Below are positions 1 to 64,000 of a stretch of 64,000 nt of DNA, one piece after another. The position numbers and the translations under genes were made by a program. Source of the stretch: Heptranchias perlo. Its lineage: Eukaryota. How positions within the stretch are numbered: position 1 is the first letter of the stretch; each line of letters starts with the position of its first letter. Location of the stretch: NCBI RefSeq assembly GCF_035084215.1, contig NC_090334.1, forward strand, positions 41,354,001-41,418,000. The letters are read 5' to 3'. Under the pieces are notes generated by a model. It did not search any database. It saw only the letters and a program-made list of their open reading frames with translations, and had not been told where the DNA came from.

Positions 1-799
1 GATCAGGTAAATAATATCAATTCTCGTTTTATCATGCAGCATCAGTGTTAAGCATTACAGGGCCAGGCATAGTGCAAATTATGTACAGAGTAAAGCTCAT
101 CTGCATTGCTCAAAGAACGTGTGGTAACACTGACTTTAGAACAAAATTCTCTACTGTGTGAATTTTACTTTTCTTGCAGATTAACTAGTCATTCATCTCT
201 GTATCTAGAACCTTGATGGGTGCAAAATGCTTAATGTGTTTACAACAACGTAAATTCATATAGTGCCTTTAACGGAGTGGACGTTGTTTTGTTAACTTCC
301 GGCAGTGACTTATTGTGTAGGTAATTAATTGTGTGCAAAGTATTTTCGGACGTTTCTGAGATATGTGAACAGGCACTATGTAAATGCAAGTATTTTCAAT
401 TGGCATCAATGATCACAATCACTAGTACTTAAATTCTAGCAACAATAACCTGTCAAATAGGGATACGCTTAAATTAAAAAATACACCAGTTATTCTACAA
501 GAGCTTCCATTTTGCCTGTGGGTGGGTTGTACACACCGATTTGGCTATAATTCTGACCAGCTTCCAGTAACGTGTTATGAAAGCTGAGTGATGGGATAGA
601 TTTACTGTGCTGTCTGTGACTCCCAATGAGGTAGGAGTGGCTCGATTTCGAGATCAGCTATCAAATTACTTTAACGCTTTTCAAAAAGATCTACCTTCTT
701 CTAACTACAGGCATTTTCCCATTCAACTCCTGCAATTTAAATATCCATTTAATGGCCTTTACCATAACCCACCTTCTTGGTCAGGACAGAATCAACGAG

Positions 800-1126
800 A
801 CCAAATCACGTGACACACGGTCAGCACATTATCCACATTTGTGGGTTAACTAACGACACACGGAATAGGATAATCATGCCTGTCGTTGTCTGCTCCACGT
901 TCACCAACCCGTAAAGCATCGACACGCCGCCTTACCCATAGTGAGATCCACCGATCAACAAACACCGACCACGAACACTCAACTCCTCCACACCGGAACA
1001 CAGATGGCTTCTTTCACCACCCACTTCCGGTGTTGGCGGAGTTGACCTTTGACCGGTCAAAGCCCTCGAGCGGCGGCGGCGGCGGCGCGCGCTGAGTCCG
1101 TTAAGCCCGGGGGAGGGGGCCCGCCG
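800..1126. promoter_or_regulatory. CpG-island bidirectional promoter region between JKAMP and L3HYPDH
   Basis: CpG-rich stretch. ETS/GABP motif ACTTCCGG at 1023-1030, CCGGAA at 993-998, YY1-like AGATGGC at 1002-1008, TCACGTGAC E-box at 806-814. Divergent ATGs at 939(-) and 1127(+). Confidence 0.65.
936..939 (-). CDS. JKAMP: Probable first coding exon (ATGG) of JNK1/MAPK8-associated membrane protein
   Basis: Minus strand reads ...ctcact ATG G|gtaagg with a strong donor at 935-930. JKAMP lies head-to-head with L3HYPDH in human and its protein begins MAV. The rest of the gene is outside the window, so the call rests on synteny. Confidence 0.55.
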
Positions 1127-1607
1127 ATGGACCTGTCGCGAGCGCCGCCGAGTGACGGCCGCGTGCTGTCGGTGCTGGACATGCACACGGGCGGCGAGCC
1201 GCTGCGCATCGTCACCGGCGGCTTCCCTCACATCCCAGGGGACGACGTGCTCAGCAAACGGCGCTACGTGCGGGACAAGCTGGACGGGCTGCGGCGGCTG
1301 CTGCTGTTCGAGCCCCGCGGTCACTACGACATGTACGGGGCGCTGCTGGTGGCCTCGGAGCAGCCCGACGCGCACCTCGGCGTCCTCTTCATGCACAACC
1401 AGGGCTACAGCACCATGTGCGGGCACGCAGTCCTGGCGCTCGGCCGCTTCGCCCTGGACTACGGTCTAATCGCCGAGCCCAAGTCTCCCGAAACTCAGGT
1501 CAACATCCACTGCCCCTGCGGCCTGGTCCGGGCTTACGTGCAGTACGAGAAGGGCAAGAGCGGCCGGGTCCGCTTCCACAGCGTCCCCGCCTTCGTCTTC
1601 GCTGCAG
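1127..1607 (+). CDS. L3HYPDH: L3HYPDH orthologue (proline racemase family), coding exon 1
   Basis: MDLSRAP...DMHTGGEPLRIV...EPRGHYDMYGA...YSTMCGHA...HSVPAF. Catalytic MCGH motif (TGC at 1418-1420). Donor GCAG|gtattg at 1608, phase 1. Confidence 0.95.
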
Positions 1608-1749
1608 GTATTGGACCGTGGTGGGAGTGAGGGCTGGGGGGGGCAGCTGGCGAAGTTCACCTGGGGAGTGTGGGGCTGACCCGTGGGTAATTTTTGCATA
1701 TGTCGCAAATGTTTCTATTAGTTCTAGGGATGGCGGTGACATTTACTGT

Positions 1750-3130
1750 GCTGGTGATGGGCCTTCTCCTTGAATCACTGCAATCCTTGTGATGGTGCTC
1801 TCAGTGGTGGTGGGTTCAGATTTACAGGGTACTGACACGGCCACAGTGATGGAGGGCGATATATTTCTAGGTCAGGCTGGTGTGAGATGGAGGTCACAGG
1901 GAAAGTAGGTACTGTTGAAGTAATTAACCTTGGGGAGTTAGTACAGTACATCATGTAGATAGTACACACTGCAGCCACCGTGTGGAAGGGCTGCTGATTA
2001 CTAGATCCTGGGTGACGTTGAGCTTCCTGACTGTTGCCTCCGCTGCACCCATCAGATGAGTGGTGAATATTCCGTCACACTTCTGACTTGAGCCATGTAG
2101 ATAATGGAGAGGGTTTGAGGAGTCAGAGGGCGAGCCACTTGCCTGCAGAGTACCTGGCCTCCGCCTTGCTGTTGTAGCCACGGTGTTGATATGGTTGGTC
2201 TCGTTAAGCTTCAGATCAGTGGTGACCCTTGGATGTTGATGGTGCGACTGAGGCTTTTCCCATTGACTCCAGTTTTTCTAAGGCTCTTTGCTAGCATACT
2301 CAGTCAAAATGCTGCCTTAACTTGGGGCAGCTCTGTGACATTCAGCTGGTGTGTTCATGTCAAGGCGGTGATGAGGGCAGCAGCTAGGTGGTTCTGGTGG
2401 AACGCAAACTGACAATCAACAAGTAGGTTATTGGTGAGTAGGTGTCGCTTGGTGGCACTATTACCTCTTACTTCATGTTGCTGATGATTGGGAGGAGGCT
2501 GATAGAGCTTGGGTAGATTAGCCAGGGTAGATATGTCTTTCTTTTTATAGACAGGACGTACCTGGACAATTTTCCACAATACTGACTAAATACCAGTGTC
2601 ATGGCTGCAACTGAAATTGCCAGCTGGTTCTGATGCATAGGTGTTCAGCACTACAGCAGTGATATTATCAAAGCATAGCAAAGGCTGTGGGCCATGTCCA
2701 ATATATTCAGTTGCTGCTTAATGTCACAGAGTGAACCAAATCAGCTTGATATTCACATCTATGCTGGCAAGGACCTCAGTGGAGTCATCTACTGGGCACT
2801 TTTGGCTGAAGATACTAGCAAGCACTTTGGCCTTGTCTCTTGCACTTATGTGTTGGGCTCTGCCATGGTTGAGGATGGGATGTTCAATGAGCCTTTTTCT
2901 CCTGTTTGTCCACCACCATTCTCAACTGGACGTAGTAGGGCTACTGAGATTTGCTCTGATCTGTTCATTGTGGGACCGTTTAGCTCTTTCTATAGCCTGT
3001 TGCTTTTAGTGTGCTGTTGACTGTTGTAGCTTCACAGTGTTGGCATCTCATTCTAAGCTATACCTATTACTGCTGCCACAATGTTCTATCCTCCCCATTG
3101 TGGCTGGATTGATCTCCTGACTTGATAGAG
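1750..3130 (-). mobile_element. Old degraded non-LTR retrotransposon (same broad family as 5782-6289 and 56904-58111) in L3HYPDH intron 1
   Basis: Minus-strand ORF remnants VAAVCTIY..HQPDLEIYR and WKIVQVRPVYKKKD match the younger copies. Many stops and indels. Bounds approximate. Confidence 0.7.
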
Positions 3131-3427
3131 CTTCGGGCACACTGCACAATTTTCCAAGCCATTAATTTTAAATGGTTGAAATAGAGTGTAACCTTTGCCC
3201 AAATTTTCATATGTGCCATAGCACAAAACTCATGAAATTACCGGTTTAGTGTCTTTAACAAAGCAAAATGTCCTCAGGGGCTGGAAAGAGTCACCATTTC
3301 TCTTGGGGTTCCACCAGTCTCTCCCTGGTCATACAGCAGGAGAGTGGGAGAACCCCTGTGTAAATTCAGGGCCATTATACAGGTGTGTACATACAATGTA
3401 CAGTACTAGTTTACTGGTCTCTTTCAG

Positions 3428-3597
3428 ATGTTACAGTTGATGTACCAGGACATGGGAAGATGGTGGTGGATATTGCATATGGAGGTGCTTTTTATGCATT
3501 CGTGAGTGCAGCTTGTTTTGGTTTGGATGTTTGTTCCTCCAGGACTCGGGACCTTGTAGATGCAGCAGTAGCTGTAACTAATGCTGTGAAAACACAG
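3428..3597 (+). CDS. L3HYPDH: L3HYPDH coding exon 2
   Basis: tttcag|AT GTT ACA...: (D)VTVDVPGHGKMVVDIAYGGAFYAFV...AVKTQ|gtaggt. 170 nt, phase-compatible with exons 1 and 3. Confidence 0.95.
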
Positions 3598-4549
3598 GTA
3601 GGTAAAGAAGCCAAATACTGTTCTTATTGAGCAGTGTTCATCCAACAAGCAAGTATTTCACCTTGCCACAATTTAATCACAAATTAGTGATTGGGGAAAT
3701 TAGTTTTTTTTCCCTGAGGCTGGGAAAATGTGCAGACTTTAGCTGTGAATACCATCTAGAAGTGCAGCCAGGTTTTCCTTCTCTTTGCGAATGGATCCCT
3801 CCTTCCTCAACTAATAAACTGAGATTGGTTCTATGTAGTGAATGGAACACAATACTGTTTGTGTGCAGCCTGCAACCATTTTTACCTTGCAGACCTAACT
3901 TTCCTAGATGAAGGGCAAAATAAAATGCTTTGAAAGGAAAATAGGGGCAAAAATGCAAATACCTGACATGCTGTTCTATGTCCAGCCTATCCAGATCATA
4001 CAGCTGTGGAACCTCAAAATAAGGATCAGAGTTTTTATGCACTTTTTGCTACAGGTGGAATGCAGTAACTCAAATTGCTGCACATTGTGGCCTGGTTCAG
4101 AATTGCCATAACTTGTCAAGCAGACAAATGGACCTTGCAAGTCTGAGACATTAACCCACAATTTTGTGACTAGGAGTCACTTGGTTACTGAATTTTCAAG
4201 AGAATATTTTAAAGCATTAAAGACTGTACTTACAAATTTTGAAGTAAGTTACCACTATTTGCTTTGGAGCTGAACTTTCAGCACCTTCCAGTTTCTGAAG
4301 GAATAAAAGATTAAGTTATTAACCACATGTAAAAACAAAGTTACAGTATTAATTTTGACCACCTTCATTCAGCAATCTCCATACACTGCTAGAGTTGAGC
4401 AACACTGAATTCAACACTGTTAAAACTATATGGGGGTTGTCATTTTTGACATTGTCATCTAGCATTGGTATGTGCCAATGAACCATGTGGCACCCACGCT
4501 ATCATTCTAATGAACATTCACGATACCCTTTTCGTATAATACGTTACCC

Positions 4550-4915
4550 AAAACTGTGCACAATACTCCAAGTATGGCCCACCCAATGTCGTGCACAAAT
4601 TCAACACCACTTTCTTTTGTAACTGATTCCTATATATATATAGAACTCAGAATCCCATTTGCCTTTTCACAATCTTTTCTACTTGCATTCTCATCTTTAA
4701 AGATCTATGTATCGGCTTTCATATCTGTTCCTCCACTGTTAAAAATCTTAACAATTTAGTGTATAATTTCTTACCGTTTTTCCCAAAATATACCATCACA
4801 TTTCTCTGCGTTGAACTACATGTGTTATCTATCTGCCTACTCTGCTTGTGTTCCCTTGTATTTTCTCTTCAGTTGCCATGCCCTCCTAATTTGGTATCAT
4901 CTGCAACATCTCTGA
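4550..4915 (-). mobile_element. Highly decayed CR1 RT fragment
   Basis: Reverse complement resembles the CR1 ADDTKLG and LEYCAQF regions (ttggtatcatctgcaa; gcacaatactccaagt). Confidence 0.55.
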
Positions 4916-5781
4916 CCTACCTTTGCATCTTGCAGCAATTTTAGTTCTCCATAACACTCCTATATCAGGATAGGATACCTCTTGATGTCTCAATTTATGA
5001 AGGCCACCTGGAAGTTAAATTCTGACAGGTCACCACCCATACCAAATTGGGATCTGAGTTTGGACCTTCATAAGTTAATGAACTCTCCTTTCAAACCACA
5101 TATAATTGAAAGCGTCTGTCATTTCAGACTGTACTTTTGGTGGCTCTGGGTTCAGCTTGCTAATTAGTGAGATCTAGGCACTGGTTGCCAGTCACCCCTA
5201 TTTGTACAAGCAGTTTCAGAACACCACTGTGGTTTCTTGCTAAAAGTAGCTTCCCATTTTCATCTGTCACTTTCAATTGGATTTACAATGTCACTACCAC
5301 TGTGAATGGCCAGAGAACTCTAGCATTTTATATGAACCGTATCAAGTCGCCAGATGCAACAATTTTGTTATATGTGGTCTTGAAATCCAAGGAAGACCTT
5401 TTTCCAAACAAAGGTTTGCACATAGATGCTGGAGACCTTGCTAATATTTATTTAGTTGGAAATCCAATGGCCCAGTGAAAGATCATTCTGTTTCACACCT
5501 GCCTGAAAGATATGTCTATCAATAGCATGTGTAAAACCATCAAATGGAATAACCTCAACATGAATCAAGCATTACTGTTGACAGATAATATCTTTGGTAG
5601 ATCAGTCCTGCTGGGAAAGATCTCTCCTTCCCCTAAGAACCTTCCTCCTTAGTCTCCAGAGGTGTGTGGAGGATTTTGAATGAAGATAGCTTACCTATCT
5701 TATATAGTTTTCTTCATTCTTAAAAATCATACAGGGACATCTATACTACTTTGTTTAGTTTACTTGAGGCTACTTGCCAAA

Positions 5782-6289
5782 TTTTTTTTTTTTTTTTATT
5801 CGTTCACGGGATGTGGGCGTCGCTGGCAAGGCCGGCATTTATTGCCCATCCCTAATTGCCCTCGAAGGTGGTGGTGAGCCGCCTTCTTGAACCGCTGCAG
5901 TCCGTGTGGTGACGGTTCTCCCACAGTGCTGTTAGGAAGGGAGTTCCAGGATTTTGACCCAGCGACAATGAAGGAACGGCGATATATTTCCAAGTCGGGA
6001 TGGTGTGTGACTTGGAGGGGAACGTGCAGGTGGTGTTGTTCCCATGCGCCTGCTGCCCTTGTCCTTCTAGGTGGTAGAGGTCGCGGGTTTGGGAGGTGCT
6101 GTCGAAGAAGCCTTGGCGAGTTGCTGCAGTGCATCCTGTGGATGGTGCACACTGCAGCCACAGTGCGCCGGTGGTGAAGGGAGTGAATGTTTAGGGTGGT
6201 GGATGGGGTGCCAATCAAGCGGGCTGCTTTATCTTGGATGGTGTCGAGCTTCTTGAGTGTTGTTGGAGCTGCACTCATCCAGGCAAGTG
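5782..6289 (-). mobile_element. Young 5'-truncated LINE 3' end with poly(A) tail, in L3HYPDH intron 2
   Basis: Poly-T at 5782-5797. The ORF MSAAPTTLKKLDTIQDKAARLIG... is nearly identical to the copy at 57600-58111. Confidence 0.85.
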
Positions 6290-6696
6290 AACCAGTGTGT
6301 ACACAAGATTTTTATATAGTGGGTAACCTAGTGGATCGATGTGACCCAATGTCAGTACATACCAACGTCACTAAGAGGCATTGCCCACCTAATGGTTTTC
6401 CCAGAATACACTCTCACTCAACTCTAGCCCTGTGTGGAGGATACATCATTTTAAAGAAATCTACCCCAGCAGCTTGTTCTTTTGTTTAATGGTAATTTAT
6501 ACCAATTATATTCATGCCAAATAGTTTATGTAGTACAAGTTCTGCTAACAGTTGTTAGTTCACATTTTGAAGGACATTTAAATATGAAAATAAGTAACAA
6601 TTAAGACAGACTACTGCTGGCATGTACCAGAAGCAACTACTGGTACTGATCCAATAAATTAATATCAAACCCTGCTCAGTAATATTTTTTTAACAG

Positions 6697-6819
6697 GTTA
6701 AACTCCACCACCCTGCCAGTGAAGATCTTGCCTTCCTCTATGGCACTATATTAATTGATGGGAAAGATGCATTTTCTGAAGAACCAACAGCAAACGTCTG
6801 CGTTTTTGCAGATGCTCAG
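6697..6819 (+). CDS. L3HYPDH: L3HYPDH coding exon 3
   Basis: taacag|GTT AAA CTC...: VKLHHPASEDLAFLYGTILIDGKDAFSEEPTANVCVFADAQ|gtagga. 123 nt. Absent from the ORF track and read manually. Confidence 0.95.
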
Positions 6820-7408
6820 GTAGGAAAAAGGAACTATGACTTGTAAACTTTAAGTTACAATAAATCTAACAATATAGGCATTTGAACAGTTCTTTAAGTG
6901 TAAACATTGGATGATCTTAAGTGTACACCACATCCCTCCTGTATTGTATAATTAATGGTGAAAGGAAGTACTCCCTGTAGACTTATTAAAAGTATTCCCC
7001 TTTTAAAAGTAGAAGGAATTGATGAACTCAGTTGAAATTTCTAACAATTTTCAAAATGTCTTGACTTCCTCCTGTCAGTCAATCTTAGTTGCTGTGGGCA
7101 GCTCCAGTAAAAACAATTATAGGGAAAATTCCTGTGCCCTGGAGCAGCTCCACTGCAAACAATAAGGTCAATGATTTAAACAGGAATGATTGCCATTCGG
7201 ACTCTGGGAAATAGTTGGAACTTGCACCTTCATCTTTTGCAATGTTCTCTATCAACATTTGATACTTTTCAGATTCCCAAAGTCAAAATCTTCTCATAAG
7301 TACTACTGATTTTAAGCGGAGAGAAAATTTTGAATTTAATGACTGAATTTTTTTTTTGTAGATATTATATTTGAACTCAGACATTTTTGTTGAACTTGTC
7401 TTGAGTAG

Positions 7409-7546
7409 GTCGACAGAAGTCCCTGTGGCTCAGGTGTGACAGCTCGCATTGCACTGCAGTACCACAAAGGATTGATTCTACTGAATCAGACCAGGACATT
7501 TCAGAGTGGTCCAACAGGCTCGCTCTTCACAGGAAAAGCCGTAGAG
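7409..7546 (+). CDS. L3HYPDH: L3HYPDH coding exon 4 (second catalytic motif DRSPCGSG)
   Basis: gagtag|GTC GAC AGA AGT CCC TGT GGC TCA GGT...: VDRSPCGSGVTARIALQYHKGLILLNQTRTFQSGPTGSLFTGKAVE|gtgatt. 138 nt. Confidence 0.95.
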
Positions 7547-9766
7547 GTGATTGACAAATTATGAATATTGTTACTTTTTGAACACCTACCATTGCAAAAC
7601 ATTTGACTCAAATCATAACACTTTGAGGCATTTAGATTTCTACTAAATCTTCACTGATAGCTATTTAAATGCCAAGAGCCAGTAATCTATAATAAATATA
7701 TCTGGAAACTATAGCATCACTATGCAGTATTCACCACACATTGCCATAAATATACGCTGTTATTCTAAGATATACGTGGTACAGAAATTAACTTAAAAGT
7801 GTATTATGCTCCAGGAGCTAATTGGAAATTTTTTTTTAAAAATAGATTATGTAAGTTTTTTTCTTTCTTCCTATTAATTTAATCCTCCTAAATGTTGCAA
7901 TTCTTTTTAAACAAGACGTGACTAAGTCTATGATCCCAAATCTCGACAATAAAGGAGGTATTTTTTCTTCATTGTAAAGTTAAAGAAAAAACCTTTCACA
8001 AAATTATCTAAATTATCAAGACAGTTAATAAAATGTATGTTGCATCAGTGTGATGCTCGAGATGGTCTCATGCCATTTCAGCTGCACACTCATTGCAGTA
8101 TAATATTTTTCCACTGCATTACCTGGAAACTTTTAAAATGTTTTATTTAATGTCAGCAGAGCGCCAATTCAACAAACCGCTCAGCTTTTTACTATAATTT
8201 AAATTTAATCAACAATTAGCCATCAGTACACAGAGCTTCATTTTCCCCAAGTAGAGAATTATGTAGAGCTAGCAGTATAACATGGGTTCCACTTCACTCA
8301 AAGTAGGTACCAGTCTTAAATCAGAATCAGTAATATGGTGCCCAGAAATACATCTGGACAGAAACTACTATTCGCTTTCCTGTGCGTGGTGTGCTTCACT
8401 GCAAGTTTCTGTCTGCATGATTAGGATAAGGCAGCAAAATCATTTGTACAAAAAGTAAATTAAAAGATTAGGCAAAGTGCATGTTGAATGTTCACCAGCT
8501 AGTCCTTAAAACTGTCTCAAAACTCCTAGTAAATGGTGATCTTGACAGAATGAATAATAAAATTTTTTAAAATATATCTATATTCCCAGACCCCTGATGA
8601 GCCTGGATGTGTGTCATACTTACACTTTTTTTTGTATTTCGTTAGGATTTTTGCTGGGCTTTTTGATAGTTTTTCCACGAAGAATTTGGAAATGAATGAC
8701 ATTTAAATGGTGTATTTTAAATGAAAGTGGGTTTTCACAGGCTTAAAGTTCTCCTTGCTGCAGCCACTGAGACAATGGGTAATTTGTTACTTTGTTTCAG
8801 ACTTCCTGCAAACATCTTTACCTGTTATTGTCGGGATGACACTATTCATATGAGCCTAGCTTGGAGTGTCGACCAGTAATCTATTTGAGGGGTGGAGGGA
8901 GTCAGCTGTTTTTATTGATGGGCCCACTGAGGAACCACTGAACTGGGAGGAGGTGCATTAGGGGCAGCTGCCCCACTTTTTATGGTCCGAAGCAGCAGAA
9001 AGAAAAAGAGGAACACGTGCAGTTCAGTTTAGCGCAAGATCTTGTAATGGAGATACAGGTCGGACAGAGATCGATTAGGCCCAGGGAGATGGTATATGGC
9101 TGACCAGAAAAAGTTAAGTGAGCCTGCTAATAAGGATAGTGTGTGATATTTCATTATTTGCTGAGAGGAGTGTTACAGAACCAAATCATAGTGTGGTGAA
9201 AGCTATTACAAATGTTTGTTTGTTCACTTAATAATTGCAAAATAAATTAATTTGTGGATCTATATTCGGCTCACCTTTAAGTGTGAACTAGTCTGCCTTT
9301 TGAAAAATTGGAGAAGCACACTTGAATGCATATGCAAAAGACACAATATTCAGTTCAAGTTACAATTGTAACCTGGGTTATGATTAGATATTGAGCAGTA
9401 TGGATACACTCAACAACAACTTGCATTTATAAAGCACCTTTAATGTCTGCTTATAGGAGTGACTTGCACAGCTGAACTACAGAAAATCTAAATAATTGTA
9501 ACCAGAATATTAGGGTCAAAAACACAATAATTATTTCTAATCTAGGACTATCAGAGCTATCAAATACATTTGTTAAAGCTGGTTAAAACAACTGTGATGG
9601 TTATTAAAATTACTCAGTCTATATAATAAAAGTTTTGTGCAAAGCACATACTTCTGCAGCATTTTCCCAGTCGCATTTTAGTGATAACAGCCATATTGTT
9701 ATCCTCCAATTCGCCATGAGCAAAATAATGAGAAGTCTGCTAGTAATATATCATTTATTTTTTCAG

Positions 9767-9892
9767 GAAACAAAATGTGGTGATTTCAAAGCTGTTATAG
9801 TAGAAGTATCAGGACAAGCACATTACACAGGAACTGCAAATTTTTATGTGGAAGATGATGACAATCTGAAAGATGGGTTTCTTCTCCGATAA
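9767..9892 (+). CDS. L3HYPDH: L3HYPDH coding exon 5 (terminal)
   Basis: tttcag|ETKCGDFKAVIVEVSGQAHYTGTANFYVEDDDNLKDGFLLR*. The spliced CDS is 481+170+123+138+126=1038 nt, i.e. 345 aa. Confidence 0.95.
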   Translation, partial: ETKCGDFKAVIVEVSGQAHYTGTANFYVEDDDNLKDGFLLR

Positions 9893-10765
9893 AGCATCAA
9901 AAAATCCAATCATTTGCTCTTAAAAAATCAAACTCATATTTTAATAATGTTTAGAAAGTCCTAAATCTACTTTCTTACTAAGTGCAATTTAGCATTATAT
10001 GAATCTTAATATCTGAGGCATTTGATTATGAATTATTCTTGTATAATTGAGTTTACATCATGTATGTGCTTAGTAATCCGCTAAATCATGAATTCAAATA
10101 TTTATGATGTACAACAATGAAGTTCAAACCAAATGTTAAGTTGTTATACGATTTTAAAAATCAGTGTCTTACACCAGAAATGTTTTACAGAGTAAATCAA
10201 AACTAAGATTTCAGTCTGCACCATGTGCTTGTCCTTTAGTTATTAGTGCATTATGCAATGAAATTATCTGTACAATATTAATTGCAGGACAGTTTAAGAA
10301 GGGTGTTGGTCTGCAGCATATTTCTACTCCCATTAAATCTCAATACAACTTTTTGCTGTTATTGAAGATATTAATTTGAGCCTTAGATTATTGAAAAATT
10401 TTAGAACCTGTAAAGTTACTGTTTTCAAATATCACTAACATTTCTATACAGGCTTTCAAACTTTTTTTTTCTGCTGGTGAGTCATTACAAGAGCTACAAA
10501 TTGAAATCTGTATTAGATGCATGTAACACTACATTTTTTTGTAATTGTTAACTTAATGTTTGTAATACTAGACTTTAATTTCATATATAGTTTTATAATT
10601 TATAAATAATTACTAACTAAAGGCTTTGTTTTTTTTTATTTAACACAAGGAAGTATTAGATTATTGACTGTCATCTTAACAAATAATTGCATAATTCTAA
10701 ACCAAACTTTGGTAAATCCAGTACTGGAAAATCTGGCCATTCTAAATGACAAAATTATGTATGTT

Positions 10766-11190
10766 TCATAGAACCATAGAAAAGATACAGCACAGAAGGG
10801 GGCCATTCGGCCCATTGTGTCTGCGCCAGCTCGAAAAACAACCAGGTGCCCATTCTAATCCCACCTTCCAGCACCCAGTCTGTAGCCCTGCATCTTACAG
10901 CACTTTAGGTGCAGGTCCAGGTACTTTTTAAAAAGAGTTGAGGGTCCCTGCCTCTACCACCAATTTGGGCAGCGAATTCCATACACCCACCACTCTGGGT
11001 AAAAAAAAGCTTTTCCTCATGTCCCCTCTAATCCTTCCGCCAATCAGCTTAAATCTACGTCCTCTAGTTCTTGAAGTCTCCACTAGCGGAAACAGGTACT
11101 TCCTGTGTACTCTATCTAGGCCCCTAATAATTTTGTACACCTCAATCAAGTCACCCCTCAGCCTCCTCTGCTCCAAGGAAAACAACCCCA
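10766..11190 (-). mobile_element. CR1 LINE 3' fragment
   Basis: LFSLEQRRLRGDLIEVYKII...WNSLP C-terminus, GGCCGAATGGCC 3' stem and (TTCTATG)-type tail. Confidence 0.85.
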
Positions 11191-11243
11191 TATATCCTAC
11201 CTCTGGGATCTTGGGTCTGAAACTGCTGTATTAAACTTAAATA

Positions 11244-13445
11244 AGGGCAATTATAAAGGAATGAGGGTGGAATTTGGCTAAAGTGGACTGGGTAAATAGA
11301 TTAGATGATATGATGGTGGATAAGCAGTTGCAAACATTTAAAAAGATATTTTATGACTCGCAACAAAAATATATCCCTGTTAAGAGGAAAGACTCCACAA
11401 AAAGGGTGAACCAACCATGGCTAACTAAGGAAGTAAAGGATGGTATCAGGTTAAAAGTAAAAGCATACAACATGGAAAAGATTACTGGTAAGCCTGAAGA
11501 TTGGGAAAACTTTTAAAACTAGCAAAGGATGACTAAAAGAATAATAAAGACGGAGAAAATAAATTGAGTGTAAACTAGCAAGGAGTATAAAAACTGACTG
11601 ACAGTAAATGTTTCTACAAGTATATAAAAAGGAAGAGGATGGCTAAAGTAAACATTGGTCCCTTAGAGGATGAGACTGGGGAAATAATAATGGAAAACAA
11701 GGAAATGGCAGAGGAATTGAACAAATATTTTGTATCTGTCTTCACAGTAGAAGACACTAATAATATACCAATAATAGTGGAAAATCAAGGGGCAGAGGGG
11801 AGGGAGGAACTAAAAACAATCACTATCACTAGAGAAAAAGTACTAGGTAAACTAACAGGTCTAAAGGCAGACAAGTCTCCTGGCCCTGATGGCTTGCATC
11901 CAAGGGTCTTAAAGGAAGTGGCTAGAGATAGTGGATGCATTGGTTGTAATCTTCCAGAATGCACTAGATGCTGGAAAGGTCCCAGCGGATTGGAAAACCG
12001 CAAACATAACACCCCTATTCAAGAAGGGAGTGAGACAGAAAGCAGGTAACAATAGACCAGTTAGCCTAATGTCTGTCATTGGGAAAATGCTAGAATCCAT
12101 TATTAAGGAAGTAGTAGCAGGATATTTGGAGACTCATAATACAATCAAGGAGAGTCAACATGGTTTTATGAGGGGAAATCATGTCTGACAAATTTATTAA
12201 AGTTCTTTGAGGAAGTAACGGGCAGGGTGAATAAAGGGGAACCAATGGATGCAGTATATTTGGAGTTCCAAAAGGCATTCAGTAAGGTGCCACGTGAAAG
12301 ATTACTGCACAAGATAAGAGCTCATGGTGTTGGGGGTAATATACTGGCATGGATAGAGGATTGGCTAACAAACAGAAAACAAAGAGTCGGGATTAAAAGG
12401 GTCATTTTCAAAATGGCAATCTGTAACTAGTGGGGTGCCGCAGGGCTCAGTGCTGGGGCCTCAACTATTTACAATATTTTTAATGACTTGGATGAAGGAA
12501 CAGAGTGTCTTGTGGCCAAATTTGCTAATGATACAAAGATAGGTGGAAAAGCAAGTTGCGATGAGGACACAAAGTGTCTGCAAAGAGTTATTAACAGGTT
12601 AAGTGAATGGGCAAAAATTTGGCAGATGGAGTATAATGTGAAAAAATGTGAAGTCATCCACTTTGGGAGGAAAAATAAAAAAGCAAAATATTATTTGAAT
12701 GGAGAAATACTACAAAATGCTGCGGTACAGAGTGATCTAGGTGTCCTCGTACATGAAACACAAAAAGTCAACATACAGGTGCAGCAGGTAATCTGGAAGG
12801 CAAACGGAAGAGTGTCCTTTGTTTCTAGAGGGATGGAGTATAAAAGCAGGGAAGTCATGCTACAACTGTACAGGATGCTGGTGAGACCACACCTGGAGTA
12901 CTGCATACAGTTCTGGTGCCCTTATTTAAGGAAGGACATACTTGCATTGGAGGCAGTTCAAAGAAGGTTCACTAGGTTGATTTCAGGTATGGAAGGGTTG
13001 TCTTATGAGGAAAGATTCAACAGGTTGGGTCTATACTCATTGGAGTTTAGAAGAACGAGAGGAGACCTTATTGAAACATACACGATTCTGAGGGGACTCG
13101 ATAGGGTAGATGCTGAGAGGATGTTACCCCTCATGGGGGAATCTAAAACTAGGGAGCAGTCTTAGAATAAGGGGTCGCCCGTTTAAGATGGAAATGAGGA
13201 GGAATTTCTTCTCCCAGAGGGTCGTGAATCTTTGGAATTCTTTACCCCAAAAAGCTGTGGAGGCTGAGTCATTGAATACATTCAAGGCTGAGTTAGACAA
13301 ATTTTTGATCAGCAAGGGAGTCAAAGGATATGGGGAAAAGGCGGGAAAGGAGTTGAGGTAAAAATCAGATCAGCCATGATCTCATTGAATGGCGGAGCAG
13401 GCCCAAGAGGCCGAATGGCCTACTCCTGCTCCTATCTCTTATGGT
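11244..13445 (+). mobile_element. 5'-truncated CR1 LINE, ORF2 (RT) with frameshifts
   Basis: KSPGPDGLHPRVLKE, RPVSL, SQHGF, FQKAF, GVPQGSVLGP, FANDTK, RPHLEYC, RGDLIE. 3' end GGCCGAATGGCCTACTCCTGCTCCTAT. Confidence 0.92.
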
Positions 13446-14679
13446 TTTGCTTTGACATCATGATTAGCTGTGAAAAGCAAAACCAGGATAGCTGAGCCAG
13501 ACTGTTTGCCTCAAAATGCCTTGGGGTATTGAGGTTGAGCTCCTTTTTGTGAATAAAGCTCTGTGACAAGTGGGAAAATATATTGTAGTGCAGTTTATGT
13601 TCAAACTCAGTTGAAATATTATTCAAAAATAGACAGCTAATTTATAAAATTGCTCAATGTTAACCTTAGAAGCTGTCTTAGACTATGAAGGGACTTACCA
13701 GAATCCAGCTGTTGGATTCAAGAATATCTATAAACAAAGTGTTTGCGGATTTTATCCCATTACTGTCTCACAACAAAAGTGTTGTTAATCCTTCAACAAT
13801 AACTTCCGCTTGATTCTGGCCTGAATGGTTATAAAATAGCAAGCTTTAATAGATTGATTCACAACAGTAATACAGCTGTCTTCAGATTATATTAAATGAC
13901 AAGCAATCAATATAACCTGATTTTACTTCCCTGACCTGACCTCCACGGACTGCCTGTGTCAATGAACTTCCAACCGTCCCCTCTCAAGAGCTCTACCTTT
14001 TGGGAGGATGCATGCCCTATCTTTATACTATTCAGCTACATTATTCTGCACGTACACACCTTTGTCCTTATCTCCTGTTTGTAAACATCCCACCTGTGCT
14101 GACTCTGAAACACAATCAAGGATGACCATACACAAAGGAAGTATTTAATTAACATTAGAATTCAAGGCTATTGATAACAAAGCAAGTTGAACATAAAACT
14201 TCAAAGGAGGTAAATCTTATGATTTTTTTTCTTAAAACTTCAAATGCCATCCAGTGACTCGCAGGTAAAGTCTCCAACTCCGAGCTATGTAGAGCACGAA
14301 GATTCTAGGTTCGATGCCCAGCCTGATGTTATTCAATCATAGAAACAGGAGTAGGCCATTCAGCCCCTTGAGCCTGTTTCAGCATTCAATTAGATCCTAG
14401 CTGATCAATATCTGAACTCCATCCACCTGCTCTTCACATGGTTAATAAAGGGAAAATGTACTTCCCATTCCTGATAACTACACAGGAATCTATACATGAA
14501 GTGCACCTGTCAACACTGGGTGAAGATAAGATCTGTCTCAGCTGTGATGTCCTCTACAGTTGGATAGCTTACTGGCTTACATGAATAATTGCCACTTTAG
14601 GTATCAATGGGTGACTGCATTCAGGGATAAAAGACCAAATATTGGAGAAAAGAAGTTGAATCACTTGAAATATTTTGGC

Positions 14680-14711
<32 letters not shown>

Positions 14712-14769
14712 TTCATATTAGGAACCTAGGCCATTCAGACCCTCAAGCCTGTTCTGATAAGGGAAACAG

Positions 14770-14840
14770 TGACCCGACATGATTCGAATATGCAGCCTTC
14801 TAATCTGGAGACAGACGCGCTATTGTTGCACCACAAGGTC
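14770..14840 (-). pseudogene. tRNA-Trp(CCA) pseudogene
   Basis: Reverse complement GACCTTGTGGTGCAACAATAGCGCGTCTGTCTCCAGATTAGAAGGCTGCATATTCGAATCATGTCGGGTCA aligns to vertebrate tRNA-Trp. The D-loop GG and T-loop G are mutated, there are CpG transitions and a 1-nt acceptor-stem deletion, and no T4+ terminator follows. Confidence 0.8.
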
Positions 14841-16494
14841 ACTGCACTAGCACAGCTAGTGTATCACAACAATGTGATGGAAACGGTTACAGTAAATGTG
14901 ACATGGTTATACACAAGACTTCTAATATGTTACTAGTCAATCTGCCATGGTGTTGCACATAGTAAGTCAGTGAATATGGTCACTGTTACCTGTCTATGAT
15001 GTCTTCATGTTGCTGTTTCTTTCTGTCTCTTCTCTTTTGCCTTGCTCCCCAGAACTCTTTTTGCTTCTCTGCTTTTTTCATTTCTTTGGATGGGAGGTAG
15101 TGGCTGGTGTGACAGACAAAGGAGCCACAAATAACTAGGCTGCATTTTGGGTGTGGTGATGGGGAAAATGTGACTGTCAGATACTCCTGACCCATTCATG
15201 TTTACCTTACCCCTTCCCACTATTTCCTACCACCCCCGCACTACCCCTACCTCTTCTCCTTTGACCTACCTGATCAATCCCTGTATCTTCTATTTTGCTT
15301 TGCTCTACTGTTGCTCACCTCATCCTCAATCATCCATGCACCTCCTTAACCCTCTATTTGGTACCCAGAGGCATCTCAACCCGTTTCCCTCCCTTCCTGT
15401 TTTTTTCTGAAGAGGCTTTAATTGCTTTTAAAAATCAACTCACTTGTTTTCAGAAAAAAGAATTAAAATGTGGAAAAACACAAATACGCTGTCAAATTGC
15501 TATCTCACAGGTGTAAAGAATTAGCAATAAATGTTTCCATTAGCAAAGTAGAGCTGGAGCTAGTTGGCTTCAAAATTCAATTGGTGTTTTTTTTAAATTG
15601 AATAAGCATTAACTTGAGTCTCGGCTTCATGCACTTTCCAAGCTTTACAAAACATAAAATAAAAGTACTCAGAATACTCATTTTTTCCCTCACACTTACA
15701 AAACACTCAATATAAAATTTACCTGAATAAAGCTTGAAATTTGTCCTTTTGTTTTTCAAAATTATTTGGAAAAAAAACCTAGGAACTGCTAGAAGATAAA
15801 GAAAAATATTCTATCAGTACAGCTGATGCATCCTAGTAAATTAGACAAACATGTCGGCCACACAGTCCAAATTCAGCTCACAGAGTCACATTTGTGGGCA
15901 AAAATATCAACTCCAAATCCAGGCTTTTGGAGGAGCTGAAGCCTTCAGATAAAAACTTTAACAAAGGCATTAATAGATATGAAACGGTCAATTTAGTGGA
16001 CAAATTTAATCATGTTCTTGTGAGATGTAATTTTTTTAAATAATTGTTTAAACCTTTATTTTGAACATTGGAAATTTGTTAATGAGAAAAAAATGGCAGA
16101 TGAAAAAAGCATTTTGAACAATTGTATGACCCTGGCAGCCAGATTTTGCAATCATTCCACTGTCACTATAAAATAGCAGCAGTAATTATTACCCAAAAAG
16201 GAACTGCTGTTTTAAATGGTTTTCTCCCCTTGTGATGCTGGTTTTAATTCAGTATAGTCATAGTCAGATAAATACTTACCTGATCCAAACATAATTCTGA
16301 TAAAAACATAATGCCTTTGTATTGGTATAATAGTGTATAATCCTTTTTTTGCCACATGTGTTGTCTAAAAAGCAGTAATTTAGTTGTAGGACTTTTTTTC
16401 TCTGAATTATTTTCATTGCCCTGGTACACACCTCCTACTGCTACAGCATTAGCATATTTTCCTTTTTCTCCAAACCTGTACCTAACTTATTTAC

Positions 16495-16725
16495 CCAGAG
16501 AGTGTGATTTGAATGTGGAACTCGCTACCATATGGAGTGGTTGAGGCAAATTGCATAGATGAGTTTAAAAGGAAGCTAGATAAGTACATGAGGGAGAAAC
16601 GAATAGAAGGATATGCTGATAGGGTTAGATGAAGCAGGGTGGGAGGAGGCCGGTGTGAAGCATAAACACCGACACAGACCAGTTGGGCCGTCTGGCCCGT
16701 GTCTGTGCTGTAATTTCTATGTAAT
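16495..16725 (+). mobile_element. CR1-family 3' end fragment
   Basis: TGTGGAACTCGCTACCA...GGAAGCTAGATAAG...GGGCCG..TGGCCCGTGTCTGTGCTGTAA tail. Related copies on the minus strand near 24950-25170 and 40060-40285. Confidence 0.7.
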
Positions 16726-18164
16726 TGTGTCACACAGCCTGACACTTTTAACATTGAAAATATCTATCACAGCGCCACCTACAGGAGTAACTAATACAGT
16801 TTTCAATGAAGCGAGTGCTTAACATACATAATTTAATATTTTAGTATTTTTAGTAATAGTCAGTTTTATGCTTAATGCTACTATTTAAAATTAGTCTGTT
16901 AATGTCTGACCTGTGAAAAAATTGCCATTTTGAGAAGCCTAAAAAACAGTAAACAAATTACTGCGAGGAGTTAAGGGCTAACTAACTCCATCGGTTCCCA
17001 CTACATGGTTGGAACAGTAGAGGAAAGTTGCAGCTTCCAGGCGTCACATGTTTACGGTACCATCACTTGTTTACGGTGATTACTACCAGACGACTAAGAC
17101 GACGATTATAAAAAGCCAAAACTAACAGAACACAATTCAATGAAGCACTGTCACACTATTTATGATAATAGATCTGAACTTCTACGGTCTGATGCTAAAA
17201 GCAAAATTCACGTGCTGGACTGTGTTGTACTTGGAAAACTGTTTTCTCTCTACCCTATGCAAATGAGACAATTCTTTTGTCAGTGCATTTAAACAAATTA
17301 ACGTAAATTAACAGCTAGTGCTGCCTACATGTAAATGTATTCTGGCGAAACTGAAGATGACATTTGCAATACCAAGGAGCGTTAGGACAGCGGAAAGTAT
17401 CACTGTTTGGATCAAAACAGTCATTTCAGTAACTGCAACAATGTAATGTAAAAAGGTCAGTTTCTTTTTAAATTTCCTTCCGAATTTGGCCACATTCCTC
17501 ATACTGAGGTGATTTACCTTTCTGTACAAGATCTGTACTCAGTAAGCTTGAAACTTTGAATGTTTGTAAATATAACCATTAAAAGCAACAATGAACTTAC
17601 ATTTATGTGATGACACTTTTCCTTCCTAATTGATGACCATAAAAATCGTTGTTAATCGCGACCAAAAATTGTGTAGTCTAGAAATAGATATTTTTGGATG
17701 TCACAAAATCTAGTATTCTTTCGTCAATAAAATATTATTGGAGTGTTTGAGGATTGTCAATGGTGTTAGCAATCCGCAACATTGGGGACTTTTACTATTT
17801 TCTTTAATAGTTATGTCTTTATGTAGAAATTAATGTCAGGCTGGTTTTTAACTAGGTGGATGTATTCACTGTCTAATTTACGTGTACTGTGTTTCTCAAT
17901 GTCTCATTTAAAGAGACCGCCAATTTCCTCATGTTTTAGGTTTCCTATCTTTGGCTATATATGTTTAGAAGTCGCTAAATTCAGAGGTAGGCCTTAACTT
18001 TCGGTTCTAAGCTGAAATCCACTATGCAAGTCCCTCATCGCATAGATGATAGTTCGTTTTTAAAACATTGATTTAAGTTTTACTATAGAATTGCCACACT
18101 GTGCTTCAAATCACATTGTGAAATCCACTGAATTCCCCAAAATGCTCCAAAGACCTTCCTGGAG

Positions 18165-18747
18165 TAATATGAGTGGACAGGCCTTTGCCATGAAACCCAA
18201 GCAAACTGACCTGTGATACCTTTATAAAACACTGGTTGGGCTTCAGCTGGAGTATTGTGTTCAATTCTGGACGCCACACTAAATTTAGGAAGTGTGTCAA
18301 GGCCCTAGAGAGGGTGCAGAAGAGATTTACTAGAATGGTGCCAGGAATGAGGGACTTCAGTTATGTGTAGAGACTGGAGAAGCTGAGGTTGTTCAAGATC
18401 ATGAACGGTTTTGATAAAGTAAATAAGGAGAAACTGTTTCCAGTGGTAGAAGGGTCGGTAACCAGAGGACACAGATTTAGTGATCGGTAAAAGAGCCAGA
18501 GGCAACATGAGGAAACATTTTGTACACAGCCAGTTGTAATCATCAGGAATGCACTGCCTGAAAGGGTGGTGGAAGCAGATTCAAAAGTAACTTTTAAAAG
18601 GGAATAAATACTTGAAGGGAAAAGAATACAGGGCTATGGTGGAAAGAGCAGGGGAATGGGACTAATTGGATAGCTCTTTTGAAGAGCCGGCACAGGCACA
18701 ATGGGCCGAATGGCCTCCTCCTATGCTGTACCTACAATGATACTATG
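18165..18747 (+). mobile_element. CR1 LINE 3' fragment
   Basis: LYKTLV..QLEYCVQFW..ALERVQKRFTRM region, ending GGGCCGAATGGCCTCCT. Confidence 0.8.
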
Positions 18748-19344
18748 TTACCTGGGCTCCTGGTCGCATATTGGCAAGACAATTATTGGCAACTGTCAAA
18801 TCAGGTAAAGTGTCTTGAAGATGGGCTATATCTGGAAGTACATCACTGGTATGGAGTATAATATTGTTAACGACCTTTGAAGTGGTCTTAGTGCTCAGTG
18901 TTTACATTGTCACTGTCATTTCTGCCCAAAGAGACCCCCTTCTAACATGCCTATGGATCTAAATCATGTGTCTGTGTTTGATGTTTGATGCATTAGAAGC
19001 TTTTGCTTTCGCCTCCGCAAGTGGCGGCGCTATTTCATGATGTGCAGACTCAATCCCTCCCCTCCTCCAGCGTACGTGGCGAGACTGCTTAAAATTAAGG
19101 TTTACACCAACCTTCCACATTTGGAAGTGCGTAATAGTAAAACATTTCAGTGTCTTGTCACGCTCTCTTCAACCACCAAAAACGCAGGCAGAGGGGGGGG
19201 GGGGGGAAGCAAAAATAAAATGTCATCTCCATCCTGGTGCAGTCAATGTGAATCAACGGTACAGCTTCCAGCGGGGAGTTCGACATAGACAACCTGCAAA
19301 CGAGGGGACGTAGGGGTGAGGGTTTCGCCATTGGAGCCTCAGCA

Positions 19345-19414
19345 GCCTGAGCCTGAGCCGGGTCCGGGTCCGGGTGGTCCGGGTCCAGGTCCGGGTGGTC
19401 CGGGTCCAGGTCCA
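19345..19414 (+). repeat. GC-rich (GAGCCT)/(GGTCCR) micro/minisatellite upstream of GPR135
   Basis: gcctgagcctgagccg followed by ggtccg/ggtcca units, with a 21-bp higher-order duplication. Confidence 0.8.
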
Positions 19415-19511
19415 TTTGCCATTGGAGCCGCTTCCACCGACCTTGTGTGTCTCGCTGCTGAGAAAAGTCCAGTGATGAATCCTCCATTTCGCGGATGTGT
19501 TGTTCAGCCCG

Positions 19512-20807
19512 ATGGATCTTCCTACCAGGACTCCTCTGTTGGACAATCTCACGGCGACCAACACCTCGGGCACGGCCGTCGGCAACCAAAGCGGGGCCGC
19601 TCAGCGGGACGGAGCCGGGGACCAGCCCGACCCCAACTCCCTGCTCCCCGGCATGGCCGTGGCTTCCCAGGCTCTCGTCCTCCTGCTCATCTTCCTGCTC
19701 TCCAGTCTGGGCAACTCGGCCGTGATGGTGGTGATCATCAAACACCGGCAGCTGAGGACGGTGACCAACGCCTTCATCATGTCCCTGTCCCTGTCCGACT
19801 TGCTCACCGCCCTGCTCTGTGTGCCCTTCTCCTTCATCATGCTCTTCAGCCGGGACGGGGTCTGGATTTTCGGTGACCGGTTCTGCGTCGCCAACGGCTT
19901 CTTCAACTCATGTTTCGGGATCATCTCCACCCTCACCATGACTCTCATCTCCTTCGATCGCTACTATGCCATCGTCAGGCAGCCCCAGGAGAAGATGGGC
20001 GGACGCCGGGCCATCCAGCTGTTGGCCGCCGCCTGGTTGACCGCGGTCCTCTTCTCTTTCCCCTGGCACCTCCTCTCGCAAGCCCAGGGTCAACTGGTTG
20101 TCCACAAGAAGGGGTTCTATCACTGCATGTACATCTTCCACTCGGGCAGCTCCCCCATGGGCACCAGTTACAGCATGGCCCTGATCATCATCTGCTACCT
20201 CCTGCCCTTCTCCCTGATGTGTTTCTGTCACTACAACATCTGTAAGGCGGTGAGGTTGTCGGAGATCCGAGTCCGCCCGGTCACCACTTATGCCCATCTG
20301 CTGCGCTTCTACAGCGAGATGAGGACGGCCACCACCGTGCTGATCATGATCGTCTTCATCATCTGCTGCTGGGGTCCCTACTGTGTCATGGGGATCATCA
20401 CGGCCGCTGGTGACTTGCACTTCACCCCCATCATGGACACTGTGGCCATCTGGCTGGCTTGGGCCAACGGGGCTCTCAATCCGCTCATCTACGCCATCAG
20501 GAACCCCAACATCTCCATGCTCTTCGGCAGGAACAGGGAAGATGGCTACAGGACTAGAAACATAGCGGCGTACTTGTCCAGCCAGAGCCAGAGCCAGGAG
20601 GCCAGGAGTCGGGCGGACAGGATAAGGGACCGCTATGTCAACCGGCATGGGACCGGCAGCAGGATGTCCTCCTCCAGCCCCGCCCATGGAGACGTCGCCA
20701 TGTGGGCCTGTAAAAACCCCGCTGTGCTCTTCTGCAGAGATGGACAAGCCGATACTGTGTCTGAGCCCGCTGTACCCAAATCAGAGACTGCAGACACCAG
20801 CCTTTAA
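19512..20807 (+). CDS. GPR135: Orphan class A GPCR GPR135, intronless CDS, 431 aa
   Basis: 7TM protein with GN (TM1), LSLSD (TM2), DRY, CWGP and NPLIY motifs plus the GPR135-type segment [26 protein letters not shown]. The first in-frame ATG is 19512 (in-frame TGA at 19476). Syntenic between L3HYPDH and DAAM1. Confidence 0.93.
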
Positions 20808-21596
20808 ATAGGGATCCAGATTATTCACCTTAGTGAAGGAGATTTCTGGAAAGTGCAGAACTTTGTAGCAAACTGTTTCTGGTGCAAAACCTGTGGATTG
20901 CTTCCATATTGTATATTATACAGTCATCGATTATATTGCAATATGGGACGTGAGGTGGTATCATTCTAAATTGTCAATTTCACAGTAAAAGATCAATTCC
21001 CGACAACACAATCGGAAGCATCCATGAGAACTCTTATGTCTGCTTATACTTCAAGACTGTACATAATACAGAAGCGAACCTTCATTTTAGGAGACTTAAT
21101 AAATGTTCAGAAATACTGAATGCAACAAGATTACATACTGTACCAATGGAACATAAATAAGACTGGAAAAATAACCTTTCCCAAATCCAGGAGACAACCA
21201 CATTATTTTCAATTGTTAAAGACTTTACCATATAGGTCTTTCTATAAGATGATTGCAACAATCTACTATTGGTCTGTTTGGCAGTCTTAACCAGGGGATG
21301 TTTGAGTCTCAAATAGTAGTTTAATACTGAAATAGGAAAAATGAATAGATTTTGACCCAAATTTGACCATAATATATTTTGTCTCAGGAGATAAATTATA
21401 CATTTCCATGGCTATAGGGAAAGAGCAGGGGAATGGGATTAATTGGATAGCTTTTTCAAAGAACTGGCACAGGCACGATGGGCTCCTCATGTGCTGTATC
21501 TACTATGATGCTAGATGGCATGAGTTTATCTTAGTAGTTAAAGCATACAGACCATAAAGTCTTAGTTTTCACCCTCAGTCTGTATTCAGTTAAAGA

Positions 21597-21930
21597 AAAA
21601 AGATTTCACATTTATATAGCACCTTTCACAATCTTAGGTCATCCCAAAGCACTTCACAGCCAATGAAGTACTTTTGATGTGCAGTCACTGTTGCAGTTTA
21701 GGGAAAAACAGGCAATTTGCACAGAGCAAGGTTCCACAAACAGCAAAGAAATAGGTGGTACTGGCCAAGGGATAAGTGTTGGCCTGGACACTGGGGAGAA
21801 CTCCCCTGCTCTTCATTGAAATAGTGCCATGGGATCTTTCACATCCACCTGAGGGTAGACGAGACCTCTGTTTCATGAGTCATCTGAAAGTTGGCACCTC
21901 TGACATTGCAGCACTCCCTCAGTACTGCAT
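21597..21930 (-). mobile_element. DeuSINE (SacSINE1/AmnSINE1-related) fragment with L2-type tail
   Basis: Reverse complement GCAGTACTGAGGGAGTGCTGCAATGTCAGAGGTGCC...CAGGTGGATGTGAAAGATCCCATGGCACTATTTC...AGAGCAGGGGAGTTCTCCCC resembles the Deu domain as I recall it. Tail GAAAGGTGCTATATAAATG. Confidence 0.7.
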
Positions 21931-23904
21931 TATGTGCTTGTTCACCTGAGGTGGGACAGTAGGGCATTATGACTAGCCTCAGCAACCCTTAGTTAGAGAG
22001 AGGGAAGTTAAACACATCTCCTGCTCTTAACTGCTATCCACAGACCCCTGCTAGATATGTGGAGGTCAGGTGCAGACAGGATCAGCTGTGATGATTCTCC
22101 TCCCGCCACACTCGCCACCCCATAACAAGTAAACATTCACAACTGAAGTTCACACACGAGTAATGGCTACTTGGGTAAGGTCTCAGAGGGTGATCACTAC
22201 CTATAGCACCAAACCCCAGCAAGGAGCCAACACTTTGGGAGAGGAGGAAAGAAAACTGGTGAGGAAAGAACAAAAGAAAATGAGTGGGAAATCAATAAAA
22301 AGACTACAAGAGTTAGTTAACGTTATTTGGATCAATGCTCAATTATTTGTGCCAGCACTTTGGCAACATTAGTAAGTGTACCTTCCGTACAGTCGCTGAT
22401 AACGTGCCAACATCAAATATCTGCGCCCAAAGTGCCAAAATGATGAGACCAGTTTTTAAACAAAATTTCTCATGTACATCAATTGAAAATCATATTTCCA
22501 AGCCTTATCTACTTAATCAACAGTAAAAACTGGTGACTAAATAGTCAATCAGAATCTCATCAGCAGCAATGTCTGAGAAATATATAAAAGTGCTTGTAAC
22601 TGTTACATTTTAAAACAATTCTAATCAATATACAGTGAACACAAAAACGTTTCTTAACAGGGCCAATACCTCAGAGTTTATTGCTTCTACATTCTACAAC
22701 GTCCTGGTGACCTGACATTGGTTTTAAAGCCTTAAATATTGAAGCTTTGCAGTACAAGATACGATTTCATTCCTCAACTGCCTTTCCAGGATGGGGAAAA
22801 AGGAGCAAAGCATTTTCCTGTGTAGCATTATAAGCCTAATATAAATGTTTTATTCCAAATTTGCTAATATTTGTGAAAAGTAAATACATATAAATATTTT
22901 GTAAACAAATCAAAAATAAATTGTCTTGTATTTTATGTATTTAAATGTTGTTTTATAATGGTGCAAGTGTATTGCCCCAGAATGCTGAGTGTTTGTTGTA
23001 TGGTGTCAAACCACTGAACAATTATTTGTTCATCCCATTACATTCTTTGTTCTGTTATCATTAAAGTTTAATTTAAGAAATATTTAATGTTGGCAGTATG
23101 TATCATCAGGGCAAGGTTGGTACATAGTAATAATGTAAACAAGTAAAATATATTGACCACAATATACATTTTATTCATACATTAACAATCCGCATTTATT
23201 TAATTGATTTGCGATAAACTGGTGTATCCTTGGCCATGTCAGTACAAAAGCATGGTTTAAATATAACCTTGATGAGCTCAGTTAAATGAATGGCAGAAAC
23301 AACATACTTTATTTATGTTTGCTTTAAACTATTTACCCAAAATGGTTGTAAATAAGTATTTATGAAATCATAGACTATTTATCATACATTTTTATGGGAT
23401 TTCATTGTAAATAATTCACAAAAGGCATTGGCATATATCATTTGATGCATTTATTTGTAGGATTAGGTTTTAAGAGCTCCAGTATTATGATAACGAAGTT
23501 TTTCTGAGTGCGCAGAATGATAGTGACAATGTTGTTTCCTCAGCACTGAACCCTTCTCACTGATGACCACATAAAACTCACCCTCTTAAAACGCTGAGGC
23601 CAAAAGACTTTGGTTTTATTCTGTAATGTGTCTATGTACATAGAAGGCAAATTAAATTATTCCAAATTAGTCTTTTTCTGTAATATCAGATGTGATGGGT
23701 ACATACTCAAACAATACTGTCTGCATATAAATAGAATAAATCAAATAAATTATACACTTAACATACATGAATATATTGGCTATGGTAAATTATCAATAAC
23801 TAATCCTTGCTGATACTTAGGACTACACAATATCATCAAAAGATGTGTTCATAGTTAGTGTTTCATGCAAGCCTTTTGGACAATTATTTCTTCTTGAACA
23901 TAAT

Positions 23905-24505
23905 AGGTCAGATTTTGCTGGAGCGTGCCCCATTAGACTTGTTCATGCACGTTTAGCTTTTAAAAATTTTTGCCCATAAAGTTGCAGAAAGTGAGAGCTG
24001 GTAAAGGCACAGCGAGGGAAACAGGCTACCTGGGACCTTGGTGAACGACGAGGAGTTTATCTCCTTAACCAATGAGATTTAAAGGATTAAGAAATAAACA
24101 GAGGAAGGACTGAGAAGGAGGGTGAATTAAAGGGGGTGAATTCAATGTCAAATCGGGTACAGAAAGAGAAATCGAGAGGGAAATAGGCCAGAGAGGTTGA
24201 TTGGCAGTCATTAACAATCATATCGTTAAAAAGGTACTTATGCTGTTAATTAACAGACTTAACTTTGTGGCGAATTTAATGGGCAACTAATGGGCAAATG
24301 CAGCAATTTCATGAAAATCACGGAGGTTAAGCGCAAGATGCCGTTTTCATGAAGCTAACGTGGAGCGGCGCAAATCAGCCAGCAATTTGGGGCAATTTGC
24401 AATTCACGGCATATCTCTCCCTCGCGATAAGTTGCTGGCCAATTTGCGCATTAATAACTGTGGGCGTCATTCAGACGCCATCATTTTTTCAGCAAAATCT
24501 GGCCC
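23905..24505. mobile_element. PIF/Harbinger-type MITE
   Basis: TIRs AGGTCAGATTTTGCTG (23905-23920) and CAGCAAAATCTGGCCC (24490-24505), with a 3-bp TSD AAT on both sides (23902-23904, 24506-24508). Confidence 0.8.
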
Positions 24506-25959
24506 AATATATAAAACCAGTGCAAACAAACAGAAGGAAATTGCATTATTTCAGACAATACAGCTAATGTAAGGAGGCCACTAGATATGTTTAGACATTT
24601 GTAAAGCTGTAATAATGGCTCAAATATATTCTCAAAATCTGAGAACTCACAATTGAAAGGGGAGGGGGTAATACTGCAGCACTATTCTAATTCCAAATAT
24701 TTTTTGATAGGCTGAATAGGCGCAGACTATTTCTTCTGATTGGAGAATCAGTGATGAGAGGCGGAACTTTCACCTTCGGGGGAGATGTAAAACTAGTGCC
24801 ATTGCATAGGCCGTCAGTTATACAGCCCGCCCGGCTTTTCTTCCCATTGATTTGAATTGGGCACATAAGTTTCTTGTGTAAGATACTTGGGTAAGATAAG
24901 TTTCTGATCCATAAAAATATATCTACATAATTTATTGTGACTGTCGTAAAAGTTACATAGAATTACATTGAATTTACAGGACCAAACAGGACGTGCCGAT
25001 GTTTATGCTCCACACGAGCCTCCTCCCACTCTATTTACTTCATCTCACCCTATCGACATATCCTCTATTCCTTTTTCCCTTGTGTGCTTATCTAGCTTCC
25101 CCTTAAATATATCTATATTATTTGCCTCAACTACTCCACGTGGTGGCGAGTTCCACATTCTCACCACTCTCTGATTTGCGAATAAGTTGAATATCGAGGT
25201 GAAGTGTATAGAGGAAAATTGATTAGGGAGGGATGTCACCCTGTTATAAAACTTGCCTGATTTAAATGGAAGAAAAATCAGGAGTATTCTATTAGGGTCG
25301 TACAATCATCGCTGCTGGATTTTGCTCTCTTTGCTCCGCCCAAACAATGCTTAACATCCAGACACTGAAGACTTTGGGGGAATTTTAATCCCCCACGACA
25401 GGTGGAACAGTGGCTGCTGGCGGTGGGGGGGGGGGGGCTAAAATTTCACAAATCTGAAACCAAACCCCAACCAGCCTCCAACTTCTGCTTTTAATGGAGG
25501 CGTGTTTGGGTCCGTTCGAGTAGCCCGCTCGAGAGGCAGATCCATCATTACACGTCAATTACAGTCCTTTCATGAGATTTTGGCAGTGATTTGCCCCCAG
25601 CACAGGTTTCCCAGGACTCAGGAATCTCAGCAGTAAAACGGAGGTGAGGTTAAGCGGTACTTCACGGGGATAGTTAAAGGTCAGGTGTCCCAATATGAAT
25701 AAAGGCTCAGTGCTCACAGCTGCTTTCTCAGCTCCCTCTGGTAAATGGTTTGGTGAGCGTTCTTGTTATGACAGAGTTATTGGTAAAGTTTGGAGATGTG
25801 CACGTGGAGAACATCAGGATTGGAGGGGGTGGGGGGCACCGTGGCTGCTTCAGATTGGACTTTGGACGAGGAAGAATCACCATCCATGGCAGCAAGGTCA
25901 TGCCGCAGGTGGACAACAGAGAGGGGAGCAATGGAGAGAGGAGGGGTCGAGGTCACAGG

Positions 25960-26715
25960 AGGCACTACCCACCTAATAGGGTGTACAGACAGCGTATCAG
26001 CTTCCTTGAACCCTCTGAAGGACAGTACTTCAGGAGGCTCAGATTGTCACAACAGGTAGTCACAGACATCTGCAGCCTCCTAGAAGAAGAGCTGCTCCCT
26101 GCTGGCCACACATTACCAGTGTCTGTGGAAGTCACCACTGCCCTCAATTTTTTGCCTGGTGACACATGAATTGTTTGCCAGGGCTGGGGTGTACGTAATC
26201 TTTCCCTGTGATAACAATAGCTAGAATAAGCAAGCACTCTGATTAGGGTCAATGGCTGGCTTCCCACAGGTACAGGGAATTGCACTATTGCACACACATG
26301 GCAATCTGAGCACCAACAGATTAAACAGGAGCATTCATCAACCTCGAGGGATTTCATTCCATCAATGTTCAGCTGGTGTGCAACCACAGGGTTCATGCAG
26401 ATCTATGCCAGATTCCATGGAAGCCACCATGATGCTTTCATCCTGAGTTAGTCCAACGTCCCCCAACCTGTTTGCACACAGAACCACCTTCAAACCTGGC
26501 TGATAACACCTCTGAAGAACCCCACCAATGAACCCCAAGAGCGCTACAATGACAGCCATATGACAACTAGATGTGTCATCGAGAAAACCATTGGCATGCT
26601 CAAGATGCGCTTCAGATGCCTGGACATGTCTGGAGGTGTCCTTCAGTACTCACCAGTGAGGGTCTCTAGGATGATTGCGGTGAGCTGCGTTCTGCACAAA
26701 ATAGCGCAGCAGTGA
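25960..26715 (+). pseudogene. Harbinger (HARBI1-like DDE) transposase pseudogene
   Basis: RVYRQRISFL..RRLRLSQQVVTDICSLL..PVSVEVTTALNF, AGFPQVQG, GFHSINVQLVC, HDAFIL, RCVIEKTIGMLKMRFRCLD..CVLH. Frameshifts and stops present. Confidence 0.85.
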
Positions 26716-27199
26716 GGACTAGAGGTGGAGGAGGAACAAGACGCTCATCATTCATCATCTGATGAGGATTCCGATGAAGGAGGAGGAGGAGGAGGATGAA
26801 AATGGGGCACCCAACACCAGACCATCTGCTCAGGATGTCCACATATCTTGAAAGTTCAGTTAGTCACTCATACTGGACAAAAGTAACCATCACATCCACC
26901 ACCCCATCACCACCCCCCCCCCACCCCCACTGACGGAAAGTAACCAAACATCCACCCATTGCACACACACCAATAGGTCCTGACAATTCATTCATCACCA
27001 AGCAACTGAAAACCCGAGTTGACACTCGGCACTCAAGAATGGGTAACACGGGAAGTGATGCAAATGAATGAGGTCATTAAAAAAAGGAAACATAACATTT
27101 TTACAAACACTCCCACATGCATATCTTTGATGAACTACAATGTATTTCTTTTCCTTTGTCTACCGCTCATAGGTGGTACACCACCTGCGGCTTCAGCAG

Positions 27200-28920
27200 G
27201 AGTAGAGGCAAGCTGCTCTGAATGCTAAGATGCTCTTGGCTGACGACCTTTGGGTTTTGGAGTCCTTGGGCCCCTCCAAAGACTGCTCCAGCTGCACCTG
27301 CGCAGGGGCAGACTCGGCCATTGGGAGAGGAGGCAGCATGTTGGGTACTGGTTGAGGGGTGGGGCGATGGGTGAGGCATGGGAGCACTTTGAGTGGAGTC
27401 CCCACTTCCATGTCCCCTTTCGCCATCATCCCTCTCCTGGGCCAGCGCCACATCACTCCTTCTTCTCTGAGGGGGAGCAGCTTGGTGCAGATTAGTGACC
27501 CCTTGTAAGGCCACGGATAATGTATCTGTTTAAGGCGGCAGAAATGTTAGCATCCAAAGTCTACATGGCCATGGTCATGGGCCTGCATGGACTGGTTTGA
27601 TTACTGCGATTGAAGTTCCACGGAAGAGGCACTTTATCCATGGAAGACATTCTCGCAATGGCCTGTAGCATCAATCCACAAATGTTCGAGCTGGACTCCT
27701 CCATCCTCTCTGCTATTGTGGAGAGTGTGCATGGCACTTTTTCCATTACCTCGCAAATTTGCTGCTGTCCCTCACTAATTCTCCTTTTCACTGATAGCCC
27801 CCGTGGTTCAGCATCTTTGAGCAGAGGATGGAGAGGAGTGCGCCCTGCGACGGGGACTCTCCACAGCTGTCCCTGCCACCACTCTCTGCTCGTGTTCACT
27901 TGTGAACTGTAACTCACGAGGTGAAAACCCAACTAACTGTCCAACAGAACTCACCAAAGTGCGTGTATCCGTGCTGGTGCCTGGTAAGCACGTGTCCTGT
28001 GATGGTGCACCCTCAGCAAGAATCAGGTCCTCTGAGGAATCGTCATCGGGAAAGTCCACAAACTGCTGCTCTACAAGTGAAGGCCCTGGAGAAGAGGGGT
28101 GACGGATATGAATTGGTACTGGCAATGTAAAATTGTTGCTTCTTAGCATAATTAAGATGATATTTCACTCGTTGCTGAAATCAAGTCAACATGACTTGCT
28201 CTTGTAAGAGATGTGGGTCGGAGATATTTATTTCTATCACCAGGCAGCTGCAAAGTTCCAATCTCTCCATCTCTGATGGTCAAGGATGCAGAGATACCAC
28301 TGATCTCCATGGCCTCTTCTTTTGATGATGTCAGCTGCACTATCTGTGGTGGGTGGCCTCTGTTCCTCTCCCTTGTATTTTGTGCTCGCTTCTCCTGCAA
28401 CGGAGTAACAGCAGACCTACAAGTGACTGTAAGGCATGTGTTCACCCGATGGATGCAGTGCATTCGGTGAGAGTGACTATCAGGCAGATGCATAACATTG
28501 AAAAAAGATTGGGGTGATTGGCAGTGGTGGGCGGATAAATGGGGAGGTGAGGAAGTGCATAGAAAGTGAAATGATGGGTGCTCTTCAAACTTAAGTGGCT
28601 GTGAGGAGTAATGTGATGGAGTATGCTTGACGAGACACAGTGGGGGGGGGGGGGGGGGGGAGGCGTGTGCACAAGAGGATTTAGGTGAATCTGCAACTAT
28701 ACCCACCTTTTCTGACCTGGTTAGGTCATTAAACCGCTTCCTGCACTGGTTCCAAGTATGGGGCACATTGCTACACTGCTGACCTCCTTGGTGACACAGC
28801 AGGAGGTTTCTTCTTCCCATTGCTGGGGAAGATTACCTCCTTCCTGCTCCGTGCTGCACCCAGTACATCAAGTCAGGAGTCACTAAAACAGGGCGCAGCC
28901 TTTGAATGTCCTGAGTCCAT
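27200..28920 (-). pseudogene. Harbinger Myb/SANT-like DNA-binding accessory gene, decayed and spliced
   Basis: ATG at 28920 (MDSGHSKAAPCFSD), trihelix motif TWNQCRKRFNDLTR and next exon EKRAQNTRERNR. The 3' bound is approximate. Confidence 0.7.
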
Positions 28921-29614
28921 GTTGTAAGTTTGCCCTCTCTTTCCAAAAGCTCCCAACTCGTCCAAATTCCATCTCTGAATTGGCCTTTTAAATAGTCGAG
29001 CTGAGATTGCATCACACGGGTGAGCATCACGCCCACTGACGTGCACTGGAGACGCAAAACCTGAAAGTAAAATGATAATTGGGTATCCATGTTGAAATCG
29101 AAGATTCCGACACGCCAAAACTTCTGGCGTGTCGGAATCTTCCCCCCCTCCCCGCCCTGCCCCCACTCACAACCCGCCTCTGCATTATTATCGAGCCCTT
29201 AGTGTCTGTTGTGAACATGCATCAGTTTTCTTCCCCATAGGGTAAGTGCATGTTCTGTTTTTTTCTGCTTTCCTGTTGGTTATTTTATACTTTCATTATC
29301 TCACTAATCATATTGTACAAAGCTTTTCTCCACAATCAAAAACAAGTTTTCTCTGATATACAGCTGAAATGAAAGCAGCTCTCCACCCTATGTACCCTTA
29401 GAAATAAAATATCTAACGTAATAAACGTGTACAAAATTCAACAAATCAGAAGATAAAAATCACAAACTTATCCATCCATTTTCCAATTGTTCCAACAACT
29501 TCTGGTCAGCCAGACCTTGTAACATGTACAGAATCTCCTGATAATTCATAACCAACCTACCCAGTTGAACCCTAATGTTCTGAGCTGAATAACTGAACAA
29601 CAGAAATCAATGAT

Positions 29615-30095
29615 TGAAAAGATTTACTAGGATGCTACCGGGACTTGATGGTTTGACTTATAGAGAGAGGTTGGATAGGCTGAGACTTTTTTCCCTGGAG
29701 AGTAGGAGGTTTCGGGGTGATCTTATAGAAGTCTATAAAATAATGAGGGGCATAGATAAGGTAGATAGTCAAAATCTTTTCCCAAAGGTAGGGGAGTCTA
29801 TAACGAGGGGGCATAGATTTAAGGTGAGAGGGGAGAGATACAAAAGGGTCCAGAGGGGCAATTTTTTCACTCGAAGGGTGGTGAGTGTCTGGAACGATCT
29901 GCCAGAGGCAGTAGTAGAGGCAGGTACAATTTTGTCTTTTAAAAAGCATTTGGACAGTTACATGGGTAAGATGGGTATAGAGGGATATGGGCCAAGTGCA
30001 GGCAATTGGGACTAACTTAGTGGCATAAACTGGGCGACATGGACATGTTGGGCCGAAGGGCCTGTTTCCATGTTGTAAACTTCTATGATTCTATA
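29615..30095 (+). mobile_element. CR1 (HER1-like) LINE 3' fragment, ORF2 end intact
   Basis: RFTRMLPGL..LFSLESRRFRGDLIEVYKIM..WNDLPEAVVEA. 3' end TTGGGCCGAAGGGCCTGTTTCC plus TTCTATGATTCTAT tail. Confidence 0.88.
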
Positions 30096-32109
30096 ATGCA
30101 TGGCCTGGTCTCTAACTCAAATGCACAAATTCTAGAGCCCAATTCTACAAAGAGTGTGATGTGACATGACCAAGCAATCGGATCACAACTTCCAGAAGCC
30201 AGAGCGTTACCCCAAGCCTCCCCACTCCCTCCTGGCTTCGAGCTAACCTGACGGCATCCGCTTTCAAGTCCACTGTCTCGATTTACGAACACCAATTAAT
30301 CAGCTCCTAAGCAAATCCTGCTTATGCTACTTTCCCTCCTAATATGAGCTTACCTCAAAGCACTCTCCCCTCCAGCAATCCCTGCCTCAGCACTAATCTC
30401 TGCTCCAGCCCCAGGTTCAGATATTCCCTTCCCTCCCGTTTTTGAAAAAAAAAGTTGGCATTTTACTTGCTTTTAATTTTTATAAACAGTCAAGATTTAT
30501 GCACAATTAACAGTGAGATACATCATTTAAAAATGTATACACAGGTTCTCAGACAAAAATAAATTAAATTTTGCAATAGAGGGAACCACAAAAGGGGAAT
30601 AATCTCATTTGAATCGAAAAGCAAGGGGAGGATTGGAAGAGAATTATTAAAGAAAGAAAAAAAATTAAAAGTAAATGGAAATGGTGAATAAAATACAAAC
30701 AATTGAGGTAACATAGCAGATTACTACAAATATCCTGGTTAATATTTTGAAATGTTTATTTGACAATTCCCTGGAGATTAATTATCTATATCAAACAGTT
30801 TTTGCATTAGGGTTAGGGGCAGGGGAAATTATCCAACAGGTCGAAGAGCACAAATCATGCTGATTGGTTGTTAGTGACTGGGACATTTAGCCACTCAAAA
30901 ACCAGTATAGCATTAAAAAAAAACATAATTTTCACTTTTTCTAAGAAGTATTCTTATAAAATGTTGCCAATAAGAATTAACTAATGGAATCCATCAAAAC
31001 ACTTTTTCAATATCCTTTGGCCATTTTGATTCCATATCCATTGAACTATGAACTCAAATATGAAACACAAGATAATTAACACAAAAACTTGAACAGCTCG
31101 TCCATTTCAATTGCTACTTCTCATGAATGACCAAGCACATAGCACTGCACATTATAAACATCCCCGACTTCAGATCTATCATTGCGATGATCTGCCTCAA
31201 GTACACATTTTTTTTATATAAAGAGCCCCTTCCAAGCCTACGCACTAAGCCAATAATTGGACTACAATTCCCAAAACAAACTGGCAGGAAGTGATTAGAA
31301 GATAGAAATGCTTTCTGCTACAGGGTTTTGACCAATCAGCGATGTAGAAAATTTGATTGGCATATGGTAGAACAAACAGGCTGGTTTGGGCATCTTCAGG
31401 GTACTTTTTAAACTTATCTTTTATTGGGAAGCTTTTCCATCAAAGATCCCTCTGCAAACATGAAAGGAGCCACCTCCAAGGCTCCATCAGAAAAATCCTG
31501 TGGCATTGCTTATGTTTAGCCATCTCTAGTTGTTTAGGCTACTGAGTCTGGGATTTTCCCAAATACCCTGTATTCCCCCACCGAGCCCCATCCTTGCCCT
31601 GAGACCCAATGTTTATTGAGGTCACAATTTGTACTTCTTTCTCCTGCCCCTTATAACCTACTCTCAATGGCCTGGCTCAATTATCAGAGTCCTAGGGATC
31701 GTTTTGTCTGTGGTGACTATAATATGCAACGTGTTGCGAGACCTTCTCCCCCTAAGTGCTGCCATGATCCAGTTTTCAAGGACTACCAGGCTCCAGATTG
31801 CTTGCGCCGCTCCTAAGCTCCAGCTCAAACCTCGGACTGCCCACTCCCGTCCTGGCCCTGCTGCTTCTATCCACTCAATTCTCTGCACTAGCACTGTAAG
31901 ATTACTTTTCTCTCATTCAGAATACAAAAGGCTAAGAAAAAAGCGAGATACTTTAGTTATTTTCTAACTTTAAAGAATTTAATATATGACATACAAGCAA
32001 GACAGGATTTTACTAGAAAGAAAGCTCGTCATACCACCTTTTTTCTAGTAAATACAACCCAAGACCCAATTGATCAGATTCTGTGTCTTGGGGAGAAATT
32101 AAGGCTCCT

Positions 32110-32485
32110 TTCTTTCTTATTTATTTCAAAATATACTTTATTTCATAACATTTAAGAATACACACAGTTCAATGTAAATATCACAATTACAATTTCAAAA
32201 CAGTACAATACAGATCATACACACTATGATCCCATTGTTACAACTCAAAACACAGTACATGTATTCTACAGCATGTATTAGAAGATAAGGTGGGATGGCC
32301 TTACACGGTGGCCTTTCCCCATAGAGCCTTTGCGTGGGCCGCACCTCAATTCAGTGCATTCCATAGCACGTACTCCTGGACCTTGGAGTGTGCCAGTCGG
32401 CAATACTTGGTCATGAACAGCTCCTTCAGCTGGAAGACCAGCAGGTTTCGGGTGGACCAAAGGGCCTCCTTCACCGAGTTGATCA
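32110..32485 (-). mobile_element. Tx1/L1-clade LINE 3' end fragment
   Basis: Minus-strand translation INSVKEALWSTRNLLVF..CRLAHSKVQEYVL..AKALWGKATV* carries the W..RN motif of Tx1/L1 ORF2 C-termini, followed by an A-rich tail. Confidence 0.65.
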
Positions 32486-35400
32486 TAGGAAAGGAACCTT
32501 AGTTTGAGTCTTGTTCTGATATCATCAATGGTTCTCCTCAAAACCCTTGTGGAATGAGCTGTTTTATATAGTTTCCTTTCCAAAATTTAATTCCCAAACA
32601 TCAAAGAACCCCTTATCAGTTTGCAGGCTTTGCTTCCTTATCTCCAACTGTCTGCATTGCTTCTCATCAGTTACTTCAGGTATAATCTTATGAAGGCTCC
32701 ATTTCATCTGGCTAACACATATGTTTCTCTCTCTCAGCATCCTGAACAATATGCATCCTGATTTTGGTCAAACTAACAGCTGTGTTCTTTACAAAGAAAG
32801 CAAGGGTTTTATTCAAGTCCATTACTTTAGTCTTCTTTAAAAGAAGCATCAAAAGTCCAAAATCCTACAGCACCAACCCCAAACTCCCACTTCCTTTCAT
32901 CTCAGACCCCAGCCCCAATTTCTCTCTTACCTGCACATGTTTCAGCAACTCCTGGGTAATCCTGTCCTCACCTCTGGCTGGTAGACATTGGATTCCTCCT
33001 CGGTATGTACTAGGCTTTAAAAAAGGTAACACATAAAAAGTGAGAACATTAGTGCAAAAGCTACAGAGACATTGGGAGATGTACAGAAGAGAGGAGAAAA
33101 AGGGAAGGAGAGACTACAGAAAGATTGATAAAGAGTGAGAAAGATTTGGACACTAGAGATAGACACCACTGAGAAAAGTGTGCGAGAGTCAAAGAAGGAG
33201 AGAAAATTGAATTAGAAAATGATAAGTGAATTTAGAAAGAGGTATACACACAATTTTTTGTCCTTATGCACTGCTGAGGTGATCAACTTGTATGAACTAA
33301 ATACAGTGGAGGCAGTTAAAGCCTGTAAAACAATCTTGGAATTCACTTCAGCTTTGTTTACATGGTTTACGATATTGTCTGCATCAAATATCCTATATCT
33401 AAAACCATCTTTGGTCATATATAAAGTTGAGAAACTTGGTGAAACTATGGGGTGACATGGTTGAGCAGTGCATTGTTGCTTTAGTGGTACATTATAGTAG
33501 AGTATGACTTCGAATCCATAGATGAGCTCCTGATTGAGGTTGTGTCAATTGGGTGGAAGTCAGGTGTCTTCCAAGAGGAGGGAAGGTAAATTGCATTCCC
33601 CGTGCCTGTTCGTTCCTGCAGACACAAGAACCATATCTACAGAATCCGGTCTCAAAGTTCAACTAAAAAATAGCATATCAGGCCCAAAATAAATATTGGG
33701 GGAGAAGTTTATACATAGGTTGTCACAGTTTGTAATACAGACAATACAAAGCTATCATTTAAATAAAATTTCACTGTTCAGTCTTTCTCAATGCAGTATA
33801 TTTTAAGATCTTCCTAGAGTGAAAAACTCTGCATTCGCTGTGATAAAGGACAGGATAATTGTTTTCTACAGTCATCTGTGAGCCATCTTAGAATACAGGA
33901 TTTCTGTAACTACCTTAGTAATAAAATGAAATTTTAAAAGTTTGTGCAAGTTTACAGAAGTACTTGCACTGCATTTTGCAACATTCTGTGAACACAACTA
34001 TAAAAGCTGTGACGAAACACCCCTACACAAGTCAGTGGCTAACACAACAGGCTATTTGGGATAAGCTCCAGTCAGTTTACAGCATGATACCAGGCAGAGC
34101 TTCCCCCTCAGATTGGGAGAAACACTCTGTCCACCCAACCCTAATAAGATCAAGTTTTGAACTGACATTGAAAGGCCAACCTTGCCCAGAAATTGAGAAA
34201 CTAAGGTGAAAGGCAAGGCCCATAGTGCAGGACACCACAAAGATTAAAAAGAGCAAAACATGATCAGGTAGATCAGAAGGTAGTAATTATTGGAGGACGT
34301 CAAGCTTGGCTTTTAAAAACCTGAAGATTGTAGGAGGAAGGAAAGACTGAGCGAGGGAAAGAGTTCCAGAATTTTGATGTTTTGGAGAAAGAACGACAGT
34401 GCAATAAGATTTGATTTCAATGCAGCGAAGATTCAGGAAGGAGGTGTGATGTATTTGGAGCTTAGAAAGAAAAACAGAGGAAAGTTCAGAGCAGCAATGA
34501 TCAAAGCAGTACCAATAAAATAAAGGCACAAAAACATATGATGGAAAGAGTTAAGAGAATGATCACCTATCAGGTAAGCTTTTTATTATATTGTGTCCAG
34601 GAGTGTGAAAGAAATACCAAAGCTTCCCCAGTTAAAGGAGCAGCATTCAAGTCTTCAATCAACTTTTTCGGGTTAACAAGAAAGGTTGTGATGGAGAGGG
34701 AGAGAGTATTGCCTAACAGACAATAAACTTTTCTCATACCACATCCCAGCGTGAGAGTCAGTGTGAGTAGTTGAAATTACAAAAGGGATCCATTTTTTCT
34801 ACACTCTGGCTACTTGCACAGTACATGGTTGTGAAACAAAAAAAAGATTATGGACAAAATGTAATTTAATTTCAAATATAGACATGTAGATATGAAAAGG
34901 AGAATATTACACAACTTTAAAAATTGGAGCAAGAAGTATGATAGCTCTGCCATTGTCATTTCTTACCTAACAAAATGGGCTCCACTATTCTAAACTGATG
35001 CAATTTTTTGCAACTATTGATGCAAAAATAGTAAGATTGTTGATTCATTAACAAAAAAGGACATCCTATTTCTGAATATTCATTTTGCATGAACAGAATT
35101 ATGTACTGAAATGCATTTTCTCTTCAAAAAAGGCTTCTTCTATTTAACCACTGCAACTTCTTCCTGCATTTCTTAGCCAGGCCACATGATGGCGTCATTA
35201 TACCATAATTCTGTAAATCAACTTACACAGTATTGCTGCATCCCTACAGTAAAAGTTTTTAAAGATTCTGGTACTTTGGTACAAGGCACACAATAGTTAA
35301 TAGATTTTTTTTTTAAATGCCTGAAATTCAGATTTCCAGCATCAGCAGTATTTTGCTTTTTATTTAGTGATTTTTTTTGTCCTGTTTTTCGAAACCTTGA

Positions 35401-35915
35401 ACTAAATGTCTCCTTCTGCAGCTCTGCACTTACTGGCAGATCCAGAACTAAAACAAAGGGCCAACATGCTTCCCGCTTCCCAGAGAAAAATTCTGAGATG
35501 AATTTTAAAAGTTTTTTTTAAATCTGCAACTGTAAGCACTTTACCCTTGCTTGGTGGGATGAGTGAAAACACTCATCTGATCAAGATGAAAGGTGCCCGA
35601 AACACATGTTTGCCTGCCTACAGTCCCAGAAGACACATTGAGAGCAGCTGGTGTGTGTGGTAGAAAAAAAAAATCAGGAATCGTTTCCTGTAGATGAGGA
35701 TACGCAGCGGAGGTGGAGTCTGCTGGGACAATGGGATTGTGCTGAGCTGAGGGAAGGAAGCAGTTGTGTCATTCTGGAAATGGGAAAAAAAAAACAAGAA
35801 ATCCATCACCAATTATTTTATTTAAAGGCTCAGACTAGGGTGTTCCTAATAGTAGCTGCATACATCCTAAGAGGTTACAATGAGCATTTAGAGCTGTTAC
35901 TTAAAGTGCACAGGT

Positions 35916-37152
35916 AGAATCATAGAATCTTATAGCACAGAAGGAAGCCATTTGGCCCATCGTGCCTGTGCCGACTCGTTGAAAGAGGTTATCCAATTAG
36001 TCCCACTCCTCTAGCTCTTTGCCCACAGTCCTGCAAATTTCTCCTTCTCAAGTATTTATCCAATTCACTTTTGAAAGTTACTGTTGAATCTGCTTCCTCC
36101 AACCCTTTCAGGCAGTGCATTCCAGATCATAACTCATTGAGTAAAAAAATGTCTCCTCATCTCCCCTCTGGTGCTTTTGCCAGTTATGTGTCCTTTGGTT
36201 ACCAACCCACCCTCCAGTGGAAACAGTTTCTCCTTATTTACTTTATAAATACCCTTCATAATTTTGAACATCGCTATTAAATCTCTCCTTAACCTTCTCT
36301 ACTCTGTTCTAAGGAGAACAATCCCAGCTTCTCTAATTTCTCTACATAACTGAAGTCCCTCATCCCTGGTATCATTCTGGTAAATCTCCTCTGCACCCTC
36401 TCCAAGGCCTGGACATCCTTCATAAAGTGTGGTGTCCAGAATTGGACACAATACTCTAGCTGAGGCCTAACCAGCGATTTATAAAGGTTTAGCATAACTT
36501 ACTTGCTTTTTAACTCTATGCCCCTATTTATAAAGCCGAGGATCCCATATGCTTTTTTCGCAGCTGTATCAACTTGTCCTGCCACCTTCAAAAGATTTGT
36601 ATGTGAGAAACCCAGGTCTCTATGCTCCTACACCCCCTTTAAAATTCTACCAATTAGTTTATATTGCCTCTTCATTCTTCCTCCCAAATTGCATAATTTC
36701 ACACTTCTCTGCATTAAATTTCATCTGCCATGTATCTGCCCATTTCACCAGTCTGTCTAAGTCCTCCTGAAGTCTGCTACTGTCCTCCTCACTGTTTACT
36801 ACATTTCCAAGTTTTGTATCATCTGCAAACTTTTAAATTGTGTCCCTTTTATCCAATTCCAGGTCATTAATATATACCAAAAAGAGCAGTGGTCCTAATT
36901 CTGACCCCTGGGGAGTACCACTGTATACTTCCCTCCAATCTGAAAAACAACTGTTCACCACTACTCTCTGCTTTCTGTCTCAGCCAATTTTGTATCCATG
37001 CTGCTACTGACCCTTTAATCCCATGGGCTTCAATTTTGCTAACAAGTCTATTACGTGGCATTTTATCAAATGTCTTTTGAAAGTCCACATCCGCATCAAC
37101 TGCACTACCCTTATCAACCCTCTCCATTATTTCTTCGAAGAACTCAATCAAG
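35916..37152 (-). mobile_element. CR1 LINE, RT to 3' end
   Basis: IEFFEEI..DFQKTFDKMP, FADDTK, LVRPQLEYCVQFW. (TTCTATGA) tail at 35916-35935. Confidence 0.88.
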
Positions 37153-38979
37153 AAGTACCCATCTCAATAATTTTGACATCTATTTTACATGGTTAAAGCT
37201 AAGCAATGGACAGAATACAGATGGCCCTTTCTATGAATAATCTTTGTAATATAATTGTTCTATCTTAGCATTAACCCAATCGGACTTGATCACAAAATTC
37301 TGGATTCATCTAGAAGTATAAATTCATAAATCGACAGATTGCGGGATGTGACACTAAACTAGGTTTCATTTTTGGCAGAACCGCAAGCTCAGGTTTCCTG
37401 CGGGAAGACAGCTGTTTAGGACTGCAGCCAACAAGGAAAACCAAGAAAACTGGGATTTTGCATAATTAGTATCTTCATGAATGCCTCTCCTACTCCAAGA
37501 TATAAAAAGAAAGTATGTGAAAAATAATGGAAATGTTAACAGTGATAGTCTGGATTTAAAAGAACCTCAGTTCAACATAAGGTTAAAATTAGTTCGTCTT
37601 TCCTGCATCAGACGGACATTACTTGGTTGTTAAGGCCTCTTGCATAACAACTGTAATTTGAGGATTTAGATATTAAAAGTGAAATTAATGTGCTGTCTTT
37701 ATTTTTAAACTGTGCAGCTGGAGTTGACTTAATGGGTGTGTCGAGTTTATTGCTAGCTATTAGGGATAACAATTCAATTTTTAACTAGTTTCTTGAGATC
37801 CTGAAATTTGAGTGTTCTTGAAGCCACAGCCTGATAATACAAGACAGTATGTACAAACCTTTCTGGACTGTGAGGAAGCGCAGATGCATTTTCTTACTCC
37901 ATCCCTCTTCCCCCACTGCCCAGCCAATCCACCAGTCAGGCCAGCCTTTCCCTGACTCCCCTCCACTGCCAAGAATTGTGTTGTTTTTTTTTTAAAAGGG
38001 ATCATCAGACCGCCTGACTTAACCCCCAGCACCATCACGAAACCATGGAAGAAAAACTTTTGGCACAACACTGAGTATCGACGTTTAAAGGAATATTTCA
38101 TCATCTTATGGGTCCATGGCACAGCAGCAGGCTGAGGAAACAGGTCCTTTACTTTTTTTTTAAAAAAAAGCATCAGACACATCTGTATCTAACATTATTA
38201 AAAGTGGGAAAAATTCAACTCCGACAAATTAATAAACACAAACAAGCCCAATTCAGGTCACGACAGACTTAGCCCGAAAAAATGCATAAAGTTCCCCCCC
38301 TCTGATGCTTCCAAATGCAGACACACAACACATATTACATAGGTACTTACTGTAATATTTATATGATTAGGTTAGTACGCCTTTGTTCACATATCATATT
38401 TATGTATCAATCTCCCCATCCCCATCCACCCCCTTGACCTCACCATCTCTCATGGCCTCTCTTCTTCGGAGGGTTTGATCACTGACACAGCTATCTCTCA
38501 CCGCTTCCTTGACTATCTGGCCACTTACATCCCTCTACTTTCCTGTACCCCCACCACTCTCACCATCTGCCTCAGAGAAAAAAACCTCCCCCAATTCTCT
38601 CTCAAATTCACTCTCAAACTCCCTTTCTTCTGGCCTTCCATCCATCACAACACCTCTGTCACTGCTGGCCTGCTCAACTGCTCCCTAGCCACAACCACTC
38701 GTCATTCATCGCCAGAGCTAGATTGAATGTTAAATACTAGCATGTCTCGCTCTCCTCTGGCAAATTCTCCTATTACTCTACGATCAGCTCTAAGCTCATC
38801 TCTTCCAGGAGTATTTCCTGTTCCCTTGATCCCCTCTGCATTCAATCCCTGACCCTCTTTGCTCAGACACCATCCCTTTCCTGTACACATTTGCTGTTAC
38901 GATCCCCCTGCTCAAAAAAGCAACTCTCCACCCATCCATCCTCATCTATTGCCCCGTCTCGATCCTCCCAGGGTCTTTG

Positions 38980-40015
38980 AGTGTATCTTTACGTACCACT
39001 TCTCTCCCAAAACTCGGACCCCTTCAGTCAGGCTTCTGCTCTGCTCACGGCAATAAACACAGTGCTGGTGAAAGTCACAAATGACACCCTCTGTTGCCAT
39101 GTCCAGAGTGTGGTATCCCTCTTTGTCCTCCTCAGCCTCTCCATTATGTTCAATATGGTCAATGACACCATTCTCCTCCGTTGTTTTGCCTGTGTGCGCC
39201 TGCCCTTGCGTGGTCCCGCTCCCGCCTGCCCTTGCGTGGTCCCGCTCCCGCCTGCCCTTGCGTGGTCCCGCTCCCGCCTGCCCTTGCGTGGTCCCGCTCC
39301 CGCCTGCCCTTGCGTGGTCCCGCTCCCGCCTGCCCTTGCGTGGTCCCGCTCCCGCCTGCCCTTGCGTGGTCCCGCTCCCGCCTGCCCTTGCGTGGTCCCG
39401 CTCCCGCCTGCCCTTGCGTGGTCCCGCTCCCGCCTGCCCTTGCGTGGTCCCGCTCCCGCCTGCCCTTGCGTGGTCCCGCTCCCGCCTGCCCTTGCGTGGT
39501 CCCGCTCCCGCCTGCCCTTGCGTGGTCCCGCTCCCGCCTGCCCTTGCGTGGTCCCGCTCCCGCCTGCCCTTGCGTGGTCCCGCTCCCGCCTGCCCTTGCG
39601 TGGTCCCGCTCCCGCCTGCCCTTGCGTGGTCCCGCTCCCGCCTGCCCTTGCGTGGTCCCGCTCCCGCCTGCCCTTGCGTGGTCCCGCTCCCGCCTGCCCT
39701 TGCGTGGTCCCGCTCCCGCCTGCCCTTGCGTGGTCCCGCTCCCGCCTGCCCTTGCGTGGTCCCGCTCCCGCCTGCCCTTGCGTGGTCCCGCTCCCGCCTG
39801 CCCTTGCGTGGTCCCGCTCCCGCCTGCCCTTGCGTGGTCCCGCTCCCGCCTGTCCAAATGCAGCCAACACATGTCCGGCAATGACTTCTCTTCCCACGTC
39901 TGTACTGATCCCTCTGGAATCCCCCTAAGATCTACCTTCCCCACTCCCCCTCAACATTGACATACTGTTCCTTTGTGACATCATCTGCAAGCATAGGCTC
40001 GGCTTCCACACGTAC
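38980..40015 (+). mobile_element. Decayed L2 LINE RT remnant hosting the minisatellite
   Basis: DPFSQ..TVLVKVTNDTL..SLFVLLSLSIMFNMVNDTILL..ALAWSRSRLSKCSQ..GIPLRS corresponds to the L2 RT consensus ETALVKVTND/LLDLSAAFDTVDH/ALAWFxSYL/GVPQGS. Confidence 0.75.
39197..39852 (+). repeat. 26-bp minisatellite (CGCCTGCCCTTGCGTGGTCCCGCTCC) x25 plus 6 bp
   Basis: Copies appear identical. The 26-aa periodicity of the six-frame ORFs equals 3 units. 20/26 GC, no A on the + strand. Confidence 0.97.
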
Positions 40016-40059
40016 ATAGGAACGGGGAGGCCGTTCAACCCCTCGAGCCTTTTCCACCA

Positions 40060-40672
40060 ATTACATAGAACTTACAGCACAGAATCAGGCCATTCAGTCC
40101 AACCGGTCTATGCCGGTTTATGCTCTACGCGAACCACCTCCTACTCTATTTACATCATCTCACCCTATTAACATATCCTTCTATTTCTGTCTCCCTCATG
40201 TACTTATTTAACTTCCCCTTAAATGCATCTATGCTATTCAACTCAACTACTCCACGTGGTAGCGAGATTCACATTCTCACCAATCTGAGTGAATTCCTTA
40301 TTGGATTTATTAGTGACTATCTTATATTTATGGCCCCGAATTTTGGACTCCCCCACAAGTGGAAACATCTTCTCCATGTCTACCCTATTGAACCCTTTCA
40401 TAACTTTAAAGACTGCAATTAGGTTGCCTTTCAGTCTTTTCTTTTCTAAAGAAAAGAGCAACAGCCTGTTCAGTCATTCCTGATAGTTGTACCCTCTCAG
40501 TTCTGGTATCATCCTTATAAATCTTTTTTGCACTTTCTCCAGTGCTTCTATATCCTTTTTGTAATATGACCATAAATGTGCACAAGTATGGTTTAGCCAA
40601 AGTTCTATATAAGTTTAACATGACTTCACTGCTTTTGCATTCTATTCCTCTAGAAATGAACCTCAATGCTTT
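40060..40672 (-). mobile_element. CR1 LINE 3' fragment inserted into the L2 remnant
   Basis: FISRGIECKSSEVMLNLY..LFSLEKKRLKGNLIAVFK and 3' tail. Confidence 0.8.
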
Positions 40673-42334
40673 GAGCATTGAACCAATTGCTAAAATTTCT
40701 CGGGCGATTCCACGAAACAGGAGACTTGGTCAATTAAGCTCAAAGTAATATCAGTCCTTTTCAAAGCAGCAGTTATAGAAGAAAAATGCTGGTAGTGTGG
40801 CTCATCTCTACCTCAATTCCATGTATACGGAATAAAATCCAGCTCTACCTGTTCACTTTTCTCAGTCTCTTGACTATCTGTCCTGTCAGATTGGCTGTGT
40901 AAGATTAAGTAAAGTAATTGATGAGTAAGAACTTCTTCCAACGGAATCTTGGCAGACTGAACCCATAATTTTCAGCCCCCACCAGAAATTCCACTTCCAT
41001 GCCACTGAGGCTGAACAATGTGATGGAAAATCGTGACAATCTATTCAACCCAGAACTGAGCTTCAAAACCTCATACCCTATACATCACCAAAACCACCTA
41101 CTTCAACCTCCAGATCATCCATTTCAGCCCCACCTCATCTCCATTGGAAACCTCTCATGACTGAGTCTAGAGGTGACAAAACAATTTGTTCAATGTTCTC
41201 ATTGCTAAAGTCCCATTCTCGAATTTCCATAAACTCCAACTTATTCAAAATGTAGCTGCCTATATCCTGTCCCCTACTACGTTCTGCTCACCCATCCCCC
41301 TCCTGTACTGTATCTTTTTTCTTCTCCTTTCCCCCTATGTAAAGCACCATGGGACATTATCTGTTGTATAAATGCAAGTTGTTACTTTTGTTATGTAGTG
41401 GTGACATATAAAGCTTTATTCTAACTGTAGAATTTATAATCAGTTCTGTGCGTGACAAGCAGTTACTTAGTTTGCAGAGTGTCATTACTCTATCAGTGTA
41501 GTAGGTGGCATAGTCTGCAAAATTAAGGCATAGAGAACAAGTAATTGTTGGTAATTCACCATGACAAACTACTCAATGGAAAAATACCTTCCCACTGAGC
41601 GCCATCTACTTGTCCATTCCACACACATGCCTTGAATTCACTTAGGCTGTTCCATATTTCAGGGTTAAACCCATTTACTTATTTTCTCTCCATTTTTGCA
41701 AGGAACTTACTTACCCCATTTTAAGGACACTTCCTCTGCAGCTATTAAATCCAGTTAGTAATTGTTTTTTTTTTTGAATAGCTGAATACCATTTTGCAAA
41801 GAATAGATGCATGATCATTACCAAAAAATTCCTTTCTCTCTTACTTTTGATTCTGAATGACACCAAAAGTTAGGATCAATAGGTATTTTTGGAGTCTCAT
41901 CTCTTGGGCCATTTGGTTTCCCAACCTTTCAGCAGCAGGAATATCAGTCATTCAGTTCATTATCACTAGAGTGTTAGAAGTGGAAGCTGACTGTGTGCAT
42001 AGACTGATAAACTACCTGAGCAGTGGTGCTTTGCAGTTCAAAGGTATCCCCTTAATCTAGGGTCATGGTTGTATTGAATCCTACTGTGTGGAACTGATTC
42101 ACATTGTTTATAAAGCAAATTAAGAGAGATTAAAATACTAAACTAATATGTTAGGAATATAATCCAAAGTGTTGTCATTATGTGCTGTTAAACAGCATTT
42201 CACCCTTCTTCTGTTTCCTCCCAGAAATATTTAAGAAATAAAAGTGCATAGTTATTCAGCAAACATAAAAAAGAATGAGAAACCGCACCATAATTAACAT
42301 AAGAAAATTAACAGTAATTGAAGAAAATAATGGC

Positions 42335-43905
42335 ATTAAAGAGTGACAAATCCTCAGGACCAGATGGTTTCCATCCCAGGGTTTTAAAAGGAAGTAGATG
42401 AGAACATTGCAGAAGCCCTAACTATAATCTTCCAAAGTTCTCTCCATTCAGGAACCAATATTTCAGATCAGAAAATTGCAGGTCACCCTGCTACTTAAGA
42501 AAGGTGAGAGACAGAAACCAGGGTATTATAGACCAGTTAGTCTAACATCTGTGGTTAGGAAATTCCTAGAGTCTATGATTAAGGATAGTAATGAACACCT
42601 TGAAAATTTTCAGCTGATCAGAGAGCCAGCATGGATTTGTAAAGGGTAGGTCATGCCTGACAAAACTGATTGAATTTTTTGAAGAGGTGACTAAAGTAGT
42701 GGACAGGGGAATGTCTATGGATGTTGTTTATATGGACTTCCAGACGGCATTCGATAAAGTCCCTCATAAGGGACCGTTAGCTAAAGTTGAAACTCATGGA
42801 ATTGTCGGCAAATTATTGACCTGGTTAGGAAATTGGCTGAGCAGCAGGAGAGAGAGAGTAGGGATAATGGGCAGGTACTCAAATTGGCAGGATGTGACTA
42901 GTGGTGTCCCACAGGGATCTGTGTTGGGGCCTCAACTATTCACTGTATTTATTAACAACTTAGGTGACGGGAAAGAGAGCCACATATCCAAGTTTGCCGA
43001 TGACACAAAGATAGGCAGCATTGTAAGCAGTGTAGATGAAAGCATAAAATTACACAGCGATATTAACAGATTAAAAGAATGGGCAAAACTGTGGCAAATG
43101 GATTTCCATGTAGACAAGTGTGAGGTCAACCACTTTGGACCGACAAAGGACCTACATTTCTAAATGGTGAAAAGCTCAAAATAGTGGAAGTCCAAGAGAC
43201 TTAGGGGTCCATGTATGTAGATCATTAAAATATCAAGGATAGGTACAGAAAATAATCAAAAAGGCTAATGGAATGCCGGCCTTTATATCTAAAAGACTAG
43301 AATACAAGGAGGTAGAAGTTATGCTACAGCTATACAAAGCCCTGTTAGACCACACCTGGAGTATTATGTTCCGTTCTGGACGCCGCACTTTAGGAAAGAT
43401 ATATTGGCCTTGGAGGGAGTGCAGCATAGATTTACTATAATGATATTTGGACTCCAAGGGATAAATTGCAAGGAGAGATTACACAAACTAGCGTTGAATT
43501 CCCTGGAATTTAGAGGATTAAGGGGTGTTTTGACCGAAGTTTTCAAGATATGAAAGGGGAACAGATAGAGTAGAGAGAAACTATTTCCACTAGCTGGAGA
43601 GTCTAGGACTAGGGGACATAGCCTAAAAATTAGGCATTTTTAAAAATAAATTGCAGGGGCAATGTTGGGAAATACTTCTACATGCAAAAGGTGGTCAAAG
43701 TTTGGAACTCTCTTCTGCAAATGGCAGTTGATACTGGCTCAATTGTTAATTTTAAATCTGAGATTGATAGATTTTTGTTAACCAAAGGTATTAAAGGATA
43801 AGGGGCTAAGGCAGGTATATGGAGTTAGGTCACAGATCAGCCATGATCTCATTGAATGGCAGAACAGGCTTGAGGGACTAAATGGCCTACTCCTGTTCCT
43901 ATGTA
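42335..43905 (+). mobile_element. CR1 LINE, RT to 3' end
   Basis: DVVYMDFQTAFDKVPH..GVPQGSVLGPQLF..FADDTKIG. 3' end AATGGCCTACTCCTGTTCCTATGT. Confidence 0.9.
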
Positions 43906-44164
43906 AAAGAAGAAGCAGCTCATCAGGACTCACCCTATTCATTAAACAGTGGAGACTTGTACACTGCCCTCCCCACTCAGTAGTGATACTAATCCCTGGG
44001 GAGGCAAAAAAAAACCTGCAGCCAATTTCAGGAAGATCCTGGGAAATGTCTCCCCATCTTCAATCAAAATGCTCCAGGAGAGCAGAGTTACCCATGAGAC
44101 ATCACTAGGCAAACTTAACAAACCCACACACCCCCCAAGCATGCTCAATGCCCTCCTTCCTCAG

Positions 44165-44511
44165 GACCTGATCACGTCCCTTTAAATCCCTCCATGGCCG
44201 CTCCCCATCTCTATGACCTCCTCCAGCGCTACAGCCCTCCAAGAACAATTCTGGCCTGTTGTGCACCCCCAATTTCCTTTGCCCCTCCATTGGCAGATGT
44301 GCCTTCAGCTGTCTGGGCCCGAAGCTCGAATTCCCTCCCTGAACCTCTCCACTTCTCTTTCCTCCTTTAAGACGCTCCTTAAAATCTACCTCACTTGTCC
44401 TAATACCTCCTTATATGGCTCAGTGACAAATATTGTCTGATAACGCTCCTGTGAAGTGCCTTGGGACATTTTACTACATTAAAGGTGCTATATAAATGCA
44501 AGTTGTTGTTG
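44165..44511 (+). mobile_element. L2 LINE 3' end
   Basis: LKSLHG..AFSCLGP..NSLP..SSFKTLLK and tail GGTGCTATATAAATGCAAGTTGTTGTTG. Confidence 0.75.
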
Positions 44512-45789
44512 AGGTGTCACTTACTGCCATGGCCACCCACTTCCATGGGTGCAGATTATGCCCTTTGAGGGCTGTCTTCCCTTCATGCCGGATTATGGAC
44601 AGTAATACCTCAACTGAAGAATCTTTAAATTTGTTGGCTCAGTACCCTGAGGAAGCACGAGCCTCAGACATTGGACTGAGCCACACAGTTACAGACACAA
44701 AATGGCTGCCTGGAACCTTTTAACTGCTGTAGCAGCATTGGATTTTCCTCTCACCCCTGAGATGGTCTGCCGATAGAGCCGAGAGACCACCAGGAAATGA
44801 AGGTGCACAGAGGAAAATCAGATGGGTTTTCAGGAATGTAACAGTGGGGTGGAACAGTTCAAGTGCACTTCTGGTGGCAAATCCACCAATGAAAAAAAAA
44901 TCGAATCCTTTGTCTCTGTACTTGGCCATCAACTCTGTATATTTTAGCAACTTTATCAGGTCTCCTCTAGTCTTATCTTCCACAAGACATCAGTTCCACT
45001 ATTTCCACACTCTTATCAACTTTGATCATGGCACTAATCTGAGGCTAAACATGGTACTAATTATCTGTAACATCTTTATCTGGAAAAAGAATCTTGTTTC
45101 TCCTCCCCCCTTCAAAGTCTGCTCTCAATCTCCAATCTTTTGCACCAATTAACAATTACTTCCTTTCCCCTTCGTCTTACCACTCATCGTCCACGAACTC
45201 AAATAGTACCTGCTGTTTTTGATTACCATCTTTTATCTGCTCCATCTGTTGCTACGGTGCTTGAACAGCTTCAGTACCTAATTATGACTCCATATGCACA
45301 TTCCCAAATTGACTGCTCCCTGGCCACATATCATGAACCCCATCTCATCAAGTTTGTACCAGCTCGTAACATATGCCACTTAACAAGAACATATCGTTAA
45401 TTGTTTAGACCAGTGGAAACTGTAAAGGGATATTGATAAGTTGGAGGAATGGGCTAAAAAGTGGCAGATGGAATTCAATGTCAATAAATGTGAGGATGTG
45501 GATATGCCGGTGATGGACTTGGGTTGACAAATGTAAGGAATCTTACAAAACCAGGTTATAGTCCAACTGTTTTGTGAATGTGAGGTGTTATCTTTTGGTA
45601 GAAAAATAACAGTGAGTGAGACCATCATGAGATTTTGACTCCAGTCCCACCAACTGTGAGGGCTTCTCAGCAGATATGGCATTCCCAATAGGCATACCTT
45701 TGTTTGCCATTATCTTGATGCAAAGGAAGAGTGAGGCAGCATTTAAAGATTTTATTTTACAAGATATTAATACCCTTTCCCTCCAGGCA

Positions 45790-46625
45790 GCAGAGGACCT
45801 ATGATGACCTTAGCGCGGAGATGTGTATCAGAAGAGCGAATTTCACCAAAGAGGCAACGGGGGAGCTATGCCAGCTACTCCATGACGACCTGCAGCCACA
45901 GTGATTTGCCCAGACTGCTCTGTCCGTGGCCATGAAAATGGTGACTGCACTCAACTTTAATGGCACTAGGGGTAATTTTAGGCAGCTATAGGGGATATTA
46001 CCTCTAATATCAGCCAGGGCGATGTCCAGGCATGTATGTCTGGTAACTGATGCACTTTTCTGAAGAATTGGGAATTCAGTCAGTGTGGCATCAAAGAAAG
46101 GTAGCAGCAAAATAGGGCCATCCAGCTTTTAATGGGTTTTCTGAAGATCCAGGATACAACAGTTTACACCCATGGTGCTTTCCAAGTTCCTATAGTTAAT
46201 CCCCTCAACTTCCCTAAAAGAAACAACTTCCACTCCCTGAATGTACAGATGACATATGAAATCATGCAAAGGATCCTGTGTGTTTTGCGAAACTGTCACG
46301 ATGCATTCATCCTTTGGAATTCAGCCCTTCCTGACCTCCAAGGAAAAAAATTGTGACAACAAACTGCTTTTGGGTGGCAAGGCATACCCCCCGCTCTCAT
46401 GGATAATGACCCCACAAAGTTTCACAAATAGCAGCAGAAGAATATTACAACGAGGCACATACCTCTAATAGAGTGATCAAAAGGACCATTAGTCTTAAAG
46501 GAACAATTTTGCTGCCTTGATAGGTTGGCACGGGCTGTACAGTATGCGCCAGCTAATGTGTCCTGCATACTTGTAGCCTATGTCCTGCACAACTTTGCCA
46601 TCCAAAACGGCCTGGACTTGGACAT
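45790..46625 (+). pseudogene. Second, more decayed Harbinger transposase remnant
   Basis: LSAEMCIRRANFTKE..LCQLL..ALSVAMKMVTALNF, FHSLNVQ, HDAFIL, LLGGKAYP, VLHNFAI. Possible right end AAAATCCAGG near 47367. Confidence 0.75.
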
Positions 46626-49600
46626 TGCTGGCCCTAGCTGCTTTGGAGGCAGAACTACATAGACGTTACAACACAGAAAAAGGCGATTAGTGCTGGTGTT
46701 TACCCTCTACGGGAGCAAATAGTCCTAATCACATTTACCCACCCTGTTCCCACCTCCCTTTATCCCCTATTCCTTTATCCACCTATCCAATCTAATTCTG
46801 AACATTAACATTGTGGTTTTCTTCCAGGTACTGCTGCCCTTCTACTTTAGACACGTTGGCACATTGCTGCACAGCTGCTTCACCATATCCACTTCTGTCC
46901 TGGCGCATTCCAACTCCCCTGCTTTCTTTAAATGCTCACCCACATACAAGTTTGTAAATTTGGTTCTTTGTGAGTTTCCCCATTAGCCTCCACTAATTCA
47001 GAAATATCATGCCTTTATCCACCCAGACTCTAAGGAGGGTTAACATTAGCCTGTTTGGTAGCAAATGTCTCCAGGGCTCCTGGAGCTAAAGCAGGCACAG
47101 CACCACCCACAGTTACTTATAAAGTTCACATTTCTACTTCCTGCTACGTCTTGGATTTTAAGAGTTTAAACTGATTTTCAATGCGCACTCGGCTGCTTCT
47201 GCCACTACCATAATCAATGAGGCTCAACTCAAATCAAATCAAGTACACTGCTGGAGTAAAAACCATCTGCAGTTCATTTAGTGTAAGCCTCCTCCCTAAC
47301 CCATGTTAATTCATAAAATTCAAACGGAGTTAAGGATACCATGGAAACCTATTTTGGATCTGTATAAAATCCAGGACAGGAAGTAAACTACTATAATGTT
47401 TTTAATGTCATACAGTCTTTTGATTAAGTCGGGAGAATAGTGCATCATGTCCAAATGATAAATGTATTTCAAAGCAATTTACATCACATCTTTGTAATTA
47501 AATAAAAAAGGTTTGTCAAATCCTTTTCCATATAGATCACACCAATTAAAAGCAAAATACTACTCCTATTACCTCACTGCAGATACCATTTTGCACGTGG
47601 GTTTGTTAATATACAGTGAGATGCATACATTTAAGTTAACTTGAAGGTAGGGTAGAGGGAGCAAAGGCCAACTGGATTCCATAATCGTAAAAATATAAAA
47701 GCATCTTGAAAAGGAAAGAAGACACATGAAAACATTTTAGAATAAAACCAAGCCTTTAGCCGTTACACAAATTGCATACTTAAAAAGTTGTGGATGCATT
47801 CCAAAATTCAAAATTTACTTCATTTCACTCTTCACAGCCCAGATGTGCACAAAAGCCAACTAAAGATATAATATGGATTAAGTGCTCAGTACCACAATGC
47901 AGAGTCAAGCAGCAGATTAAAGAACCCTCTTTGCACTTTTGTCTGTGTTGATCTGTTCATTGTTCTTAGAAGAATTAAGAGGAAAATAGAACGTCAGTGT
48001 CAATAATGGCAAAAATGTGTTATGTTAGTTCTTTTCATAGTCATATTTGAATGGAGGCTGTACTTAGACTCCTTTACACCTTTGTTGATGTAAACAATTG
48101 GTAGTTTATTCACAAATTCCCTTTATTAGATCGATTCTACCCAGACATTTGGAATTTTTCGAGGCGCTGTGCTCGCAGCAATCAACATTCCCAAGTCCCA
48201 GATGGACAGAGGTCTGATGACCTCACAGACCCCACGGGTTGCTGTTTACAAATCTACGCGCTAATTGTTTCGATGAAGTGACAGTACCACCAGTCTCAAA
48301 ATCATCCTGCAGATCATAGTTTCAGGAAGATCCCAGTTATTTTAAGTTACATAACCTAATAAAATAGATATGCGATTGTATGAGTCCGAGTTTTGTGGCC
48401 ACTAACTACCCCATTTCTTTTGCACCAGAAAATGCATCCAAAACAGAAAATAAAAAACTGTGAGCATCTACAATCACAACAGTTCATCATTTTCATGCCC
48501 TTAAAGCAACTGAATTTCAAAACAAATTCAATTCCTTTATTTACTCGTTGATGTGGACTAGTGAGGTAAAAATGGGAACACCATGAAGATTGAGTGCAGA
48601 TTTCTTCTGCAGTTTCTTTTCTGCTTATGGTGATCTTATAAGAGTATCAGTAACTCTGTTGCTTGACTGGCATCTAAATGACTTGCTCCATAGGAATATG
48701 ACAAGGATCAGTGGCATGAACTCATGCACCTTTTGCTGTTGAAGTTAGTACTTCAGCCTCTCATGGTAATATTTTCAAGACAATCAGTATTATATCAATA
48801 CAATACAAAGTTACATCTGGAATAAAAATACTTGTGAGAATATGTTAATCAGTGATATGAAACCAGCAGTTTACACCAGTTTCAAAATCAAGCCATCATA
48901 AACTTTGGATATTGGCAGGTTCTTAAACTTACTGAAACTTTTTTCCAGAGAATAAAATCAAATAAAGCATCATGCAATCTCACTTATGGGAACACTGTAA
49001 TGTGACTGTTGTGTTGTATTAAAATGGGGCATTAAACTGTTAAATAAAATTTTTGAATGTGAACTAAATTTGATGAAAATTAATACTAAAAAAGATTTAG
49101 GATTGAAAAAAAGACAAACTAAAACATTGGTCAAATAGTCCACAATGTTTGAAACAGATGTTGAAAATTGAAATCGATGAATAAGGGCTTTGTCAAGTAG
49201 CAGTTTGGTAATTCTCAACATTTCTTGTGGCCTTGTAAGCTGTGAAACCATTACTTTTTAAACAAATTTTGAAAATAAGAAACAAAAATGGAAAGTCAGA
49301 ACTACATTGTCCCCCACCAGATTAAAACTAAAATTTGGGAATAAAAATCTGGGACTAAAGCATCAATGATGTCAACAGGGTAAAGACAACTTAAGGGCAG
49401 TATGGAAATGCTTATGCAGAAAACAGGAAGTGGAGGTCGTGTCACAGGAGGATGCCATTCAAGAAGGGACATGCATCTGTAAACCTTACATTTTAGGATT
49501 TGTTCTCTTTACATTGCACAAATAAATGAAAAATTAAGAATCCATAATAGTTTACCTTAAAATGTGAAGTGCAATTTTTGTTGAATTCTTCAGATTTCAC

Positions 49601-49799
49601 AAAGATCAGTGGGATAGCCACTGTGGAAAAGTGCAACTCTACACTAATTCTGTAGTGAAAGTCTATGTACATAGTGAGAGCATTTCAGATGCCAGATGTT
49701 TACAGTGACAACATTTTACTACTTTTAACTTGTGCCAAGACAATAATTCACAGAATGCAGTTCCATGCAAAGCTACTCATGGCCCTTGAGGCACATACT

Positions 49800-50235
49800 T
49801 GGGGGTCCCCCAAAGATCTATCCTCAGCCCCCTCCAATTTCTCATCTACATGCTGTCCCTCTGCGACATCATCCGAAAACACATCAGATTCCACATGTAC
49901 TCTGACGACACCCAGCTCCACATCACCACCACCTCTCTCAACCCTTTCTCGTCTGATTTGTCACACTGCTTGTCTGACATCCAGTACTGGATGTGCAAAC
50001 ATTTCCTTGAACTAAATATTGAATTCGGTCCCTGCCACAAACTCCGTTCCCTAGCCTCCATCCCTCTCCCTGGCCACAGTCTGAGGCTGAGCAGACCATT
50101 TGCACCCTTGCCGTCCTATTTGACTCCGAGATGAGATTCCGACCACATATCCACTCCATCACCAAGACTACCTACATCCACCTCCATAACAGGGCCCATC
50201 TCCTCCCCTGCCTCAGCTCATCTGCTGCTGAAATC
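49800..50235 (+). mobile_element. L2 LINE RT fragment
   Basis: GVPQRSILSPLQFLIYM..FHMYSDDTQL..CLSDIQYWM..FLELN. Confidence 0.8.
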
Positions 50236-51821
50236 CTCGGGGAAAAAAAATCCCAGGCCCAATAAGAGGGGGGAAAAAAAACTGGAAAATTCCTCTCCGA
50301 CCACCCCCCCCATGCGATCAAAACCAGTCCAGATCACATTGACCATGTGCACATTAACTGTTAATTCACTTACCTTTTATGTGATCTCTGTCCCAGCTCT
50401 CTCAAGACGTGCAGAGTCAGCACACACCGCACCAGCCGGCAACGTATTTCAGAGTCTCATTATTCTCTGGTAAAAGAAGAACCAACTAACGCCATTTCTA
50501 GTCCTACTTTTGCGTAGTTTAAATGCATATCCTCTGGGCTTCCCCAAATCTGTCAAACTGAATTAATCTATCAATATGCACACAAAAAGTGCTCTCCATA
50601 GCTTAAAGATATTTTCCATTTTTTAAAAATGTACTTATTTCAAGCTATTGGCTTTTATTTACATTTCTTAAATTTCATAACTATTTTCAATCAGAATTAA
50701 TAGCAATGTTTGGCCATGTAGATGTGGAAATGGTTAAAATTGTCATTAGTGCTCATTTAAGTTTACTGCATTCTATTCTGTTATCTGTATTTACATGTTA
50801 TAATGTAATCATGCACTTGTTTACAGGAGGATATGGATGGGATAGTGTGATCAGGATTCAATTTGTCAATATACACCACAATATCCTTTATTCAAAATCA
50901 CACAGCCATAACAGAAATTAGTTACCAAATCTGTTCATCTCAGAATTTAATCTTAAAATACTTAATATATTAAATATATCACCAGGTAGTAAGGTCTTGA
51001 AGTAGGATTTTGATTAAAGTTTGCAAGTAGCATTAAAATGCCTGAATGACTGCCTGGTGATATTATTAACTGCAGTTTATCCAATATTTGATGAGGTCAG
51101 CTTATCAACATTAGGTTACTGCACAGCACAAAACCAAGATGACATGTTCTTTTTTGAAATTCTGAAAATGAAGAATATATATTTAACACAAAACAAAATC
51201 TCATTCACAAATCTCAGGTAAGATTTGTACCCAGAATACTTCATTAAAAAAAGTTATAAAAATGTCTAATTTCTTACTAGCCCACAACTAAACAGCAATA
51301 ATGAATACATCCAACGTGTATGCGGCATTAAACCATTCTTGTACTATTAAATGTCAAGGTCCTAAGTTTCCAGCATTGGAAATTTAAGAGCATTTAGTAG
51401 CTGATACACTTCATATGCTTTCTGCAATATCCACCATCTTTAGACAGGATACACAATACAACTGTTCAACTACTTTTCTTTATTGCATTTTACCATTAGG
51501 ATCTTACAAGTCAAAAAGGTACATGGCATTTGTGACTGCTCACATTATTAATGACATCCCACTAAATTACCAAACAAATGAGATCCTTAGTGTACATTCC
51601 TGTTTACAAATATCATAACCATTTTTGGCATTGTTTAAAAAAATTGTCAAATGAACCCAAGAAACAAATGAGCTTCTACCTGAACCAGCACCAGTCTAAA
51701 ACACTTTATAACAGTGGCACATGGAACTGCTTACACACTTCCATTTTGGAAAGGAAAGCAAAATGGGTTTATCAAAGTCTATCAGGAAGGACAGGATGTG
51801 CACTCATGTGCACATACATGT

Positions 51822-51832
<11 letters not shown>

Positions 51833-51858
<26 letters not shown>

Positions 51859-51861
51859 CAC
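51833..51861 (+). repeat. (CA)n microsatellite preceded by (CATA)n, probably in the DAAM1 3' UTR or downstream region
   Basis: Directly visible in the sequence. Confidence 0.9.
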
Positions 51862-53223
51862 CAATCAGACCTAAGCTTTTATAGTGTTCTCACTCTTTAC
51901 AGGACCAATCAGAACACTTATGTCCCCTAGCCAATAGTTTAAACTGCACAGTGTCCAAACAGTTTTAAAACAAAACGAGCCCTGTTCATAAACACAAACC
52001 TGTTTGCAGGCACTTTGGTTAAGGGATCAAGTCACTGTACAGTGAAAAGAAAGGCTCTTCATCAGTTGCTACCAAATTAATACCTTATGATTTGGCTAGA
52101 AAATTTGAATAATTTTTGTTACAGTACTTGAATATATATAATGTCTGAAACCTCTTCCCAAATATGTCCAAATATAAATAGGCTATAGAGTTCGATTGTC
52201 CTGAATTATTCACACTGTCCTTTTTACAATAGCCATTTTCAGACTGCAGTTGTGAGTTACTGTTAGATACGAGGTTATGAAAGTCATTTCTTATTCAAGT
52301 TTCAAGCACACACACTTTTTTTTCTTCTTTGAAACAAAATTCTCTACTTTTACCCACATCCCCCCAAACCAATATAACTGACAAGAACCACTTCAATTAT
52401 ATTTTGTGTCTGGTTATGGTCCTGCTGTAGAGCTGCCAGCAGCAAGAAAAAGGTTCAACATTTTCATTGTCCCTTCAGAGAACCCTTACTATCATCCACA
52501 TTAATTATGGAATGTTTTTATAAAAGCAAAGGAAATCTGGATATCACCAAGGTACTATAAACATATTCCCATGATCACACTCGTTTTCAGTCAGAAAATA
52601 GTTTGAGAAAACAGTGTTTAAAATAAAACATTTCCCAACTAAGAATTGTTTTTAAAAAATGATCAAGGGAAATTACGCAATTCCTTGGAACCAGGTCAAA
52701 AGCCACAGATGTTAGAGGGTCTTCAGCAATACACACTTTAATTGTTCCTTTTATACTCCACTTATTTAAGTCTATATGGTCTTCCCAGCATGCTTCAGCC
52801 ACTTCAGATTCAAATCCAAGTAATCATCAGCTCCATAAATCTCTGAATTGCATCAGCACCATCTTTAGTCCATTAGGTCACTTAATTTCTCATTCAGTTT
52901 GGATGCAATGCTTATGCAGTGGAACATTTGTGGAAGAGTATATTTTTATTATGAAATCATGAAAACCAAGTTCTACTCATCAGTTGTGTGAATCCTAGGA
53001 ATGCTTCAGTGTTTTCTGTGCTTCAGCACCACATAAACAAACTTTTCTTATATTAACAGTGGTGCATGCAAAACCCAGCTACAAAGAGGAAAAGGAGCCC
53101 GCTATGAAGAGCAGCAGCCATTAATAGGGCCAATAGGCAGTATAATCGGTCAGTATAATCACAATAGGACAGTAACGCGTAAGCCAGCTGCTACAGCCAT
53201 AATTCTGCACTACAGGTGAGGGC

Positions 53224-53430
53224 TTAATAGTTGAGCTTTGTGACCGGTCGTTCTCGGCTACCATCTGTCACTTGGCTGGTGACACGCTTCCGGTTGCGCT
53301 TTAGCTTGAAATCTTTATCAAAAACTTCTCCTGAACGTAGAGCTGAAACCAGGTCATCAAATTCTCCTCCCTCCTCACTACCTTCTTTTGCCTTTTTTGC
53401 TTTGCGTTCTCTTTCTCGTTGTTCTTTAAG
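53224..53430 (-). CDS. DAAM1: DAAM1 terminal coding exon (DAD autoregulatory domain)
   Basis: ttttag|[68 protein letters not shown]. 207 nt. Confidence 0.93.
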
Positions 53431-53989
53431 CTAAAAAAAAGAAAAAAGAACTTCTTGTGAAAGCAGTCAATTGTTTCAACTGGAGGAGTAAGACCATGTT
53501 CAATATATTATACACACACGTAGTACAAATTGCAGAATTTGCTGCTAAGCCACGTTCTTACTTAAAAAAAAAGCTTCAAAAAATATTAGAATCACTTTGC
53601 CTCCACAACCACAATTCGTAGAAATGGAGGAGGGGCAGAAGACTTCATGTTATGTGTTGAAGTGTTGATCTAGGAGATCCAATGAGCAAACCTGCTTAGT
53701 TTAATTACAGTTATATTTTAGCTCCTGTATGAACAAATATCCAATCAAGGACAATGTAAAATCTAGATTATCTGTAAAAGATCTTTACCGTTAGCCATTA
53801 CGTTTCCTATTATAATAAAATTGCTATTGATACAGTACATGATGACAATGTGACATCACCAATTTTTATTGGGTGATAGGAATCTACCAAAAGAGATATT
53901 AAAAGACAAGTTGGGGAAAAATAAGAGTGTATAAATATTTAACAGCCAATGATATGAAAAGTATCTCCACTAACCAGAAATAACTCAAT

Positions 53990-56900
53990 AAGTGGTCAGA
54001 GAGCGCAGACCAGGGAAAACAAGAGGAGCAGTGGCGAGATCTCCATTCACTAAGAATGGAGAGAGTGGCATCACAGTAAACAGAGAGGAGGAGCTCAGAG
54101 AGAGCCAGAATAAAAGGGTAGATTAATCGGGGTAAGTAAACAGTAAGTAAATTAATAGAGTAACTAAAGAGAGAGAGTTCAGAAAAAAACATTTCTAAAC
54201 ATAATGGACAGGTAGCCGAGACCCGTTGCCTGCAATTCCTGCACCATGTGAGAGCTTCAGGACCCTACATGTGTCCTAGAGGGCCAAATATGCAGGAAAT
54301 GCCTCCAGTTGCTCGAGCTCAAGCTGAGGGTTTCTGAGCTTGAGGGGCAGCTGGAGTCACTGCAGAGCATAAGAGAAGCTGAAGGTTTCCTGAGTCGTAC
54401 ATTCCAGGAGGTGGTCACCTCACAGCTACAGAGTGTTCAGGATAGCAAGTGGGTGGCCACCTGAAAAGGGTAGAAAGAAGCAGGCAGTGCAGGAATCTTC
54501 TGGGTGTGTGCCACTCTCAAACCGGTATTCAGCATTCAATACAAGCGGGGGTGACGGCACCTCAAAGCAGTGCAGTCCTGAGCATGGCACCATGGGACAA
54601 AGGATGGCACAGGGGAGCACAATGACATGTAGAAATGCAGTAGTGAAAGAGGATTCGATAGTCAGGAGGTCAGACAGGCGGTTCTGTGACCACCGACGTG
54701 AGTCCCGCATCGTGTGTTGCCTTCCTGGTGCTAGGGTAAAGGACATCACAGAGAAGGTGCAGAATATTCTGCAGGGGGGTGGGGGGGAAGAAGGGGAACA
54801 GCCAGAAGTCGTGGTCCATGTGGGTACCAACGAAATAGGAAAGAAAAGGGATGAGAGGTCCTGCAGTCAGAATTTCAGGAGCTAGGGAGGAAGTTAAAAA
54901 GCAGGACCTCAAAAGGTAGTAAGGTGTAAACGCATGAAGCATGGTAAGTAAGGTTGGTGAGCTGCAGGCGCAAATAGCCATATGGGAATCTGATGTAGTG
55001 GCAATAACAGAGACCTGGCTTAAAAAAGCGCAGGATTGGGTACTAAATATTCCAAGACATGTAGGAAAGATAGGGAAGGGAAAAAAGCAGGGGGTGGATG
55101 GCTGTATTATTTGAGAATATTGCAACGCTGGAGAGAAAGGATGTCCTTGAGGAGTCAAAGACAGAATCTATTTGGTTAGAGTTATGAAACAATAGAGGTG
55201 TCATTACACTACTGGGTGTATTCTATAGGCCACCAACTAGTGGAAAGGATATAGAGGAGCAAATTTGCAGGGAAATTAGAGGTGCAAGAACTATAAAGTA
55301 GTGATAATGGGGGACTTCAACTATCCTAATATAGACTGGGATAGTAATAGTGTAAAGGGCAAAGAAAGGAAGGAATTTCTGAATTGTGTTCAGGACAACT
55401 TTCTTTCTCAGTATGTTTCCAGCCCAATGAGGAAGGAGGCATCGCTGGATCTAGTTCAGGGGAATGAAGTGGGTCAAGTGGAGCAAATGTCAGTGCAGGA
55501 CCATTTAGGGAACAATGATCATAGTATTATAAGGTTTAGTTTAATTATGGAAAAAGACAGGAGCAATCTAGATTAAAAATACTTAATTGGAGGAGGGCCA
55601 ATTTCAGTGAGTTGAGAATGGATCTGGCCCGAGTAAATTGGAATCAAAGATTGGCAGGCAAAACTGTCATCGAACAATGGACGGCCTTTAAATAGGAGAT
55701 AGTTTGGGTACTGTCTAGGTACATTCCCACAGAGGGGAAAGGTAGGGCAACCAAAGCCAGAGCGCCCTGGATGACGAAAGAGGTGGAAAATAAGATGATG
55801 CAGAAAAAGGGGGTGTATGACAGATATCAGGTTGATAATACAAGTGAGAATCAGGCTGAATATAGAAAGTGAGAAGTGAAAAAGGAAATAAGAGGGGCAA
55901 AGAGAGTATGAGAATAGACTGGCAACTAATCCAAACATCTTCTATAGGCATATAAATAGTGAACGGGTAGTAAGAGGAGGGGTGCGGCCGATTAGGGTCC
56001 AAAAAGGAGATCTACGCATGGAGGCAGAGGGCATGCTGTGGTACTAAACTTTGCATCAGTCTTCATCAAGGAATAAGGTGCTGCCAAAGTCACATAAAAG
56101 GAGGTAGTTGAGAAACTGGATGGGTTAAAAATTGATAAAGAGGAGGTACTAGAAAGGCTGGCTGTACTTAAAGTAGATAAGTCATCCGGTCCAGATGGGA
56201 TGCATACTAGGTTGCTGAGGAAAGTAAAGGTGAAAATTGTGGAGATACTGGCCATAATCTTCCAATCATCCTTAGAGGTGGTGTTGCCAGAGGACTAGAG
56301 AATTGCAAATGTTCAAAAAAAGGGTGTAAAGATAAACGGTGGTGGGGACGCTTTTAGAAACAATAATCTGAGACAAAATTAAGAGTCACTTGGACAAATG
56401 TGAATTAATAAAGGAAAGCCAGCACGGATTTGTTAAAGGCAAATCATGTTTAACAAACTTGATTGAGTTTTTTTGATGAGGTGATAGAGAGGGTTGATGA
56501 GGGCATTGCGGTTGATGTTGTGTAAAAGGACTTTCAAAAGGCGTTTGATAAAGTGCCACATAATAGGCTTGTCAGCAAAATTAAAGCCCATGGAATAAAA
56601 GGGGCTGTGGCAGCATGGATACAAAATTGATTAAGTGACTGGAAACAGAGTAGTGGTGAACGATTGTTTTTCAGACTGGAGGAAGATATACAGTGGTGTT
56701 CTCCAGGTGTCGGTACTAGGACCACTGCTTTTTTTGATATATATTCATGACTTGGACTTGGGTGTACAGGGCACAATTTCAAAATTTGCACATGACACAA
56801 AACTTGGAAGTGTTGTAAACAGTAAGGAGGATAGTAATAGACTTCAAGAGGCATAGACGGGCTGGTAGAACAAGGGTGTAACATTTGCAATTCTCCAGTC

Positions 56901-58930
56901 CTCTGGACAAAAGAGCTGAATTCCAGAAGTGAGGTCAAAGTGACTGCCCTTGACATTAAGGCAGCATTTGACCGAGTGTGGCACCAAGGAGCCCTAGTAA
57001 AACTGAAGTCAATGGGAATCAGGGGGAAAACTCTCCAGTGGCTGGAGTCATACCTAGCACAAAGGAAGATGGTAGTGGTTGTTGGAGGCCAGTCATCTCA
57101 GCCCCAGGACATTGCTGCAGGAGTTCCTCAGGGCAGTGTCCGAGGCCCAACCATCTTCACCTGGTTCATCAATGACCTTCCCTCCATCATAAGGTCAGAA
57201 ATGGGGACGTTCACTGATGATTGCACAGTGTTCAGTTCCATTCGCAACCCCTCAAATAATGAAGCAGTTCAAGCCCGCATGCAGCAAGACCTGGACAACA
57301 TCCAGGCTTGGGCTCATAAGTGGCAAGTAACATTCGTGCCAGACAACAACCATCTCCAACAAGAAAGAGTCTAACTACCTCCCCTTGACATTCAACGGCA
57401 TTACCTTCACCAAATCCCCCACCATCAACATCCTAGGGGTCACCATTGACCAGAAACTTAACTGGACCAGCCATATAAATACTGTGGCTACAAGAGCAGG
57501 TCAGAGGTTGGGTATTCTGTGGCGAGTGACTCACCTCCTGACTCCCCAAAGCCCTTCCACCATCTATAAAGGCACACGTCAGGAGTGTGATGGAATACTC
57601 TCCACTTGCCTGGATGAGTGCAGCTCCAACAACACTCAAGAAGCTCGACACTATCCAGGACAAAGCAGCCCGCGTGATTGGCACACCATCCACCACCCTA
57701 AACATTCACTCCCATCACCACCGGCGCACAGTGGCTGCAGTGTGCACCATCCACAGGATGCACTGCAGCAACTTGACAAGGCTTCTTCGACAGCACCTCC
57801 CAAACCCGCGACCTCTACCATCTAGAAGGACAAGAGCAGCAGGCACGTGGGAACAACACCACCTGCACGTTCCCCTCCAAGTCACACACCATCCCGACTT
57901 GGAAATATATCTGCGTTCCTTCATCGTCGCTGGGTCAAAATCTTGGAACTCCCTTCCTAACAGCACTGTGGGAGAACCTTCACCGCACGGACTGCAGTGG
58001 TTCAAGAAGGCAGCTCACTACCACCACCATCTCAAGGGCAATTAGGGATGGGCAATAAATGCCGGCCTCACCAGCGCGTCCACATCCCATGAACGAATAA
58101 AAAATAAAAAAGATGGAATTTAATGCAGAGAAGTGCGAAGTGATACATTTTGGCAGGAAGAACGAGGAGAGGCAATATAAACGAAATGGTACAATTCTAA
58201 AGGGGGTGCAGGAACAGATGGACCTCGGGGTATATGTGCACAAATCTTTAAATGTGACAGGACTAGTTGAGAAAGCAGTTAAAAAAGCAAAAGGGATCCT
58301 GGGCTTTATAAATAGAGGCATAGAATACAAAAGCAAGGAAGTTATGTTGAACCTTTATAAAACACTGGTTTGGCCACAGCTGGAGTATTGTGTCCAATTC
58401 TGGGCACTGCACTTTAGGAAGGATGTGAAGGCCTTAGAGAGGGTGCAGAAAAGATTTTACCAGAATAGTTCCAGGGACGAGGGACTTCAGCTACGTGGAT
58501 AGACCGGAGAAGCTGGGATTGTTCTCCTTAGGGCAGAGAAGGCGAAGAGGAGATTTGATAGCAGTGTTCAAAATCATGAAGGTTTTAGATAAAGTAAATA
58601 AAGAGAAACTGTTAACACTGGCGGAAGGGTCGAGAACCAGAGGACACAGATTTAAGGCAATTGGCAAAAGAACCAAAGGCAACATGAGGAAAATCTTTTT
58701 TGCGCAGTGAGCAGTTATGATCTGGAATGCACTACCTGAAAGGGTGGTGGAAGCAGATTCAATCATGGCTTTCAAAAAGGAATTGGATAAATACTTGAAG
58801 AGAAAAAATTTGAAGGGCTACAGGGAACGAGTGGGGGAATGGGCCTAACTGGATTGCTCTTTCAAAGAGCCGGCACTGGCTCGATGGGCCGAATGGCCTC
58901 CTCTGTACCGTAACCATTCTACGATTCTGT
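53990..58930 (+). mobile_element. Near-full-length decayed CR1 LINE (ORF1 Zn-finger/leucine zipper/SGNH esterase, ORF2 APE plus RT), antisense in the last DAAM1 intron
   Basis: From 54204: CNSC..CRKC..LELKLRVSELEGQL. Esterase DSIVR..CLPGARV..VHVGTN. APE motifs ITETW, YRPP, GDFNYP. RT motifs and the CR1 3' end. Internal deletion near 54920; the 5' bound is approximate. Confidence 0.88.
56904..58111 (+). mobile_element. Nested 5'-truncated poly(A)-tailed LINE of a different family inside the CR1
   Basis: TALDIKAAFDRVWHQG..GVPQGSV.GP..FTDD..LGVTID. Poly(A) tail 58096-58111, after which the host CR1 resumes at GATGGAATTTAATGCAGAG. Confidence 0.88.
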
Positions 58931-59038
58931 GAGTTACGTGCTTGATACTACTTGTTACTAGTGTATCTCTTATATATGCCTTTACTTATAACCTGTCAAA
59001 GATGATGGCTGAAGCCAACTTTAAAGTTGGAATGCCTT

Positions 59039-59692
59039 GGGGGGAATTTTAACTCCAAAGGCCGGGTAGGAGCTAAAAATTGTAAAAAATCTCAAACCCT
59101 GACCCCAACCTGCATCCAATCCTCCCACCAATGCGACCAATCTGTTCTCAGGAGGCGGGTCGGTCACTGAAATCTTTTAAGGAGGCTGCGTGCCTCCGTT
59201 TTAACAGCTTTTTTATTGTTATCTCATGGAGGCCAGGATTCCCGGGGCTTGTGATTCTCGCCAGGTAAGAGGAGGCAAAAAGGGCCAGATTGTCAGGTGT
59301 GTGCCGTTACTGCACTGCTTGTGGGCCTGAAGCTTACCTACTGCGATCGGACCCTGCAATTAGCCGACGCCCCCGATATCCGACCCCTCCCCGGTGTCTC
59401 CGACCCTCCCACTGCATGTCCGATCTTCCCACCCTCAGCTCCCGGATGTCCGCCCACCTCCCCCCATCCCCACCCGCAACGTCAGACTTGCCTGGCACCC
59501 GCGGCCCGGCCGTTTTCCCACCCGACAGCCTATTAATCTGGCTGGCTGTCGCGCGGGAAACTGGCTGAGAAAATTTAAAAGACATTCTGCAGTTAAATTC
59601 TTCCGGATGTCCGGGAATCCCATACTTCTGGGTTTCTCGTCCAAAAATCCTCCTCCCCGCTCTCTTCACAGCGCCAAGACAAAACCCAGGCC
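59039..59692. mobile_element. Non-autonomous Harbinger-related element
   Basis: Left end GGGGGGAATTTTAAC..GCTAAAA..AAACCC..CCCAACC resembles 25376-25480. Right end AAAACCCAGGCC. Confidence 0.6.
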
Positions 59693-60502
59693 TTGTCTTT
59701 ATTAATAAGGATCTTTAACTCAACAAAGCAAATGAGCAAACTAAAAAAAAACTACAACCAACCCACAAATGCCAAACCAGTATCAGCTGTGAAGAATGCG
59801 ATTGAATAATTCATTTCATATCCATATTTGGGGGTCAAAATGATCCTCAGGTACAAAATCCACTTGTCTAAGATCATCAGGTTTCTTTTGTTACAATGAA
59901 TAAGAATGAGCTCCATAATAGATCTACAATATTCTGAATTCAGAAAGATCTGAATTGCATCAGAATTGCAATAATTTGAAAATGTCTGGCTTTGAGACAA
60001 CTTCTAACAGGAGTTTTCTTGCTTTTTTTTTTAAGAAAGTCAAACCTTTCGGCAAACGTGATGGCATTTTGGAAGCACTGTACCAACTCTTCATAATGTC
60101 CTCTCTCACCATATAAATGCTTTATGAAATACTAGCATTAATTGGAAGGAGTAATAAGTATTTCTTGTAGATCTATTCATCCAATCTGTTAATGCCCGTG
60201 GTGTTCTCGCAATTATGCATCCTTTTTGCTTTTTTCCCCAATGGATCCCATTATTACATTGATTTAAAAGGCTCTCTCATTGCTAACACTACATGTGCAA
60301 ATGAATTTGTAAAAAGTAATGTGGGTACAGAACAACTAGAACAAGGAACACTCCAAGCCATGCATGAATAAAGAAATGCATCCACAAGACTGGTAGCATA
60401 CAACTTGTTATTGGTTACAAAAGCAAGAAATAAACATGTAGGGAGAAGGATCCCACATAGTGCTGTTGTGCTAGAAATCTGCAAAGGATCTCCTGGACTT
60501 AA

Positions 60503-60920
60503 ATCATAGAAAGGTTACAGAACGGAAGGAGGCCATTCGGCTCATCGAGTCCATGCCGGCTCTATGCAAGAGTAATCTAGCTAGTCCCACTCCCCCGCCC
60601 TATCCCCTTAGCCATGCAAATTTTTTCCTTTCAAGTACTTATCTAGTTCCATTTTGAAGGCCGTGATTGAATCTGCCTCCACCACCCACTCTGGCAGTGC
60701 ATTCCAGATCCTAAACACTCGCTGTATAAAGAAGTTTTCTCTCATGTCATATTTGTTTCTTTTGCCAATCACCTTGTACGTATGTCCTCTGGCTTTTGAC
60801 CCTTCCGCCAACGAGAACAGTTTCTATCTAGACCCTTCATGATTTTGAATACCTCTATCAAATCTCCTCGCAACCATCTCTGTTCCAAGGAGAACAACCC
60901 CAGCTTCTCCAGTCTATCCA
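60503..60920 (-). mobile_element. CR1 LINE 3' fragment
   Basis: MDRLEKLGLFSLEQRWLRGDLIEVFKIM..WNALPEWVVEADS, ending GAGCCGAATGGCCTCCTTCC plus tail. Confidence 0.85.
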
Positions 60921-61420
60921 TGTTACATCCTAAACTAAGCCAAGTCAGTTCACACTTCATGAACAATAAGCAAGGAAGGGACAAATATACTTGGAGGAAA
61001 TGACTCAAATCTTTGCGCCCTATTCTCTCTGAATGGACTATTTTTCAGGGCTCTGAAGCCTGGTAATTGCTTTAGCAACACTTTGAATGCAATGACCTGG
61101 AATGAAGAGCAAGACATTACAAATCAATCCATGGGGAATATCCAGATCAATTCAAAGAGACAGTTAATAAAAACCACATAGAACTTGAAATAATTCTTGT
61201 TCACTCCTGCTAATACCTGCCAATTATTTCCAAATATAAAAATCAAACAAAACCAATTTATTCTGCTGAAAGCTATACTTGTGCAAATTGGCTATTATTT
61301 GACCATTTGTTACAAAAAGATGAAAAGCAACAGCAATGGCTGAAATGGATAAAGGATATGGAAATTCTACAGCTTGCACACTGGAGTTTTCATGTTCCTA
61401 TGAAATTCATGTCATCTGAC

Positions 61421-61591
61421 CTGTGCTTCCATTTTTGCTCTTCGTTCCTCCTCCTCTTTTCTCCTCCTCATGTTTTCATTTTCCTGTCTGGCCTCTGCGA
61501 AGGCTTGGAGGAACTGATCAAAAATCCCAAAGAATTCATCAGGCTGTATTTTGCCGGTTTCTTCTCCAAAGTGCTTTACTGCTTTATTAAA
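61421..61591 (-). CDS. DAAM1: DAAM1 penultimate coding exon (FH2 C-terminus)
   Basis: cccag|[57 protein letters not shown]|gtcaga. 171 nt, phase 0. Confidence 0.93.
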
Positions 61592-63770
61592 CTGGGAGGG
61601 GGGCAGGAAGAGGTAAACAGAAATTTGTTTACAGATCAATATACATTTGTAACACCACAGTAAGAACACAGTTTTAGCCCAATAATAATTTCCAGTATAT
61701 AACACCGGTCAAACGGTACAGCTATTGATTGATCCATTTTCAGTCTCAGAAAATTCTCACATTTTGTGACAAAAAAACCCCATATCTTCCCATTCCTCAC
61801 AGTTTTCAGCTCAAATATATATAACCTGCAATCTGATTCACTTGGCCAAGTACCAACTACTAATACAGGATGCAATTATCTCTTCTGAAGATATCTATTA
61901 TGAATCTCTTTCTAATTGGATAAATTGCAAATTTTGTGAACTAACAGTGAGATAGATTTCTTTGAGACTGATATACAGACACATTTTTGGAACAAGAGAC
62001 ATTTTTGAAACTCTGGAAATTCCTTCCTCATCTTCATTTTTAAGTTATGTTAGGATTTCATCTTCCCTTGCATCAATCCCAAACCTCTCTCAATTCCACT
62101 CTGCTTCTGGATTCAATCACCTGCTCTTTTCCTGCCCTCTACCTCTTCTGGGAAATGCATCACAACTCATCATGTCTTGCTGGAGACCAACTAAATCATG
62201 GCACAAATCTGCATCCTACTACAGTATTTGACACCACTGTCCCTCTCTGCCCCCCACCAAAAAATCTGATTTGCATATCCACCATCTTCAACTGAGTTAA
62301 TTCAGTAAAACTCTAGTTATACCATAGTCTTCTATTATACAACAGTGCCACATCATGCACAAAATTACTTAAGCATATTTTGCACATTAATATGCAATCT
62401 AGTAGGTATTATCTGTTCCTGATTTCAGCATGCATCTTCAACCCCCCACTCACTCCTGCCCTAATCTTGTTCTGCTCCTCATTCCTATTCCTCCTTAGTG
62501 AGAACCAATAAAAACACCAGTAAAAAGATTAATACACACTGTAGCGCACAGCAATTTATTTTAGATCATAAAACTAGAGCAAACACTTTTATTAGTAAAA
62601 CATTCATTTCCTAAGATGCTTTGATGTAGTTTTTTTTCTCTCATCATACAGTTTCTCTATTAATACCATCTGTACACATTTCTTTATAGGGCTGGGGCAA
62701 ATGTATTCATTTTATTAAGCACAGGAACTAGGCATGTAGCTAAGCATTCAAGTAAAGGATGTGTAACCACAAATTCCTGAGAACACCAGGTGGTGAGAAA
62801 TATTTATTTGAGAGCTAATTTTTATATGGCCGATGTTAGACACATTTGTGTTCAGATATTAAACAATGCCAACAGGGCCCAGTGCAAAGACAAAAGATTT
62901 TCACTTTCCAAGATAAGTAATGGGTGCAAACAGACAGACCACAATTTACAGGGAGAGATTACAACACAATCAAATATTTAAAATAAAGCATATTAAAAAG
63001 TTGATTGTCATTGAATTTCTAATAAAATCTGTGTTTAAGACCGAAAAAATGTTATTTTCCAATTAGAAAAAAATTACAATGTTCGGGACTCAGAGTGAAA
63101 CAAGGCTAACTTTTTGAATCTGTTCTTTCCCCATAGATTCTTAAGTAAAATAACAAATTTTTCAATTTATACACTGTAAACACTTTTCTTTTGCCATTGC
63201 TGTACTGTCACAGATCTTGACTTGAAGTATCCATTTTTTCTCTCCTGTGAAAGCACTGCGTTGGCTGCCCAGAAACAGCAGTCTTAGTTGTGCTAGTACA
63301 GAAGCTGAAAATGGTAAATCATTTTATTTACACTGACTCTGCCAGGAAATATCTGGCTCGGGTTGTATAGTTCTAAAACCAGATAAACATAATGGTGTTG
63401 CTACATGTTAGCGTATCATCACGTGACATCAGAGTGGAAGGAGGTACGTCTGACTCCCCTACTCCATAGTTTTCAATGTCAGTCATCCTGCGTGGTGCGT
63501 TACTGAGCAGTGACCAGCCTACTCCTCATGGGGAGATAGTGAATCTCCACCTATAGCTACACCAGAGCAGTACCAGTAGCAGTCTAAGAACAGGATGCCC
63601 ACCCACAAGCAGGAAGTCCATGGCTTGGAGAGACAAACGAATAAGGAAAGAAAACCAGAAAAAAAATGGGGTTCATGGCCACAGGCTCTAAAAAACTTCA
63701 AATGTACTGGGTTTATGTAGTAAAGGGATAGGAAATTCCAAAAATGCTTAAAATTTTGTATGTTATTTAC

Positions 63771-63902
63771 CAGATCTTTCGCTTCTAACAGAAGATCCTC
63801 CACATCGGAGAAGCTAAAACTTGCAACAGTGATAAACTGACTCACTACAGAGGCAAACTTGTCGCCGGACTGTGGAGGTTGTGACTTTTGATATGCCAGC
63901 TC
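63771..63902 (-). CDS. DAAM1: DAAM1 coding exon (FH2 domain)
   Basis: tcatag|ELAYQKSQPPQSGDKFASVVSQFITVASFSFSDVEDLLLEAKDL|gtaaat. 132 nt, phase 0. The gene continues beyond the window. Confidence 0.93.
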
Positions 63903-64000
63903 CTATGAAATAAACACAAAGTGATCTACTGTTCCAATAACACAGTTTGAAAAACATTGTTTAAATACTTTTCCCTTCTTTACATTCCTTAACAGTTTAT

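Follow-up and report, generated by a model that had tools for sequence, protein, structure and literature searches.

A two-cysteine catalytic dyad in chondrichthyan L3HYPDH, a putative trans-3-hydroxy-L-proline 2-epimerase

Enzymes of the proline racemase family are classified by their catalytic dyad, and the animal members have been taken as Cys/Thr dehydratases. Stereoinversion is brought about by a pair of cysteines facing each other across the alpha-carbon, whereas the Cys/Thr enzymes use a single base and eliminate the 3-hydroxyl (PMC4113996, PMC4364671). Heptranchias perlo, the sharpnose sevengill shark, has an L3HYPDH gene that raises the question of which reaction is catalysed by an animal orthologue of the dehydratase that carries two cysteines. 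The fold, the family, both chemistries and the effect of the single substitution were already known. A literature search, mainly of open-access papers, found none joining proline racemase or L3HYPDH to sharks, and none dealing with Cys variants in sharks or molluscs or with D-proline in sharks. The window analysed here is a 64-kb stretch of the H. perlo genome that holds the whole coding part of this gene.

Gene model and second catalytic codon

Translation of window positions 7409-7435 gave VDRSPCGSG, in which the codon TGT at 7424-7426 encodes Cys264. Five exons with AG/GT borders were found to join in frame into a 345-aa L3HYPDH with no internal stop. The features are as follows.

1127..1607, + strand: L3HYPDH exon 1, coding part, residues 1-160, with HTGGEP, Asp68, Tyr70, MCGH and Cys129
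1418-1420, + strand: TGC codon of the first catalytic cysteine, Cys98, in MCGH
3428..3597, + strand: L3HYPDH exon 2, residues 161-217
6697..6819, + strand: L3HYPDH exon 3, residues 218-258, with pocket residues Tyr232, Thr234, Cys252 and Phe254
7409..7546, + strand: L3HYPDH exon 4, residues 259-304, starting with the DRSPCGSG motif
7424..7426, + strand: TGT codon of the second catalytic position, Cys264, equivalent to human Thr273 and to Cys300 of Trypanosoma cruzi proline racemase
9767..9892, + strand: L3HYPDH exon 5, coding part, with residues 305-345 followed by the TAA stop

The codon at 7424-7426, Cys98 in MCGH and the intact gene were thus all found as the first-pass annotation had described them. 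The 345-aa model is identical throughout to RefSeq XP_067847620.1 of H. perlo, which is annotated as trans-L-3-hydroxyproline dehydratase, the very label that homology-based annotation had been expected to give. Exon 1 is covered by a CpG island and aligns to the human structure 7QPO with an E value of 4e-66. In the alignment with 7QPO, Cys98 corresponds to Cys104 and Cys264 to Thr273, in agreement with the human counterparts named previously. It had also been asked whether transcripts might use a different exon carrying Thr. Searches of the 64-kb window using tblastn and blastn found no further copy of exon 4, no Thr-bearing alternative exon and no L3HYPDH paralogue, and the RefSeq X2 isoform, which differs in the last exon only, retains Cys264.

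Elsewhere in the window, positions 936-939 on the - strand hold an ATG and one further base, directly before a strong donor site, head to head with L3HYPDH and in the same CpG island; this may be the first exon of JKAMP. A single-exon rhodopsin-family receptor frame (Pfam 7tm_1) at 19479-20804 (+ strand) resembles GPR135, which adjoins L3HYPDH in human. A GC-rich tandem repeat, strongly skewed between the strands, occupies about 39000-39950, and broken reverse-transcriptase-like frames at 11591-13358, 42618-43160 and 56841-58499 appear by eye to be LINE retroelement remnants.

Distribution and history of the substitution

A total of 120 protein matches were obtained, of which 14 were set aside and 106 classified by motif. 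Cys/Cys was found in 11 proteins, every one chondrichthyan, and Cys/Thr in 91, every one from a bony vertebrate; three had no second motif, and one cavefish protein had no first motif and Ala at the second site. No Thr-bearing chondrichthyan L3HYPDH was present among the 106 classified matches. The cavefish protein (P0077, Sinocyclocheilus anshuiensis) is possibly a decaying duplicate. For the alignment, ten rows were left out (four motif-defective proteins and six short or long isoforms), eight bony-vertebrate proteins were added, and extra chondrichthyan species were taken from the members of sequence clusters. It comprised one protein per chondrichthyan species (n=22, covering sharks, batoids and, for the chimaeras, Callorhinchus) together with 93 proteins of bony vertebrates. 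The bony-vertebrate sampling spans ray-finned fishes, coelacanth, lungfish and amphibians, human being the sole amniote considered.

Position 264 was Cys in 22/22 chondrichthyan species and Thr in 93/93 bony-vertebrate proteins, and human likewise has Thr (Thr273). At the 90% level, the only columns fixed differently between both groups were 264 (C/T) and 17 (L/V). Such a comparison over sharks, rays, chimaera and bony vertebrates had been proposed in the first-pass annotation, where a single sequencing error was already thought unlikely; because all 22 chondrichthyan species carry Cys at 264, a sequencing error or private variant is now excluded in practice. The Cys/Cys dyad, noted previously in a single species, is confirmed by the aligned proteins as a trait of all sampled chondrichthyans, and it occurs in molluscs as well. 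Identity between sharks and chimaera was 80-84% (3 pairs), against 78-80% for deep bony-vertebrate pairs (n=5), and as it is not below the latter, the sequences give no sign of relaxed constraint or decay in chondrichthyan L3HYPDH. The intact reading frame and high conservation rule out a decaying gene.

Among invertebrates, Thr was found at the second catalytic site in the hemichordate Ptychodera and the crinoid Antedon. Mollusc proteins were Cys/Cys in 19 of 20 cases (11 species), the one with Thr being from Haliotis, in a sample drawn with a Cys-bearing mollusc query by which Thr copies may be missed. The mollusc Cys arises by the same two-base codon change as that of the shark. Within Haliotis, the H. 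asinina protein has Cys and the H. cracherodii protein Thr (P0457, P0475; 87.5% identity). In five of the 20 mollusc proteins, Phe occupies the position of Tyr70 (P0449 and P0494 from scallops; P0485, P0499 and P0500 from Mercenaria), and in two of these five position 232 is Phe as well, matching proline racemases. They belong to sets of duplicated copies that share a chromosome or scaffold and are, by their residues, candidates for animal proline racemases proper. A few eukaryotic family members are described as carrying all racemase residues (PMC4417235), so that eukaryotic members with the Cys have precedent.

Dongia-like close matches of bacterial type, obtained with an alphaproteobacterial query, had Thr in 118/118. 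The best 80 of 601 prokaryotic loci, which are 43-64% identical to the shark protein and have Tyr at position 70, had Thr in 78/78 intact loci, and the other two were frameshifted with Thr downstream. A Cys/Cys copy was found at one of these 80 loci (L009, Longimicrobiales), where tandem copies at 3817-4881 and about 4998-6011, 94% identical in DNA, differ at the second catalytic codon, which is TGC in the Cys copy and ACC in the Thr copy. The pair is a recent duplicate and a further independent Thr/Cys case. A single neighbouring gene was scanned, a sodium:solute symporter gene upstream, and it gives no clue to a pathway. More distant Cys/Cys members, of uncertain placement, also exist; plasmid and atlas searches added nothing.

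A maximum-likelihood tree of 69 rows was built with column 264 dropped. Chondrichthyans, gnathostomes and molluscs were each supported at 100/99, and the shark protein was sister to bony-vertebrate L3HYPDH, again at 100/99. This placement within the dehydratase subfamily identifies the shark gene as the vertebrate L3HYPDH orthologue. Transfer from a bacterial racemase is ruled out, since introns are present and the gene is sister to bony-vertebrate L3HYPDH. A single ancient Cys paralogue common to sharks and molluscs is disfavoured by the gnathostome clade (100/99), while a tree with sharks forced together with molluscs is rejected only marginally by the AU test (p 0.047).

Both a retained ancestral state and a reversion had been offered as the origin of the shark Cys. 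The nearest bacteria, the hemichordate and the crinoid have Thr, and site 264 takes three state changes on the tree, against four with a Cys ancestor of these animals, which favours a Thr-to-Cys reversion on the chondrichthyan stem over retention by one parsimony step only, in a sample of jawed vertebrates, a hemichordate, a crinoid, molluscs and prokaryotes. From its distribution, the change is fixed since before the shark-chimaera split.

Pocket, fold and predicted reaction

Both proline racemase motifs given in PMC1964878, MCGH and DRSPCGXGXXAXXA, are present in the shark protein. Compared with the dehydratase dyad, it has the Cys at the first site (Cys98, MCGH) and Cys264 instead of Thr at the second. 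Apart from position 264, the pocket is dehydratase-like: Tyr70, Tyr232, Asp68, Arg261, Met97, Ser266 and Cys129 are kept, the human equivalents being Tyr76, Tyr241, Asp74, Arg270, Met103, Ser275 and Cys137, and the shark residues pair as Asp68/Arg261, Tyr70/Tyr232 and Met97/Ser266. The pocket, closure and disulphide residues of the human enzyme are described in PMC9309405.

The position known as R1 is reported to be Phe in proline racemases and Ser or Val in 4-hydroxyproline epimerases, and Tyr or His at R1 is linked there to absent racemase activity (PMC1964878). Tyr70, present in 22/22 chondrichthyans, aligns to T. cruzi Phe102 (R1), and the shark protein thus has neither the Phe of proline racemases nor the Ser/Val of 4-hydroxyproline 2-epimerases. 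The R2 position of T. cruzi, Cys270, is aligned to Thr234 in a gapped stretch of the HMMER alignment, and the His that 4-hydroxyproline 2-epimerases have at R2 is absent from residues 228-237. Phe254 matches Phe290 of proline racemase. By these residues, the protein is excluded from the dehydratase definition by its dyad, and from the definitions of proline racemase and 4-hydroxyproline epimerase by its pocket.

The NCBIfam models are built for prokaryotes and are a weak test; the top model was the dehydratase, with all models below cut-off, alike for shark and bony fish, and the proline racemase model scored 295.5 bits against a cut-off of 556. The predicted shark structure (mean pLDDT 85) had its best matches in human 7QPO (TM 0.85), the top PDB match of the protein, and the Thermococcus dehydratase 6R76 (TM 0.92). 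At the level of sequence and predicted fold, a two-base dyad is therefore combined with a 3-hydroxyproline-binding pocket.

Human L3HYPDH, the orthologue, is 69% identical in the structural alignment and differs in having Thr273 in place of Cys264. The proline racemases of T. cruzi (1W61) and Acetoanaerobium (7PB3) share with the shark protein the fold, the Cys/Cys dyad, both motifs and the Phe290 equivalent, but belong to another subfamily at ~33-36% identity and have Phe102 where the shark has Tyr70. Two-base stereoinversion, predicted for the shark, is a feature of the 4-hydroxyproline 2-epimerase PA1268 (2AZP) and of PA1255; the former is only ~31% identical and carries Ser/Val at R1 together with His at R2, both of which the shark lacks, and the latter is of Ser/Cys type. 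The Cys/Thr dehydratases of bacteria and archaea (LhpH; Thermococcus 6R76) belong to the same subfamily and have Tyr at position 70, but differ in the Thr of their intact loci, with L009 having an added Cys duplicate.

The first-pass annotation cited a report that mutating this Thr to Cys in dehydratases restores 3-hydroxyproline epimerase activity, and PMC3958920, citing Visser 2012, states for human L3HYPDH that the mutant has trans-3-hydroxy-L-proline epimerase activity. The dyad of the engineered Thr273Cys enzyme is identical to that of the shark and its pocket is the same; in the shark, the dyad is natural and fixed across Chondrichthyes, and the activity is predicted. In its catalytic residues, the shark protein is a natural copy of this human mutant, and from the match of a dehydratase pocket altered only by the Cys we infer support for a 3-hydroxyproline epimerase.

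Under the proposed mechanism, Thr would have been replaced by Cys at the second catalytic position on the chondrichthyan stem, and the Cys would have been fixed since. Cys98 would take the alpha-proton from trans-3-hydroxy-L-proline in the unchanged dehydratase-type pocket, and Cys264, on the opposite face, would return a proton to give cis-3-hydroxy-D-proline, with the reverse reaction also occurring. Part of the carbanion would probably still shed the 3-hydroxyl. Such residual dehydration is likely because the Ser/Cys relative PA1255 both dehydrates and 2-epimerises trans-3-hydroxy-L-proline (PMC5144071). The enzyme would be able to accept each isomer, and irreversible dehydration could drain both. 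We regard it as fairly probable that the shark protein works like a trans-3-hydroxy-L-proline 2-epimerase, most likely with residual dehydratase activity.

Alternative readings and biological meaning

By analogy with characterised family members, the Cys/Cys dyad would not by itself settle the reaction. Certain Bacillus family members are of Cys/Cys type. These Bacillus members are reported to dehydrate (PMC4113996), three natural Cys/Cys proteins are described as inactive both as proline racemases and as 4-hydroxyproline epimerases (PMC1964878), and archaeal Cys/Cys enzymes accept proline and both hydroxyprolines (PMC4364671). Cys264 might thus be merely tolerated, or support a side reaction only, with irreversible water loss dominating the net flux. 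The Bacillus enzymes and the dual activity of PA1255 speak for this, as do the dehydratase character of every other pocket residue checked and the sole copy in the window; with no Thr-bearing chondrichthyan protein among the 106 matches, sharks may lack another route. The site is, however, not freely exchangeable, since Thr is invariant in the 93 bony-vertebrate proteins, the 118 bacterial-type matches and the 78 intact loci among the best 80 of 601 prokaryotic ones, and at least three lineages show the change, for which two base substitutions are required. We consider dominant dehydration rather unlikely, and a class-wide catalytic switch in L3HYPDH is real and probably functional.

An enzyme of broad range, acting as a proline racemase or as a proline/hydroxyproline epimerase and yielding free D-proline, would agree with the two racemase motifs, with Phe254 and with the substrate range of the archaeal enzymes, and Phe70 in five of 20 mollusc proteins indicates that the family can shift toward it. 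Against it stand Tyr70 in all 22 chondrichthyans, a residue associated with inactivity in PMC1964878, the model score of 295 against 556 and the clustering of the shark protein with dehydratases. Proline racemase activity of the shark protein is accordingly the less likely half of the earlier proposal of a native 3-hydroxyproline epimerase or proline racemase, being opposed by Tyr70 (PMC1964878), while the epimerase half is upheld by the pocket and the human mutant (PMC3958920); as a full account we hold the broad racemase to be improbable. Slightly more improbable still is another role for Cys264, such as action on some other imino acid, control of the pocket by redox state or a function outside catalysis. 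A disulphide between Cys104 and Cys137 of the human enzyme is redox-sensitive (PMC9309405), and both partners are kept in the shark (Cys98, Cys129), so that a third pocket Cys could alter redox behaviour; human L3HYPDH also has an antiviral activity, which may or may not depend on catalysis (PMC10875296). The change nevertheless falls exactly on the second catalytic position and restores a two-base motif, with the rest of the pocket unchanged.

If the 3-hydroxyproline epimerase reading is true, an epimerase that is native to vertebrates and inverts a free imino acid with two cysteines is labelled in databases as a dehydratase across a whole vertebrate class. Among racemases of free amino acids, the one established in vertebrates is the PLP-dependent serine racemase. 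Against the epimerase reading, the D-isomer is not known to serve any purpose in sharks. Collagen 3-hydroxyproline, moreover, is rare, at 2-10 per 1000 residues (PMC8779045). Under the epimerase reading, a metabolite should be measurable in shark tissues, and the locus offers a clean natural experiment of one residue, repeated in molluscs and in one bacterium. More speculatively, chondrichthyans and, independently, many molluscs may have returned a dehydratase of collagen breakdown to a stereo-inverting enzyme that works without a cofactor and actively makes or recycles cis-3-hydroxy-D-proline, and possibly D-proline, which would amount to an undescribed D-imino acid pathway or signal in animals.
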